64,000 nt of DNA from a phage (GCA_017003895.1 GCA_017003895.1_4520.1), one strand, 5' to 3'. Numbered from the stretch's first letter, positions 1-64,000 are shown. The notes: generated by a model from the sequence alone, not told the origin. Program-made: numbers and translations.

Positions 1-204
1 AAAGTTGTAGTTGATCCAGAAAGCTTGCAACCGTCTATCGGATTATTGGTTAGATATGCTTTATCAGCAAATCCTTACACAGTAGCAAAAGATGAAAAAG
101 AAGCGAGAATAATTGATGGCGGGGACATGGATAAAATGGCAGGACGTTCAGACTTGTCTGTTTTATTAGGTGTTAAGCTACCAAAAATTATCATTGATGA
201 ATAA
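1..204 (+). CDS. 3' end of an upstream structural gene (partial; head vertex gp24-like by position only)
   Basis: Frame 1 is open from the window edge to TAA at 202-204 (…DMDKMAGRSDLSVLLGVKLPKIIIDE*); lies immediately upstream of rnlB/hoc as gene 24 does in T4. Confidence 0.4.
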   Translation, partial: KVVVDPESLQPSIGLLVRYALSANPYTVAKDEKEARIIDGGDMDKMAGRSDLSVLLGVKLPKIIIDE

Positions 205-232
205 AAAAAGGGACCTTACGGTCCCTTTTTTC
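205..232. terminator. bidirectional rho-independent terminator between the head gene (+) and rnlB (-)
   Basis: aaaaaaa GGGACC ttac GGTCCC tttttt: GC stem flanked by an A-run and a T-run. Confidence 0.7.
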
Positions 233-233
233 G

Positions 234-1232
234 TTATGATACTAATTCAATCCATGCAGGACGCAGAACATCTTGCACCATTCGGACTAATTCTTTCTTA
301 ACAAGATTCGGATTATCAGATGATGCTAATACAATACCTTCACGAGAAGTTTCTTCCAGAATATCTTGAACAGTCAGTCCCATCACTTTGCCAAAATCTT
401 TTGGCGTTACAACCCCAATCTTAGAAATCACATTATTAACACGATTTAATGTAACATAACAAGCTAGAACATCAAGCAAGTTTTTGTCAATTTCGGTTAA
501 TGGAACCTGAGTTTTAACAGGTTTATCAGACTTTTTCTTTTCACTGAATTTAGAGTTCTTGCACTTAATAGCAACACGAGTACCGTTTGGCAGCCATTTA
601 GGGAAACAAGGCTTCAGAACATAACCTTCTGCAGTATTATTACCAATAACATTAGCATCAAATACACAATTATTTGCTTCGACAAGGTCTTCTGACGCAG
701 TAGCATTATAAGCGGCTAAGACGGAATCAAGGTCATTTGGAATCATGATAAGAGAATCAAATGTTCCACGTCCAAGCATTGGTGCCATTTTAAAACCGAA
801 TTCATTACAGAAATCTTGCATTTCGTAATCGGTCAAATATGTATTATCACCACTTTCTGTATTGATAAGGATGTCGAACACATAAAAATCTTTTTCACCG
901 TAGTCAACACCTTTCTGGATTCCACCACCGGCGAATTCACCGAATACTTGATACGATACGGCTCGAGCTGTATACATGAATTCCTGAACGGCTTTAATAG
1001 CTTTATCATACTTCTTGAGTACGATTTCATAACCATAAAAATCTTCTGCTGGAAGAATAGGGCCTGTGCGCTTGGCGCATGTGACGTTGTCACGTTCAAT
1101 TATTAACGAGAAGTTGGTCCCATGGATTTTCTCACGTGCTACCCAAACACCAGTAGTCAAACCATTAGTGTAGAGTTTTTCAATAAACTTAGAGTTGTAG
1201 TGGTTTTCAAGACTGCTGTATTTCTTAAACAT
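234..1232 (-). CDS. rnlB: RNA ligase 2 (Rnl2)
   Basis: 332 aa; N-terminus [20 protein letters not shown]… with KIHGTNFS adenylation motif; near-colinear with T4 Rnl2 as recalled. Confidence 0.9.
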
Positions 1233-1351
1233 AAATCACCATTATAAATAATAATATCAAAATAATTAGCAGAGACTCTGTCTCCGACCAGATGTTTAAT
1301 TTGAATGGATAGAACCTAGATTCATTATACCATCAAAAAATGTAAAGCATA

Positions 1352-1603
1352 TTAGAACTTGATTTCTATCCAGTGCCCATCACGCTGGTCGTGATTAATT
1401 TTATACTGAAAGCCATTATCACGTAACCACTGACCGACTTGTTCGGTTATAGTTAAATCGTTCTTTGACGGGTAGTACGTGAATTGTGTCTGACCTTTGT
1501 CAGCAGCTTTCTCTGCCATCACAGAGAAGTTAGTAATAAAATCACTCAACAAATTAGCTTTAGTGGCCAGAGCCCTTTCTCTTAATTCCTGTGCAAAACT
1601 CAT
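1352..1603 (-). CDS. hypothetical small protein (position of T4 24.x ORFs)
   Basis: 83 aa ORF tightly packed between rnlB and the next ORF, stop/start overlap with 1600..1806. Confidence 0.5.
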   Translation of the reverse strand: MSFAQELRERALATKANLLSDFITNFSVMAEKAADKGQTQFTYYPSKNDLTITEQVGQWLRDNGFQYKINHDQRDGHWIEIKF

Positions 1604-1806
1604 TTCTTCACCTTTTTGTTAATCAAACGTTTACGGTATACAACTTTTTCTTTTGCTTTAAACTTTGACCGAGCTGTCTCGGCTTTAGTCCATAGTAATC
1701 CAACTTCTTTAGGTTGTAAACCGATTTTTTGAGCAATTTCTACGAATGAAAATCCCGCCTCATGTAATGTATAAACTTCAACCTCAGTTCTCATAATCAA
1801 TCTCAT
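1600..1806 (-). CDS. hypothetical small basic protein
   Basis: 68 aa ORF, Lys-rich C-terminus; ATGA-type overlap with downstream ORF. Confidence 0.5.
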   Translation of the reverse strand: MRLIMRTEVEVYTLHEAGFSFVEIAQKIGLQPKEVGLLWTKAETARSKFKAKEKVVYRKRLINKKVKK

Positions 1807-1860
1807 GTTATCGAGTTGGTGCCATTATATACATCAATCCCAAGTCGTGTTTTTATGCTT

Positions 1861-1889
1861 TAAAAACGAAGAAAGGGGCCGAAGCCCCT
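1861..1889 (-). terminator. rho-independent terminator downstream of hoc
   Basis: Stem AGGGGC cgaa GCCCCT (1874-1889) followed on the minus strand by a T-run. Confidence 0.6.
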
Positions 1890-1894
1890 TACGA

Positions 1895-3313
1895 TTATGG
1901 ATATGTATAGATGATACCAGTTTCCAAAGCAGTTTTATGGATGATATATCCATTACGCGATTCTTGAACATCAACTTCTGGATAATCTTTCATCATCTTC
2001 TGGAGAGTGTAACGATGCAGGTAGTATTTACTATCTGGGTCGTCAATTTTCCAATCTTTACCTTCTTCAGTCATTTTTTGGATTTCATCCATAACCCACC
2101 AACCGCACCAGATGTAAGCTGAAGTACGATGTGGAAGAGGATGGACATAAGGCAATTCACCTTCTGGTTCCGGAGCAACTTTATCAGTTACCTGAACTTG
2201 ACCCGTCGTTTTAACTGTTTTACTATCATAATCGGTTGCAGTAACAACTGCAGTAACTTCAATAGTTTGACTTCCAACAGATGAGGTATCAACTGTATAC
2301 ACATTAGTCGATCCTTCTACAGGAGAAGAATCTTTCTTCCATGAATAAGTAATTTGTGCCGATTCTGGTGCACCAGTCACATTAGCAGTAAATGTAGCCG
2401 AAGCATCTTGCTGGACATTAATAGAAGGAGGAGTCAATGTAACCTGTGGATTCATTGTCTTCTTATTAACAGTCAGTGACACTTCATTAGAAGTAACTTC
2501 TTTTGCATTATAATCATCAGCAGTTACTTGGGCTACGCATTTAATTCTTTTGACTCCATTCGTAGTTGGAGTATAGTTAAATGTAGAGTTAGTTTCTCCA
2601 CCAACTTGAGAATCATCTACATACCATTGATATGTAGCAGACGCTCCAGCAGGTTGAGAAGCTAAGGCCGCAGTAAATTTAACCGGGGTTCCAATTACTC
2701 CAGCTGAAGGACTAGCAGGAGTTACTGCCAATGTAGTGGTCTGCGTCTTTTTATTAACAGTCAGTGATACTTCATTAGAAGTAACGCTCAGCGCATCATA
2801 ATTTGCTGCAGTTACTTGAGCTACACACTTGATTTTTTTAACTCCGCTTGTGGTAGGAGTGTAATTGAATGTAGCGCTAGTCGCTTCGCTCACAGGAGAA
2901 TCGTCAACATACCATTGATACGTAGCAGATGCACCTGATGGCTGCGAAGCCAAAGCAGCAGTAAATTTAACAGCTGTTCCAATTACTCCTGCTGGAGGAC
3001 TATTGGGAGTTACGGCTAATGTAGTCGTCTGAGTTTTGTTTTTGACTGTAATAGTTGTAGTAGCTTCTGCTGTTTCAGCATCAGTATCTGGGACTGTGTT
3101 TGTTGCAACTACTTTAATAGTCTTTTGTCCAGCAGGACCCTTTAATACATAACTAAAAGTTGCTTCAGCTCCATCTTGTGGAGCATCGTCTACAGTCCAA
3201 GCATAAGTAATAGTTCCACCTCCAGTTTCACCACTGGGCGTAGCAGTAAACTGCTTAGTCTGATCTATAACTCCAGTAGGCGTTTTAGGAGTTATATCAA
3301 CTGTAAAAGCCAT
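1895..3313 (-). CDS. hoc: highly immunogenic outer capsid protein Hoc with four Ig-like domains
   Basis: 472 aa; Thr/Ser-rich Ig-like repeats (…YQWYVDDS…FNYTPTT…KCVAQVTA…), conserved C-terminal capsid-binding segment; position next to inh. Confidence 0.8.
   Translation of the reverse strand: MAFTVDITPKTPTGVIDQTKQFTATPSGETGGGTITYAWTVDDAPQDGAEATFSYVLKGPAGQKTIKVVATNTVPDTDAETAEATTTITVKNKTQTTTLAVTPNSPPAGVIGTAVKFTAALASQPSGASATYQWYVDDSPVSEATSATFNYTPTTSGVKKIKCVAQVTAANYDALSVTSNEVSLTVNKKTQTTTLAVTPASPSAGVIGTPVKFTAALASQPAGASATYQWYVDDSQVGGETNSTFNYTPTTNGVKRIKCVAQVTADDYNAKEVTSNEVSLTVNKKTMNPQVTLTPPSINVQQDASATFTANVTGAPESAQITYSWKKDSSPVEGSTNVYTVDTSSVGSQTIEVTAVVTATDYDSKTVKTTGQVQVTDKVAPEPEGELPYVHPLPHRTSAYIWCGWWVMDEIQKMTEEGKDWKIDDPDSKYYLHRYTLQKMMKDYPEVDVQESRNGYIIHKTALETGIIYTYP
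2462..3040. repeat. tandem direct repeat (2 x ~288 bp) inside hoc encoding two near-identical Ig-like domains
   Basis: DNA blocks starting ~2462 and ~2750 are highly similar (e.g. ttattaacagtcagtga(c/t)acttcattagaagtaac at both); the protein shows two ~95 aa repeats KKTQTTTLAVTP…VSLTVNKK. Confidence 0.8.
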
Positions 3314-3322
3314 AAGTTATCC

Positions 3323-3991
3323 TTATTTTAATGTTACGAAAGAAGAATTACGAGTTTCGCGAATTAGAACTGATCCATCGCGATTAATATAATAAATTAA
3401 GCTAAATAGTGTTTGGTGTGCCGACGCATGTTCAAAACTGGTTGGGCGAGATTTCCAATCAGGTGTTTCGGCTATCCATTGATAAATCCACCAAGGAACA
3501 GTAACATACCCTGGGCCTTTGCCTAATTTAATGAGTGTAGGACTAAAATTTTCAGGCAGAACAAATTTTACTTCTTTATTTACTTCTGGCTCAGGCTCTT
3601 TTTCAGATTCAACAACCTGAGTAATTGCTTCTTCAAATTTATCATGGTCGAATTCTATTTCTTGTTCGACAACTTCTAATACTTCAACTTGTTCTGCCGG
3701 AGAATCAAACAACAGAATAGCTTCTTCTTTAACTTCTTCGTTGGTGAAATTAACACCGTCCACATCATCTGCGGCAGTAATTAAATCGGTGATAGATAAT
3801 CCATCAGTTTCAGGTAATGGTTCATTAGCCAGTGCGTTAAGAGCTTCTTCGATATCAATAACAATATTATCGAATGATTTTGTTTTCTTAACACTAATAC
3901 CAAATTGTGCCGCATATTCAAACAGTTTAGCTTTGGCTTCCTTTTTATCAGAGAGAGCACGTAACTCTTCAATATAGTCTTTATCGATCAT
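3323..3991 (-). CDS. inh: inhibitor of prohead protease (Inh-like)
   Basis: 222 aa acidic protein immediately upstream of hoc, same position and size as T4 Inh. Confidence 0.6.
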   Translation of the reverse strand: MIDKDYIEELRALSDKKEAKAKLFEYAAQFGISVKKTKSFDNIVIDIEEALNALANEPLPETDGLSITDLITAADDVDGVNFTNEEVKEEAILLFDSPAEQVEVLEVVEQEIEFDHDKFEEAITQVVESEKEPEPEVNKEVKFVLPENFSPTLIKLGKGPGYVTVPWWIYQWIAETPDWKSRPTSFEHASAHQTLFSLIYYINRDGSVLIRETRNSSFVTLK

Positions 3992-4004
3992 GGTATTTCC
4001 TCAT

Positions 4005-4012
4005 TATAAATA
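4005..4012 (+). promoter_or_regulatory. late promoter (TATAAATA) for uvsW
   Basis: Exact TATAAATA 30 nt upstream of the uvsW ATG in the inh/uvsW divergent spacer. Confidence 0.5.
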
Positions 4013-4041
4013 TAACTATATTTATTACATGGTAATTTGAC

Positions 4042-5556
4042 ATGACTGACATTAAAGTACATTTTTATGATTTTAGTCACGTGCGCATTGAATGCGACGA
4101 AAGTACGTTTTACGAACTTCGTGACTTTTTTAGCTTTGAAGCTGACGGGTATAAATTTAACCCAAAATATCGCTATGGGCAATGGGATGGTAGAATTCGT
4201 CTTTTAGATTACAACCGTTTGTTACCATATGGGCTTGTAGGACAAATAAAAAAGTTCTGTAACAATATGAGTTATTCTGTATGGATTGACCCTAAAATCT
4301 TTGAGACTGAAGACCTTACCAGGGAAGATTTTGACGCATGGCTTTCTAAACAAGAAATTTATTCAGGCAACACCAAAATCGAACCACATTGGTATCAAAA
4401 AGATGCAGTATATGAAGGACTAGTTAATCGTCGTCGAATTTTAAACCTTCCAACATCAGCAGGTAAATCACTAATCCAAGCACTTTTAGCTCGATATTAT
4501 CTAGAGAACTATGAAGGTAAAATTCTCATTATCGTCCCTACAACAGCATTGACAACCCAGATGGCTAATGATTTTGTCGATTATCGCTTGTTTAGTCATT
4601 CGATGATTAAGAAAATCGGCGGTGGTGCTGATAAAGCGGACAAATCCAAAAACGACGCTCCAATTATTGTTGGCACATGGCAAACGGTAGTTAAGCAGCC
4701 TAAAGAATGGTTCTCTCAGTTCGGTATGATGATGAACGATGAATGCCACTTAGCAACAGGCAAAAGTATTTCTTCAATAATCTCAGGATTAAATAATTGC
4801 ATGTTTAAATTCGGTTTATCTGGCTCATTAAGAGACGGAAAAGCCAATGTAATGCAGTACGTAGGTATGTTCGGCGAAATCTTCCGTCCTGTTAGCACGT
4901 CTAAATTAATGGAAGACGGACAGGTAACTGAGCTTAAGATTAATAGTATTTTCCTTCGTTATCCGGACGAATTCGCCATTAAATTAAAAGGTAAAACATA
5001 CCAAGAAGAAGTTAAAATTATTACCGGACTAAAACGACGTACAAAGTGGATTGCTCAACTTTCAGTCAAATTAGCTAAGAAAGACGAGAACGCCTTTGTA
5101 ATGTTTAAACACGTTACACATGGTAAAGAAATATTTGAAGCTATTAAAGAGCTTGGATACGAAAAAGTTTATTACGTATCAGGTGAAGTTGATACCGAAA
5201 CACGTAACGCGCTTAAAGTCATGGCAGAAAATGGTAAAGGCATTATTATTGTCGCATCATATGGAGTATTCTCTACTGGTATTTCAGTCAAGAATCTTCA
5301 TCATGTTATTTTTGCCCATGGTGTTAAATCAAAAATTATCGTACTTCAAACCGTAGGTCGCGTGCTTCGTAAGCATGGTTCTAAAGCTGTTGCTACAGTT
5401 TGGGATCTCATCGATGACGCAGGTGTAAAACCTAAATCATTAAATACTAAAAAGAAGTATACTCATCTTAATTACTTGTTAAAACACGGTATTGATCGTA
5501 TCCAACGTTACGCTGATGAGAAATTTAACTATGTAATGAAAACAATTAATTTATAA
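4042..5556 (+). CDS. uvsW: UvsW RNA-DNA/DNA-DNA helicase (SF2)
   Basis: 504 aa; Walker A (PTSAGKS), DEAH-like box (MMMNDECH), helicase C motifs; N-terminus MTDIKVHFYDFSHVRIE as in T4 UvsW. Confidence 0.9.
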   Translation: MTDIKVHFYDFSHVRIECDESTFYELRDFFSFEADGYKFNPKYRYGQWDGRIRLLDYNRLLPYGLVGQIKKFCNNMSYSVWIDPKIFETEDLTREDFDAWLSKQEIYSGNTKIEPHWYQKDAVYEGLVNRRRILNLPTSAGKSLIQALLARYYLENYEGKILIIVPTTALTTQMANDFVDYRLFSHSMIKKIGGGADKADKSKNDAPIIVGTWQTVVKQPKEWFSQFGMMMNDECHLATGKSISSIISGLNNCMFKFGLSGSLRDGKANVMQYVGMFGEIFRPVSTSKLMEDGQVTELKINSIFLRYPDEFAIKLKGKTYQEEVKIITGLKRRTKWIAQLSVKLAKKDENAFVMFKHVTHGKEIFEAIKELGYEKVYYVSGEVDTETRNALKVMAENGKGIIIVASYGVFSTGISVKNLHHVIFAHGVKSKIIVLQTVGRVLRKHGSKAVATVWDLIDDAGVKPKSLNTKKKYTHLNYLLKHGIDRIQRYADEKFNYVMKTINL

Positions 5557-5581
5557 GGGCTTCGGCCCTTAGGAGATAAAA

Positions 5582-5812
5582 ATGGTACTTGAATTTAAAC
5601 AATTTTTATACGAAGCATCTATTGACGAATTCATGGGTAAAATTGCTAGTTGTCATACCTTAGAAGGGCTTGAAGAATTGGAAGCTTATTATAAGAAACG
5701 TATAAAAGAAACGGAATTAAAAGATACAGATGATATTTCTGTCAGGGATGCCTTAGCAGGTAAGCGTGCCGAACTTGAAGGCGATGATGAGGATGTGGAA
5801 GAAGACTTCTAA
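5582..5812 (+). CDS. uvsW.1: UvsW.1-like small acidic protein
   Basis: 76 aa ORF directly after uvsW with its own RBS (aggag at 5571-5575). Confidence 0.7.
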   Translation: MVLEFKQFLYEASIDEFMGKIASCHTLEGLEELEAYYKKRIKETELKDTDDISVRDALAGKRAELEGDDEDVEEDF

Positions 5813-5813
5813 T

Positions 5814-5848
5814 TAAAAAAAAAAGGCCCGACCTTTTTGGAAGGGCCA
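5814..5848 (-). terminator. candidate terminator at the end of the uvsY-side minus-strand transcript
   Basis: GGCCC…GGGCC stem preceded on the plus strand by an 11-nt A-run (T-run on the minus strand). Confidence 0.4.
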
Positions 5849-5874
5849 AAAACCATAGGCAAAAAAGGTAACAC

Positions 5875-6042
5875 TATAGTAAAAGTTGGGTTTCGTTCAA
5901 TTGCTCTTCTGAACTTTCTGAAACCGGTAATTGTTGGACATAATTATAACAAGGACCAGGATGTGCTGGACCTTTGTCTGTTTCAACAACCAATGCAGAA
6001 TCGATTGGAGTTTTACAGACAACACAAATCTTATCTGACATG
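5875..6042 (-). CDS. small Cys-rich (zinc-ribbon-like) protein, 55 aa
   Basis: Hand-translated ORF below the 60-aa track cutoff: MSDKICVVCKTPIDSALVVETDKGPAHPGPCYNYVQQLPVSESSEEQLNETQLLL; GGAGG RBS (rc of 6048-6052) 5 nt upstream of the ATG. Confidence 0.4.
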
Positions 6043-6073
6043 ATTGCCTCCTAAGTTGAAATTACATATCTAT

Positions 6074-6298
6074 TTATACAACTCGCATGCACATATCGAT
6101 ACCCATATCTTTTGTATAAAAATACTCGTCGATGTACCCAGCAAACTTCCCTTTAATATAAAGGACGTCTTCGCCACAAGGGTGGTCTGCCAGAATACGA
6201 ATATCCTGGCGACGTAGACGATACTTTTCCATTAAGAATTTAATTTCAGTTTCAAATTCTTCATCATTATTAAAGGCATCTTCAATTGAATAACGCAT
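6074..6298 (-). CDS. hypothetical protein (uvsY-proximal small ORF)
   Basis: 74 aa ORF; ATGA-type overlap with uvsY stop at 6298. Confidence 0.55.
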   Translation of the reverse strand: MRYSIEDAFNNDEEFETEIKFLMEKYRLRRQDIRILADHPCGEDVLYIKGKFAGYIDEYFYTKDMGIDMCMRVV

Positions 6299-6711
6299 TA
6301 TTGCCCCGCTTCAAATTCTCGCATATCCTGGATATGTTTAAGTGCAAAACTACGAGACTTAACTGCGTCAAGTGCACCACTACAGAACTCAAGTAAAATT
6401 CCCCAGTATTGTAAAGTAGTCTCTATTTTAAGCACATCTTTATCTGCGGCCAAGACAGTTTTCATTTCAGATTTCTCGTATCGGTCCATACTGAATTCAT
6501 CACCGTCACCTCGTCCCGAGTAGTAGTCTAATCTTGCTTTTAGAGCAGTTTTCTTCTGAGTCTCTATACGCAACATTTCTTTACGAATAAATGAGTGCTT
6601 ACGTAGCCATTTGCTGTATAACTTAACATTATTCGCCGTCTCATATTGCAACTTTGTCATATCAATAGCTAAGTCTGCGTCTAACTCTTCCTGTAAATCT
6701 TCCAGCTTCAT
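6298..6711 (-). CDS. uvsY: recombination mediator UvsY
   Basis: 137 aa (same length as T4 UvsY), coiled-coil-rich; position between uvsW and gene 25; MotA-type promoter upstream. Confidence 0.85.
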   Translation of the reverse strand: MKLEDLQEELDADLAIDMTKLQYETANNVKLYSKWLRKHSFIRKEMLRIETQKKTALKARLDYYSGRGDGDEFSMDRYEKSEMKTVLAADKDVLKIETTLQYWGILLEFCSGALDAVKSRSFALKHIQDMREFEAGQ

Positions 6712-6765
6712 AATATTCTCTCTTTAACTAATAATCTCCCGGCTGTATCGGAAGGACCTAAAACC

Positions 6766-6792
6766 ATTATACATAGGTCGCCTTGAAGCATT
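6766..6792 (-). promoter_or_regulatory. MotA-dependent middle promoter upstream of uvsY
   Basis: Minus strand reads aaTGCTTCA-(12 nt)-TATAAT, matching the MotA box/-10 architecture; overlaps the gp25 stop. Confidence 0.5.
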
Positions 6793-7189
6793 ACACTCTA
6801 TTGCTTGACGCTAACTGAAGTTTAATTTGTTCAATATCGTCAGGGTTGTCTACGACCGAAAATCTAATCTCTACTATAACCGTATAGTCGTCATATACTG
6901 GCGTTACACTTACAGAAAGTTTGTCAATGCGCGGCTCATAGTTACGGACGGCTGCCTGGATATTACGCTCAATCGTATCGGCTGTAAGCGGTGTCATGTT
7001 CTCGAAAAGTTCGTCAACCAAATCGCATCCAAATTCAGGGTCGAAGGGGCGTGAGCCTTTTCTAGTTGTTACTATGCCAAGAAGACTATTTTTAATAGAA
7101 CGAAGTCCTACAGAACGAGCAACGTCCTTGTTCCAATCCATACGCATTTCTGGGTCGATATCTGAATAAAGTTTATTGATATTAGACAT
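6791..7189 (-). CDS. 25: baseplate wedge protein gp25
   Basis: 132 aa; N-terminus MSNINKLYSDIDPEMRMDWNKD… matches T4 gp25 as recalled; synteny. Confidence 0.85.
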   Translation of the reverse strand: MSNINKLYSDIDPEMRMDWNKDVARSVGLRSIKNSLLGIVTTRKGSRPFDPEFGCDLVDELFENMTPLTADTIERNIQAAVRNYEPRIDKLSVSVTPVYDDYTVIVEIRFSVVDNPDDIEQIKLQLASSNRV

Positions 7190-7815
7190 TATAGTAACTC
7201 AAAGAATTCTTTGAGGCCTCGTATTGTGTGAACGTGTGACGCCCCACATTTGGGACATTTAATAGGGGTTGCCAGATAAATTGATGGCGATACTAAAAGA
7301 TTTTTAATATTGATCATGTCATCTTCTGTTATAAGGCCGTAAAGGTCGTTTATTTCTGCTTCAGTTAAATCTTCAACAGGGATGGACTCTCCATTGACAA
7401 AAACGGCCTCAATACATGAAGCAATCATTAATGCGATATTTTTATCGTCAAATAATTTAGGTTGACGGAACTTAATTTTAATACCACTAAACGAATACCA
7501 GGGATCGGCCTGTTCATCTAATTGAGTGTGCAATAAATTCATATAGACTTGAAATGAATGCCCACAGGAACAATTCCAGGTGTGTTCTTGATTCACTTCA
7601 CCTAATGAATGTGCCCAAAGATTTACCAACAATAACTCGGCTTCTTGTTTAGTCAAGTTTTTAGCATTAGAGCAATTAGTGATAATATTGTTCACTGCGG
7701 ATTCAATAGTACCGGTAGCCCGCGCACCTATGAGTCCTAAATATTCTTTTAAAGTAAAGGCTCTACAATTCACTTCTTTATCGCCTAAACGTACGGTAAA
7801 CGTATATTTGTACAT
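7189..7815 (-). CDS. 26: baseplate hub subunit gp26
   Basis: 208 aa; synteny 25-26-51; start 18 nt from a late promoter. Confidence 0.75.
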   Translation of the reverse strand: MYKYTFTVRLGDKEVNCRAFTLKEYLGLIGARATGTIESAVNNIITNCSNAKNLTKQEAELLLVNLWAHSLGEVNQEHTWNCSCGHSFQVYMNLLHTQLDEQADPWYSFSGIKIKFRQPKLFDDKNIALMIASCIEAVFVNGESIPVEDLTEAEINDLYGLITEDDMINIKNLLVSPSIYLATPIKCPKCGASHVHTIRGLKEFFELL

Positions 7816-7833
7816 GTTAACTCCTTTATTGTG

Positions 7834-7845
7834 TATTTATAAATA
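7834..7845. promoter_or_regulatory. palindromic late promoter block serving divergent genes 26 (-) and 51 (+)
   Basis: tatttataaata is its own reverse complement, so TATAAATA reads on both strands; 18 nt from each start codon, with an AGGAG-type RBS on each side. Confidence 0.55.
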
Positions 7846-7862
7846 ATAGAAAAGGAGTAATT

Positions 7863-8615
7863 ATGGCTAATATAATTCGTTGTAAATTACCGGATGGTGT
7901 TCATCGTTTTAAGCCGTTCACTGTGGCGGATTATAGAGACTTTTTACTAGTTAGAAATGATATCGAACATCGTTCGCCGCAAGAACAAAAAGAAATAATT
8001 GCCGATCTGATTGATGATTATTTTGGCGAGTACCCTAAAACATGGCAACCATTTATATTCCTGCAAGTTTTTGCAGGCTCTATAGGCAAAACAAAAGTTC
8101 CCGTTATTTTCACTTGCCCTAAATGCTCTAAAGAAAAAACTGCACCATTTGAGATATATCAAAAAGAACTAGTCGAACCTGAACTTGATGTTGCTGGTAT
8201 AAAAATACGTTTTTCTTTCCCTGAAAAGTTTTATGACAATAAAGCATTAATGATAAGTGAAAACATAAAAGAAATATATTATAATGATGAATGGTACCCA
8301 TGGAATGATTTGACTGAAGAGAACCAAATCCAAGTAATAGAAGCAATAGACATTGACTCGCTCGAGAAGGTTATTGCTTCTATGAACCCTATTAATTTGA
8401 CCCTTAGATTAGGTTGTTGTGAACGTCATGTTAAAACATATACTGATATCTTAGAGGTTTTTAAATTGTTAGTTAACCCTGATGAGATTTTTACATTCTA
8501 TCAGATAAACCATTCACTAGTAAAGAGTCAATACACATTGGATTCTATTATGCAAATGATTCCTGTTGAACGTGGTATTGCTTTAACATTAGTAGAAAAG
8601 GACCATAAAAAATGA
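7863..8615 (+). CDS. 51: baseplate hub assembly protein gp51
   Basis: 250 aa, divergent from gene 26; late promoter TATAAATA and RBS aaaggag upstream. Confidence 0.75.
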
Positions 8616-9784
8616 CAGTATTCCAACGTCCAGGATATCCTAACTTAAGCGTTAAATTATACCAAGATTATTCGGCTTGGCAAGAAAATAGATACGTTGA
8701 ACTCGCAGCAACAATAACAACTTTAACCATGCGAGATTCGCTATATGGAAGAAATGAAGGGATTCTTCAATTTTATGACACTAAAAACATCCACACTAAA
8801 ATGGATGGTAGACAGATAGTCCAAATCTCTGTTTCAAATTCAAACACGCCTCTCCAAGTTAGAACTCGAATTTACGGATGTAGACATTATTCCGTGTCTG
8901 TGGACTCAAAAGGTGACAATATTATTGCAATTGAGCTTGGAACAATACATTCTATAGAGAACCTTAAATTTGGACGACCATTCTTCCCAGACGCAGGAGA
9001 ATCTATACGTGAAATGTTAGGTGTCATATACAAAGACCGTGCGTTAATTACTCCGCCAATAAACACTATTAATGCTTATGTTCCTGATATTCCTTGGACA
9101 AGCACATTTGATGATTATTTGGCATATGTCAGAGAATTAGGACTTGCTACAGCGAGTGATAAGTTCGTATTCGTATGGCAAGATATTTTAGGCGTAAACA
9201 TGATTGACTATGATACTCTTATTGGTCAGGAAGGCATTAAGATGATTGTAGGCGAGCCAAATACCGTAGGTCAGTATATTCAAGAGCTTGAGTATCCATT
9301 AGTATGGGATTTCACCTGGATGACTAAAGCTAACCAATTTACAAGAGACCCTATTAAAAACGCCACGATATTCGCCCATTCATTTTTAGATACATCTATT
9401 CCGGTTATTGTTACAGGCGATGGTGATAATGCTATTGTTGTGTCAAGATCTGGTGGATATTCCGAAATGACCTATCGTAATGGATTTGAAGAAGCAAGTC
9501 GTCTTCAGACAATGGCTCAATATGACGGATATGCTAAATGCACTACTACAGGTAATTTTAACATAACGCCTGCTACTAAAATTATATTTGTCGACCAAAA
9601 GAACCAATTCAAATCCGAATTTTACGTAGATGAAGTTATTCATGAGTTATCAAATAACAACTCACAAACTCATCTGTACATGTTTACCAACTCAATGGTG
9701 TTAGAACCTGTTAACCCAGTTAAGGTTAAAAATGAACTTAAATCTGATTCTACCTCTAAAGAAAATAATTCTACCACAGTCTAA
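8612..9784 (+). CDS. 27: baseplate hub subunit gp27
   Basis: 390 aa (T4 gp27 ~391 aa); ATGA overlap with gene 51. Confidence 0.8.
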
Positions 9785-10265
9785 TAAAAAGGTAATGATT
9801 CCCAAATTAGGGCTCAAACATTATAATCTTTTAAAGGACGTTAAAGGCCCTGATGAAAACATGAAAATCTTAGCTGATTCTATTTGTAAAAATATGAGTC
9901 CCGCAGATTTTGATTTTGCATGTCTACACATATTGGAATTTAATAACAAACTTAAGTCTGAAGTTGAAAAAGATGGATTCACTTATAAACTAGATGACGT
10001 CTATGTATGCCAACGAACAGAATTCCAATTCCAAGGTAATACTTTTTATTTTAGACCCCCAGGCAAATTTGAACAATTCGCTACAATCAGTGAAATGCTA
10101 TCAAATTGCTTAATAAAAGTTAATGACGAAGAGAAAGAAATTTCTTTCCTTGAGATGCCTGCTTTTGTAATCAAATGGGCAGAAGACCTTTCGACAACTA
10201 TTGCTATTCCAGGCCCTAATGGTCCTATTAAGGGTATAGCAGAAATTATTGGATTGCTTGAATGA
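9732..10265 (+). CDS. 28: baseplate hub distal subunit gp28
   Basis: 177 aa from the first ATG (AAGG RBS at 9722-9725); overlaps gp27 3' end by 53 nt; start could be an internal Met. Confidence 0.65.
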
Positions 10266-12034
10266 AACCTGAAGAAATGAAATCCATGCGTAGAAATAAG
10301 GTCATTGCCGATAATAAACCACAAAAAGTAGCTGCAACAGCAGCTACCGATTCATTAGAAGCATTGAATGACATTTCATCAAAACTAGACGATGTCCAAG
10401 CCGCGTCTGAACTCACATCACAAAGTGTAGAAGATAAAGGCAATGGAATCATTGAATCAATTGGAGACTTAAAGAATTCGACAGATAATACTGCTGAAGG
10501 CACAGAGCTTATCGCAGAAGTTATTGAAAAACAAACTGAAGTCACTAAAAGTATAAACGAAGTTTCTAGTGCAATAAGCTCTAAGTTAGACCGATTAGCT
10601 ACATTATTAGAGCAAAAATTACAAACATCTACCGCTATTCAAAATACAGGAGGCACCTCTCTTGAAGTAATTGAGAACGCAATACCTGTTAAAGTGGTTG
10701 AGAATGAAACTTCTGATGAGTTGTTTAAAGCATTCCCTACACCTGAAAAGATTGATAATAAGCCAGACGAAGATTTCTTCCCAGCACCGGTTCAAGAAAG
10801 TGCTAATTCTACTTCCGATTCTAAAGGCGGAATTAGCTTTAAATTGAGCGATAAAATTGCAATGCTCACCAAAACAGTTCAAACCGGGTTTAATAAATCA
10901 ATATCAATTTCAGACAGAATTGCTGGAATGCTTTTCAAATACACTATAACGGCTGCTATTGAAGCAGCAAAAATGGCCGCACTTATTCTTGGTATTGTTA
11001 TCGGTATTGATTTATTGATAGTCCATTTCAAATATTGGACAGACAAGTTCACTTCTGCCTGGGATTTATTTGATGAAAACTTTACTAAATTCTCCGATGA
11101 AGCTAAAGAGTGGGGTAAATTCTTAAGCGATATATTCACCTCTGTTGACTCGATAAAACAATTATGGGAAGCTGGAGACTGGGGTGGTTTAACCGTTGCT
11201 ATTGTCAAAGGTGTAGGAACAGCATTAATGAACTTAGGTGAACTAATTCAATTAGGAATGGCTAAACTCTCTGCTTCTATATTGCGTGCTATAGGTTTTG
11301 GTGATACAGCGGACGAAATAGAAGGACGTGCTTTAGAAGGATTCCAAGAAACTACTGGGAACAAATTAAAGAAAGAAGACCAAGAGAAAGTCGCTAAATA
11401 TCAAATGAAACGTGACGATGGGGAATTAGGAACCGTTTCTAAAGGTCTTGATATGTTACAACGCGGCAAAACATTCGTTACTAACTGGGTTCGTGGTAAT
11501 GACAATAAAGAAGAGTTTAGTACAAGCGATGAGCGTGCTGCGGAATCAGCAAAATTAAAAGAGTTACCTGAAGAGGAGCGTAAAGAGGCGTATATAAAAG
11601 CTAATGAAACTCGTGCGGCACTGGTTAGATTTGAGGATTATATCGATAAAATCGATATGACTAATCCAGAAAATGCTAAAAACGTCGAGAAGTCTTATGC
11701 TGATTTAAGTAAACTTATTAAAGACCCTGAACTTAATAAAACTCCTGTTGTTAAAAAGGAATTAGATGCTAGATTTGAAAAGCTAAATAATAAAATGGCT
11801 GAAGCCAAAAAGGCTCAGACCACAGTTAAGCCTGAATCTTCGTCTAAATCTCCGGAAGCAAAACAAGTTCAGTCAATAGAGAAAGGACGTGCTTCTGAAT
11901 CTAAACAACAGCAACCGGTAGCGGCGATTAGTAACACAAATAATGTCGTCAAAAAGAATACCGTAGTCCAGAATATGACCCCTGTAACAAGTACAACGGC
12001 TCCTGGAATTTTCCATGCCACCGGTGTTAATTAA
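10262..12034 (+). CDS. 29: baseplate hub / tail-length determinator gp29
   Basis: 590 aa (T4 gp29 ~590), coiled-coil-rich with central hydrophobic segment; ATGA overlap with gene 28. Confidence 0.8.
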   Translation: MKPEEMKSMRRNKVIADNKPQKVAATAATDSLEALNDISSKLDDVQAASELTSQSVEDKGNGIIESIGDLKNSTDNTAEGTELIAEVIEKQTEVTKSINEVSSAISSKLDRLATLLEQKLQTSTAIQNTGGTSLEVIENAIPVKVVENETSDELFKAFPTPEKIDNKPDEDFFPAPVQESANSTSDSKGGISFKLSDKIAMLTKTVQTGFNKSISISDRIAGMLFKYTITAAIEAAKMAALILGIVIGIDLLIVHFKYWTDKFTSAWDLFDENFTKFSDEAKEWGKFLSDIFTSVDSIKQLWEAGDWGGLTVAIVKGVGTALMNLGELIQLGMAKLSASILRAIGFGDTADEIEGRALEGFQETTGNKLKKEDQEKVAKYQMKRDDGELGTVSKGLDMLQRGKTFVTNWVRGNDNKEEFSTSDERAAESAKLKELPEEERKEAYIKANETRAALVRFEDYIDKIDMTNPENAKNVEKSYADLSKLIKDPELNKTPVVKKELDARFEKLNNKMAEAKKAQTTVKPESSSKSPEAKQVQSIEKGRASESKQQQPVAAISNTNNVVKKNTVVQNMTPVTSTTAPGIFHATGVN

Positions 12035-12042
12035 GGATTATT

Positions 12043-13152
12043 ATGATTAGTGTAAAAGAAATAGTAGTAGATGCAAAGGATTTAAATAAAGCAATCCCAG
12101 TCTCAGAAAGTGCTGGGCAAAGCACTAAAACCGAAACAACTACTAAAACTTATGTTGCCCAATTTCCTACAGGAAGAGCAGCCGGAAATGACTCCACAGG
12201 AGACTTCCAGGTAACGGACCTTTATAAGAATGGATTATTATTTACCGCGTACAATATGTCTGCACGCGATTCAGGATCCCTCAGGAATTTACGTCCGGCG
12301 TATGCCGGGACTTCATCTAATGGTATCATATCAGATTTAACTGATAACGTGAAAGATGCAGTGACTAAATTCTCAAATGGCTTGCTTCCTGCCGGAGCTA
12401 ATAAATCTACTATAAATAAAACTCCTGTTGCTAATATACTTTTGCCACGTTCCAAATCTGACGTCGATACAACTTCACATCGTTTTAATGATATCGGTGA
12501 TAGCCTTATTACTAAAGGTGGAGGTACTGCTACGGGTGTTTTAAGTAACATTGCTTCTACTGCAGTCTTTGGTGCATTAGATTCTATTACTCAAGGGCTT
12601 ATGGCTGATAATAACGAACAGATTTATACGACTTCTCGTAGTATGTACGGTGGTGCTGAGAACCGTACCAAAGTCTTTACATGGGATTTAACTCCGCGTT
12701 CAACTGAAGACCTTATGGCTATTATAAACATTTACCAGTATTTTAACTATTTCTCATATGGTGAGACCGGTAAATCACAGTACGCCCAAGAGATTAAAAG
12801 TTATTTAGACGAATGGTACCGTTCAACGTTTATTGAGCCTATGACGCCAGATGATGCAGTAAAAAATAAGACATTGTTTGAAAAGATTACTGCGTCATTA
12901 ACAAATGTATTAGTTGTAAGCAACCCTACAATTTGGATGGTTAAAAACTTTGGTTATACATCTAAATTTGATGGATTAACTGATGTATTTGGTCCATGCC
13001 AAATTCAAAGCGTACGTTTTGATAAAACTCCAAATGGACAATTTAATGGTCTTGCTGTTGCTCCTAACTTACCGTCAACATTTACGTTAGAGATAACAAT
13101 GCGAGAAATTATTACATTAAACCGTTCTTCACTTTATGCGGGGACTTTCTAA
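12043..13152 (+). CDS. 48: baseplate tail-tube junction protein gp48
   Basis: 369 aa; synteny 29-48-54. Confidence 0.8.
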   Translation: MISVKEIVVDAKDLNKAIPVSESAGQSTKTETTTKTYVAQFPTGRAAGNDSTGDFQVTDLYKNGLLFTAYNMSARDSGSLRNLRPAYAGTSSNGIISDLTDNVKDAVTKFSNGLLPAGANKSTINKTPVANILLPRSKSDVDTTSHRFNDIGDSLITKGGGTATGVLSNIASTAVFGALDSITQGLMADNNEQIYTTSRSMYGGAENRTKVFTWDLTPRSTEDLMAIINIYQYFNYFSYGETGKSQYAQEIKSYLDEWYRSTFIEPMTPDDAVKNKTLFEKITASLTNVLVVSNPTIWMVKNFGYTSKFDGLTDVFGPCQIQSVRFDKTPNGQFNGLAVAPNLPSTFTLEITMREIITLNRSSLYAGTF

Positions 13153-14114
13153 TGTACTCTTTAGAAGAATTTAATAACCAAGCTATAAATGCAGATTTCC
13201 AACGAAACAATATGTTTAGTTGTGTATTTGCTACTACACCATCGACTAAATCATCTTCACTAATTTCGTCAATTGGTAGTTTTGCTTATAATAACTTAGG
13301 GTTGGATTCTGATTGGTTAGGATTGACTCAAGGTGATATCAATCAGGGCGTAACAACCCTGATTACAGCAGGAACACAGAAATTAATTCGAAAATCAGGT
13401 GTAAGTAAATATCTGATTGGAGCAATGAGTCAACGTACGGTACAAAGCTTGTTAGGTGAGTTCACAGTAGGAGCTTATCTGATAGACTTCTTCAATATGG
13501 CATATAATAATACAGGTTTAATGATTTATTCTGTAAAAATGCCTGAGAACCGATTATCTTATGAAACGGATTTCAACTATAACTCCCCGAACATCCGAAT
13601 TACCGGTCGAGAAATGGACCCGTTAGTAATAAGCTTTAGAATGGATTCCGAAGCATCCAACTTTAGAGCAATGCAGGACTGGGTAAACTCAGTCCAAGAC
13701 CCTGTAACAGGTCTTCGCGCTTTACCACAAGACGTCGAAGCAGATATTCAGGTTAATTTACATGCACGAAATGGTTTACCGCATACCGCTGTCATGTTCA
13801 CCGGATGTATTCCTGTTAGTGTCTCTTCTCCTGAGTTAACGTATGATGGTGATAATCAGATAACAGTTTTTGATGTAACATTTGCTTATCGCGTTATGCA
13901 ATCAGGTGCTGTAAATAGACAGGCTGCTTTAGAATGGTTGGAATCAGGACTTATTAGTAGTGTTTCAGGAATGTTTGGAAATAATCAGAATGATTCTGGT
14001 CTAGGAAGTGCAGTATCAAGACTTTCTAGATTAGGTGGGACCGCTGGAGGTGTGTCTAATATAAACACATTGACAGGTGTGGTGAATTCTACATCAAGAG
14101 TTTTAGGACTATAA
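13152..14114 (+). CDS. 54: baseplate tail-tube initiator gp54
   Basis: 320 aa (T4 gp54 ~320); ATGA overlap with gene 48; followed by a strong terminator. Confidence 0.8.
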   Translation: MYSLEEFNNQAINADFQRNNMFSCVFATTPSTKSSSLISSIGSFAYNNLGLDSDWLGLTQGDINQGVTTLITAGTQKLIRKSGVSKYLIGAMSQRTVQSLLGEFTVGAYLIDFFNMAYNNTGLMIYSVKMPENRLSYETDFNYNSPNIRITGREMDPLVISFRMDSEASNFRAMQDWVNSVQDPVTGLRALPQDVEADIQVNLHARNGLPHTAVMFTGCIPVSVSSPELTYDGDNQITVFDVTFAYRVMQSGAVNRQAALEWLESGLISSVSGMFGNNQNDSGLGSAVSRLSRLGGTAGGVSNINTLTGVVNSTSRVLGL

Positions 14115-14146
14115 GAAAAAAGGGAGACAACGTCTCCCTTTAGGGT
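14111..14146. terminator. bidirectional terminator between gene 54 (+) and the alt-proximal ORF (-)
   Basis: aaaaaa GGGAGAC aac GTCTCCC tttagggttt. Confidence 0.65.
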
Positions 14147-14440
14147 TTATTTACGGAATGAAAGGAATGCTGGTGCTCGGAATGGAGTATCATCTTTAGA
14201 GTATTTAACTAATACGACCATTGGTACCTCTGTTTCTAAATGTCCTGTCAATACACCGATAAAAATTTGATCAGTGTGCTCAGGGACACGAAAGTTTTTA
14301 AGAGGTTCCATAGCAATATGGAATGCACCTGGGAATACTCGATTCAATTCGTCAATCACAGCTTCGTTAAAAACATCATCCGCTGGGATAACATCTTCAA
14401 CTACTAGTTCTTGACCATTAAAGCGAAGCATAGATTTCAT
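14147..14440 (-). CDS. hypothetical protein (alt-proximal small ORF)
   Basis: ORF trimmed to internal Met (MKSMLRFNGQ…, 97 aa) so that it does not overlap alt; its own early promoter lies at 14470-14499. Confidence 0.5.
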   Translation of the reverse strand: MKSMLRFNGQELVVEDVIPADDVFNEAVIDELNRVFPGAFHIAMEPLKNFRVPEHTDQIFIGVLTGHLETEVPMVVLVKYSKDDTPFRAPAFLSFRK

Positions 14441-14469
14441 AACGTTTTCCTCATGTTGTTGATGGGATG

Positions 14470-14499
14470 ATAGTATCACACATCCATGTGTTTGTAAAC
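14470..14499 (-). promoter_or_regulatory. early (sigma70-type) promoter inside the last codons of alt
   Basis: Minus strand GTTTAC (rc 14494-14499), 18 nt, TACTAT (rc 14470-14475); drives the ORF starting at 14440. Confidence 0.45.
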
Positions 14500-16586
14500 T
14501 ATCCTTGGACAAATTTAAACGGAACTGATTCTAAATCCATTAAAGATGCTAACAATTTCAAACCTTTAGGTGCACTAGTTTTTTCTACAAATGAGGAGAA
14601 CGATACCGGCTCATCCGATTCGATTTCACCCGTCATAGCAACCACCTCGCCCGTTTCCATGAGAACATCACCATCATAAATGACGGCTTCATCCAACTGG
14701 TCTGAGGACATGACTTCAGCTTGAATAAATTTAAGGTTGGATTCTAAACCTGCACCGGTGTCAGATGACGCATCTGTAATTTTATTTATCTGCAAGAGAA
14801 TGCCTCTAGGCAAAATAATTTCTTGCTCATTAGGGTGATTACTCAACTGTCCTGGATAAATCACGTTAACTTTATGGGCGCCATCAATAGCCCATCCAAC
14901 GTTAACACGGATTTGTTCTGGAGCATGCATAGCTGTTCTTACTTGACTAGGAGAAATAGTAACACCTTCGTCATTATTGTCAATGTTAAGCTCTTTGCGA
15001 ACTTCTTCAGGAGCAAGTCCAAGGGCAACGTTCTCTTTAAACCCGCCGAAAATAATAGGAGCTAGTGAAGTGGAAACATAGTTTCTGAAGTAGAATACCT
15101 TATTTTTAACCATTGCTTCGTAAATAGGCATTCTGATAGACTGAGCTCTATATAACGTTAGTCCTTCAGGTAAACGGTCTCCATTTAAAAACGCCGAATC
15201 AAGACCATCAATAGCGCGTTTAACTTCATCTTCATCTGCAACATCGTAAAAATCTGGTTTATAACGACCCAACAACATATTATTGATATCTGTATACGCA
15301 GAAGAGGCATATTCACGAATAGCTCGTTTTTCAGCAACAGAGTATTGTTTAGGGTCACGATTCATTGTTATATTAAAGGTGCCTCTAGCTGATTCTCGTG
15401 CATAAGTATACATCACATTAGACAAGAACGCTGATTTACGTTGTTTCCAAGTTCTTTCAGATACTTCAGCTAAAACGTCGTCAGGCAGTTGGAAATTATC
15501 ACGTCTAAAATCTTCAAACCATTCGTCTTTAATAGAGTCTGCAATTTCATTTGCAGCTTCAACAAAAGCAGCTAATGCTTTAACAGATGTTGTTTTTTCG
15601 GTTTTAATTTTCTTAGCAAACTTTTCTAAAGTCGGCTTAATAACACTACCATAAGAAACTTCATCGGCAAATTTAAAGGATTCATCAATACGATTATAAA
15701 TCTTATTTTCGATATCAGCAACTAAAGTGCCTTTTGCTGTGGACGATGCTTGGGCTAGTACGATTTCATATGCTTCAGGAAGTAATTCGGCTGTAGCCGG
15801 GCCACTAACTTCTTTAGCAGAATTTTCGTATTTCTGGAATAACTCACCTTCTTGACGGTCAGCTTCTAAAGATTGACTTGCTGCAATAGCACGACGAGAA
15901 ATTTTAGTGCGAGCAATAACAGGCTTATCTTTACGTTTTTCTTCTACCGCGGCAATAGAACCAGCGATAGCCGTTTCTTTGGTGACCTTTTCACCGGTCT
16001 TTTTACTCACATAAACTTCGCCAACATCAGAATCTACTTTCGTGTACAACTCTGTGTTAATGTTAGGGATGCCTTTAATATCTTCAATGTTGGCATTTTT
16101 ACGAACCATCATCACATAGGTGTGTTTACCGGTGAATTGATACATTGCCGACAATACTTTAAAACGACCACCGGTTTTAGTAGAAACTAAACGAGCAAGA
16201 AGAGTTTGAAGCTGCTGTCCACGTCCTTTCAATTTCTTGGTAGGGAATCTGAACAGAACCGCATCCATACGAAGAGCTTTAACCTGTTCATATACTGTAT
16301 TGAAAATGGTGTTGATTGCATCAATAGGAGCAGGACCAAGGCCGTTTTTCAATTCAGCGAGATTACCCTTTTCAGACAGACTCATAATAACAACATGGGC
16401 ATATTTGTCGCCAAGTTTAACTTGTTTTACAGCATCGCCTTCAGAAAGGTAAGAGAATAAGCGAACTACGATGTTTGTATCGATATCACCAATTTTCCAG
16501 ACTTGTGGAACTTTAGCTTTAGGGTTCAAATTGACGACAGGAAGACTGCCTTCAGATTCAAACACTTCATTTAATTGTTCAGACAT
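14499..16586 (-). CDS. alt: Alt ADP-ribosyltransferase (packaged, modifies host RNA polymerase in T4)
   Basis: 695 aa; C-terminal ART core …YRAQSIRMPIYEAMVKNKVFYFRNYVSTSLAPIIFGG… (R / STS motifs); position between 54 and 30. Confidence 0.85.
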   Translation of the reverse strand: MSEQLNEVFESEGSLPVVNLNPKAKVPQVWKIGDIDTNIVVRLFSYLSEGDAVKQVKLGDKYAHVVIMSLSEKGNLAELKNGLGPAPIDAINTIFNTVYEQVKALRMDAVLFRFPTKKLKGRGQQLQTLLARLVSTKTGGRFKVLSAMYQFTGKHTYVMMVRKNANIEDIKGIPNINTELYTKVDSDVGEVYVSKKTGEKVTKETAIAGSIAAVEEKRKDKPVIARTKISRRAIAASQSLEADRQEGELFQKYENSAKEVSGPATAELLPEAYEIVLAQASSTAKGTLVADIENKIYNRIDESFKFADEVSYGSVIKPTLEKFAKKIKTEKTTSVKALAAFVEAANEIADSIKDEWFEDFRRDNFQLPDDVLAEVSERTWKQRKSAFLSNVMYTYARESARGTFNITMNRDPKQYSVAEKRAIREYASSAYTDINNMLLGRYKPDFYDVADEDEVKRAIDGLDSAFLNGDRLPEGLTLYRAQSIRMPIYEAMVKNKVFYFRNYVSTSLAPIIFGGFKENVALGLAPEEVRKELNIDNNDEGVTISPSQVRTAMHAPEQIRVNVGWAIDGAHKVNVIYPGQLSNHPNEQEIILPRGILLQINKITDASSDTGAGLESNLKFIQAEVMSSDQLDEAVIYDGDVLMETGEVVAMTGEIESDEPVSFSSFVEKTSAPKGLKLLASLMDLESVPFKFVQG

Positions 16587-16611
16587 AGTGTTTTCCTTTT
16601 AGTAATAATTT

Positions 16612-16642
16612 ATATTTATGCCAAAAAGAGCCCGAAGGCTCT
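16612..16642 (-). terminator. rho-independent terminator between the gene 30 operon and alt
   Basis: Stem AGAGCC cgaa GGCTCT (16627-16642), T-run on the minus strand; last stem base overlaps the upstream stop codon. Confidence 0.55.
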
Positions 16643-16830
16643 TAATCCACAATCGGGAGCAAAGTACGATAAACTTCAAAATTAGGGCCTTTTTCGTACT
16701 TATCGAAATTGTCCATAAAAATATGATAGGAATCGTTATTAGGAAAATCTAATATAATCTGAGAGCAAGAGGTGGAAACATCTCCACCATCCTTCTTAGC
16801 TACAATAACTGTTTCTAAATAAGCTTTCAT
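16642..16830 (-). CDS. hypothetical protein
   Basis: 62 aa from internal Met (MKAYLETVIV…); ATG overlaps gp30 stop (TAATG). Confidence 0.5.
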   Translation of the reverse strand: MKAYLETVIVAKKDGGDVSTSCSQIILDFPNNDSYHIFMDNFDKYEKGPNFEVYRTLLPIVD

Positions 16831-18323
16831 TATAAACCTGTCTGGGACCACGGTCCAAATACGTCTTCAAACGAATCCGCTTCTGTTTTATCAAAACGGA
16901 ACCCTTTAATAATTGGAAGGAAAATACCTACAGTACCTTCACGGCCTTTAGAATGAACCCAACCATTACATTCACAATCAGCGATACGTCCAATTAATTT
17001 ACCTTCACGAGCTTCGGTCATTAATCGTTCACGGTCCAAATCATGACGCTCATCTAAAGGAATAAGAACCTTTACACCGTCAACTGTTTTATGAGTTGTA
17101 TCTTTAAAACCTGAACCACAATCAGTTGTAATACGACGACAACGTGATACGAGTTCGACACCACCTAATTTGTTAGGGTCTTTAGAGTGTTCATAGTATC
17201 CTACAACTTCTAAAGCGATATCAATAACTTCTTTAAATTTAATTAGGTTCTTAGAGCGTTTGTTTTCCCAGTATGAATCACGGTTTTTAAGGATAATACC
17301 TTCAAGACCTTGGTCAACATATTTTTTATAAACCACTTTAGCTTCATCAAGATTACGAACTATCTGGTTTTCGATAGGTTCAATTCGTTTAAAGCCTTCA
17401 GCCATATTTTCAAGAGCAGCAAAACGAACATCGTATTTCTGACCTTTAATTTTGCCGTCAGAATAGACTTCATCTAAAGGAACATAGTCCCAGGCTTGAA
17501 GAACCATACCTTCCGCTTCTTTAGGAGAAATAGTCCCTTGAAGAGATTTATTTGCTAAACCATTTGAAGTGCTACGGTCTGCAACTTGTACTTCTTCGGA
17601 TTCTTCATTATCACCAAATAAGAACGACAGGTCATTTCCTGAGCTCACAGCCTTTTTAATATCAAATGAATGATAAACTAATTCACCGTCGATTAAAACC
17701 CCATTAGGGTGTCTTTCACGAGCTTCTTTAGTCATTTCCATTAGTTCATCTGCTAATAGAGTAAGACCATGGTATTCATTACCTGCACGAGAAAAGAATT
17801 GAACACCATCATCGCGAACTTCAGCGAAACAACGAGCACCATCGGCTTTTAATTGAGCAAATGCGGGCCATTTAATATTTTTAGTAATCAATTTCTCGTC
17901 ATATGCAGATGCTAACATCTGTGGTTGCAATTGAATAAGTCCAGGCCACACCTTATTCGCGATAGACACTGAAGCACCTACTTCAAGGTCGCGCATCATT
18001 ACACGACGAAGGACTTCTACATCATCAGGTTTACCGTCAGCGATATAACCCATGAGCTCTTTAATTGCCGCATTACCGGTGAGTTTACGAGTGGCTAATG
18101 TGAACTCAATAAAATCCAACATGTCATCTAATTCAAGAAGACCATACGCTTGAGACCTTTCACCTGGTCCTGGCCATTTCTTAATATAATACTGGATACC
18201 ACGTGCATATGTTAAACGATACACACGTTCAAGTAATTTGTTGTCCTTATTTTTCTTAAGGATTTCCTGTTTTGTTTTAGTAGAACCGATCGCAGCTATT
18301 TGGTTTAAAATATCTAAAATCAT
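16830..18323 (-). CDS. 30: ATP-dependent DNA ligase gp30
   Basis: 497 aa; adenylation lysine motif KADGAR, N-terminus MILDILNQIAAIGSTKTKQEILKKNKDNKLLERVYRLTY… close to T4 DNA ligase. Confidence 0.92.
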   Translation of the reverse strand: MILDILNQIAAIGSTKTKQEILKKNKDNKLLERVYRLTYARGIQYYIKKWPGPGERSQAYGLLELDDMLDFIEFTLATRKLTGNAAIKELMGYIADGKPDDVEVLRRVMMRDLEVGASVSIANKVWPGLIQLQPQMLASAYDEKLITKNIKWPAFAQLKADGARCFAEVRDDGVQFFSRAGNEYHGLTLLADELMEMTKEARERHPNGVLIDGELVYHSFDIKKAVSSGNDLSFLFGDNEESEEVQVADRSTSNGLANKSLQGTISPKEAEGMVLQAWDYVPLDEVYSDGKIKGQKYDVRFAALENMAEGFKRIEPIENQIVRNLDEAKVVYKKYVDQGLEGIILKNRDSYWENKRSKNLIKFKEVIDIALEVVGYYEHSKDPNKLGGVELVSRCRRITTDCGSGFKDTTHKTVDGVKVLIPLDERHDLDRERLMTEAREGKLIGRIADCECNGWVHSKGREGTVGIFLPIIKGFRFDKTEADSFEDVFGPWSQTGL

Positions 18324-18589
18324 TTGATGTCCTCGATTTTGGTTACGGTTCTATTATAAGCCACTTCATCTAGAAGCGATTTCAGCGTTTTCTGATAAGT
18401 TGTAATCCATTTACCGAGTCCTTCAACATAATATTCTGAAATGTAGATGAACCCTTGTTCAACACACTCTTTAAATATTTCTGCGTCTTTTACTGAACGA
18501 AACAATGGCCAGTCTCGAAAGAACATGTTAACGTGACCGTAGTCACGTGTGGTATTTTTGCCATCTGTAATATCATGAACTACAAACAT
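18320..18589 (-). CDS. hypothetical protein (30.1 position)
   Basis: 89 aa; ATGA overlap with gene 30. Confidence 0.55.
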   Translation of the reverse strand: MFVVHDITDGKNTTRDYGHVNMFFRDWPLFRSVKDAEIFKECVEQGFIYISEYYVEGLGKWITTYQKTLKSLLDEVAYNRTVTKIEDIK

Positions 18590-18598
18590 AATTAACCC

Positions 18599-19423
18599 TT
18601 AACAATTTATAGACCAAGTCCATTTAGACGAATCTAAAGGAAAGTTTTGAATCGTCCACCACGGCTGCATATCAGTTGGTCCTGGGGTTCGCCAGGTATA
18701 TGGAGTACGTGTTGTCGAGGGGCCACCAATTTGATTAGGCCATGCACCTGGACTTGTTGCACCAGATTCTTTAAGCAAATCCGCCAATCGTTTTAAAAGG
18801 TCTTCACGATCTGAATCTGAATTATTCTTAGGCAGAACCAAACGAGATTCAATATCATCCCACGTGTGTACACGTTGTGCAGTACGAGGAATGGCATCAC
18901 GTTCACCACGAGCCAACCAATAAATCGGTACATTAAGAATTTCTGCCGCATGGTCACAATGATGAGCTAAATCGTCAACGTAACAAATTACGTTATATTT
19001 TGTTTTAGCTAGTTCGAATAATTGTTCCTTTGAAGAATCATGACCACACATCATTACTTCAGAGAAAGCGCCTGGGAACAAAGCATTCAAATTAAATTGT
19101 CTATTCAATCGAGCATCAATTGAATCACCTAGCGCCGTCACGGCTACAAAATTATAGTCTTCTTTTAGTTTATTGATAACTCGAAGAGCATCAGAATAAG
19201 GCGCTAAGTAACGAATAAAATCAGAGCTATTATATTTTTCTATTAATTGTTTACCAAGGTTATCGTCGGTATTGAACAGTTTACCAGGAGAAATAAATTT
19301 TTCGTCCTGAATCATTTTTAAAATATGTTCTAATGGAAGGTTATATTTTTGGGCAAAATAAGGAAGTCCAGATTGCCAGCTTAAACATACACCATCAATA
19401 TCAGTCAAAATAGTAGGCTTCAT
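18599..19423 (-). CDS. HAD-superfamily hydrolase (putative nucleotidase/phosphatase)
   Basis: 274 aa; N-terminal HAD motif I LTDIDGV and C-terminal Asp-rich motif (YVDDL). Confidence 0.6.
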   Translation of the reverse strand: MKPTILTDIDGVCLSWQSGLPYFAQKYNLPLEHILKMIQDEKFISPGKLFNTDDNLGKQLIEKYNSSDFIRYLAPYSDALRVINKLKEDYNFVAVTALGDSIDARLNRQFNLNALFPGAFSEVMMCGHDSSKEQLFELAKTKYNVICYVDDLAHHCDHAAEILNVPIYWLARGERDAIPRTAQRVHTWDDIESRLVLPKNNSDSDREDLLKRLADLLKESGATSPGAWPNQIGGPSTTRTPYTWRTPGPTDMQPWWTIQNFPLDSSKWTWSINC

Positions 19424-19887
19424 AAAGAGTCTCTTAATAGGTTTAACACGTCAATAAATTCATCTTCAGTTAGTATTGTATCATCTTTTGTTAGGTGGCT
19501 GGCCATGCTGTGCTTCAAAATTTTTCCTTTAGAGGCTTGTAAGGCATCACGAAACCCCTTATTTTGGATCGCGGCTTCAAAATATGCATTTGTGTATAAT
19601 TCTTTCCACGCTTCGGAGTATCTTGAAAATGGAACTCCTAACCAGAAGAGAGTCCCACGGTCCTGAGCTCTTGCGTAAGACCTTCCAGCTTGCTGTGCAG
19701 CCAATCCAGACAACCCAAATATACGTCTTTGTTGTTCAACATTTTTCACCTTACATCCTTGGAGAAATCCTTCAAGACCTCCGAATTGAATACCATCCAT
19801 AACAAAAGGCCATTGAGCAAAGTTACTTAATGCACATGACGGCCATTTGAAATTACTTCTTATTTCTAATTCAGACATCTTTAACAC
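19420..19887 (-). CDS. NADAR/YbiA-like domain protein (putative ADP-ribose N-glycosidase)
   Basis: 155 aa; …LSNFAQWPFVMDGIQF…EGFLQGCK… resembles the YbiA/NADAR core (FSNFA..WP…DG); motif-level assignment only. Confidence 0.5.
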   Translation of the reverse strand: MLKMSELEIRSNFKWPSCALSNFAQWPFVMDGIQFGGLEGFLQGCKVKNVEQQRRIFGLSGLAAQQAGRSYARAQDRGTLFWLGVPFSRYSEAWKELYTNAYFEAAIQNKGFRDALQASKGKILKHSMASHLTKDDTILTEDEFIDVLNLLRDSL

Positions 19888-20083
19888 TTATAATTTCAAC
19901 ATCAGCCCAATGTCCATAAGCCGGTAGACGGTCTTTGATAGATAATCCACCGTCATATTTCAGCATTTTAATTGTTTTAGTATATGGTTCAACTTTTCGG
20001 GCCCATGGGCTTACATCAGTCACACGATAAGTAACTTCAACCATTTCTGTACCTAACAATTTCTGAATTAATTTCTTTAACAT
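19871..20083 (-). CDS. hypothetical protein
   Basis: 70 aa ORF in the 30.x cluster. Confidence 0.45.
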   Translation of the reverse strand: MLKKLIQKLLGTEMVEVTYRVTDVSPWARKVEPYTKTIKMLKYDGGLSIKDRLPAYGHWADVEIISVKDV

Positions 20084-20084
20084 A

Positions 20085-20279
20085 TTATCCTCGCTTTAAA
20101 GATTTGATTACAGACAGTTCACCACCCATGCGAACGTCTTCAGTTCCATCGACCCATAGGACGGTGTAGGCTTCTTTAATAGTAGAATTACCTAATTTAA
20201 AAGCAGGTAAAACCTTTGAAATCATTCCGGGGATACCTATACCTTTTAACTGGACAGTTTGTGATAAGAATAGTTGCAT
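20085..20279 (-). CDS. hypothetical protein
   Basis: 64 aa ORF, start overlaps upstream stop. Confidence 0.45.
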   Translation of the reverse strand: MQLFLSQTVQLKGIGIPGMISKVLPAFKLGNSTIKEAYTVLWVDGTEDVRMGGELSVIKSLKRG

Positions 20280-20566
20280 TAGAACCTCATCTGAAAGCCG
20301 TGCGATTTAACATTACCGCCATAAATGTCGGAGGTATTGACTTCACGTGCGGCGCTAGGGTCGATGTTAATAACATGGTTGAGCTTAGTGATTGCTAAGG
20401 TATCACGACCGTTAACAGTACGGAATTCTACCGGGCACACAACATCAGCATAAGCCTTAATGGATTCACGAGTGGGCTGTTTGTCGGCAGGAACATCTTT
20501 ACCCGCTTTAGAGAAAACAACTTCACAGAAATTTTTACGAGTATCAAAATAAGTGGTCATAAACAT
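20279..20566 (-). CDS. hypothetical protein
   Basis: Start moved to Met12 of the track ORF (MFMTTYFDTRKN…): GAGGAAAA RBS precedes it, and the longer N-terminus would read through an intergenic hairpin. Confidence 0.5.
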   Translation of the reverse strand: MFMTTYFDTRKNFCEVVFSKAGKDVPADKQPTRESIKAYADVVCPVEFRTVNGRDTLAITKLNHVINIDPSAAREVNTSDIYGGNVKSHGFQMRF

Positions 20567-20607
20567 AATATTTTCCTCAAAGGAGGCCGAAGCCTCCATT
20601 TTTAAGA

Positions 20608-20973
20608 TTAAATATCGAATTCGTTCAGAACTACATCAAAGATTGCTTCTAGGTGTTCAGGTTTAGCTCGGTTACTCAGGATATGACGAATCCAAGTTTT
20701 AACCAGAAGTTTACGATTAACACCATTCCAGCAAGGATGAGTACCTAAATCACGCTGACGGAAATCATCATCTAATGCAATTTTAAAATTTGAACCTTCC
20801 ATCGTGATTGAAACCGTGATACCATTTTCAAATCGCATATAAACGTAATTAGGAGTCATGCACTGTTCGATTTCACAAACTGTACCGTTTTCGTGTTTCC
20901 ATAAGCAAATAACTTCAGAAGAACCAGCAATACCGTTAGAAACATATTTACGTTCGAAGTTGATGTAGTTCAT
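20608..20973 (-). CDS. hypothetical protein; likely paralog of 21048..21416
   Basis: 121 aa; shares size and a …C(M)TP… motif with the neighbouring 122 aa ORF; own early promoter. Confidence 0.55.
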   Translation of the reverse strand: MNYINFERKYVSNGIAGSSEVICLWKHENGTVCEIEQCMTPNYVYMRFENGITVSITMEGSNFKIALDDDFRQRDLGTHPCWNGVNRKLLVKTWIRHILSNRAKPEHLEAIFDVVLNEFDI

Positions 20974-21014
20974 TTTATTCTCCAGATGTTTAAGTTGTTT
21001 ATTGGTACAGGTCT

Positions 21015-21043
21015 ATAATAACATAACCTGTACCAAAGTAAAC
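21015..21043 (-). promoter_or_regulatory. early promoter for the ORF starting at 20973
   Basis: GTTTAC (rc 21038-21043), 17 nt, TATTAT (rc 21015-21020); embedded in inverted repeat ggtacagg…cctgtacc. Confidence 0.45.
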
Positions 21044-21047
21044 TGTT

Positions 21048-21416
21048 TTATGCAACTTTAATCCAATTGTCTAAATTTAAAACACCTTTGGCTTTCATTT
21101 TTTCTATCAGGTTATCTGCTGTAATGCGTCCATTTTGATACCATGTAACATCTTCAGAGTAACCAGTTTCTTCGTCAACATATGTTTCTGAACGAATTTT
21201 ACCGGTAATAATAGTTTTTAATTCGTATGTGTCACCTGTGAAAAAGTTTGCTAACACAATTTTCCAAGAGAAATCATCAGAAGGACCTTCAGGGGTCATA
21301 CAACCTACGAACTCAAATTGCTCTTTGTATAACATCCACTGGAATTCTTTAATTTCGATAGCTTTATAACCATCGTGGTCTTTACATTTGATGTATGAGT
21401 TCAGATTGATTTTCAT
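21048..21416 (-). CDS. hypothetical protein; likely paralog of 20608..20973
   Basis: 122 aa; own early promoter at 21459-21487. Confidence 0.55.
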   Translation of the reverse strand: MKINLNSYIKCKDHDGYKAIEIKEFQWMLYKEQFEFVGCMTPEGPSDDFSWKIVLANFFTGDTYELKTIITGKIRSETYVDEETGYSEDVTWYQNGRITADNLIEKMKAKGVLNLDNWIKVA

Positions 21417-21458
21417 TTTGTTCTCCAGGTTGTTTTATTGATTAGGTGGTACAAGTCT

Positions 21459-21487
21459 ATAGTAACACATCCTACAGGAGAGTAAAC
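21459..21487 (-). promoter_or_regulatory. early promoter for the ORF starting at 21416
   Basis: GTTTAC (rc 21482-21487), 17 nt, TACTAT (rc 21459-21464). Confidence 0.45.
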
Positions 21488-21510
21488 ATCTTTTTAAACT
21501 TTTTCTGCCC

Positions 21511-21541
21511 TAAACGCACAAAAGGGAGACCGAAGTCTCCC
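21511..21541 (-). terminator. rho-independent terminator after the small basic ORF
   Basis: GGGAGAC cgaa GTCTCCC (21524-21541), T-run on the minus strand; same stem-loop as at 36925-36942. Confidence 0.65.
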
Positions 21542-21546
21542 TAAAA

Positions 21547-21726
21547 TTATGCAACAACCTTTCCAAAACGAGAAGCATCATCTCGAAGAACTGCACGTGC
21601 TCTGCGCATGATCTTCTCAACTGTTTGATTAATACGAGAGTTCGACCCACGCTTGTATCCAGCGCGTTTAGAGGTACCATCAACTTTCTTTTCAACTGCT
21701 TTCTTTGCTTTAGCTTGTTTTGCCAT
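21547..21726 (-). CDS. small Lys/Arg-rich protein, 59 aa
   Basis: Hand-translated: MAKQAKAKKAVEKKVDGTSKRAGYKRGSNSRINQTVEKIMRRARAVLRDDASRFGKVVA; followed by a terminator at 21511-21541. Confidence 0.4.
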   Translation of the reverse strand: MAKQAKAKKAVEKKVDGTSKRAGYKRGSNSRINQTVEKIMRRARAVLRDDASRFGKVVA

Positions 21727-22021
21727 TATAAATTCTCTTTAAATGAAAATGCAGGACTTATTGACATTGCCTGCGCAAGCCCTCAAGGGGAACATAGGTT
21801 TTGGATATTTAACGACAGGATAACCATAAACCCGTCATCATACCAACCACGACTTAGACAGATAACCTTTTTCTGACGCGTGATAGTACAAAATACATTC
21901 AAGAGGTACACCGTAAAACTGCCGGGGCCTTAAAACTATAATGATTCGCAAATCATTAATCAGACAGTTCGACGGCTCCTCGATTTTCTAGCCGCACTTA
22001 AGGTAGCGAATCACCTAAAAC

Positions 22022-22270
22022 TTATTTAAGGGTAATAACAAAATGACGTACTGCTTTACGAGCTGCAGAAGCCAAAGGCTTAGCATATTTCAGTTCATCT
22101 TTTGCTTCCAGTTCAGAGGCCAAAGCTGCCTGTACCGGGTTCAGATGTTTGAAATAATGCAGGATTTCCAGTGCTTCGGCTTCAACATCAATCGACGCGC
22201 CGTAGTTTTCGTGACCGTTATTCCATGCGTTTCGTTGCAGTTCAAGAGCGTGTTGTAATTGTTTAATCAT
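22022..22270 (-). CDS. rIII: rIII lysis-inhibition accessory protein
   Basis: 82 aa (T4 rIII is 82 aa), N-terminus MIKQLQHALELQRNAW…; upstream of gene 31. Confidence 0.75.
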   Translation of the reverse strand: MIKQLQHALELQRNAWNNGHENYGASIDVEAEALEILHYFKHLNPVQAALASELEAKDELKYAKPLASAARKAVRHFVITLK

Positions 22271-22386
22271 TTTAAATTCTCAATTCGAGATAATATTTAG
22301 TAGCCACGTTCGTCTGAATTTCACCTTCTTTCGACAAGTCTCTCAGTTGTAGGCTACCGCTTAGAAGAGTGTTCTCTTCATATAGT

Positions 22387-22394
22387 TATTTATA
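22387..22394 (-). promoter_or_regulatory. candidate late promoter (TATAAATA) between gene 31 and rIII
   Basis: Plus strand tatttata = minus strand TATAAATA, immediately after the gene 31 stop. Confidence 0.35.
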
Positions 22395-22727
22395 TCACTT
22401 ATAAAGACACGGAATAGCTTTATAGTGGCATGTTACGAATTTCTGTTTAATTTCTTTAGGTTGTTTAAGTCCCAAAGCCACAAATGGATGTGGAACATTT
22501 CGAATTTGTCCAACTGGTAGTGGAGTCAAATCACCGACTTCAACAAAACCTTCAGGAACATCAGGACCTACAGAATGAACTACACATAGTTCAGGAACTT
22601 CACCTTGAACACGTTTACCAATCACAAGTCCTGATTCGGTAACTTCTTCATCACCTGCTTGAGCGGGTTCAGAAACCAGAATGACATATTCACCAACAGC
22701 ACGAATTGGGAGTTGTACTTCAGACAT
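22395..22727 (-). CDS. 31: co-chaperonin gp31 (GroES analogue for capsid folding)
   Basis: 110 aa; [54 protein letters not shown]… near-identical to T4 gp31 as recalled. Confidence 0.85.
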
Positions 22728-22784
22728 CTTATTTCCTTGTTGTTTGACGATAGATTAATAATACCATACTATTCGTAAAGCATA

Positions 22785-23093
22785 TTACATAAGAAGCAAA
22801 CGTTCTACCGGAGTACCATCAACCGAAATTACTTTATCAAGGCGGAAAGAACGCCACTGACCTAACTTGGTATCGAATGCTCGAACTGATTCACGAGGTT
22901 CAGAACGAACTTCTGATGCCGGATTGTTATTTTCATATTTGACTTCAAGTTCATCGCGAGAAGCAAACATAGTGCGTACCTCACCGTTAGCCTTTTCAAA
23001 TACAACACAATGAACGCCTACAGACAGAATAGTTTTAATACGTTCACGAAGAACCATAGTTTCTTGTTCAGTTAAAATCATATTATTCACCAC
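22785..23093 (-). CDS. hypothetical protein (31.1 position)
   Basis: 102 aa ORF between gene 31 and cd. Confidence 0.55.
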   Translation of the reverse strand: MVNNMILTEQETMVLRERIKTILSVGVHCVVFEKANGEVRTMFASRDELEVKYENNNPASEVRSEPRESVRAFDTKLGQWRSFRLDKVISVDGTPVERLLLM

Positions 23094-23664
23094 AAAAGTT
23101 TCGGATTTGTTCCCAATTCAGAGAACGAAGATTATTACGAGAGTACTGAATTACTTCAATACCGGCTTGTTTTAGAATGTCTGCCCAATTTTCAGGAGAT
23201 CGGTCGTATAATTCTGCATATACAACCTTTTTAATACCTGACTGTGTAATAGCTTTAGTGCAATCAGGACACGGAGAAAGCGTCGTATATAACGTAGCAC
23301 CTTCAATAGAATTACCTTTACGAGCTGCAAATAAAATTGCATTCAGTTCAGCATGGATTTCATTATTAGCAGACCATGCACTATGAGCGGCCCGATGTTC
23401 TTTAGCCAAAACAAAATTATCCACCCGTCCAAATGCTGTAGTGCCTTCTTTATGCCCAGCAACGATGACCGGGCTTGGTTTATTCTTCAACCAACCGTTT
23501 TCGGATGCATGTTCGCAACAGTTTGTACCACCTGAAGGAGAGCCATTATAACCTGTAGAAATAATGCGTCCATCTTTTTCAATGACGGCACCAACTTTCC
23601 ATGAACAACATTTTGATTCTTGAGAAATCAAATAAGCAATTTGAAGATATGTGCTAGCTTTCAT
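23083..23664 (-). CDS. cd: dCMP deaminase
   Basis: 193 aa; cytidine/deoxycytidylate deaminase zinc motifs HAELNAI … PCPDC. Confidence 0.9.
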   Translation of the reverse strand: MKASTYLQIAYLISQESKCCSWKVGAVIEKDGRIISTGYNGSPSGGTNCCEHASENGWLKNKPSPVIVAGHKEGTTAFGRVDNFVLAKEHRAAHSAWSANNEIHAELNAILFAARKGNSIEGATLYTTLSPCPDCTKAITQSGIKKVVYAELYDRSPENWADILKQAGIEVIQYSRNNLRSLNWEQIRNFCGE

Positions 23665-24656
23665 TATTGAACCTTATTAATATAAGTTAACAGCTCTTTA
23701 GTTTGTTCCCAACTGATGCACGCATCGGTAACGGAAACGCCATAGGACATATTATCAGAAATTTTTTGATTTCCTTCATGTAGGAATGATTCTATCATAA
23801 TTCCTTTGACCAAATCATTAGCTGCTAAATTTTTACCAATACCAATTTGATTGCTATAATGCCCAGCAGCGTTTGCATGGCTACAGTCAACCATTACATA
23901 ATGATTCAGACCTACTGCACTTGCTTTGTTAGAAGCTTCTTGAATATCAGAAGAATGATAGTTCGGGCCGTTGGTCCCGCCACGCAATACGATATGCGTA
24001 TTCTGATTACCTTCAGCTTCAACAATGCCTACAGTACCATCGACGTCCATACCCATATACCGATGAGGCCTGGCGGCACTATACATCGCGTCTGTAGCTA
24101 CTTTAATAGAACCATTGGTTGCGTTCTTGAAGCCTACGCACATCGGTAGACCTGAAGCAATTTCACGATGTGTCTGACTTTCAGTCGTACGGGCGCCAAT
24201 AGCAACCCATGAGAAAATACCAGAAAGATACTTAATCGTGAATGGGTCTAATACTTCAGTTGCTAATGGAAGTCCCATACGTAGAAGTTTACGACACAAT
24301 GTTCGTGCAACTATAAGACCGTGGTTCATATCAAAACTTCCGTCAAGATATGGATCATTTACAAGACCTTTCCAACCTACGGTAGTTCGAGGCTTTTCAA
24401 AATAAACGCGCATCACTAACAGAACATTAGGAAGACGAGTTTGAAGTTCAGCCAGACGTTTGCCGTATTCAACAGCAGCAATAGGGTCATGAATTGAACA
24501 AGGACCTACAACGATAAGTTTGCGTGGGTCTTCACCGTTCATAATCGAATTAACTTGTTCGCGATGAGAAGCCACTTGTGATGCGTAAGCTTCCGACAAA
24601 GGAATAATCTCAGCCAGTTCTTTTGGAGAAATAAGTTTTCTGACGACAGGTAACAT
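23664..24656 (-). CDS. 3-deoxy-D-arabino-heptulosonate-7-phosphate (DAHP) synthase, class I (AroG/F/H-like)
   Basis: 330 aa; signature blocks GPCSIHD, RVYFEKPRTTVGWKGL, GARTTESQ, VGFKN, LRGG, DCSHAN, EGNQ, TDAC; stop overlaps the cd start codon. Confidence 0.9.
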   Translation of the reverse strand: MLPVVRKLISPKELAEIIPLSEAYASQVASHREQVNSIMNGEDPRKLIVVGPCSIHDPIAAVEYGKRLAELQTRLPNVLLVMRVYFEKPRTTVGWKGLVNDPYLDGSFDMNHGLIVARTLCRKLLRMGLPLATEVLDPFTIKYLSGIFSWVAIGARTTESQTHREIASGLPMCVGFKNATNGSIKVATDAMYSAARPHRYMGMDVDGTVGIVEAEGNQNTHIVLRGGTNGPNYHSSDIQEASNKASAVGLNHYVMVDCSHANAAGHYSNQIGIGKNLAANDLVKGIMIESFLHEGNQKISDNMSYGVSVTDACISWEQTKELLTYINKVQ

Positions 24657-24776
24657 AACAATCCTTAGGAGATATAAACAGATTCTGATTCAACAATACC
24701 TTTAACCGGATTAGACAGGCTAAGTTGGTAGTGCTCAGATTTATGACCATTCTCGATAGTAATGAGATAGCTCTCA

Positions 24777-25013
24777 TTATAGTGTTCCATATACTCGAGT
24801 TGCTTCAACAAGACCATCACTGCCTAATTTAAGATTAGTAATTTGGTCACCATCTTTAGGATTAACGATTATGAGAAAAGAACGTGGAGATTCTTGAATA
24901 ACTCGTAATGTTGCATCTTGGAAACGTTCAGACACTTTATTGATGAGTGCTTGAGCAAATTCTTTTACTTTAATCTGAAATTCGTGTACTGTAATTGGGT
25001 TTTCACTTAGCAT
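24777..25013 (-). CDS. hypothetical protein
   Basis: 78 aa; early promoter at 25041-25070. Confidence 0.5.
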   Translation of the reverse strand: MLSENPITVHEFQIKVKEFAQALINKVSERFQDATLRVIQESPRSFLIIVNPKDGDQITNLKLGSDGLVEATRVYGTL

Positions 25014-25040
25014 TTCTATTTCCTCATTTGTTGGTAGAGT

Positions 25041-25070
25041 TATAGTATCACAACTCCACCACGTTGTAAA
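25041..25070 (-). promoter_or_regulatory. early promoter for the ORF starting at 25013
   Basis: GTTTAC (rc 25065-25070), 18 nt, TACTAT (rc 25041-25046). Confidence 0.45.
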
Positions 25071-25073
25071 CCA

Positions 25074-25349
25074 TTAAATTGCTTTGCATTCAATTTTTTG
25101 TGTACCGAAATTGATATCACATTGGATAACTAAATCGCCGTCAAGATCAAATACCACGATGACGTGTGCAGACCCAGGGAGAAGAGTAATAGCAATAGAA
25201 TCTACTTGGTCTGGGAGCAAAGCATTGAGTACATGAGTTACTTGAGCATGAACTCTGAGTTCGGCTGCATTATCAAGCACTTCAAACATATTATTAGCAA
25301 TAATCTGACTGAAGACTACCTTTACAATTTCAGAATAAGTTGGGAACAT
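25074..25349 (-). CDS. hypothetical protein
   Basis: 91 aa ORF in the cd-pseT interval. Confidence 0.5.
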   Translation of the reverse strand: MFPTYSEIVKVVFSQIIANNMFEVLDNAAELRVHAQVTHVLNALLPDQVDSIAITLLPGSAHVIVVFDLDGDLVIQCDINFGTQKIECKAI

Positions 25350-25356
25350 AATTACC

Positions 25357-25581
25357 TCAGTGCACAGTATTTACTTTAACTCGAACAACAAATCGCTCGG
25401 TTGGTTCACCTACAGGAACAAACTCTACATGATATTCACCTTTGTAACGAGTATTCAGATCATTACGAATTCCTGCGAGTTTGTTGATTAATGTAGGACT
25501 CATATTAAGTCCCACTAGTTTACGAAGCATTTTGTATGCTTCATCTTCGATTTCATGATGTTTATCGTACATAGTTTTCAT
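25357..25581 (-). CDS. hypothetical protein
   Basis: 74 aa ORF. Confidence 0.5.
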   Translation of the reverse strand: MKTMYDKHHEIEDEAYKMLRKLVGLNMSPTLINKLAGIRNDLNTRYKGEYHVEFVPVGEPTERFVVRVKVNTVH

Positions 25582-25753
25582 TTAACCATTCAATTGCCTG
25601 GTCGACGTTATCAAATATACCGCCGTCCAAACGTTCTTCATGCTCATAGTCCAGCACATCAATACCGAACTGTCCATTTACTAAAGGCCAGGCAACAAAC
25701 AAATATTCTTTATGCTGTTCGATGGCCTCAATCACTTCATATAATCGTTTCAT
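25562..25753 (-). CDS. hypothetical protein
   Basis: 63 aa acidic ORF abutting the pseT start. Confidence 0.45.
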   Translation of the reverse strand: MKRLYEVIEAIEQHKEYLFVAWPLVNGQFGIDVLDYEHEERLDGGIFDNVDQAIEWLNENYVR

Positions 25754-26840
<1,087 letters not shown>

Positions 26841-26841
<1 letters not shown>

Positions 26842-27140
26842 TATTTGATTCCTAAGAAAGCTTCAAGAATACGAATGTTGAGTTCGCGCCGGTCTTTATT
26901 AATTTCAGCAACGTTTTTATTAATTGACGTACTTCTAACGTTTGAAGAAATAAATTTAATCATATGACTTTTGAGTTGTTGCAAATCCAACCCTTTTTCT
27001 TTAGCAGCTTTACGAAGAGCTTTACCTGCTTCATCTAGTGCCTTTGCTGCATCTTTGTCATAATCTACAAGTGTCATTCCACGGCAGATATCAATATACT
27101 CATCAGACCGTTTGATGTAATTCTCTAGTAATGTTTTCAT
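26841..27140 (-). CDS. hypothetical protein
   Basis: 99 aa; early promoter at 27169-27198. Confidence 0.5.
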
Positions 27141-27168
27141 TTAGATTTCCTCAATTATCCATAGGAGC

Positions 27169-27198
27169 ATTATACTCTGCTCCCGAGAGTTTGTAAAC
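27169..27198 (-). promoter_or_regulatory. early promoter for the ORF starting at 27140
   Basis: GTTTAC (rc 27193-27198), 18 nt, TATAAT (rc 27169-27174); shares a ~25-nt core with the ndd promoter. Confidence 0.5.
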
Positions 27199-27422
27199 TA
27201 TTTTACTAAAGATTCAATATACTCATGAAGAGCTTTAGTCGCTACTGCCCACTTATTCTGATATTCATTTTTCAGATTAGCACGAGACTGAACTAACAAG
27301 CGGTCATTAGTCGGAGGCAAAGATTCTAATCGTTGAATCTGGCGTCCATAAATCATAGCCGCCATTTCAGATTCATAGATAAGCCCTTTAATGTATTCAT
27401 GCTGTTCTTTAGTCATTGGCAT
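27198..27422 (-). CDS. hypothetical protein
   Basis: 74 aa ORF. Confidence 0.5.
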   Translation of the reverse strand: MPMTKEQHEYIKGLIYESEMAAMIYGRQIQRLESLPPTNDRLLVQSRANLKNEYQNKWAVATKALHEYIESLVK

Positions 27423-27703
27423 TTTTCCTCTTTTAAACCACTACGATAATAACATAACATAGTCTTCTGGTCATGTATATATCTTTTTACGTCGTTTAAC
27501 CAGATACGAAATTCTTGAGAGTCTTCAAATGGCATTCCAACCCACGGATTACCATCAATAACCTTTACTTGCCATTTCTGGTTGTATTCGGAAATAGGCG
27601 TAGGCCATGAAGGATGTAAAGTTTCTTTAGGGCTTACTGGCACATCCTGAGTACATCCAACTAGGAGACCAATAGATAATACAGCCACAGTTAATTTAAT
27701 CAT
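27413..27703 (-). CDS. o-spanin (outer-membrane lipoprotein; T4 PseT.2-like)
   Basis: 96 aa; signal peptide plus lipobox LLVGC, Cys near C-terminus; overlaps the i-spanin gene. Confidence 0.65.
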   Translation of the reverse strand: MIKLTVAVLSIGLLVGCTQDVPVSPKETLHPSWPTPISEYNQKWQVKVIDGNPWVGMPFEDSQEFRIWLNDVKRYIHDQKTMLCYYRSGLKEEKCQ

Positions 27704-28056
27704 TCTGAGAGCTTCCTGAGGTCTTCTGCAAAGGAATCGAAGGACCTGTTGATTTGTTTTTCGACCAATCCTGGTTTACTTGCCACCACGTTCTTCTTCT
27801 TCGAATCCTTACGGAGCTTTTCATTTTCGGCCTTAAGTTGGTCAACTAAAACACGGTTCTTATAAGTCATTTCTTCGATTGACTGATATTGAACCTTGAA
27901 GTCGTCTAATACTTTAGCATTGTTTTTAGCTGTATCTTTGACAGAAGCTAATTCAGTATTCAACGAATCAACTTTGTTGTTTAAGACCACTATTGTTACA
28001 GTAGAAACTAGAGCAAAAGCTGCCGCTATAGCATAAATCGGATTTACTTTAAGCAT
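27700..28056 (-). CDS. i-spanin (inner-membrane; T4 PseT.3-like)
   Basis: 118 aa; N-terminal TM helix (IYAIAAAFALVSTVTIVVL) followed by coiled-coil. Confidence 0.65.
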   Translation of the reverse strand: MLKVNPIYAIAAAFALVSTVTIVVLNNKVDSLNTELASVKDTAKNNAKVLDDFKVQYQSIEEMTYKNRVLVDQLKAENEKLRKDSKKKNVVASKPGLVEKQINRSFDSFAEDLRKLSE

Positions 28057-28544
28057 GTTTTAATAATCTCAATGATTTCATCTCGGGATAATCCATTGAT
28101 AAGAACGGTTTTCAAACCATCACACTGGATTTTGTACGATTCAAACAATACACACAACTCTTCTGCTGTATGATACGGACTTGAAATTCCGAGGCGGTTG
28201 AATTTGTCGGTAAGAGGGTCGCAAATGATGTAGAATTTTATACCTGCGATATGTACGTTTGGTTGACTAATATTAATGAACACATTAGCGTCATATTTAG
28301 TCAAATTGTTTTGAAGAAATTCTACCATGGCATTAACTGCTTCCGGCATCGCTTCGCGTTTCTCTTCAGCGTATCGGGTGGAATACTCTTTTTGTTTTAC
28401 TTTCTTTTTAAGATTTTTGGCCAGTGTAACACGTAGGTCAGTAAGATAACCAACTGGACGTCCTTTCTTAAAGACCCGGATTCCGTCAGTTGTGTCTCCA
28501 AAAGCGGTTACGACCATATCGTTAGTAATCAATTGCATATTCAT
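28044..28544 (-). CDS. alc: Alc transcription terminator for unmodified (dC) DNA
   Basis: 166 aa (T4 Alc 167 aa); position between the pseT block and rnlA; own early promoter. Confidence 0.65.
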   Translation of the reverse strand: MNMQLITNDMVVTAFGDTTDGIRVFKKGRPVGYLTDLRVTLAKNLKKKVKQKEYSTRYAEEKREAMPEAVNAMVEFLQNNLTKYDANVFINISQPNVHIAGIKFYIICDPLTDKFNRLGISSPYHTAEELCVLFESYKIQCDGLKTVLINGLSRDEIIEIIKTCLK

Positions 28545-28574
28545 AATTTTCTCCTCGTATTGTTGATAAAAGCC

Positions 28575-28604
28575 ATAGTAACACCTTCCTTGGTGTTTGT
28601 AAAC
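28575..28604 (-). promoter_or_regulatory. early promoter for alc
   Basis: GTTTAC (rc 28599-28604), 18 nt, TACTAT (rc 28575-28580). Confidence 0.45.
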
Positions 28605-28606
28605 CG

Positions 28607-29740
<1,134 letters not shown>

Positions 29741-29756
29741 TCAGTTAGTTTTTTAA

Positions 29757-29786
29757 ATTGTACCACAATCCTTGTGGTGTGTAAAC
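29757..29786 (-). promoter_or_regulatory. early promoter for rnlA
   Basis: GTTTAC (rc 29781-29786), 18 nt, TACAAT (rc 29757-29762); spacer holds inverted repeat accacaa…ttgtggt; overlaps the denA stop. Confidence 0.45.
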
Positions 29787-30196
29787 TACTTTTTCTTATG
29801 TTGGATATTCCAAGGCGGGTTGAACTTTTTGATAAAAAGTGGTTCTTCAAGGTCCATTGTTGCGATGGTCATTGAACCAAGTTCGTTGGTGACTGAAAGG
29901 TCAAAACATTGGCGGGCCCAGAATTCAACCTTTTTGCCTTGCATTAAGGCATCCAAAATCATAAGTGATTTTCTTGAATCTGAAGTCTGGTCTTTTCGAT
30001 TTATGGCTGTTCGATAATAGTTAATGCGTTTCTTTAAATTCTTGGTTTTACCAATATACACAAGTTCGTCATCTATAGCAATAGCGTATATGACATTTTT
30101 CTTATTAGGGACATCAACTGTTTTAATTGTTGCATCTTCTAATAGCTCCAATTCTGTATATTTAATAAAGGAATATTCGGCGGCAATATCTTTCAT
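29786..30196 (-). CDS. denA: endonuclease II (GIY-YIG family)
   Basis: 136 aa (T4 DenA 136 aa); GIY-YIG-like core VIYAIAI…LVYIGKT…NLKKRINYY; position next to nrdB. Confidence 0.7.
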   Translation of the reverse strand: MKDIAAEYSFIKYTELELLEDATIKTVDVPNKKNVIYAIAIDDELVYIGKTKNLKKRINYYRTAINRKDQTSDSRKSLMILDALMQGKKVEFWARQCFDLSVTNELGSMTIATMDLEEPLFIKKFNPPWNIQHKKK

Positions 30197-30204
30197 AATA
30201 AAGT

Positions 30205-30218
30205 GGGACCGAAGTCCC
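30205..30218 (-). terminator. stem-loop between nrdB and denA (terminator/attenuator)
   Basis: GGGAC cgaa GTCCC lying between the nrdB stop (30223) and denA start (30196). Confidence 0.4.
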
Positions 30219-30222
30219 GTCC

Positions 30223-31401
30223 TTAGAAATATTTTTTGTATGAATTAATTACATTTTGGTCTACATCATTATCAATTTGTGCGACAAGATAAGAACTGAT
30301 TTCAACTTCCTGAGGAGCTGCTTGAACTAAATCAGAGTTCAGATATTCACGAATCCAAGGATACGGATGTTTGGTCGGAGCATCAGTGATTGGGCATGGC
30401 AAACCACACTGTTTCATACGAGACACAGTCAAGTAATCAACAAAAGCACACATACTCTGCGTATTGATACCCGGACATGTACCGTCTTTAAAGAGGTGTG
30501 CAGCCCATTCCTTCTCTTGTCTATTTACTTCCATAAAAATGTCAACTGCTTCTTGTTCACATTCTTTAGCAATTTGAACCCACTCATCACCATCGGTACC
30601 GGACTGAAGTTGACGGATAATGTACTGAGTACCCTTGAGGTGGAGTTGTTCGTCACGAGCAATGAACTTCATAATCTTTGCATTACCTTCCATAATTTCC
30701 ATATTTTTATGGAAGTTGAAAGTACATGCAAATGATACGTAAAAACGAATAGCTTCTAAGGCGTTGATAACATGCAAACAGAGATAAAGAGATTTCATTA
30801 GCTCACGCTTCCAATATGTCTCATGCTCAATAGCATCTTCAATAACGTCTTCGTCTGCATTAATTTCTTTTTGGTATTCGATATCAGCTTTAGCGTTTTC
30901 CCAATAACGAGTTTTAACCAGAACATCATCGTAATATTTACCTATTGATTCAGCTCGTTTCATGATTGCTTCATCTAATACAATCTCATCAAATACTTTG
31001 GATGGATCAGTATAAAGATTTCGCATAATATGTGTATATGAACGAGAGTGAATAGTTTCACTGAATGTCCATGTTGCAACCCACGTATCTAATGAAGGGT
31101 CAGAAATCAGTGCCATAAGTACCGCAGATGGGGCCCTGCCTTGGATAGAATCTAATAATGATTGATACTTAAGATTGTTTGTAAAGATGTCCTGTTGGAA
31201 CTGAGGAAGCTTATTGAACTGAGCAGAGTCCAACATCAAGTTTACCTCTTCGGGGCGCCAGAAAAATGACAATTGCTTTTCGGTCAAATCTTCAAAAACT
31301 TTATGGCGTTGAATATCATAACGCGCAATACCGAGTCCAGAACCAAAGAACATCGGTTCGTTCAAAACATCGACTTGTTGTGTGTTAAAAACTGTACTCA
31401 T
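30223..31401 (-). CDS. nrdB: aerobic ribonucleotide reductase small subunit (uninterrupted)
   Basis: 392 aa; class Ia R2 fold with di-iron and tyrosyl-radical region; no intron gap. Confidence 0.9.
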   Translation of the reverse strand: MSTVFNTQQVDVLNEPMFFGSGLGIARYDIQRHKVFEDLTEKQLSFFWRPEEVNLMLDSAQFNKLPQFQQDIFTNNLKYQSLLDSIQGRAPSAVLMALISDPSLDTWVATWTFSETIHSRSYTHIMRNLYTDPSKVFDEIVLDEAIMKRAESIGKYYDDVLVKTRYWENAKADIEYQKEINADEDVIEDAIEHETYWKRELMKSLYLCLHVINALEAIRFYVSFACTFNFHKNMEIMEGNAKIMKFIARDEQLHLKGTQYIIRQLQSGTDGDEWVQIAKECEQEAVDIFMEVNRQEKEWAAHLFKDGTCPGINTQSMCAFVDYLTVSRMKQCGLPCPITDAPTKHPYPWIREYLNSDLVQAAPQEVEISSYLVAQIDNDVDQNVINSYKKYF

Positions 31402-31455
31402 TATATTTTCTCACTTAGTTTTAACTCATCCATGAGTAAATTATAATCAAAAGTC

Positions 31456-33711
31456 TTAAAGCTTACAAGCAGAACAATCTTCAGCTTTAGGTGTTTCTAA
31501 TTCATAGTCATCTGTACCTGACCCATCACGGGTGTTATGATAGTAGAGGTTTTTTCCGCCAAAGTACCAGAAGTAAAGCAGATCGTCAAGCATTACTGAC
31601 ATTGGCACTTTACCTTTCTCAAATACTGCAGGGTCATAGTAAGTATTAGCAGAAGCAGATTGGCACACCCATTTCAACATGATAGCAACTTGGGTCAAAT
31701 AAGGTTTATTACCTTTCTTAGCAAGTTTCCACGCGTAGTCGTAAAGACCCATGTTATGTTCTATATTAGGAACAACCTGACGGAAGTTGCCTTCTTTAGA
31801 TTCTTTAATACTCACTGGACCACGTGGGGGCTCAATCCCGTTTGTAGAGTTCGATACTTGACTGCTTGACTCACAAGGCATGAGTGCAGACAACGTTGAG
31901 TTACGAATTCCATGTTCTTTGAGTTCAGCTCGAAGTTCTTCCCAGTCACAGACATAGTTCGGGGCTGCGATTTGGTCAATCTTTTTATTGTACCAGTCGA
32001 TAGGTAATTCGCCTCTAGACCATTTAGTGTCTGAATAATACTCACAAGGTCCTTTTTCTTTGGCGAGTTTGATTGATGCTTTGATAAGGCCATATTGCAA
32101 TCTCTCGAACAATTCATGGGTCAAATCGTTAGCGTCTTCATATGAAGCAAAGTTAGAAGCTAACCATGCAGCATAGTTCGTCACACCAACACCGAGATTT
32201 CGACGCTTTTTAGCTTTTAAAGCTTCTGGAACCGGATAATCTTGATAGTCTAACAGGTTATCAAGTGCACGTACTTGTACTTCAGCAAGTTCATTAATTT
32301 TATCTTGGTCTTGCCAATCAAATTTATCTAATACAAAAGCAGATAATGTGCATAAACCAATTTCAGCATCAGGACCATTCACATCATTAGTTGGAATAGC
32401 GATTTCACAACATAAGTTACTCTGACGAATTGGAGCTTTTTCACGAATAAATGGAGTGTAGTTATTTGTGTTATCAACAAACTGTGGATAAATTCGAGCA
32501 GTACCAGAACGTTCAGTCATGAACAATTCAAAGAGTTCTAGTGCTTTGATTCTTTTCTTTCTGATTGTTGGGTCTTTTTCAGCTTTCTCATAAAGCTCAC
32601 GGAATTTATCTTGATCTTCAAAGAACGAGTAGTATAGTTCGCCTGACATTTCGTGAGGGCTAAATAAAGTAATATAATCATTTTTACCAAGGCGTTCCAT
32701 CATAAGGTCATTAATCTGAATTCCGTAGTCCATATGTCGAATACGGTTTTCATCCACGCCTTTGTTATTTTTCAGAACTAATAGGTTCTCTACTTCTAAG
32801 TGCCACATCGGATAATACGCTGTAGCAGCACCACCACGAATACCACCTTGAGAACAAGATTTTACTGCAGTTTGGAAATGTTTCCAGAATGGAATAACAC
32901 CTGTATGTCGAACTTCACCCATACCGATCTTAGAACCTTCTGCACGAAGCATGCCGACGTTGATACCGATACCAGCTCGTTTAGAAATATATTCAATAAT
33001 TGATGCTGAAGTTTTGTTAATAGATTTTAACGAATCACCGGCTTCAATAACTACACAACTAGAGAACTGGCGAGTCGGAGTACGAGCACCTGCCATAATT
33101 GGGGTTGGCAATGAAACTTGATGAGTAGAAACAGCATCATAAAAACGAATAATATGTTTCAAACGGTCGTGAGTTTCGTCTTGATGTAAGGCCATACCAA
33201 TAGCCATGATAGCAAACTGGGGAGTTTCATAAATCTTACCAGTTGTTTTATCTTTAACCAGGTATTTTTCTTTAAGCTGCATAGCACCAGCATAAGTCAG
33301 GTCAAAGTCTCGTTCATGTTTAATCTGTGAATCGAGATAAATGATTTCTTCTGCAGAATATCTAGACAACAGCTCAGGGTCGTATTTGCCTTCATTAACA
33401 CAGTAAGAAATATGGTCGATAAAAGCAGGTGGTTCAAACTGCCCATATACATCTTTACGAAGTGCAAACATTAATCCTTTAGCAGCAACATATTGATAAT
33501 CAGGTTCTTCGACAGAAATCGAGTTAGCTGCAACTTTAATACAAATCTTCTGAATATCTTTGGTGCTCATCCCATCGACAAGATGGGTCTTAATTTCTTC
33601 GTACAATTCATATGGGTCGATTTGTGTTCCTTCACATTGCCAAGTTAAGACTTGAATAATTTTCTGTGCATCAAAATTTTGGGATACACCACTGCTCTTA
33701 GTTACTTGCAT
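31456..33711 (-). CDS. nrdA: aerobic ribonucleotide reductase large subunit
   Basis: 751 aa; N-terminal ATP-cone, active-site NLCCEI, C-terminal redox Cys pair (CSACKL). Confidence 0.9.
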   Translation of the reverse strand: MQVTKSSGVSQNFDAQKIIQVLTWQCEGTQIDPYELYEEIKTHLVDGMSTKDIQKICIKVAANSISVEEPDYQYVAAKGLMFALRKDVYGQFEPPAFIDHISYCVNEGKYDPELLSRYSAEEIIYLDSQIKHERDFDLTYAGAMQLKEKYLVKDKTTGKIYETPQFAIMAIGMALHQDETHDRLKHIIRFYDAVSTHQVSLPTPIMAGARTPTRQFSSCVVIEAGDSLKSINKTSASIIEYISKRAGIGINVGMLRAEGSKIGMGEVRHTGVIPFWKHFQTAVKSCSQGGIRGGAATAYYPMWHLEVENLLVLKNNKGVDENRIRHMDYGIQINDLMMERLGKNDYITLFSPHEMSGELYYSFFEDQDKFRELYEKAEKDPTIRKKRIKALELFELFMTERSGTARIYPQFVDNTNNYTPFIREKAPIRQSNLCCEIAIPTNDVNGPDAEIGLCTLSAFVLDKFDWQDQDKINELAEVQVRALDNLLDYQDYPVPEALKAKKRRNLGVGVTNYAAWLASNFASYEDANDLTHELFERLQYGLIKASIKLAKEKGPCEYYSDTKWSRGELPIDWYNKKIDQIAAPNYVCDWEELRAELKEHGIRNSTLSALMPCESSSQVSNSTNGIEPPRGPVSIKESKEGNFRQVVPNIEHNMGLYDYAWKLAKKGNKPYLTQVAIMLKWVCQSASANTYYDPAVFEKGKVPMSVMLDDLLYFWYFGGKNLYYHNTRDGSGTDDYELETPKAEDCSACKL

Positions 33712-33798
33712 ATATTCCTCAGTATAGGTTGATAGACATTACTCCAAACGGGATAGTATTTATCCCGTTAATTTATTATACACTTTTAAACTGAAGCG

Positions 33799-34053
33799 TT
33801 AATTATTCTTAGCAATAATTTCTTTGTATTCTTTAGGAGTCAAGACCGTAATATTGAAATAAACCACTGGTTCTTTTTCCATACCGTAACCACCACAAAA
33901 TTCAAGATATTCATAAATTCGTTCGTGTGAATAGCAAATAAATCGTTCACCTTTAACTGTGATTTCACTATTCGGCGAAGGGATATCCAGTTCGGTAGGA
34001 TTTTTCATTTCAAAAATTGTGGTGCCATATGAATTAATAAAACGTAAAATCAT
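33799..34053 (-). CDS. hypothetical protein (nrdA-td spacer ORF)
   Basis: 84 aa; stop adjacent to the td start. Confidence 0.5.
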   Translation of the reverse strand: MILRFINSYGTTIFEMKNPTELDIPSPNSEITVKGERFICYSHERIYEYLEFCGGYGMEKEPVVYFNITVLTPKEYKEIIAKNN

Positions 34054-34054
34054 T

Positions 34055-34915
34055 TTATACCGCCATTTTAGCTTTGATAGCTGGATGTGATTCGTAATTT
34101 TTAAGAATAAAGTCTTTAGGACGAAGTTTTAATACATATTCGATTTGTTCTTCGGTTGATAGATGCCTAAATTTGTATGGTAATCCGTTAATAACTAATT
34201 CACACAGTTCTTTAGGCTCACGACGTAAAACTTCTTTGCATTGCTCTACGTGGTTGCTGTAGATATGCGTGTTGCCGCCTGAGAACACCAAATCACCCGG
34301 GATAAGATTACACATCTTAGCTACAATATGAGTCAAGGCGGCGTACGAGGCAATGTTGAATGGCAAGCCTAAGAAAACATCTACACTGCGTTGATACCAT
34401 TGTAAATCAAGATGCCCATTACGCACATTAAATTGATAGAACATATGACAAGGAGGAAGAGCCATTTGATTTATTTCGGCTGGATTCCAGGCAGAAACAA
34501 TTTGACGACGGTCAGTTGGTAATTTTTTAATACGGTCAATTGTTTCAACTAATTGGTCCACACCACTGAAATCACGCCATTGTTTACCATATATGGGACC
34601 AAGTTCGCCGCTATGATATCCAAGGTCTTTTGCCTGATTTTCGTAATTATCGTCCCAAATAGTTTTACCTTCAATTAGACTACCATGAGTACGAAGACGT
34701 AATTCATTAACATTAGTAGAACCGGACATGAACCACAATAACTCGGCAATACAAGCTTTCCATGCTAATTTCTTAGTTGTTACTGCAGGGAATCCTTTAG
34801 TCAGGTCCCAACGTAATTTAGTTCCGAACAGGGCAATAGTGCCGGTACCTGTACGGTCATCTGTTTCGTAGCCGTTTTCAAGGATATTTTTAATTAAATC
34901 TTGGTATTGTTTCAT
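34055..34915 (-). CDS. td: thymidylate synthase (uninterrupted, no intron)
   Basis: 286 aa; ThyA active site PPCH and folate-binding blocks; single continuous ORF. Confidence 0.92.
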   Translation of the reverse strand: MKQYQDLIKNILENGYETDDRTGTGTIALFGTKLRWDLTKGFPAVTTKKLAWKACIAELLWFMSGSTNVNELRLRTHGSLIEGKTIWDDNYENQAKDLGYHSGELGPIYGKQWRDFSGVDQLVETIDRIKKLPTDRRQIVSAWNPAEINQMALPPCHMFYQFNVRNGHLDLQWYQRSVDVFLGLPFNIASYAALTHIVAKMCNLIPGDLVFSGGNTHIYSNHVEQCKEVLRREPKELCELVINGLPYKFRHLSTEEQIEYVLKLRPKDFILKNYESHPAIKAKMAV

Positions 34916-34928
34916 TTAGCACCTATAA

Positions 34929-35886
<958 letters not shown>

Positions 35887-36168
35887 TCAAAACCCCTTTT
35901 CAATAAACCATTCAGTGGCTTTATTAGCGTCAAAGAATAACTCTTCATATGTCTTTTCTTTGTTTTCAAAAACTGTCACACAAACACGTTGACATTCTCC
36001 ACAGTATTCTTCTGACATACTCAAAGCGTCAGAAAACATTTCATTAAATTCACTTAAATCGGGATTATGCAATGCGTTAAAAATTGCATAATCGAATTCG
36101 TCATTCATAAATTCAAATACAAAAATCATATTATTTTTCCTCAAACAGACTTTTTCACAATTTTCCAA
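35887..36168 (-). CDS. hypothetical protein (frd.1 position)
   Basis: 93 aa acidic ORF. Confidence 0.5.
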   Translation of the reverse strand: MENCEKVCLRKNNMIFVFEFMNDEFDYAIFNALHNPDLSEFNEMFSDALSMSEEYCGECQRVCVTVFENKEKTYEELFFDANKATEWFIEKGF

Positions 36169-36383
36169 TCAGCTTTAAACTGATCGACGTCAGAATGATA
36201 AATCCAGAATCCTGCGCTTTCTCCATCTTCATAAAGAGGGCATTCATCACATTCATCTTCCCATCCCATATCACGTAAAAGATGTTCAGCTTTTTCAACA
36301 AGTTCAGAATCTTTACCAATGATATTAAAATACCATTTACCTCTAACTTCTGAATCTTTGATGCTCTGGCGTTGTAATCTCAT
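36141..36383 (-). CDS. hypothetical protein (frd.2 position)
   Basis: 80 aa; early promoter at 36419-36448. Confidence 0.5.
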   Translation of the reverse strand: MRLQRQSIKDSEVRGKWYFNIIGKDSELVEKAEHLLRDMGWEDECDECPLYEDGESAGFWIYHSDVDQFKADWKIVKKSV

Positions 36384-36418
36384 TTTATTCTCCGCTTCAC
36401 TTTTGATTTGATAGGGCT

Positions 36419-36448
36419 ACTATAACATAGCCCTATCTTGTTATAAAC
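36419..36448 (-). promoter_or_regulatory. early promoter for the ORF starting at 36383, embedded in a hairpin
   Basis: GTTTAT (rc 36443-36448), 18 nt, TATAGT (rc 36419-36424); -10 lies inside inverted repeat tagggcta…tagcccta (36412-36435). Confidence 0.4.
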
Positions 36449-36849
36449 TACTTTTTAAAAGTTTTTTGCAAAAGTTCGATGATTTCGTCGACGTTGGTTT
36501 CATCTACGATACAATGGATTTTTGTTACACCTAAAGTTATACCTTCGTTAGTAGGTTGAGGCTTTTCTAAAGTTACCTCAGTAAAGTATTTGAATTCTTC
36601 AGAGTAAATCTCAAAATACGTCTCAAGTGGGCCACCAGCCGTGTATTCAGTGCCATCTTCCATAGTTACACGTACCACACATTCACCAGCACAATCATCA
36701 CTTTCCATTTCATCTACAACAAAACTAGGTCCGTGCTTCTCTATTAAATTTAGCATCATTACATTGCAACGGCACTCGTTAGCAAAGTCATTTTTTAAAT
36801 AAAGGGTTAATGATATAAGATTTTCCGATTTCCATTTTGATTTCCTCAT
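36448..36849 (-). CDS. hypothetical protein (frd.3 position)
   Basis: 133 aa; early promoter at 36865-36893. Confidence 0.5.
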   Translation of the reverse strand: MRKSKWKSENLISLTLYLKNDFANECRCNVMMLNLIEKHGPSFVVDEMESDDCAGECVVRVTMEDGTEYTAGGPLETYFEIYSEEFKYFTEVTLEKPQPTNEGITLGVTKIHCIVDETNVDEIIELLQKTFKK

Positions 36850-36864
36850 GTTGTTGATAAGTCT

Positions 36865-36893
36865 ATACTAACACATCCAGGGAAGAAGTAAAC
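36865..36893 (-). promoter_or_regulatory. early promoter for the ORF starting at 36849 (frd/td operon)
   Basis: GTTTAC (rc 36888-36893), 17 nt, TAGTAT (rc 36865-36870); just downstream of the gene 32 terminator. Confidence 0.45.
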
Positions 36894-36910
36894 AACTTTT
36901 TCGGCAATTT

Positions 36911-36942
36911 ACAGATACTCAAAAGGGAGACCGAAGTCTCCC
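36911..36942 (-). terminator. rho-independent terminator of gene 32
   Basis: GGGAGAC cgaa GTCTCCC (36925-36942), T-run on the minus strand; identical stem-loop to 21524-21541. Confidence 0.7.
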
Positions 36943-36948
36943 AATTTA

Positions 36949-37851
36949 TTATAGACCGGCTAACAGGTCATCGAGGTCACCATCATCAGAGGACGAGGTA
37001 GAGCTCATGAAGTCATCTTCAGTTTTTGCAGAACTAAAGGCTTCCATGTCTTTATCAAAATCGTCAAGGTCAGAAGCAACTTTATCTGCAACAGAAGCTG
37101 CGGCAGCTGCTGCACCGCCCAGAGCGGCAGTACCAAGAACCTTAGCGAAAGATTCATTTAATTTTTCAAAGGATTTGAACCGGTCTTTAGCCGTCAAAGT
37201 AGTAAGGTCTACCATCTGGTCATACAGTTCTTTCTGGAATGCTTCGTCATTAATACGAGGAATTTCAGATTGACCCAAGAATTTAGATTCGTCATAGTTG
37301 CTAAAACCTGAAACCTGCTTAGCTTTCAGAACAAAGTTAGCACCTTCAAACGGACAAGTAACGTCAACTGGAGTTTCACCCATTTCGGTATCAACTGCAA
37401 TCATTGCATTGATTTTGTCCCAAATCTTTTTACCAAAACGATATTTAAATACTTTACCTTCGTTATCTGGAGCTTGAGGGTCTTTAACAACCAGAATATT
37501 AGCCCAATAAGAAGTTTTACGTTTCAGTTGAGAATATTCAGCTTTGTTGGTATTGTACAGGTCATTTTTACTAATGTACTGACATACAGGACAAGAGTCA
37601 TAATCACCATGTGTAGAAGAGCAATTTTCAATATACCATTTACCATTTTTCTTGAAACCGTGGTTAACAAGAATTGCAAATGGTAGTGCATCATCAGTTT
37701 TTGCTGGCAAGAAACGAATTACCGCTTGACCATTACCGGATGCATCTAACTTCAGCTTCCATTCGCCTTTATCTTCTGAAGAGAAACCTTTGTTACCATT
37801 CAGTTTAGCCATTTGAGCAGCGAGGTCAGCAGTAGATTTACGTTTAAACAT
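36949..37851 (-). CDS. 32: single-stranded DNA-binding protein gp32
   Basis: 300 aa; zinc-binding H/C cluster (…[14 protein letters not shown]…), acidic C-terminus [14 protein letters not shown]; N-terminus [23 protein letters not shown] as in T4. Confidence 0.92.
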
Positions 37852-37930
37852 TATATTTACCTTTATTTAGATTATTTAATTTATTTACAGTTGGTTGCTA
37901 CGACACTTATACCTCGTAGCTGGTATGATT
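37852..37930 (-). promoter_or_regulatory. gene 32 mRNA leader: A/U-rich translational operator plus upstream hairpin
   Basis: Minus-strand leader reads AAATAAATTAAATAATCTAAATAAAGGTAAATATAATG, preceded by stem GCTACGA…TCGTAGC (37897-37920), matching the gp32 autoregulatory site architecture. Confidence 0.55.
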
Positions 37931-37938
37931 TATTTATA
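37931..37938 (-). promoter_or_regulatory. late promoter (TATAAATA) for gene 32
   Basis: Plus strand tatttata = minus strand TATAAATA, ~80 nt upstream of the gene 32 ATG; a MotA-box-like aGCTTTA lies just upstream. Confidence 0.45.
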
Positions 37939-37967
37939 AAGTAATTTTAACACACAAGAAATAAAGC

Positions 37968-38621
37968 TTAATACTTACATGATTTGATTGTTTCTATGAA
38001 CAATTTCTTAGCAGCATTTCCATCGATTTGAAGTATTTTTCGATATGCCTTTAATTTGGTAGAATAATTTTGCCAGACTAAGTTATCGGTAAGTTCGTCG
38101 TGCTTATCTATAATATTCAAGAATGAATCCAACAACAAGAAGGTTTCAAACGAAATTATATTGCTTTGTAGCAATTTAAATATGTAGCTCGACTGAACTT
38201 TATTATTATAATCAAATATCTCTTGAAGCGCACTAACTTCCACTTTCTTACTGAAATAGTAGATGTTACGCACATCTTCAGCAAACGTCTCCTTGGCTTG
38301 TTTGAGACGTCCAATATATTCCCTATAGAAAACTAATGCATCAGCGTCTGATATCTCACCAATCCATGCATCTTGGTTAGCAACTAAGTTGCTTATGAAT
38401 ATCAAGGTGAGTTCCTTTAATTTATATTTCTCTGCCAGTTTTTCAAAGAAATATTTATCTCGGCGTTTTTGATACGCATTATCCGAAACACGCATGCACC
38501 AGTTATATTTGATTACGTCATACCGACCATTAAAATGTTGTTTGCACATCAAGTATAGTTTGTATACCGATTTTCCGTTAATATAACGTTCTCCGTCAGG
38601 AGGCATGCGTATTTTAATCAT
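37968..38621 (-). CDS. 59: helicase loader gp59
   Basis: 217 aa (same as T4 gp59); MIKIRMPPDGERYINGKSVYKLYLMCKQH… colinear with T4 as recalled. Confidence 0.88.
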   Translation of the reverse strand: MIKIRMPPDGERYINGKSVYKLYLMCKQHFNGRYDVIKYNWCMRVSDNAYQKRRDKYFFEKLAEKYKLKELTLIFISNLVANQDAWIGEISDADALVFYREYIGRLKQAKETFAEDVRNIYYFSKKVEVSALQEIFDYNNKVQSSYIFKLLQSNIISFETFLLLDSFLNIIDKHDELTDNLVWQNYSTKLKAYRKILQIDGNAAKKLFIETIKSCKY

Positions 38622-38956
38622 AATAAGAAATCTAACGTATTAGTTTTTTCACCACGAGCAACTGATGGGCGAAGCATGTTTTCGTCAATTGCTTCGCTTG
38701 TAATTTTTTCAACAATTCCTGTAGGAATAAATTTAGCAAATTGTGTTTCTGGAATAGAATTTTCTTCCAAGAAAGCAGTTGTTGCTTCTAAATAAGACAT
38801 ACCAAATTGTTCAACCATGGATTCGATAATGAATCCGTTTTCTTGTCGGTCAAGCAATTTAGCGATATCATCTTTATCGTGTTTTACTGCTAATTCTTGT
38901 TCAGATAAACCGGCCTCATCAACCGGTTTAATATCACTTAGTGAAAACTGTGTCAT
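38618..38956 (-). CDS. 33: late transcription co-activator gp33
   Basis: 112 aa (same as T4 gp33); ATGA overlap with gene 59. Confidence 0.75.
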   Translation of the reverse strand: MTQFSLSDIKPVDEAGLSEQELAVKHDKDDIAKLLDRQENGFIIESMVEQFGMSYLEATTAFLEENSIPETQFAKFIPTGIVEKITSEAIDENMLRPSVARGEKTNTLDFLL

Positions 38957-39221
38957 AAAGCTCGACTACCTCTTCGTTTTCGGCTTCAAATTGGTCACGA
39001 GCGTCTTTATGATAAAGAGCTAACAAACGATTAAACATTTTTCCATCGACACCAAGCTCTTCTTTAGCACGAGTACGAATGTCTTTAATCAGTTCATTAT
39101 AACCAGAAATTTTAAGTTTGTTATCGGAAGCTTCCTTGACTAGTTTAGCCAGTTCTTCACCATGCACATCTTGATTAAATTCAACTGCTTCTTTCTTAGC
39201 CATGTTTACCTCAGAATTCAT
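38934..39221 (-). CDS. dsbA: dsDNA-binding protein DsbA
   Basis: 95 aa; position between gene 33 and rnh. Confidence 0.65.
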   Translation of the reverse strand: MNSEVNMAKKEAVEFNQDVHGEELAKLVKEASDNKLKISGYNELIKDIRTRAKEELGVDGKMFNRLLALYHKDARDQFEAENEEVVELYDTVFTK

Positions 39222-40128
39222 TAATTACACTTGTTAATTTAGAAAGACCAGATTTTACAAAGTATGAATAAATCTTGCCTTTAGGTTGTGGTTTATATGA
39301 ATTATAATACTCTATAATGGTTGAAGCAATATTATCAGGGATATAATCAAAATCAATGAGAACCAAATTTTCTTGATACCGTTTATATTCTTCTGCACTT
39401 AATAATACTTCAGCTTGAGAACGGTCATTGGCAATTGCTTCAATAATCGATGTTTTCATACTCGGAGTTCGTTCACCATCAACTCTGGTAAACCAGAAGT
39501 CGCCACGAACTCGAACAGATGCAACACCATCCTTACGGTCACCTTTAAGAATTTTAGTCATGCAATCAATTTCAGCAGAACCGTTCTTAATTTTAACCCA
39601 TTTTTTCTGTGGTGGCGACCACTGTTTAACGTTAGGATATTTGTGTAATTGTGTAAAGTCACCATCTGATGCAACAATACATACTTTATGTCCAGCTAAT
39701 GACAAATATTTAGTTAATACACCGATATGGTCATCCGCTTCATACTTGTCAATATCCATTACAACGTATGGCATGTATTTCTTAATCTCATCAACAACTT
39801 GATGGAGTGCAGTAAAATATCCTTCCCAATCCCACTTTGAAGCTTCACGATCGGTTTTACGATTTTTCTTGTAATAGTAAGCAAAGTCACGACGCCAATA
39901 ACCCGAAGTAGCATTATCCATACACAATACAAATTTTGTATAGCCTTGCTTACGGAACATCACTACGTTTTTACGAATTGAATTCAAGATTACATGGCGA
40001 ACCATCGGAACGGTAATTTTATCGCCGTCTTCAAAGTTGTTTAATGCGGCTGCCAATGCAATGTTACTAAAGTCGGCAAGTGCAATACCTTCTTTGTAAT
40101 CTTCATCCAACATCATTTCTAAATCCAT
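39211..40128 (-). CDS. rnh: RNase H (5'-3' flap exonuclease)
   Basis: 305 aa (same as T4 RNase H); FEN-1-type acidic clusters; position upstream of gene 34. Confidence 0.8.
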   Translation of the reverse strand: MDLEMMLDEDYKEGIALADFSNIALAAALNNFEDGDKITVPMVRHVILNSIRKNVVMFRKQGYTKFVLCMDNATSGYWRRDFAYYYKKNRKTDREASKWDWEGYFTALHQVVDEIKKYMPYVVMDIDKYEADDHIGVLTKYLSLAGHKVCIVASDGDFTQLHKYPNVKQWSPPQKKWVKIKNGSAEIDCMTKILKGDRKDGVASVRVRGDFWFTRVDGERTPSMKTSIIEAIANDRSQAEVLLSAEEYKRYQENLVLIDFDYIPDNIASTIIEYYNSYKPQPKGKIYSYFVKSGLSKLTSVINEF

Positions 40129-40160
40129 ATGAACCTCTTGTTCAGTTAGTCAACTTGTCT

Positions 40161-40190
40161 ATAGTAACACACTCATTTGAAAGCGTAAAT
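40161..40190 (-). promoter_or_regulatory. early promoter for rnh
   Basis: ATTTAC (rc 40185-40190), 18 nt, TACTAT (rc 40161-40166). Confidence 0.4.
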
Positions 40191-40205
40191 AGTCTTTTAC
40201 TCATT

Positions 40206-40213
40206 TATAAATA
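40206..40213 (+). promoter_or_regulatory. late promoter (TATAAATA) for gene 34
   Basis: Exact TATAAATA 34 nt upstream of the gene 34 ATG. Confidence 0.6.
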
Positions 40214-40247
40214 GTAAAATAGAACACATAATGATAAGAGGACTACC

Positions 40248-43200
40248 ATGGTTGACATCAAACGTAAGTTCAGGGCCGAAGATGGTCTTGATGCAGGCGG
40301 TGATAAGATAGTTAACGTTGCGCTTGCCGACCGCACAGTTGGCACCGATGGCGTGAACGTTGACTTTTTGGTGCAAGAAAACACCGTACAGAATTATGAC
40401 GATACGCGCGCGTATACAAAAGATTTTATTGTTCTTTATAATAATCGTTTTTATCAAGCTTTAAGCGATATTCCAGCTCCGGCAGGCCCTTTCTCTTTGG
40501 TTAAATGGAAGGCAACTCGTGCAGATGCAGAATGGATTACAGTTCAAGGCGGAGATTTCCAATTATCAGTAGGTAACTCTATTGCGGTTGATACTTCAGC
40601 TGGCACTGATATTAATTTCACTTTGCCTCAAAATCCTTTAGATGGCGATACAGTTATTTTGTCTGATATTGGTGGTAGAGTAGGCTATGTAAAAGTTCAA
40701 ATTACTGCAGCGGCTCAAAGTATTGTAAACTTTAGAGGACAACAGGTTCGTTCAGTTTTAATGACGCACCCAAAATCTAAAATGGTCTTCATTTTTAGCA
40801 ACCGCCTATGGCAAATGTATGTTTCTGATTACGAACGTAATGCAGTCACAGTAACTCCTGCTACGCCATATCAAGCACAACCTAATGATTTTATCATTCG
40901 ACGTTTTACATCAGCCGCTCCTATTAATATTACATTGCCTCGTAATGCTAATAATGGCGATATTATTAATTTAGTGGATTTAGACAAATTAAACCCATTA
41001 TATCACACAATTGTCAAAACTTACGATGATACAACTTCTATACGAGAAGCTGGTGTTCATGTAGCAGAAGGACGTAATTTTGCTGATGCTCTTTTTATTT
41101 TTGATGCAGCATCTAGTTTGTGGAGAGTTTGGGAAGGTGACCAGAAATCTCGTTTACGTATAGTTCGTAATGATACTGATTTACGCCCTAATGAAGAAGT
41201 TCTTGTTTTTGGAACTGATAATAATACAATCTCGACCGTAAATCTTACTTTGCCTACAGATATTTTGTCTGGCGATACTGTTAAAATATCGTTGAATTAT
41301 ATGCGTAAAGGGCAAACTGTAAAAATTAAAGCTGCTGAAGGCGATACAATTGCTAGCAGTATTTCTTTATTACAGTTCCCAAAACGTTCGGAGTATCCAC
41401 CTGATGCACAATGGGTTTCTGTTAGTGAGCTGGAATTTAATGGCGATACTTCGTATGTACCTGTACTTGAGCTAGCTTATATAGAAGATTATTCATCTGA
41501 AACAAAATATTGGGTAGTTCAACAAAACACCGTAACCGTCGAACGAGTCGATGCATCGAGCAATACAACTCGAGCTCGTTTAGGTGTTATTGCTCTTGCT
41601 TCTCAAGCGCAAGCAAATGTTGATTTAGAAAATGCTCCTGGTAAAGAACTGGCTATTACTCCGGAAACATTAGCAAATCGTACAGCAACTGAAACTCGTC
41701 GTGGTATTGCTCGTATTGCAACAACTGCACAAGTTAACCAGAATACCGATTTTGCATTCCAAGACGACTTGATTATTTCTCCTAAGAAATTGAACGAACG
41801 TACAGCAACTGAAACCCGTAGAGGTGTTGCTGAAGTTGCAACTCAGGCTGAAACTAATGCTGGAACAGATGATACCACTATTATTACTCCTAAGAAATTG
41901 GATGCCCGTCAAGGTTCTGAAGTTTTATCTGGTATTGTAAAATACACATCTACGACTGGTACTACAGCTGCTACTATTCGCGGTAATGCTGGGACTAACG
42001 TTTATAACAAAGCCGTAGATAATTTAACTATTTCTCCAAAGGCCCTTGACCAATATAAAGCTACCCCTACTCAGCAGGGTGCAGTAATTCTTGCTATTGA
42101 AAGCGAAGTTATCGCTGGCGAATCACAAGCTGGTTGGGCTAATGCTGTAGTGACCCCTGAAACTCTGCATAAGAAAACTTCTACTGATGGACGTATTGGT
42201 TTAATTGAAATTGCTACGCAAGCAGAAACTAACACTGGAACTGATTATACTAGAGCAGTAACGCCTAAGACGTTAAATGATAGGAAAGCTACGGAAGGAT
42301 TATCTGGCATAGCCGAAATTGCTACGCAAGTTGAATTTGATACTGGAACTGACGATACTCGTATCTCGTCTCCACTGAAAATTAAAACTCATTTTGATTC
42401 TTCTGACCGTACCAGTGTTAATTCTGATTCCGGACTTATTGAAGAAGGAACCTTGTGGAACCATTATACTCTTGATATTTCTAAAGCAAATGAAACACAA
42501 CGTGGTACACTTCGTGTAGCGACCCAGGCAGAATCTAATGCAGGAACTTTAGATGATGTTCTTATTACTCCTAAAAAGCTTTTAGGTACTAAGTCCACTG
42601 AAACGTCTGAAGGCGTAATTAAGGTTGCTACTCAGGCTGAAACTGTAACAGGAACTTCTGCTAATACTGCTGTATCACCTAAGAATTTAAAATGGATTGT
42701 TCAATCAGAACCATCATGGACTGCTACTACGGCAATTCGTGGATTCGTTAAAACTTCATCTGGTTCTATTACATTTGTTGGTAATGATACAGTTGGTTCA
42801 ACACAATCTTTAGAATCATATGAGAAAAATAGCTATGCGGTATCACCATATGAATTAAACCGTGTACTTGCTAACTACTTGCCGTTGAAAGCTAAAGCAG
42901 CTGATAGTAATTTGTTAGATGGTCTAGATTCTCTTCAGTTCATCCGTAGAGACATCGACCAGACGGTTAATGGTTCTTTAAGTCTTACTAAACAGACCAA
43001 CCTGAGTGCTCCTTTAGTATCTACAAGCACTGCTTCTTTTGGTTCCGAAGCATCTGTTACTCGTAGATTAACTCTTAATGATTCTAGCGGTTCCGAAATA
43101 ATTTTCACTAAAGGAACCCAATCTCTTAGTAATAAAGAGAATTTCGTTGTTAGAGCATGGGGTAATAGCGCTACAGATGGTGCCCGCGATACAGTATTTG

Positions 43201-44081
43201 AAGCTGGTGACGAAACCGGATACCATTTCTATTCTCAGCGCGCTGCTGATAATAGAGTATCATTTAATATTAATGGAACACTTTATTCAACAGGTATTGT
43301 TTCTACAAATGGATTAAATGTTACAGGTGTTTCTACCTTTACAGGGCCTATTAGTGCTACAGGCGAAATTGTTTCTAGTTCTCCTATTGCATTCAGAGCT
43401 ATTAATGGTAACTATGGTGTTATGCTTTATAATGCTGGTAACAGTTCTTATATTGCATTAACTAACTCAGGTGACCAGACCGGGACGTTTAATAACTTAC
43501 GCCCGATCACGATTAACAACGCCACAGGCTTAGTTCGTCTTGACAATGGTGTTCAAATCACAAGTGGTGCAACAATAACTACCGGTGGGTTAAATGTAAA
43601 TAACAGAATTATTTCTAACGGCGTTAAAACTGCCACTGTTTATACCGATAAACCAACAGCTTCTACTGTAGGTTTTTGGTCTATTGACATTAACGATTCT
43701 GCTGTATATAGCCAATTCCCTGGATACTGGACGCGTGATAACAAAGGTAACCGTGACCAAGAAATTAAATATCCTGGTACTTTGACTCAATTCGGCAATA
43801 GCTTAGATTCGCTTTATCAGGATTGGATTTGTTATCCTACAGGTGCAAATGGCGGTAGCATTCGATATACTCGTACCTGGCAGAAAAATAAAGATGCTTG
43901 GACTTCATTTGCAATGGTATTTGATAGTGGCAACCCACCTTCACCTAGCGATGTCGGTGCTATCCCGTCTGATAATGCTGTTATTGGAAACCTTACTATT
44001 CGAGACTTCTTACAATTAGGAAATGTGAGAATTGTTCCAGACCCGGTTAACAAAACCGTTAAATTTATATGGGTTGAATAA
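40248..44081 (+). CDS. 34: long tail fiber proximal subunit gp34
   Basis: 1277 aa; internal fibre repeats (…TPKKL…, …IATQAETN…); late promoter upstream. Confidence 0.85.
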   Translation: MVDIKRKFRAEDGLDAGGDKIVNVALADRTVGTDGVNVDFLVQENTVQNYDDTRAYTKDFIVLYNNRFYQALSDIPAPAGPFSLVKWKATRADAEWITVQGGDFQLSVGNSIAVDTSAGTDINFTLPQNPLDGDTVILSDIGGRVGYVKVQITAAAQSIVNFRGQQVRSVLMTHPKSKMVFIFSNRLWQMYVSDYERNAVTVTPATPYQAQPNDFIIRRFTSAAPINITLPRNANNGDIINLVDLDKLNPLYHTIVKTYDDTTSIREAGVHVAEGRNFADALFIFDAASSLWRVWEGDQKSRLRIVRNDTDLRPNEEVLVFGTDNNTISTVNLTLPTDILSGDTVKISLNYMRKGQTVKIKAAEGDTIASSISLLQFPKRSEYPPDAQWVSVSELEFNGDTSYVPVLELAYIEDYSSETKYWVVQQNTVTVERVDASSNTTRARLGVIALASQAQANVDLENAPGKELAITPETLANRTATETRRGIARIATTAQVNQNTDFAFQDDLIISPKKLNERTATETRRGVAEVATQAETNAGTDDTTIITPKKLDARQGSEVLSGIVKYTSTTGTTAATIRGNAGTNVYNKAVDNLTISPKALDQYKATPTQQGAVILAIESEVIAGESQAGWANAVVTPETLHKKTSTDGRIGLIEIATQAETNTGTDYTRAVTPKTLNDRKATEGLSGIAEIATQVEFDTGTDDTRISSPLKIKTHFDSSDRTSVNSDSGLIEEGTLWNHYTLDISKANETQRGTLRVATQAESNAGTLDDVLITPKKLLGTKSTETSEGVIKVATQAETVTGTSANTAVSPKNLKWIVQSEPSWTATTAIRGFVKTSSGSITFVGNDTVGSTQSLESYEKNSYAVSPYELNRVLANYLPLKAKAADSNLLDGLDSLQFIRRDIDQTVNGSLSLTKQTNLSAPLVSTSTASFGSEASVTRRLTLNDSSGSEIIFTKGTQSLSNKENFVVRAWGNSATDGARDTVFEAGDETGYHFYSQRAADNRVSFNINGTLYSTGIVSTNGLNVTGVSTFTGPISATGEIVSSSPIAFRAINGNYGVMLYNAGNSSYIALTNSGDQTGTFNNLRPITINNATGLVRLDNGVQITSGATITTGGLNVNNRIISNGVKTATVYTDKPTASTVGFWSIDINDSAVYSQFPGYWTRDNKGNRDQEIKYPGTLTQFGNSLDSLYQDWICYPTGANGGSIRYTRTWQKNKDAWTSFAMVFDSGNPPSPSDVGAIPSDNAVIGNLTIRDFLQLGNVRIVPDPVNKTVKFIWVE

Positions 44082-44089
44082 GAGGTTAT

Positions 44090-45214
44090 ATGGAAAAATT
44101 TATGGCAAGGTTTGGACAGGGATACGTCCAAACGCCGTTTTTATCGGAAAGCAATTCAGTTAGATTTAAGCTAAGTATAGCGGGCTCATGCCCGCTTTCA
44201 ACAACTAATCCGTATATTTTGTTCCAAAACGAGCCTTTAGGGTTGCAGTCTTTTGGTATTGGACTAAATGTTAGGGTGATAAATCCGGAAAATGGAACTA
44301 TAGTTGATAGTAAATTATACAATTTTGCGCCTACAAATAATGCAACTTCAGCTGCATTTATTTCGTTTGTTAATACGTACGCAGATAATTTCATTTTCGC
44401 ATTTATTTCTAATAACAAATTTAATTTGCCACCAGAAATAATTGAATGGTTTAAAGCTGCTGGGAGTTCAGTTATACCGTCAATTGAAGTTGCTAGTCTT
44501 GTTGATATTTCATATTCGGCGTTTTATGTTTCAGGTAAAAATACTATTGCATTAGAACACATAAAATACAGTAATAAGAAAACAATTTCTGATTACGCAA
44601 CTCCATTAGATATTGTATATGACTCTATTGCTGATATAGGTGCTACCGGCTATCCTAGACGTACATATGAAGCTCTAGAAACGTTTTTATCTCCTGTTGG
44701 AGGAACTAACAATGAAATAAAAAGGATGCCTACATCATCCCTTGTTACTCCTATCGCAAACTATGGATTAAAGCCTACAGATTTTCTCTATTTGAAATTT
44801 CAATTAATGGCTGATGAAGAATTATTAGAGGAAGGAACCACAAGACTTTCAATTCGTTTCTTTAAGTCTCCATCTAGCTCTCCTATATCATCTAAAGATA
44901 TAAACTTTGATGGAACTGCCCGGGAGTGGAAGCTATATGAAGAATACGTTGAAATACCAGCTGAAGCTGATGGCTTTACAGTATATTGTTACCGTACGGC
45001 CTCAGCCGGTCAAGGTGGACTAAGAAATGTTATTTTCACTGAAGTATCATGTAACGGAAGTATAGCAAAACCCGCTGAGTTTGGTATAAACGGTATTCGT
45101 GTTAATTACATTGATGAATCGTTAACAGGTAATGATATAATGGACTTGCCTACTCAGTTATCTAACGACACAGGTAAGGTATTTGGGCAGGAATTTAAAG
45201 AGTACACAGAATAA
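44090..45214 (+). CDS. 35: long tail fiber hinge protein gp35
   Basis: 374 aa (T4 gp35 ~372); synteny 34-35-36-37. Confidence 0.75.
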   Translation: MEKFMARFGQGYVQTPFLSESNSVRFKLSIAGSCPLSTTNPYILFQNEPLGLQSFGIGLNVRVINPENGTIVDSKLYNFAPTNNATSAAFISFVNTYADNFIFAFISNNKFNLPPEIIEWFKAAGSSVIPSIEVASLVDISYSAFYVSGKNTIALEHIKYSNKKTISDYATPLDIVYDSIADIGATGYPRRTYEALETFLSPVGGTNNEIKRMPTSSLVTPIANYGLKPTDFLYLKFQLMADEELLEEGTTRLSIRFFKSPSSSPISSKDINFDGTAREWKLYEEYVEIPAEADGFTVYCYRTASAGQGGLRNVIFTEVSCNGSIAKPAEFGINGIRVNYIDESLTGNDIMDLPTQLSNDTGKVFGQEFKEYTE

Positions 45215-45215
45215 A

Positions 45216-45235
45216 GGAGACTTCGGTCTCCTTTT
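45216..45235 (+). terminator. rho-independent terminator after gene 35
   Basis: GGAGAC ttcg GTCTCC followed by TTTT, 2 nt after the gene 35 stop. Confidence 0.65.
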
Positions 45236-45239
45236 CGCG

Positions 45240-45247
45240 TATAAATA
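45240..45247 (+). promoter_or_regulatory. late promoter (TATAAATA) for gene 36/37
   Basis: Exact TATAAATA 26 nt upstream of the gene 36 ATG. Confidence 0.6.
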
Positions 45248-45273
45248 CTTTAATATTAATAAGGAGACACGAA

Positions 45274-45930
45274 ATGGCCGATTTAAAAGCCGGAAGTACA
45301 GTTGGTGGTTCCGTCATATGGCATCAAGGCAATTTTCCTTTAATGCCAGCTGGCGATGACATCCTATATAAAACATTTAAATTATACACCGAATATAACA
45401 AGCCAAAAGCGGCTGATAACGATTTCGTATCTAAAGCAAATGGTGGGACATATCTCAAAAAGGTAATCTTTAACGAAGGTATTGCAGTCAAAACAGCAGA
45501 TGACCAAACGAATGGTATTTTTTCTGGTGGTGGTGACGCCGCGACATTCGACCAAACAAACATGGATATTGTTTCGTGGTACGGTGTTGGGTTTAAATCA
45601 TCTCAAGGTACAGGTGAAAGAACTGTTGTAATTGATACTCACACCGGTAATATAAGTTCTAAAGGTGTTATTGAAGCATCTCAATTCAGAGCCACAACGT
45701 TAGCACCTTTAAATAATTACGACCTTACTCGCAAAGATTATGTTGATAGTCAAATAAATACAGTTAATGCTAATGCAAACAGTCGTGTACTCCGTTCAGG
45801 AGATACGATGACCGGCGCGCTAACCGCCCCAAACTTTTTCTCACAGAATCCTGCATCTCAACCCTCGCATGTTCCACGATTTGACCAAATTGTTATTAAG
45901 GATTCTGTTCAAGATTTCGGCTATTATTAA
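45274..45930 (+). CDS. 36: long tail fiber distal connector gp36
   Basis: 218 aa (T4 gp36 ~221); late promoter at 45240-45247. Confidence 0.75.
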   Translation: MADLKAGSTVGGSVIWHQGNFPLMPAGDDILYKTFKLYTEYNKPKAADNDFVSKANGGTYLKKVIFNEGIAVKTADDQTNGIFSGGGDAATFDQTNMDIVSWYGVGFKSSQGTGERTVVIDTHTGNISSKGVIEASQFRATTLAPLNNYDLTRKDYVDSQINTVNANANSRVLRSGDTMTGALTAPNFFSQNPASQPSHVPRFDQIVIKDSVQDFGYY

Positions 45931-45938
45931 GAGGACTT

Positions 45939-48900
45939 ATGGCTACTTTAAAACAAATACAATTTAAAAGAAGCAAAACTGCAGGAGCACGTCCTGCCGC
46001 TTCAGTATTAGCCGAAGGTGAATTGGCTATAAACTTAAAAGACCGTGTGCTTTTTACTAAAGATGACCAAGGAAATATTATTGATCTGGGTTTTGCTAAA
46101 GGTGGTAGCATTGACGGGAATGTTATTCATACTGGCAATTATAACCAAACTGGCGATTATACTTTAAATGGCACCTTCACTCAAATTGGCGATTTCAATC
46201 TCAAGGGTATTGCTCGCGTAACTCGTGATATTATTGCTGCGGGTCAGATAATGACCCATGGTGGCGAACTTATTACAAAAAGTTCAGGTACAGCACATGT
46301 TCGTTTTCATGATTCAGCTGACCGTGAACGTGGAATCATTTTTTCTCCTGCTAATGATGGATTAACTACACAAGTTCTTAATATTAGAGTTCAAGATTAC
46401 AAAGCTGGTTCAGAAAGCACTTTCGCTTTTAATGGAAATGGTTTGTTTTCTTCACCAGAAGTTTTTGGGTGGAAATCTGTATCAACTCCGGTAATTTATA
46501 CCAATAAAGTTATCACCAATAAAAAAGTTAAAGATGATTATGACATCTATTCGATGGCAGACAATGTTCCATTGTCTGAAAGCACTACTGCTATTAATCA
46601 TCTCCGTGTTATGCGCAATGCTGTAGGCGCTGGTGTATTCCATGAAGTTAAAGATAATGATGGAATAACTTGGTATACCGGAGATGGCTTAGACACTTAT
46701 CTTTGGTCGTTTACCTGGTCCGGTGGATTGAAAGCAGGCCATTCTATTTCTGTTGGTACTCCTGGTGGCAATAAAGGATACTCTGAATTAGGGACTGCTT
46801 CAATTTCTCTTGGTGATAATGATACTGGATTTAAATGGCATCAGGATGGATATTTCCATACAGTAAACAACGGAACAAGAACTTTCATTTACGGTCCTGC
46901 GGAAACACAAAGCCTTAGAAAAATGGTTATGGGTTATTCTCCGGATGGTGTTCTTATGACAACGCCACCGACAGAAAACTATGCTTTGGCTACTGTTGTT
47001 ACTTACCATGATAATAATGCATACGGCGATGGTCAAACACTTTTAGGATATTATCAAGGTGGTAATTACCACCACTATTTCCGTGGTAAAGGCACTACAA
47101 ATATTAACACTGCAGGCGGATTGTTAGTTACTCCAGGCAATATTGACGTTATTGGTGGTTCTGTTAATATCGATGGTAGAAATAATTCTTCTACGCTGAT
47201 GTTTAGAGGTAACACAACAGGATACAGCTCAGTTGATAATATGGATATTAAAGTTTGGGGTAATACGTTTGTTGATCCAAGCGGAGGTATCCGTAAAAAC
47301 ATTATGGAAATTTCTGATGCAACTAGCTGGATGAGCTATATTCAAAGACTTACTACTGGCGAAGTAGAAATGAACGTTAATGGTTCATTTGAATCATCTG
47401 GTGTTACTGCTGGAGATAGAGGAGTTCACACAACAGGTGAAATTTCATCTGGAGCAGTGAATGCTCTTCGTATTTGGAACGCAGATTATGGAGCCATTTT
47501 TAGACGTTCAGAAGGAAGTCTTCATATTATTCCAACTGCTTATGGCGAAGGCAAAGATGGCGATATCGGTCCACTTCGCCCATTTAGTATGGCTTTAGAT
47601 ACTGGTAAAGTTACTATTCCAGATTTACAATCAAGTTACAATACGTTCGCTGCTAACGGTTATATTAAATTTGTTGGTCACGGAGCGGGTGCCGGCGGTT
47701 ATGACATTCAATATGCTCAAGCGGCTCCTATTTTCCAGGAAATTGATGATGATGCTGTAAGCAAATATTATCCTATTGTTAAACAGAAGTTTTTAAACGG
47801 TAAATCTGTTTGGTCTTTAGGTACCGAAATTGAATCAGGTACATTCGTTATTCATCATCTGAAAGAAGATGGTTCACAAGGCCATACATCAAGATTTAAT
47901 ATGGATGGTACAGTTAATTTCCCTGATAATGTTCTGGTCGGTGGTGGTGAAGCTGCTATTGCTCGTAATGGTAATATTTTCTCGGATATTTGGAAAACGT
48001 TTACTTCTGCAGGCGACGTAACTAATATTCGCGATGCAATAGCTACTCGTGTTGCCAAAGAAGGTGATACGATGACCGGCACTCTTTGGATTAATAAAGA
48101 TGCTGCTGGAATAGTTCTTAATCCTCCTTTGGCCAGTGATTCATCATTTATTCGTTCCGATACGGCCGGGGTCAATAATTGGTATATTGGTAAAGGCGGT
48201 GCCGACAACGGTCTAGGTTTTTACAGTTATGTTACACAAGGCGGTGTATATATAACAAATAACGGAGAAATATCACTTTCTCCTCAAGGCCAAGGAACAT
48301 TTAATTTTAATAGAGACCGCCTCCATATAAACGGTACACAATGGACCGCACACCAGGGAGGTGGTTGGGGAAATCAATGGAATCAAGAAGCACCGGTATT
48401 TGTAGATTTTGGTAATGTTGGTAATGATAGTTATTATCCTATTATTAAAGGAAAATCCGGTATTACTAATGAAGGATACATATCTGGTGTAGATTTTGGT
48501 ATGCGACGCATTACTAATACATGGGCACAAGGTATTATTCGTGTAGGTAATCAGGAAAACGGTTACGACCCACAAGCTGTATATGAATTCCATCATAACG
48601 GTACTTTTTATGCTCCAAGCTTACTTAAGAGCAGTAGAGTATCAGCTGGTGGTGGTGACCCTGCATGGGGCGGGCCGTGTATTGTACTTGGAGATAACGA
48701 CACCGGTTTGCTTTGGGAAAACGATGGTATTTTCAACGCATATGCAAACGGCCAAGGTGTGTTTAGTTTTAGACCTGGTTTAGCTCAGACATTCGGTGAT
48801 GTTAACTTCCACTGTAATGCAGGTATGTATGTTCGTGATAACATTGATGTTAACGACGTTTATATTCGTTCTGATATTCGTTGTAAGTCGGAAATTAAGC

Positions 48901-49190
48901 TTATTAAGAACGCTCAAGAGAAATCTAAACTATTGGGCGGTTATACTTATCTGCTTAAAAACTCTGTTACAGACGAAGTTAAACCGTCCGCAGGTTTAAT
49001 TGCTCAGGAAGTTCAAGAAGTATTACCTGAACTTGTTTCTGAAGATAAAGAGACCGGACTGCTTCGTTTGAACTATAACGGTATTATTGGTTTAAATATA
49101 GCTACAATCAACGAGCATACTGACGAAATCAAGGAATTGAAATCTGAAATTGCTGAATTGAAAGCATTAATTAAATCATTGATAAAATAA
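45939..49190 (+). CDS. 37: long tail fiber distal subunit gp37 with C-terminal chaperone-like domain
   Basis: 1083 aa; Gly-rich fibre body; C-terminal ~110 aa (…SDIRCKSEIKLIKN…LIAQEVQEVLPELV…) with terminal coiled-coil resembles a self-cleaving intramolecular chaperone. Confidence 0.85.
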   Translation: MATLKQIQFKRSKTAGARPAASVLAEGELAINLKDRVLFTKDDQGNIIDLGFAKGGSIDGNVIHTGNYNQTGDYTLNGTFTQIGDFNLKGIARVTRDIIAAGQIMTHGGELITKSSGTAHVRFHDSADRERGIIFSPANDGLTTQVLNIRVQDYKAGSESTFAFNGNGLFSSPEVFGWKSVSTPVIYTNKVITNKKVKDDYDIYSMADNVPLSESTTAINHLRVMRNAVGAGVFHEVKDNDGITWYTGDGLDTYLWSFTWSGGLKAGHSISVGTPGGNKGYSELGTASISLGDNDTGFKWHQDGYFHTVNNGTRTFIYGPAETQSLRKMVMGYSPDGVLMTTPPTENYALATVVTYHDNNAYGDGQTLLGYYQGGNYHHYFRGKGTTNINTAGGLLVTPGNIDVIGGSVNIDGRNNSSTLMFRGNTTGYSSVDNMDIKVWGNTFVDPSGGIRKNIMEISDATSWMSYIQRLTTGEVEMNVNGSFESSGVTAGDRGVHTTGEISSGAVNALRIWNADYGAIFRRSEGSLHIIPTAYGEGKDGDIGPLRPFSMALDTGKVTIPDLQSSYNTFAANGYIKFVGHGAGAGGYDIQYAQAAPIFQEIDDDAVSKYYPIVKQKFLNGKSVWSLGTEIESGTFVIHHLKEDGSQGHTSRFNMDGTVNFPDNVLVGGGEAAIARNGNIFSDIWKTFTSAGDVTNIRDAIATRVAKEGDTMTGTLWINKDAAGIVLNPPLASDSSFIRSDTAGVNNWYIGKGGADNGLGFYSYVTQGGVYITNNGEISLSPQGQGTFNFNRDRLHINGTQWTAHQGGGWGNQWNQEAPVFVDFGNVGNDSYYPIIKGKSGITNEGYISGVDFGMRRITNTWAQGIIRVGNQENGYDPQAVYEFHHNGTFYAPSLLKSSRVSAGGGDPAWGGPCIVLGDNDTGLLWENDGIFNAYANGQGVFSFRPGLAQTFGDVNFHCNAGMYVRDNIDVNDVYIRSDIRCKSEIKLIKNAQEKSKLLGGYTYLLKNSVTDEVKPSAGLIAQEVQEVLPELVSEDKETGLLRLNYNGIIGLNIATINEHTDEIKELKSEIAELKALIKSLIK

Positions 49191-49195
49191 TAAAA

Positions 49196-49209
49196 GGGCC
49201 TTCGGGCCC
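49196..49209 (+). promoter_or_regulatory. stem-loop between genes 37 and 38 (no U-tract)
   Basis: GGGCC ttcg GGCCC directly followed by the gene 38 RBS (tGGAGGtttatATG); no T-run, so not a classic terminator. Confidence 0.4.
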
Positions 49210-49220
49210 TGGAGGTTTAT

Positions 49221-50000
49221 ATGGCAGTAGTAGGAATTCCTGGTTGGATTGGGACTTCAGCCGTCGCTGAAACCGGGCAAAGATGGATGTCGGCCGCTTC
49301 TAGAGAATTGCGTCTTGGTAACCCATCCTGGATGTCACAATTTGCTGGACGCTCAAGAGAAATTATTCATACACTTGGAGCAGACCATAACTTCAATGGT
49401 CAATGGTTCCGAGATAGATGTTTTGAGGCAGGTAGTGCACCTATAGTGTTTAATATCACCGGAAATTTGGTATCATATAGTAAAGATGTTCCATTATTCT
49501 TTATGTATGGCGATACGCCAAATGAATATGTTACTTTGAATATTCATGGTGGGGTTCATATGTGGGGACGAGGTGGTAACGGTACTGTAAACGGAAACCC
49601 AGGCACAAATGGCGGTGATGTAATCCAAAATGATATCGGCGGAAGACTTCGTATTTGGAACTATGGCGTTATTGCATCAGGTGGTGGTGGTGGTGGTGCA
49701 GTGTCATTACAGAATAGCTGGGCGCCAAATGCTACAGCAGGTGGCGGTGGCGGCAGACCATTTGGCCTCGGCGGCGGTGGCGTTAATTGGCCTGGCGGTA
49801 ATGCTAGTTATGACGCCCCGGGCGGTGCCGGTTACACTTCCCAATTCGGCGGAGGCAATGGCGGTGATGCTGGAGGTCGGGGCGGAGATGGATGGGGTAA
49901 TCACTTATCTAGATCTGGCGGTGGTGCTCCTGGCAGAGCAGTATTCGGAAGTTCACCGTCATGGGGTGCTACAGGCACAATCTACGGCTCCTGGATTTAA
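49221..50000 (+). CDS. 38: tail fiber adhesin gp38 with glycine-rich motifs
   Basis: 259 aa; conserved N-terminal part and C-terminal poly-Gly blocks (GGGGGGA…[14 protein letters not shown]…) as in T2-type gp38. Confidence 0.75.
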
Positions 50001-50018
50001 ACGATAATACCTCTCAAT

Positions 50019-50026
50019 TATAAATA
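50019..50026 (+). promoter_or_regulatory. late promoter (TATAAATA) for holin t
   Basis: Exact TATAAATA 19 nt upstream of the preferred t start codon. Confidence 0.55.
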
Positions 50027-50045
50027 TTGATAAATGGGAGGTAAT

Positions 50046-50705
50046 ATGGCAGCACCAAAAGTATCATTTTCGCCTAGTGATATTTTATTTGGGTTGCTAG
50101 ACCGCATTTTCAAAGATAACGCCTCTGGAAATATTCTTATTTCAAGAGTTGCTGTTGTAGTTCTTTTGTTCCTAATGGCACTAATATGGTACAAAGGGAA
50201 TATTTTTATGGATTATTACGTGAGGTCGAAATATGATACTTACACAGAAGTAATTCAAAAAGAAAGAAATACACGATTTGAATCTGCGGCTTTAGAACAA
50301 CTACAAATAGTCCATGTCACATCAAGGGCGGATTTTAGTTCGGTGTATTCTTTCAGACCTAAAAATCTAAATTATTTCGTCGACCTTATTGCGTATGAAG
50401 GTAAGTTACCTAGCACAGTAACTGAAAAATCTATGGGAGGATTTCCTGTTGATAAAACGACAGCAGAATATTCGGTCCATTTAAGTGGACTTCACTTTAC
50501 TTCTAAAACAGATTTTGCTTTCTTACCAACCAAATCAAAAACTCCGGAACTGGCGTATATGTATAGTTGTCCTTACTTCAATTTAGATAACATATATGCG
50601 GGAACTGTTTCTATGTATTGGTATAAGGGGTCGGATGTGTTAAATGAAGAACGCTTGGCTGCAATATGCAACCAAGCAGCAAGGATATTAGGGCGGGCTA
50701 AATAA
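50046..50705 (+). CDS. t: holin T
   Basis: 219 aa from the second ATG (MAAPKVSFSPSDILFG…; GGGAGG RBS at 50035-50040); single N-terminal TM segment and large periplasmic domain. Confidence 0.85.
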   Translation: MAAPKVSFSPSDILFGLLDRIFKDNASGNILISRVAVVVLLFLMALIWYKGNIFMDYYVRSKYDTYTEVIQKERNTRFESAALEQLQIVHVTSRADFSSVYSFRPKNLNYFVDLIAYEGKLPSTVTEKSMGGFPVDKTTAEYSVHLSGLHFTSKTDFAFLPTKSKTPELAYMYSCPYFNLDNIYAGTVSMYWYKGSDVLNEERLAAICNQAARILGRAK

Positions 50706-50978
50706 TTAGTTGTTAGAATACATCGTCAAATGGCGATAAATATTTTCAAAACCTTCATTGAATTCACTAATCAGTGTTTTCTTTTCTTCGGCAGTTAAAT
50801 TTGTAATTAGTTTTCTGAACGAATTCTGATTTAGCTGCCGACCATCTTTTTTAATTCCAATCTCATTCAAGAATCCGATGAAATTTGCTCGGTCTTCAAC
50901 AATATCTTCCCTAGAGAATTTAATCAAAATAGAAGCAATAGTAATAATTTCACGTACGATTTCAATGTCTTTATTCAT
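50706..50978 (-). CDS. asiA: anti-sigma70 protein AsiA
   Basis: 90 aa; MNKDIEIVREIITIASILIKFSREDIVEDRANFIGFLNEIG… near-identical to T4 AsiA as recalled. Confidence 0.85.
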   Translation of the reverse strand: MNKDIEIVREIITIASILIKFSREDIVEDRANFIGFLNEIGIKKDGRQLNQNSFRKLITNLTAEEKKTLISEFNEGFENIYRHLTMYSNN

Positions 50979-51012
50979 AACGTTTTATTCATTCCACTTA
51001 GTTGATATGGAT

Positions 51013-51042
51013 ATAGTACCATTATCAGTGTTGATTGTAAAC
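51013..51042 (-). promoter_or_regulatory. early promoter for asiA
   Basis: GTTTAC (rc 51037-51042), 18 nt, TACTAT (rc 51013-51018). Confidence 0.45.
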
Positions 51043-51240
51043 ATCTTTTTCTACACTTTTAACGTAATTGGTGTAGTCTTCCTGTTCGTACGAGTGTAAG
51101 GCCAAGAACTGAACTAATAGTTCATTATAGACTAAAGCCTCACGCTCACGTTCGGCCTCTACTACGTTCTGAAGATTATGACTCATATCATTCCTTATAA
51201 CTATCAATATAGTCTTGTATGTCGAAGAATGACATTTCAT
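51025..51240 (-). CDS. hypothetical small protein
   Basis: 71 aa ORF; likely starts at an internal Met at 51186 (53 aa), which abuts the upstream stop. Confidence 0.4.
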   Translation of the reverse strand: MKCHSSTYKTILIVIRNDMSHNLQNVVEAEREREALVYNELLVQFLALHSYEQEDYTNYVKSVEKDVYNQH

Positions 51241-51562
51241 ATTCTAGGGCATTAAGAGCCCGTTCTTCAGTGTAGTCGGAACCAAAGACGATAGTGATTT
51301 CACCAGGCTTCATGTGATTGAAATCGACACTAAAAGGAATACGAGAACATACTTCATCTGCCATATCTGCAACAACACTACGATACACTTCTCGGTTAAC
51401 CTGATAAAGCTCTGCGAGTTCTTCGCAACGAATAACAAGTTCAGTGGCAGGATTTTCTTTGATTTTAGTAAGCATAGTCTTTACCCTTATGTTTTTGTTT
51501 GCGTTTAGATTGAAGTTCTGATTTCTTCTTGTCCTTATGGACAGAAGCCTTATTGAAATCAT
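51188..51562 (-). CDS. hypothetical acidic protein (possible Arn-like DNA mimic)
   Basis: 124 aa track ORF, or 95 aa from internal Met MLTKIKENPATE…; strongly acidic; sits in the asiA-motA small-gene block where T4 carries arn. Confidence 0.45.
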   Translation of the reverse strand: MISIRLLSIRTRRNQNFNLNANKNIRVKTMLTKIKENPATELVIRCEELAELYQVNREVYRSVVADMADEVCSRIPFSVDFNHMKPGEITIVFGSDYTEERALNALEYEMSFFDIQDYIDSYKE

Positions 51563-51774
51563 GTTTTGCTACAAGATTGTTCATAATGATTTATAACCTC
51601 ATTTAAACATTTATCAGTAAAAGAAAACTTTTTAGCCACAGAACATTCGATAATGTGTTCTTTCAAATCTTTAGAGTCAGTATAACCCATCTCAGTAATA
51701 AAGTGGCGAATTAAAGCTTTATTCTTATCATTAACAGAATTAAAATAATCTGCTTTAGAATCAATTATTCTCAT
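51559..51774 (-). CDS. hypothetical protein
   Basis: 71 aa ORF, ATGA overlap with the downstream gene. Confidence 0.45.
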   Translation of the reverse strand: MRIIDSKADYFNSVNDKNKALIRHFITEMGYTDSKDLKEHIIECSVAKKFSFTDKCLNEVINHYEQSCSKT

Positions 51775-52042
51775 CGTCTAATTTCCTTAATTGATATTGC
51801 AACGAGCTAATAATTTCTTCGTTAATTTTAATATACATGTCGCGCAAGAAAGGTTTTAACCCTTCACGAATAATTGCTAATGTATCACCTTTACATAAAT
51901 TAACCAAATAGGGATGGTCTAAAGCATCCCAACCAGGCTGATTAGCATACATACCATAGTTTTCTTCCATCATATGATTAAGACGTTTTATATCTTGGAT
52001 ACGTGATTCAATAGCATCTTTCTGGAGTTGTTTAATATTCAT
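51761..52042 (-). CDS. hypothetical protein
   Basis: 93 aa ORF. Confidence 0.45.
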   Translation of the reverse strand: MNIKQLQKDAIESRIQDIKRLNHMMEENYGMYANQPGWDALDHPYLVNLCKGDTLAIIREGLKPFLRDMYIKINEEIISSLQYQLRKLDDENN

Positions 52043-52503
52043 TAATAAAGGTCCTCTGAATAAAGTTCTTTCTCACTTCCACCACGTTCAATACGTACCT
52101 GTCCAGCATATGTTGCAATAATCATTGCTTCTTCACGCGTCCAGTAATTAGAGTATTGGTCAATAAAACCTTGGTCGTCACCACAAACTTGTTGCGAGAC
52201 TAATTGAGGACCAACTATATCAAGTACTTCAGCCATATCTTTAGAGTAATGACGAACTCCAGGAATAATCAGAGTTCCGCCGCTCTTCAATTTAAACCTA
52301 TTAGCTGCACATACTATAACACGTTGAACTTTTTGGTCATTGTTCCAATAGCACGTTTGCCAACAGATTTCAGGAACTTCATTCATTATATCATCAGCAG
52401 AATAATTATAACCGTAGGACTGGAATTTTTCTGCTAGACTTTCAGGAGTCTCACGAGACAAGGCCAAATCTAATAGCTCTAAACGTTCTTTAAATGATTT
52501 CAT
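52042..52503 (-). CDS. hypothetical protein
   Basis: 153 aa ORF, ATGA overlaps at both ends. Confidence 0.5.
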
Positions 52504-52829
52504 TTAAACCATTCCTTAATACGTTGCCAAATAGATTTTTGTGCTTGTTTATTTACACCAATCGAACGAATAACCGGTTGTGACTGCTGATATTCTTTAT
52601 AATCTTCTTTATAGATTTCGTAAGCTGCATCAACAAATGAACTGATCGCTGACATGTAGTTTTTACGAAGGCCAAATGGCGCGTCATTATTTTCACGAAT
52701 AACTGTATATTGGCCTGCTTTAATCTTTACAATTGTCCCTAAATAAGCCCCGTGGTACCAAATATCCCATCCTTCCTGAGTAGGTTCTGCACATTTACGA
52801 AGTTCGTTAATAATATTCAGCTTATTCAT
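52500..52829 (-). CDS. hypothetical protein (motA-proximal)
   Basis: 109 aa ORF. Confidence 0.5.
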
Positions 52830-52839
52830 TATGTATTCC

Positions 52840-53472
52840 TCACAGTACGTTAGTTACAAGGGTAATGATTTCTTTGGACACATTAGGGAAGTCAATGTAA
52901 GTATATTTACCACCGATCTTAATCTTAACATCATTTTCAAGAGAAGTAAACAGCTTTGATTCAGTTTCTGACATGTTGTATGCAAAGATTCTAAGAGCGC
53001 CATCTCGTCGAATTTCAATTTGGCGAATACCTAGAACTCGTTTTGCAAATCTAACTTCCAAGTTACTACGGTTTTCACCAATTTCCTTAACTTCAACTTT
53101 ATCTTTAATATTTTCAAAAACAAAGTTTGCTAGTTCATGCATTTCAGGAGTAACTCCACGTGCTTTTCTAGTGTTACGTTTCTGAAGAAGTTCTGGAGCA
53201 TTTTCTTGGGCAAAGAGGTCTGCAGCTTTTTGGATAATATCCATTGCTTCGCCGGTTGCCACAAGTCCATCACCAGATTTTTCGACTAAACCTTTCTTAA
53301 TCAATACACCAATGTTAGAGTTAACAACTGATGCATTGTATTCTGCTTCCAGAGCTTCACGGACATTGGCAGCAGTGGTGAAGTTGTTCTTAATGATATA
53401 AACCATTATTGCAGCAGTTTTTTCATTCAGAGCGTTTTCAGAAGCTTTGATGATGTAAGTAACTTTAGACAT
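52840..53472 (-). CDS. motA: middle-transcription activator MotA
   Basis: 210 aa from internal Met MSKVTYIIKAS… (T4 MotA 211 aa); the track ORF's extra 30 aa are probably not translated; early promoter at 53509-53537. Confidence 0.8.
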   Translation of the reverse strand: MSKVTYIIKASENALNEKTAAIMVYIIKNNFTTAANVREALEAEYNASVVNSNIGVLIKKGLVEKSGDGLVATGEAMDIIQKAADLFAQENAPELLQKRNTRKARGVTPEMHELANFVFENIKDKVEVKEIGENRSNLEVRFAKRVLGIRQIEIRRDGALRIFAYNMSETESKLFTSLENDVKIKIGGKYTYIDFPNVSKEIITLVTNVL

Positions 53473-53508
53473 TTTATTTCTCCAAATTAGTATTTGTTTT
53501 GATAGGTC

Positions 53509-53537
53509 TATAATATCATGTTTGAAGCACATGTAAA
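53509..53537 (-). promoter_or_regulatory. early promoter for motA
   Basis: GTTTAC (rc 53532-53537), 17 nt, TATTAT (rc 53509-53514); 37 nt upstream of the MSKV start. Confidence 0.5.
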
Positions 53538-53544
53538 CTGTTTT

Positions 53545-53579
53545 GTGAGAAAAAATGCACAAAAGGGAGCTTCGGCTCC
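53545..53579 (-). terminator. rho-independent terminator after gene 52
   Basis: GGGAGC ttcg GCTCCC (53564-53579), T-run on the minus strand. Confidence 0.65.
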
Positions 53580-53656
53580 CTAATCATGATTGTCCAACCA
53601 ATACAGCCAAATCACTAGTGCAGCTATTGCACCGAGAAATCCTAAGGCTAGGGCAC

Positions 53657-54982
53657 TCAAAGTGCCTCCAAGTCTTTAGTGTACTCTGTCACAACATCAG
53701 TAGACTTCCAATACTCATTTTCTTCTTTCTTAGCTTTAGCTTCTTCTGCTAGTTTACGTGCTTCATCGGAAGTGATATGGAAGATGTTAAGTCCTACCAG
53801 TTTATCGACATGTTCTTTATACATTTCGATTTGTGCTAGCTCTTCAGTCAAAGCTTTACGTGTCTTGCCCTGAATCACAATTTCGCCACTGATAACTTTT
53901 TTGATGAAGTGTGCCTTAGCAAAAGCAAGTTTAAATGCTTTTTCAGATTCAAGGATTTTGTTATCAATACGTTTCTGAACGTAAGTCTTACGGACTTCAA
54001 CAAAATCTTTGATTAAGTCCACTACGTTATCGTAGACCGCTAATTTACCCTTTTCATTAATCACTGTGATGTTTTGTGAACGACGTTCGATGAGACTAAA
54101 ATCTTTCATGATTTTTTCATGACGTAGCTCTTCATCGTCAGGAAGCGAGTACTCTTTACGGAACTTCACCTTAAATCCAAAGCCGTGTTCACCACAATCA
54201 TCTTCCCATGAGATTAGACCTTTGTCTTCCAACGGGTCAAGAACCTTACTCACATACGTTTCACGGTCGAATTTATATGGGATTTCAGTTATCTGCATTT
54301 GAGTGCGAGATGTGAACTTATATGTTCCGTGAATCTCATAACGCCCATCAACTTCATGCACTTCACCACGGAATTCCGGGAATTCAACTTTTGGTTTAGT
54401 GACATTTTTACCTTGAAGAGCTTGTAATACAGCCTTTTTGACCGATTTAAAACTATGAGGCAGAATATTTGTTGCGTAACCGGTTGCAATACCAGAGACG
54501 CCATTCAAAAGAACTGTCGGAATAATAGGAAGATAGAATTTTGGTGGAACGTGTTCTTTATCTTCATGTGCTGGAGCATATTCAGTATCTTTATATACGT
54601 TATAGAAATTTTTACTTACACGAGCAAAAATATAACGAGATGCTGCAGCCTTTTGGACTGTTCTAGAACCAAAGTTGCCTTGGCCATCTAACAGTGGATA
54701 GTTGTTATTCCATGTGTTAGCCATCAATGCACCTGCATCTTGTGCAGAAGATTCACCATGGTGATAACCTAAATCTGCAACACCTCCTGCAATTGACGCA
54801 AGTTTATGAAATTTTTCTTTATTACCACGAGCCAAATCTAATGCACGATGAACCACAAAACGTTGAACCGGCTTAAATCCATCAATCATGTTCGGGATTG
54901 CACGGTTTTCAACGGTGTACATCGCATATGCTAAGGCTTCGTTATCAATAATACTTTTTAGATTACGAGAATTCAATTGCAT
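53657..54982 (-). CDS. 52: DNA topoisomerase II medium subunit gp52
   Basis: 441 aa; GyrA-like catalytic region; MQLNSRNLKSIIDNEALAYAMYTVENRAIPNMIDGFKPVQRF… as in T4 gp52. Confidence 0.9.
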   Translation of the reverse strand: MQLNSRNLKSIIDNEALAYAMYTVENRAIPNMIDGFKPVQRFVVHRALDLARGNKEKFHKLASIAGGVADLGYHHGESSAQDAGALMANTWNNNYPLLDGQGNFGSRTVQKAAASRYIFARVSKNFYNVYKDTEYAPAHEDKEHVPPKFYLPIIPTVLLNGVSGIATGYATNILPHSFKSVKKAVLQALQGKNVTKPKVEFPEFRGEVHEVDGRYEIHGTYKFTSRTQMQITEIPYKFDRETYVSKVLDPLEDKGLISWEDDCGEHGFGFKVKFRKEYSLPDDEELRHEKIMKDFSLIERRSQNITVINEKGKLAVYDNVVDLIKDFVEVRKTYVQKRIDNKILESEKAFKLAFAKAHFIKKVISGEIVIQGKTRKALTEELAQIEMYKEHVDKLVGLNIFHITSDEARKLAEEAKAKKEENEYWKSTDVVTEYTKDLEAL

Positions 54983-54986
54983 ATTT

Positions 54987-55127
54987 TCACCATATTAATG
55001 AACGAATATCCATTATAACATCTGAAATGAAAAGCACTACTTGGATTAGCCCAAACATCACACCGTAGTACAGAACCGTAAGCAGCAACAAGAGCCCGAA
55101 GGCTCCTGCTAAGATTTTCTTAATCAT
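54987..55127 (-). CDS. hydrophobic micro-protein, 46 aa
   Basis: Hand-translated: MIKKILAGAFGLLLLLTVLYYGVMFGLIQVVLFISDVIMDIRSLIW; single TM helix; start overlaps upstream stop (TAATG). Confidence 0.35.
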   Translation of the reverse strand: MIKKILAGAFGLLLLLTVLYYGVMFGLIQVVLFISDVIMDIRSLIW

Positions 55128-55273
55128 TACTCGCCTTTTAACACGTTAAGAAGAGCTAAGACCGCTAAGGTACCTTGTGATATGGCCTGTTGAAATACTG
55201 TTGTTTCGCCTGTAACTAAAGTGTTAACGAATAAAAACGACCAACACAGCAATGCAATAATCCATGCTACCAT
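55127..55273 (-). CDS. hydrophobic micro-protein, 48 aa (position and size of T4 ac)
   Basis: Hand-translated: MVAWIIALLCWSFLFVNTLVTGETTVFQQAISQGTLAVLALLNVLKGE. Confidence 0.35.
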   Translation of the reverse strand: MVAWIIALLCWSFLFVNTLVTGETTVFQQAISQGTLAVLALLNVLKGE

Positions 55274-55284
55274 TTTAATTACCT

Positions 55285-55318
55285 CAAAAATAAATTAAAG
55301 GCCTAACTTAATAGGCCT
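55285..55318 (-). terminator. rho-independent terminator after ndd
   Basis: AGGCCT aacttaat AGGCCT stem-loop followed on the minus strand by a T-rich tract. Confidence 0.5.
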
Positions 55319-55325
55319 GTATAAA

Positions 55326-55772
55326 TTAATAACTCTGCAGAATGAATTTGAAATTATCTGCCAGAAGACGGTTCATTTCAGTGAGTGTTTGATATTCTGA
55401 TGTATGGTTGCGAGTGAATGCCAGAGCCAATTGACCTTTACCATAACCAGTGGTCAGTGGTTTCATGTTCTTAGCTGCAACAAAGATTACATCATATTCA
55501 ATATTGTTAGTGCCCATGGTACGGGCTAGTTGCGAACGGCCTTGACGAATGTGAGAAAGAATTGCATCCAACCCTTGTTTAGAACGTTGACGTCCTACAA
55601 AGAATCGTGCTGCTACTTGTCGCCAATCAGATGAACCTTTAACGAAGAAGTAAAAACCTTCACGAGAACGAAACTCTTTAGAAACTTCAGAACCGTATTC
55701 ACCATTACGAACTACTGCAACAACTTCACCGCCAACTGCCAGAAGGTCTTTACGAGTTAAATATTTGGACAT
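55326..55772 (-). CDS. ndd: nucleoid disruption protein Ndd
   Basis: 148 aa; …[31 protein letters not shown]…[40 protein letters not shown] matches T4 Ndd as recalled. Confidence 0.8.
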
Positions 55773-55816
55773 GCTAATTTCCTCAATTGATTAATGTTTT
55801 TGTAATCCATGAGAGC

Positions 55817-55846
55817 ATTATACTCTGCTCTCAAGAGTTTGTACAA
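55817..55846 (-). promoter_or_regulatory. early promoter for ndd
   Basis: TTGTAC (rc 55841-55846), 18 nt, TATAAT (rc 55817-55822). Confidence 0.45.
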
Positions 55847-55848
55847 TT

Positions 55849-56049
55849 TTATTCGGCCATATCAGAACGTTCAAAAAGCTCTTCAACAGTTAAACATTCA
55901 GTGTCATCCTCAATAAAGAATCGGGTCCAACACGTTGGGGCGATGCAGTTATGAGTTTGTCCAGCTATAGAAGCTACACGAATAAGCTGCTGTCCATTAT
56001 TCAGGACAAATTTTTCACCAATTTCAACATCTTTAAAAAGCTTAGCCAT
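55849..56049 (-). CDS. hypothetical protein
   Basis: 66 aa; early promoter at 56078-56107. Confidence 0.45.
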   Translation of the reverse strand: MAKLFKDVEIGEKFVLNNGQQLIRVASIAGQTHNCIAPTCWTRFFIEDDTECLTVEELFERSDMAE

Positions 56050-56077
56050 TTTGTGTTCCTCATGTTTCAGTAGGACT

Positions 56078-56107
56078 ACTATACCATAATCCTACTGTGT
56101 TGTAAAC
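56078..56107 (-). promoter_or_regulatory. early promoter (hairpin-embedded) for the ORF starting at 56049
   Basis: GTTTAC (rc 56102-56107), 18 nt, TATAGT (rc 56078-56083); -10 inside inverted repeat agtagga…tcctact (56069-56096). Confidence 0.45.
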
Positions 56108-56299
56108 AATTAAATTACATTAAAATATGTTAAAGCCAACCATGTTCCAGTGAACGAACATGCAATGTAAAAAACCGTATCACAAAATGTTCTTAGTACA
56201 ATAAGAAGTGCATTTTTCATAAGTACCTCAATGCAATTGAAAATATTATACAAATCATAGGGATACTAAGCAACCATATTCCGATCCACATTTTAGAGC

Positions 56300-56563
56300 T
56301 CATATCTCAACTTCCACGAGTTCCATATATCCTTTGTTGATAACCTCTTTAAGGTCTTTAGAAAGAATGACATTAAAATGGTCATTCATATGTCCATTAA
56401 CCAGACGAGTTATTTCGGCTTCAGATGACATATAAGGCACGTCCGAGTCCCAATGAGATAGTCCCAAATGGGTATAAATCATCCCTTCGTCGTCTGCAGT
56501 GTTGTACATTGAAACAAATTCGCCTGTTACTTTATGTTTTGCGTAGAAAAATTTAAATTTCAT
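56300..56563 (-). CDS. hypothetical protein
   Basis: 87 aa; early promoter at 56590-56619. Confidence 0.45.
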   Translation of the reverse strand: MKFKFFYAKHKVTGEFVSMYNTADDEGMIYTHLGLSHWDSDVPYMSSEAEITRLVNGHMNDHFNVILSKDLKEVINKGYMELVEVEI

Positions 56564-56589
56564 AATGTTATCCTCTTTTAGATAGGACT

Positions 56590-56619
56590 ACTATATCATA
56601 GTCCTACTTAGTTGTAAAC
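56590..56619 (-). promoter_or_regulatory. early promoter (hairpin-embedded) for the ORF starting at 56563
   Basis: GTTTAC (rc 56614-56619), 18 nt, TATAGT (rc 56590-56595); overlaps inverted repeat taggacta…tagtccta. Confidence 0.45.
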
Positions 56620-56631
56620 ACTTTTATGAAA

Positions 56632-57189
56632 TTAAAGATGAAGATACCACCCGTTGTAGTTGCTCTTGCGGACGATTTTCTTTAGGTCTTCATGGTCTCC
56701 CACGAACTTTATAGAATAAGAGAAGACGTCGGGTGAGGTTTCTTTGACATCTAATATAATAATGCAATCTGCGACTCGATGGTTCAAGAAGGGCCCTATA
56801 TTGATTCCATTACCACCCGGATAATCGCCGCTGTATCCTGTGGTAACCGAAATCCATTTAGAATCTACCTGGTGCGTCTTGACTTCGACACGCAACCCGC
56901 AGTATTTAGGATGAGCTAACACGTCCCATGCATACGTGTACGGGTCTTCTACGTCTTCAATACCTTTATTAACATATCCATCTAGCCAATTTGCTACTAC
57001 ATACTCTGCAAAGACTGCAACCTTACAACGTCGAACTACATCTTCTTTGTTTTGATCAGGATTTTGGCTCAGGGAATATCGAGCGGTGTCAGCAATCTTC
57101 ACCTTCATTTCACTAGTCAAAAACTCATTCGACAGGATAAATGTCGGAAGATTCTTCAGTCTCAACAGTCCCAAGTTCGTCTTTACCAT
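56632..57189 (-). CDS. denB: putative endonuclease IV (DenB-like), 185 aa
   Basis: Start set at internal Met preceded by a GAGG RBS; 185 aa equals T4 DenB length and the gene sits two ORFs from rIIB; assignment by position and size only. Confidence 0.45.
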   Translation of the reverse strand: MVKTNLGLLRLKNLPTFILSNEFLTSEMKVKIADTARYSLSQNPDQNKEDVVRRCKVAVFAEYVVANWLDGYVNKGIEDVEDPYTYAWDVLAHPKYCGLRVEVKTHQVDSKWISVTTGYSGDYPGGNGINIGPFLNHRVADCIIILDVKETSPDVFSYSIKFVGDHEDLKKIVRKSNYNGWYLHL

Positions 57190-57412
57190 AGATACCTCTG
57201 ATGTGTAGTTCGCCAAAATAAATGCGGTCACCTTCTTCAAGATATTCTGCATCTACCGGTGGGATTTCAATAACAACTTCGTCGCATTCTAACCAGCCGT
57301 AGTGTGCATCACCAGGATGTTTTACCAATTTAGCACAATAAACTGATTTACACTTATGATGACCACGAAGATTAGCAATTTTGGATTCTGATACGTCAAA
57401 TGGATGAATCAT
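57125..57412 (-). CDS. hypothetical protein (denB.1 position)
   Basis: 95 aa; AGGGG RBS; 3' end overlaps the denB-like start. Confidence 0.4.
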   Translation of the reverse strand: MIHPFDVSESKIANLRGHHKCKSVYCAKLVKHPGDAHYGWLECDEVVIEIPPVDAEYLEEGDRIYFGELHIRGIYGKDELGTVETEESSDIYPVE

Positions 57413-57420
57413 AATTACCC

Positions 57421-57448
57421 CTAAAGAAAAAAGGGGACCGAAGTCCCC
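57421..57448 (-). terminator. rho-independent terminator after rIIB
   Basis: GGGGAC cgaa GTCCCC (57433-57448), then TTTTTT on the minus strand. Confidence 0.65.
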
Positions 57449-57453
57449 AATTA

Positions 57454-58389
57454 TTATTCTGCAAATAATTCAGTAACGTCTGAAATTACTTCATACCGAC
57501 AAGTACGCATCTTAGCATCGCCATAGTCAACTGGGATGGATACAACATCACGTGGATGAACTTTAACCTTAACAACTTTATCTGAGCTAGAACCAAAGTA
57601 ACGAATATATGATTTAGCACAAACATGTAGACCACGGGAGCAGGTTTGAGTATCATCATCGTTAACACGAGTACGAGGCATTGAAACAACTTTACCAGGC
57701 GAGTTATCAAATGTGCCACTATAGCAATCTAAATAGTCTTTACGAACTACTTTCCATGCATAGAAATACCCATCTTCAGTGATTTCAATATCGTTTGCAA
57801 CCAAGAAGTCGAATAAACGTTGTACAGCTTTTTCGCTTGGGTTTTCTAACAGGTTTTCAAGGAACGGCAGGTAGAATTTAAAGTCTTCGCCTTTTTCCAT
57901 GGAATCAATAATACGGTTAACCAGTCCTGAACGAATTTCTATACCTTGATAAAATAAACTACCACCTTCAATAGTAACATTACCATCAACAAACTTACTA
58001 ATAGCTTTCTTGATGTTAATAAGTTCGACAGCTTTACTAAGGTTTCCTGCGACCAAATTAGCTTTAATTTCTTCAAAATTTGCATGACTTGATGGGGTCG
58101 CATTGTATGCTACGCGTCCTTCAATGATTGAAATAAATTTAGATGACGCGTTCCATACTATTTCAGGACGGTGTCCGCCGATAATAGGTTCATCATTTTC
58201 TGGGACCTGTTCTTCGTCTTCAAATTCAGCTGCTTTCTCTTCAGCTTTAAAATTCTTAACAATCTTACGAAGAGTATCTGTTGAAATGTCAAAGTAATCG
58301 GCAATTTCTTTACGGGTCCATTTGCCTGATTCAACCAGCCCGTAAGCTTCTAACTGTTCTTCTTGGGACAAGCATTTGATATTGTACAT
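57454..58389 (-). CDS. rIIB: rIIB membrane-associated protein
   Basis: 311 aa; MYNIKCLSQEEQLEAY… and C-terminal …GKVVSMPRTRVNDDDTQTCSRGLHVC… as in T4 rIIB. Confidence 0.9.
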   Translation of the reverse strand: MYNIKCLSQEEQLEAYGLVESGKWTRKEIADYFDISTDTLRKIVKNFKAEEKAAEFEDEEQVPENDEPIIGGHRPEIVWNASSKFISIIEGRVAYNATPSSHANFEEIKANLVAGNLSKAVELINIKKAISKFVDGNVTIEGGSLFYQGIEIRSGLVNRIIDSMEKGEDFKFYLPFLENLLENPSEKAVQRLFDFLVANDIEITEDGYFYAWKVVRKDYLDCYSGTFDNSPGKVVSMPRTRVNDDDTQTCSRGLHVCAKSYIRYFGSSSDKVVKVKVHPRDVVSIPVDYGDAKMRTCRYEVISDVTELFAE

Positions 58390-58398
58390 AATGTTTCC

Positions 58399-60612
58399 TT
58401 ATTTGGCCGCTTCCACGGCCTTCATGAATTTAACGATTTGAGCGACCTGTTCTTTGGAAAGAGTACCACGTCGTCCCATGTATTCTGACACAATATGATA
58501 ATTGGTTTCGAATTCAATAACCATTTTATCATCATTATCGTAAGCATTATCTTTAAGCTTATCGAAAATTTTAGCACATAATTCTAACTTCTTATTCAGG
58601 TCTCTGTTATCAGCACCTGCGAATCGATTCCATCCCCAGCGATTATTTACTGTTGAGAGTTTTGCAAAGTCTTTACTGATTTCTTTGTTCTTAGAGCTAA
58701 AATACTTACTAAGGAAGTTAAGCTCTTCATTACGAGTAATATGGTTTAGATAGGGCTGTGCTCTACGACTTGGTGATACATACTCATCATAATCTACTTT
58801 ATCGATTAGCGTAATATAGTCATTAATTGATTTTTCGAACAAGCATTCTACTTCGCCAAGTTTACGAACTTTCTTAGCAATCTGTGGGCGAACTACAGTG
58901 AACTCTTTAATACCTGACAAATCAGCAATACGAGTCAAGAAATTAGAGTCATAGTTTAACCAACCTTTATCTGCGACAAGACATTCAGCATTAGAACGAT
59001 TACGAATTACAACATAACCTTGAATCTCATCAGCTTTACTAGCCGGAATAAAGAGATCTTCTGATACCCAAACATCGTTTTCATTCTTAAAGAACCGATG
59101 AGCACTTGGGGATTTAGGACGAGGCTGCGATGAACGTTCTTTAACTTCAATCCATGGTTTAACTAATGCAAGAATTTCAGAGGTCTTATAAAATTTAAGG
59201 CTATCACCAGCGAAAATAACCTTTAATCGTTCCAGAAGTTTCATTGCAACTTCATCTTCCGGGTTAATGAATAATACGCTACTACCATATCCAGAAGGAA
59301 CCTTATCAACGAGTGTTGATGCATCTGTGGAAGTCAAAGCATCGTTCAGAGCACGCATCATTGGTACGCGGCCTTTCACATCATCAATAACAATATCAAT
59401 ATGCTTACGACTAATACCTAGCAGGCTATTAATTGAAATAGTTGTAGACGAGCTTCCGCTTTCACGAATACGACGAAGTCGTGGGTCTGAAACGATATCA
59501 TATACAACACCAAGGTTGCACCATTCAGGTCCCATTTTAAAACGTTTGTACAACTCAGAATAAGTTAGTTGTTCTTTAGAATATTTCAGTGATTCAATAT
59601 TAGAACCGGCTTTTTCCATGTATTTACGAGCAGAGTAACCAAGAGAATCGATTTCACGGAATACATGACGTGGATATTCACAATCAATCCATTTCTTAGA
59701 ATCTTCAGCAAATAATTTTGCATCGATTTCTGCAACGCGTTTATGGATATTTGCTACTGTACGTTTATCAAATGACAATGCTTCACGAGACGGGGCTACA
59801 TCTAGTTCACCCATAGGGAATTTAATATAAGCTGTAGTGCATCGCGTCATCATCCATGTTTGTTCTTTAATAACACTTCCGATTGGATATACAATACCAC
59901 CATAAACAGCCATGATATTACCACGTTCACCCCATGGAGCTTCCTTGGCTAAATATACATCGTCAAATTCAGGAAAGTATTTAATATCTTTAACACCGCG
60001 AACTTCTGCAATATCACCTAGAGGACGCATAACATAAGCAATTTCGGATGCGAACTTTTCAAAATCTTCTGGGTTAACAGGCACAACTACTTCAACGCCG
60101 GTTCGGTCATCAGGACCCATCTTATCTACAAAGGTTGGCTTAATTTGTGGACCACTGTCATCTTGATAAATTACATAACCACGAACTTCACCATTATGAT
60201 AAGAAGTAATGTTAAACGTATCAGTATATGCTAATGGAGCTTTAGAACCGAGACCGAAACCACCAATGAAATCGTTACTCGATGTTTTAGTTGAAGCAAA
60301 ATATGAGTTATAGATTCCTGGCTCTTCGTCGTTACCTCGAATGGTGAAATCACTCATACCAGGACCAAAGTCTCGAACTACAAAACGTGGGTCTAAACGA
60401 CCTGGAGCCTGAACAATAAACTTATCAGTGCAACCATTAAGAATTTGTCCATCGATACAGTTTGTGATTAATTCACGTACACAAGCCAATTCTTTGTTTG
60501 TATAAAGGTCATTAGACAAAATCTTATAAACTTTGCTATTGCCTTGAATAGTGAATGCTGTGCTCTTACCGCCTGAACCAATAATCGTTTCTTTAGCCGT
60601 TTCAATAATCAT
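58399..60612 (-). CDS. rIIA: rIIA protein
   Basis: 737 aa; N-terminal GHKL-type ATPase-like region; adjacent to rIIB. Confidence 0.88.
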   Translation of the reverse strand: MIIETAKETIIGSGGKSTAFTIQGNSKVYKILSNDLYTNKELACVRELITNCIDGQILNGCTDKFIVQAPGRLDPRFVVRDFGPGMSDFTIRGNDEEPGIYNSYFASTKTSSNDFIGGFGLGSKAPLAYTDTFNITSYHNGEVRGYVIYQDDSGPQIKPTFVDKMGPDDRTGVEVVVPVNPEDFEKFASEIAYVMRPLGDIAEVRGVKDIKYFPEFDDVYLAKEAPWGERGNIMAVYGGIVYPIGSVIKEQTWMMTRCTTAYIKFPMGELDVAPSREALSFDKRTVANIHKRVAEIDAKLFAEDSKKWIDCEYPRHVFREIDSLGYSARKYMEKAGSNIESLKYSKEQLTYSELYKRFKMGPEWCNLGVVYDIVSDPRLRRIRESGSSSTTISINSLLGISRKHIDIVIDDVKGRVPMMRALNDALTSTDASTLVDKVPSGYGSSVLFINPEDEVAMKLLERLKVIFAGDSLKFYKTSEILALVKPWIEVKERSSQPRPKSPSAHRFFKNENDVWVSEDLFIPASKADEIQGYVVIRNRSNAECLVADKGWLNYDSNFLTRIADLSGIKEFTVVRPQIAKKVRKLGEVECLFEKSINDYITLIDKVDYDEYVSPSRRAQPYLNHITRNEELNFLSKYFSSKNKEISKDFAKLSTVNNRWGWNRFAGADNRDLNKKLELCAKIFDKLKDNAYDNDDKMVIEFETNYHIVSEYMGRRGTLSKEQVAQIVKFMKAVEAAK

Positions 60613-60624
60613 ATTTTTCTCTCA

Positions 60625-60825
60625 TCACAAGTTACGTTTAAAAATTTCTGCTACTTCAAGAAGTTCTTCTTTAGTAGCTGTATCGGTTTGTATTTTATAT
60701 CGAATTTCTTTAAAGCGTTCTTTAAATGACTCTGCTGATTCGATATCAAAAAATCTTTGGATAAGTCGGAATTCCCGGAGCACCGCTTTATCAAAAAGTT
60801 CCAAGTCCACGTTATACGTTCTCAT
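60625..60825 (-). CDS. hypothetical protein (rIIA.1 position)
   Basis: 66 aa ORF upstream of rIIA. Confidence 0.5.
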   Translation of the reverse strand: MRTYNVDLELFDKAVLREFRLIQRFFDIESAESFKERFKEIRYKIQTDTATKEELLEVAEIFKRNL

Positions 60826-60917
60826 AATATTCTCTTCAGTAGATTGCTAGGGCACTATTACTAAAGACCATATAATTTATCATCTTATGTGTAATAGTGC
60901 CTCAGGCTATTCAGGAT

Positions 60918-62018
60918 TTACGCTGTGAAGATTTTATCCCACATCGCAACAACTGCATCTCGATTATACTTCTTCCATACTGCTTCAGCACGTTTAACTC
61001 GAGCTTCGTATGTGTCAGTGAATTCTAATACAGCTTTTGTGTAAAGCGCAACTACTTCTTTCTTAGGAGTGGAGGAATCAATTTCTACACGCACAGTATC
61101 TGGGTCGTATTCGAATGTCGCATGAGGATAATCCTTAAAAACTAACTGGATTACAGGGACACCTTTAGAGATGGCTTCAATAGAACTATTCTCTACCGTA
61201 CCTGTGTCAGGACATGTATTAATAAGTGCTTTAGCTGTTTTAAGACGTTCCATGATTTCACTGTGTGGAGCATCAATAATAACAGGATATTTAGCTGGTG
61301 GTGCCCATTTGCTTGGACAATAACCAATACCATTTTCGCCTAGTGCTTTAATTGCTTCAAGAGCAACATCAGTGCGACGCATCTTAGTGTCATAACGTTG
61401 AGCACTAATAATCAAATCAGTTGCCGGGAGAACTTCTGGCTTTTCAGACAAACAAATAACCGGGTAGTCATCAGGTTCAAATAATGGATTTTCACGCCAG
61501 TAGTCATAATCAATTTTGTCAGTAAGAGCTGAAGTCATATGACAATATTTACGTTCAAATTCACGGAATGCTTTAGTAGGAGCATAGCTCTTCCCACCGT
61601 TCTTGTGAATCTGGATAGTCTGATCCCAAATTTGAACAATACCACGAGACACAGGTTCAAACGGCGTAGCCATAAAATTCTTATGAACTTTAGAGAGTCC
61701 AGCATCTTTAATTGCCTGAACGGTTAGTTTAGTCGGTTCCATAGTAACAACAAAATCGTATTCATGGATGCCGGCTAGTTCAACAATCTTACGAGCCATA
61801 GTATAACTCATACCTAGACTGAATTTAGTCAGATGACCAACAGGATGGTGTGTAACTTTCCAGTCACCAAACGTGTCATTATCAAAGCCGATATAATCAA
61901 TATCAGCACCGATGGACACAAGATATTTCAACACATTTAAATGTACTGCTTCAAGTCCACCTTGTACACGGTCAGGATTAAATGGGACTGCACGAGATGG
62001 GATAAACATAACTTTCAT
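60918..62018 (-). CDS. putative GT-B-fold (GT4-like) glycosyltransferase
   Basis: 366 aa; N-terminal MKVMFIP…GGLEAV (GT4-like donor-domain start) and C-terminal E-x7-E-like block …ENSSIEAISKGVPVI…; sits between rIIA.1 and gene 39. Confidence 0.6.
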   Translation of the reverse strand: MKVMFIPSRAVPFNPDRVQGGLEAVHLNVLKYLVSIGADIDYIGFDNDTFGDWKVTHHPVGHLTKFSLGMSYTMARKIVELAGIHEYDFVVTMEPTKLTVQAIKDAGLSKVHKNFMATPFEPVSRGIVQIWDQTIQIHKNGGKSYAPTKAFREFERKYCHMTSALTDKIDYDYWRENPLFEPDDYPVICLSEKPEVLPATDLIISAQRYDTKMRRTDVALEAIKALGENGIGYCPSKWAPPAKYPVIIDAPHSEIMERLKTAKALINTCPDTGTVENSSIEAISKGVPVIQLVFKDYPHATFEYDPDTVRVEIDSSTPKKEVVALYTKAVLEFTDTYEARVKRAEAVWKKYNRDAVVAMWDKIFTA

Positions 62019-62029
62019 AATTAAGCCTT

Positions 62030-62060
62030 ATTAAAATTAAAATGAAGCTCCCGAAGGAGC
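62030..62060 (-). terminator. stem-loop/terminator between gene 39 and the glycosyltransferase gene
   Basis: GCTCC cgaa GGAGC (62047-62060) abutting the gene 39 stop, T-rich tract on the minus strand. Confidence 0.5.
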
Positions 62061-63878
62061 TTAGGACATCCATTCTTTACGAAGTTCTGAATCATCACCC
62101 ATCAACATTTCAAATAGTTCTTTCCAATTTTCAGGAAGTTTAACTACGTCGTACACAGGGTTCTGAATCATTTCACGATATTCTGACTTTTCAAGGGAGC
62201 CTAATCCCTTGATGTATCGAATACTATGCTTAGGCAGTGTATCTTTAACTTCTTCATACTCAGCTACAGTATAAAACCATTTTTGAGTTTTGCCAATTTG
62301 TGCAATAATTACAGGCGTTTTAACAAAGCGAATACGTCCCTGTTCAAACAATTCAGGCCAATTACTAAAGAAAGCAAGCAAAGCCGGATAAATACTTCCA
62401 AGACCGTCATGATCGGCATCGGTCATAATTGCAATATTACGATAGTTCGTATTCTCTGCCTTTTCGCCAAGAATAAGACCTGTGATAGCACAGATATCAA
62501 AGAGCTCTTTGTTCTTCATCATATCAGCATATGACATACCCCAGCTATTCATCACCTTACCACGTAACGGGAATCCACCGTGTAGTTCACGGTCACGAAC
62601 ATCAATGAGATAACCAATTGCCGAATCACCTTCTGTTAAGAACAATGTCGTATCTGCATCTTTACCGCATTGGTTAGCTTTAATATGCTTATGAACCTTA
62701 GCTTTAGTTGCCTTTTTAGCTGCTTTAGTTTCTGCAGCCTTTTCTGCTGCCAATTTACGAGCTAATGCTGCTTCAACAATAGGCATAATCAAGGCTTCGT
62801 TTTTAAGAAGTGCCTGAGCAATTTTCTTAGCATCTAATTGGATATGATTACGAATATCACCATACGTTGACGTTAAACGTTCTTTAGTCTGAGAATCAAA
62901 ACGCATATTGCTCATGTCTCTAATAAACATCAACATTGTGAGGCATTCTTTAACACGAGCTTTAGTGACTTCAATACCCTTATATTTCTTTTTAATACCT
63001 GGCAAAAGATGTTCGCAGATATCATCCATTACACATTCAACATGATGACCACCATTTTTAGTATGGATGTTATTCACATAAGTTAAATGACGGAAGCCAT
63101 CTGGTGATGTTGTGAATGCTATAGAGACTTTATCATTTTCTTGAATGATGTTATCTTCACCAAATTGTTTAGCAAATCGTTTAAAATTACCATCAACCTT
63201 TTTACCATTAAATGTGAACTTGATATCAGGATAAACGACTGCCAATGTTTGAAGTCGGTCTAAAGTAATATCTAAATAAATTTGAGATAAATTATGCTCT
63301 TCAAATGAAGAGAAATCAGGAGTGAAGATTACTTTAGTGCCTTTACCTTTAGATTTCTTAGAAGACCATGATTTGTTTTCCATTCCGTTTGAACAGTTAA
63401 CAGTGATTTCGTTTTCGCCATCTGACGTGATGCCTGTAAACAACGTAGAGAAGATATTAGTTAAACTACTCCCGACGCCGTTCATACCACCAGTCTTGCG
63501 TTCAGAGTCATCACCAAAGTTACCACCGGCCTTTGGAATAGTCCAGGCTGCTACAGGCCCAGGAATTTGTTCACCTGTTTGGTCAGTAACTAAACCTTGA
63601 GGAATACCACGCCCGTTATCTTCCACCGAAACTTGATTATTTTTAATTTGCACATCAATTTTATTTGCAAACTTAAATGATGTACGAATAGCTTCATCAA
63701 CCGAGTTGTCAATAATCTCATCGATTAATTTAACCAGACCAGGAACATATTCAACTTGTTGATATTTACCAAACAAAAAACGCTCATGTGCTTCTTTAGC
63801 AGAAGAACCAATATACATACCACTACGTTTCTTAATATGTTCTACATCTGACAATACCTTAATTTCATTTTTAATCAT
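62061..63878 (-). CDS. 39: DNA topoisomerase II large subunit (colinear gene 39+60 equivalent)
   Basis: 605 aa; GyrB-like ATPase and TOPRIM regions in one uninterrupted ORF (T4 splits this into gp39 ~516 aa and gp60 ~160 aa). Confidence 0.88.
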   Translation of the reverse strand: MIKNEIKVLSDVEHIKKRSGMYIGSSAKEAHERFLFGKYQQVEYVPGLVKLIDEIIDNSVDEAIRTSFKFANKIDVQIKNNQVSVEDNGRGIPQGLVTDQTGEQIPGPVAAWTIPKAGGNFGDDSERKTGGMNGVGSSLTNIFSTLFTGITSDGENEITVNCSNGMENKSWSSKKSKGKGTKVIFTPDFSSFEEHNLSQIYLDITLDRLQTLAVVYPDIKFTFNGKKVDGNFKRFAKQFGEDNIIQENDKVSIAFTTSPDGFRHLTYVNNIHTKNGGHHVECVMDDICEHLLPGIKKKYKGIEVTKARVKECLTMLMFIRDMSNMRFDSQTKERLTSTYGDIRNHIQLDAKKIAQALLKNEALIMPIVEAALARKLAAEKAAETKAAKKATKAKVHKHIKANQCGKDADTTLFLTEGDSAIGYLIDVRDRELHGGFPLRGKVMNSWGMSYADMMKNKELFDICAITGLILGEKAENTNYRNIAIMTDADHDGLGSIYPALLAFFSNWPELFEQGRIRFVKTPVIIAQIGKTQKWFYTVAEYEEVKDTLPKHSIRYIKGLGSLEKSEYREMIQNPVYDVVKLPENWKELFEMLMGDDSELRKEWMS

Positions 63879-63920
63879 GTTGTCTCCTCGTTATGAAGGT
63901 ATTCTATCATCCGAAATCTA

Positions 63921-63947
63921 AAGCAAAAAGGGCCGAAGCCCTTATTT
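63921..63947. terminator. bidirectional-type terminator upstream of gene 39
   Basis: aaaaa GGGC cgaa GCCC ttattt, flanked by A- and T-runs. Confidence 0.5.
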
Positions 63948-64000
63948 AAATTTAATTTTCTGAAGTGCATCAATTGCAGCTAAACGCCCTTGTTCACTTT
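63942..64000 (-). CDS. 3' end of an upstream minus-strand gene (partial)
   Basis: Only one reverse frame is open to the window edge (…SEQGRLAAIDALQKIKFK*); stop at 63942-63944 abuts a terminator. Confidence 0.3.
   Translation of the reverse strand, partial: SEQGRLAAIDALQKIKFK

Follow-up and report, generated by a model that had tools for sequence, protein, structure and literature searches.

A Mosigvirus glycosyltransferase gene between rIIA.1 and gene 39 probably encodes a second DNA arabinofuranosyltransferase

The DNA analysed in this work, a stretch of 64 kb referred to below as the window, is a segment of a Mosigvirus (RB69-like) genome of the phapec2-like branch, and not RB69 itself. 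The nearest records are those of phages PTK and AlbertHofmann (Bas47). When parts of the AlbertHofmann record (12.0-62.0 and 68.7-78.5 kb) were compared with window positions 179-50118 and 56501-64000, both sequences were found to be collinear, with 96-98% identity and no large indel. In the 1.8 kb around the ORF that is the subject of this study, identity to phages PTK, AlbertHofmann (Bas47) and KMB38 is 98.7%. The features of the locus are as follows:

58399..60612, minus strand: rIIA, 737 aa (phrog_612, E=9e-225)
60625..60825, minus strand: rIIA.1-type ORF, 66 aa, the downstream neighbour (phrog_1683, E=3.5e-34); named rIIA.1 in RB69
60918..62018, minus strand: the ORF under study, 366 aa, with an ATG start, found by ORF calling and beginning MKVMFIPSRAVPFNPDRVQGGLEAV
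61149..61193, minus strand: ENSSIEAISKGVPVI, residues 276-290 of the ORF, a predicted nucleotide-sugar-binding helix of the C-terminal domain, with E276 and E281 invariant
61395..61406, minus strand: SAQR, residues 205-208, where the C-terminal Rossmann domain begins, with Q207 and R208 invariant
61944..61961, minus strand: GGLEAV, residues 20-25, an N-terminal Gly-rich loop after strand beta1, with G20, G21 and L22 invariant
62045..62062, minus strand: hairpin AAGCTCCTTCGGGAGCTT, with a 7-bp stem and a TTCG loop, starting within the gene 39 stop codon
62061..63878, minus strand: topoisomerase II large subunit, fused gene 39+60, 605 aa, the upstream neighbour in the direction of transcription (phrog_543, E=2e-287)

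An earlier note on this DNA had described a 366-aa ORF between the rIIA.1-type ORF and the topoisomerase gene, carrying GGLEAV and the ENSSIEAISKGVPVI block, and ORF calling confirms that description. The note also stated that this slot holds gene 60 and mobA in T4 and that gene 60 is fused here to gene 39. Both statements are correct. In T4 the same interval reads rIIA.1, 60, 60.1, mobA, 39, and a PHROG search of the topoisomerase large subunit matched the gp60-type phrog_7229 to residues 452-605; as the C-terminal ~150 residues are those of a gp60-type protein, genes 39 and 60 are fused. The order rIIA.1, ORF, fused gene 39 is that of a Mosigvirus-type locus, and is identical in RB69, HY126 and AlbertHofmann.

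The 42-nt gap between the gene 39 stop codon and the ATG of the ORF (position 62018) contains the hairpin and, after it, a stretch rich in T and an AAGG Shine-Dalgarno sequence. The hairpin may be tentatively viewed as a terminator-like or RNA-stability element, a putative assignment, since chance alone would be expected to yield one site of this kind in the 2-kb scan. A terminator is annotated in the interval between gene 39 and the ORF in PhAPEC2 records. As for recent horizontal acquisition of the ORF, its GC content (0.39-0.40) differs unremarkably from that of the flanks (0.35-0.38) and gives no particular sign of it.

The ORF is a real gene: PHROG 8302, whose label is ‘unknown function’, matches it over positions 1-366 of 366 (E=4e-221), it is found in more than 150 Mosigvirus genomes, and it is under purifying selection, as indicated by a comparison with RB69 in which 58 codons differ synonymously and 9 nonsynonymously, none of them at a family-invariant residue. 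A tblastn search of the phages collection detected 155 Escherichia/Shigella phage records that carry it at an identity of at least 95%.

The RB69-type transferase next to rIIA that the earlier note had mentioned is ORF003c of Thomas et al. 2018 (PMC6024577), which lies at the same locus and is 97.5% identical. Both RB69 ORF003c/gp3 (NP_861693.1) and the ORF are 366 aa long and sit on the same strand between rIIA.1 and gene 39; tblastn and codon comparison yielded 9 substitutions, and the differences are allelic only. The AlbertHofmann protein QXV75110, annotated as ‘putative hmC-arabinosyltransferase’, is one residue apart from the window protein (S191N). Database names for the ORF vary, and include ‘phosphatidylinositol mannosyltransferase’, ‘DNA alpha-glucosyltransferase’ and hmC glycosyltransferase. 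The glycosyltransferase of HY126 is ~98% identical; the ORF departs from the PDB sequence at 6 residues, none of which is invariant in the family. Crystal structures of the HY126 enzyme, apo (9IQZ) and in complex with UDP (9IR0), were released on 2025-07-16. These entries presumably come from the HY126 study by He et al. 2026 (Nat Chem Biol). Hence, the gene is not a new candidate, as the earlier note had suggested, but a published one: it received its name in 2018 and a new assignment in 2025-2026, its crystal structures date from July 2025 (PDB), and only mechanistic detail is left as novelty.

Two search rounds through 5.8 billion proteins gathered 10 family clusters in all, found in Mosigvirus, in Acinetobacter T4-like phages and in a few metagenomic contigs. 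Among annotated phage records the family is almost restricted to Mosigvirus and Acinetobacter phages, the exception being a distant homolog in 1 Tegunavirus record. By tblastn, one copy is present per Mosigvirus genome and two per Acinetobacter Lazarusvirus genome. The metagenomic homolog P0009 lies on a T4-like contig that also encodes a DNA ligase and DsbA; the contig is short, and pathway genes would fall beyond its reach.

Sequence profiles were of little help in classifying the protein. Pfam returned 0 families for the window ORF at E<=10 and nothing credible for 10 family members at E<=1, with neither Glycos_transf_1 (PF00534) nor Glyco_transf_4 (PF13439) among the matches; the sole match related to glycosyltransferases was PF20706 (GT4-conflict), seen in one member with E=0.0028. 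NCBIfam gave 0 matches for the ORF. When PDB sequences were searched by phmmer and with the family profile, only 9IQZ and 9IR0 were found, and no sequence bridge to other glycosyltransferases appeared. The earlier note had stressed that the protein is unlike the T4 alpha- and beta-glucosyltransferases (alpha-gt, beta-gt) in sequence, and this was borne out: each of the T4 enzymes had an hhalign probability below 1% against the family profile, and BLASTP produced no significant alignment of either with the ORF. Nor did hhalign find any relationship between the family profile and Bas47_0146, the AlbertHofmann counterpart of RB69 gp46:47. These hhalign results rule out that the ORF is a diverged copy of T4 alpha-gt, of T4 beta-gt or of the first arabinosyltransferase of the pathway.

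Since Pfam and NCBIfam do not recognise the ORF, its assignment as a GT-B/GT4-like enzyme holds only at the level of three-dimensional structure. The ORF has a GT-B fold that matches the solved UDP-bound HY126 structure. The AlphaFold model used was built on a 10-sequence family alignment; a 6-sequence alignment gave an unusable pLDDT of 57.9. A structure search placed GT4-type enzymes as the nearest relatives outside the family, namely sucrose-phosphate synthase (6KIH), BshA (3MBO/6N1X), PimA (2GEJ), MshA (3C4Q) and WaaG (2IV7), and the identity of the ORF to bacterial GT-B/GT4 neighbours is only 10-14%.

All 58 family-invariant columns of the family alignment are kept in the ORF. They include G20-G21-L22, R125, Q207-R208, D210, R214, K263 and T272-G-T-V-E276, and further along S279, E281-A-I-S, G286, P288, V289, H299, E303 and D305. 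Several of these residues had been aligned by Thomas et al. with substrate-binding residues of T4 alpha-gt (PMC6024577): Gly-20 with Gly-15, which contacts the beta-phosphate; an Arg numbered 207 with the phosphate-binding Arg-204; and Glu-281 with Glu-311, involved in ribose binding. The SAQRYD motif spans residues 205-210 of the ORF, and the Arg given as 207 by Thomas et al. probably corresponds to R208. In the AlphaFold model a helix is found at residues 277-284. The canonical hallmark of GT4 enzymes is an E-X7-E spacing. While bacterial GT4-type enzymes display it, E276 and E281 of the ORF (V-E-N-S-S-I-E) are arranged as E-X4-E, in a protein whose proposed acceptor is a sugar on DNA. The GT-B/GT4 class proposed in the earlier note stands, therefore, as far as structural neighbours are concerned, while Pfam and NCBIfam give no match and the E-X4-E spacing departs from the canonical one.

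The chemistry in which the ORF would participate has been revised in recent years. Thomas et al. 2018 reported arabinose in RB69 DNA, named the modified base ara-hmC, and nominated ORF003c as the transferase because HHpred related it to T4 alpha-gt and to enzymes of the GT4 type (PMC6024577). Lee et al. (NAR 2026) found that 5-hydroxycytosine (5hoC) in mono- and di-arabinosylated form takes the place of all cytosine in RB69 DNA, with arabinose joined by an ether link to C5 of 5-hydroxycytosine, and identified the disaccharide by NMR as beta-D-Araf-(1->3)-alpha-D-Araf-O5-dC; 5-hydroxy-dCMP is made by a thymidylate-synthase homolog (PMC13326640). Mosigvirus NP (AEM 2026) likewise has mono- and di-arabinosyl species with arabinose on 5-hydroxycytosine (PMC13390438). 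Altogether, membership of the ORF in an anti-restriction pathway of DNA sugar modification, as the earlier note had proposed, is supported, while the biochemical details have to be amended. The acceptor is not 5-hydroxymethylcytosine (hmC), given the base found in RB69 and NP (PMC13326640, PMC13390438), where no sugar linked to hmC is described for Mosigvirus DNA, and the Asn signature in the synthase of a relative, which T4 gp42 does not have. Donor and linkage, which had been regarded as unknown, are at hand: UDP-arabinofuranose is used and proposed, and the RB69 disaccharide has been solved (PMC13326640). Finally, instead of glycosylating the base itself, the ORF would act later, as the literature proposes that the second arabinose is placed onto an already arabinosylated base.

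In the published scheme, RB69 gp46:47 (DLP3 gp79) is the proposed first transferase and RB69 gp3 (DLP3 gp77) is proposed to give rise to the di-arabinosylated species; RB69p003 appears in Table 1 of that study as ‘beta-arabinosyltransferase 2’, without the mark ‘confirmed experimentally’ (PMC13326640). The second-step role of RB69 gp3 is thus a published proposal. Experiments with DLP3 proteins showed that gp76 and gp77, when combined, extend the sugar of RB69 DNA in vitro by one more Araf, with UDP-Araf as donor; each protein alone was inactive, the pair was shown making the third sugar only, and activity on 5hoC DNA was not observed (PMC13326640). Both proteins are full-length homologs of the ORF (gp77, XEO41443.1: 43% identity, E 7e-110; gp76, XEO41444.1: 41% identity, E 1e-99) and have all invariant motifs in common with it. 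Their genes are two tandem paralogs within the arabinosylation cluster, both required, and the product is a tri-arabinoside; in contrast, the single gene of Mosigvirus lies away from the cluster, in the rIIA-39 gap, and Mosigvirus DNA stops at two sugars.

The genomic context of family members points to the same pathway. In DLP3, gp76-gp77 adjoin a kinase-like gene, gp79, the synthase and UDP-Ara genes. An unrelated metagenomic contig carries a family member 41% identical, immediately followed by a gp79-type gene (45%) and a kinase-like gene (51%). Bas47_0146 and DLP3 gp79 share 46% identity; the ORF has no similarity to DLP3 gp79. In AlbertHofmann, the interval from uvsX to the DNA polymerase gene encodes a kinase-like protein, a gp79-type glycosyltransferase, a TS-family enzyme and UDP-arabinose genes, and the gene of the gp46:47-type transferase is ~22 kb apart from that of the ORF. 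As to the gene 42 and glucosyltransferase genes for which the earlier note had advised a search, AlbertHofmann does possess a gene-42-type homolog, but one with the signature of a 5-hydroxy-dCMP synthase: the TS-family enzyme reads MRSQNCAVVMQLD where T4 gp42 reads MRSNDVVFGFRND, and an Asn in the place that corresponds to D169 of ThyA is the published signature of that activity. At the T4 positions, no beta-gt is found beside the gene 42 position of AlbertHofmann, and the interval from gene 47 to gene 55 has no alpha-gt. The rest of the arabinosylation pathway maps outside the 64-kb window, and we infer from the sequences of close relatives that the phage of the window is likely to carry it. 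In T4, alpha-gt (GT72, PDB 1XV5/1Y6F) and beta-gt (GT63) transfer glucose to 5-hydroxymethylcytosine and are encoded at genomic positions different from that of the ORF, whose proposed reaction is the transfer of arabinofuranose onto a sugar attached to 5-hydroxycytosine.

On these grounds, we consider it probable that the ORF encodes a soluble GT-B DNA transferase that adds the second D-Araf, in a beta-1,3 linkage, onto mono-arabinosylated 5hoC. This interpretation fits the 97.5% orthology to RB69 ORF003c at the rIIA-39 locus and the single-residue distance to Bas47 QXV75110. It also fits the full-length homology to the DLP3 chain extenders, as opposed to the absence of homology to the first transferase (gp79/Bas47_0146), as well as the physical linkage of the family to the arabinosylation pathway in DLP3 and in the metagenomic contig. 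Lastly, the number of paralogs tracks chain length, one copy being associated with mono- and di-arabinosyl species and two copies with tri-arabinose. The pathway genes of AlbertHofmann, which has neither alpha-gt nor beta-gt at the T4 positions, and the strong purifying selection on the gene are also in its favour. We infer that the enzyme would perform the beta-1,3 second step alone, and on DNA rather than on the nucleotide.

On this probable reading, the reaction would run as follows. The first alpha-D-arabinofuranose would be supplied by the unrelated transferase encoded in the nucleotide-sugar cluster, ~22 kb away. The ORF product would then recognise alpha-Araf-O5-cytosine in duplex phage DNA, after replication. 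Its C-terminal Rossmann domain would hold the UDP-sugar, by means of the helix with E276 and E281 and of the region around Q207-R208, and its N-terminal domain, with the GGLE loop, would engage the DNA. UDP-Araf would donate another D-arabinofuranose, which would be attached at O3 of the one already present and so yield beta-D-Araf-(1->3)-alpha-D-Araf-O5-dC. Because virions hold both mono- and di-arabinosyl species, this step would be sub-stoichiometric. The bulkier disaccharide might provide extra protection from DNA-targeting host defences. The transferases designated Aat are, we assume, those that place arabinose on arabinose. According to a paper that cites Mahler et al. 2025, loss of ‘arabinosyltransferase Aat’ sensitised Bas46 to a defence system.

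The original proposal for RB69 ORF003c was a different one, in which the protein is the base-proximal first transferase and places arabinose directly onto the modified cytosine (hmC originally, 5hoC in current terms). The proposal arose from the HHpred result mentioned above (PMC6024577), and it survives in the annotation of the Bas47 protein; ORF003c is also the sole Mosigvirus protein that older profile methods perceived as a glycosyltransferase. This reading appears unlikely in view of later evidence: the base is 5hoC rather than hmC, and an unrelated glycosyltransferase (RB69 gp46:47, Bas47_0146) keeps its synteny with the 5-hydroxy-dCMP synthase throughout the arabinosylating phages, among them Thanatos, whose DNA is mono-arabinosylated (PMC13326640). 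No Shewanella record appears among the tblastn matches to the ORF family in the phages collection at E<=1e-3, as fits a mono-arabinosylated Thanatos that lacks the family. The inactivity of DLP3 gp76/gp77 on 5hoC DNA (PMC13326640) and the fact that the family has one copy fewer than there are sugars in the chain also argue against a first-step role. That the ORF contributes to both sugars, either as a processive or bifunctional enzyme or as the obligatory hetero-complex partner of the first transferase, seems quite unlikely as well. Dependence on a partner does exist in the family, as DLP3 gp76 and gp77 are active only together (PMC13326640), and with one member in Mosigvirus the partner would have to be either the protein itself (the PDB entries are multi-chain, up to chain H) or gp46:47. 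Yet RB69 and NP DNA stop at two sugars, no interaction with gp46:47 was found in the literature available, and the ORF and gp46:47 have no sequence relationship and are encoded ~22 kb from each other.

An activity unrelated to DNA, such as glycosylation of a host envelope lipid, of LPS or of a phage or host protein, might be suspected because the top structural neighbours from outside phages (PimA, WaaG, BshA, GtfA) act on lipids, LPS, small molecules and proteins, and because some GenBank records call the product a phosphatidylinositol mannosyltransferase. We regard such a target as highly improbable: among annotated phage records the family is almost confined to groups that are reported to arabinosylate their DNA, outside Mosigvirus it lies inside the arabinosylation cluster, and homologs act on DNA in vitro (PMC13326640); moreover, identity to the bacterial enzymes is as low as 10-14% and Pfam sees no glycosyltransferase family in the protein.

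Stereochemistry is a point on the other side of the balance for the assignment of the ORF as second arabinosyltransferase: its GT4 neighbours work with retention, and a beta (1,2-cis) furanoside is formed. The anomer of the donor decides if the reaction proceeds with retention or inversion. If the UDP-D-Araf donor were the alpha anomer, a GT4-like, classically retaining scaffold would be used for an inverting reaction, a scenario that we find rather doubtful. Were it nonetheless inverting, the combination of E-X4-E with a pocket for a sugar on DNA may define a mechanistically distinct GT-B subclass missed by Pfam/CAZy-style profiles. A related and likewise doubtful possibility is that the one enzyme of Mosigvirus modifies DNA sub-stoichiometrically and with a preference for certain sequence contexts, much as alpha-gt and beta-gt share the work in T4; if so, the mixture of mono- and di-arabinosyl species would be explained.

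The family is missed by Pfam, NCBIfam and the function labels of PHROG, and for this reason its members keep being flagged as unknown. An apt label would be Mosigvirus second DNA arabinofuranosyltransferase (RB69 gp3 / HY126 GT family), and the labels hmC glycosyltransferase, ‘DNA alpha-glucosyltransferase’ and ‘phosphatidylinositol mannosyltransferase’ should be dropped. Arabinosylation of 5-hydroxycytosine makes the DNA of RB69-type phages resistant to many restriction enzymes and to some CRISPR systems, and is of practical relevance for phage therapy and phage engineering.

The glycosyltransferase gene has a hairpin on one side and an inverted repeat on the other:

62045-62062, minus strand: hairpin AAGCTCCTTCGGGAGCTT, its perfect 7-bp stem capped by a TTCG tetraloop
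60826-60917: 92-nt spacer 3' of the glycosyltransferase ORF, with an inverted repeat

The hairpin begins inside the stop codon of gene 39, is followed by CATTTTAATTTTAA, and sits just ahead of the glycosyltransferase start. It is a candidate terminator-like or mRNA-stabilising element, with the proviso that chance alone should yield one site of this kind in the 2 kb scanned. On the other side of the gene, the inverted repeat of the spacer (GGCACTATTAC ... GTAATAGTGCC) surrounds an AT-rich stretch, ACATAAGATGATAAATTATATGGTCTTTA, and lies just upstream of the start of the rIIA.1-type ORF.

Comparison of orthologs revealed a discrepancy at residues 288-289. A family-invariant P288-V289 pair is common to the window, RB69, the close relative AlbertHofmann and the sequence of PDB 9IQZ, a crystal structure described as that of the HY126 enzyme, while the GenBank protein of HY126 (PP658200.1) reads L288-G289. 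The likely cause is either an erroneous sequence in the HY126 genome record or a crystallised construct that differs from that record.

The labels attached to the arabinosylation pathway in AlbertHofmann and in many other records are inconsistent or out of date. One example is the following TS-family enzyme:

AlbertHofmann 4278-4994: bas47_0147, labelled 'dCMP hydroxymethylase'

Despite this label, bas47_0147 carries the Asn signature of a 5-hydroxy-dCMP synthase. The glycosyltransferase itself appears as 'hypothetical protein', 'putative hmC-arabinosyltransferase', 'putative GDP-mannose-dependent alpha-(1-2)-phosphatidylinositol mannosyltransferase' or, in the HX01 RefSeq record and in Acinetobacter phages, 'DNA alpha-glucosyltransferase'. 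The rIIA.1-type ORF is frequently labelled 'rIIA lysis inhibitor'.

Two additional loci of the window are of note:

23664-24656, minus strand: full-length AroFGH-type DAHP synthase (3-deoxy-7-phosphoheptulonate synthase)
2457-3049: internal direct repeat (length about 305 nt, copies 78% identical, offset 288 nt)

Assignment of the first relies on TIGR00034 (429 bits, cutoff 173) and on Pfam DAHP_synth_1 (E=2e-75). The gene, a 'putative aldolase' in AlbertHofmann, lies immediately upstream of the dCMP deaminase gene (23083-23664), and T4 is not known to have a counterpart between cd and pseT. For a T4-like phage, a DAHP synthase is an unusual metabolic gene to carry; a tie to the arabinose pathway through erythrose-4-P or pentose-phosphate flux is pure speculation. 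The direct repeat falls inside the region that matches the AlbertHofmann hoc gene; it agrees with the tandem arrangement of Ig-like domains in Hoc and seems ordinary.

Divergent homologs of the glycosyltransferase (34-41% identity) were detected in two metagenomic contigs, at yet other sites of T4-like genomes:

L005 (JGI 3300045321 contig) 3040-4224: divergent homolog
L006 (Logan SRR26937416 contig) 450-1574: divergent homolog

One of them follows a DNA ligase...DsbA block, and the other is found immediately upstream of a gp79-type transferase. In Mosigvirus, about 22 kb separate the gene from the arabinosylation cluster. The gene appears to change places among the variable ('hyperplastic') segments of T4-like genomes.

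Among records of the phages collection, one with an organism name starting with 'Tegunavirus' has a homolog with less than 60% identity. Because this record exists, and because a homolog of the UDP-arabinose bifunctional gene has been reported in the Tegunavirus Yersinia phage TG1, tegunaviruses may also have multiply arabinosylated cytosine.
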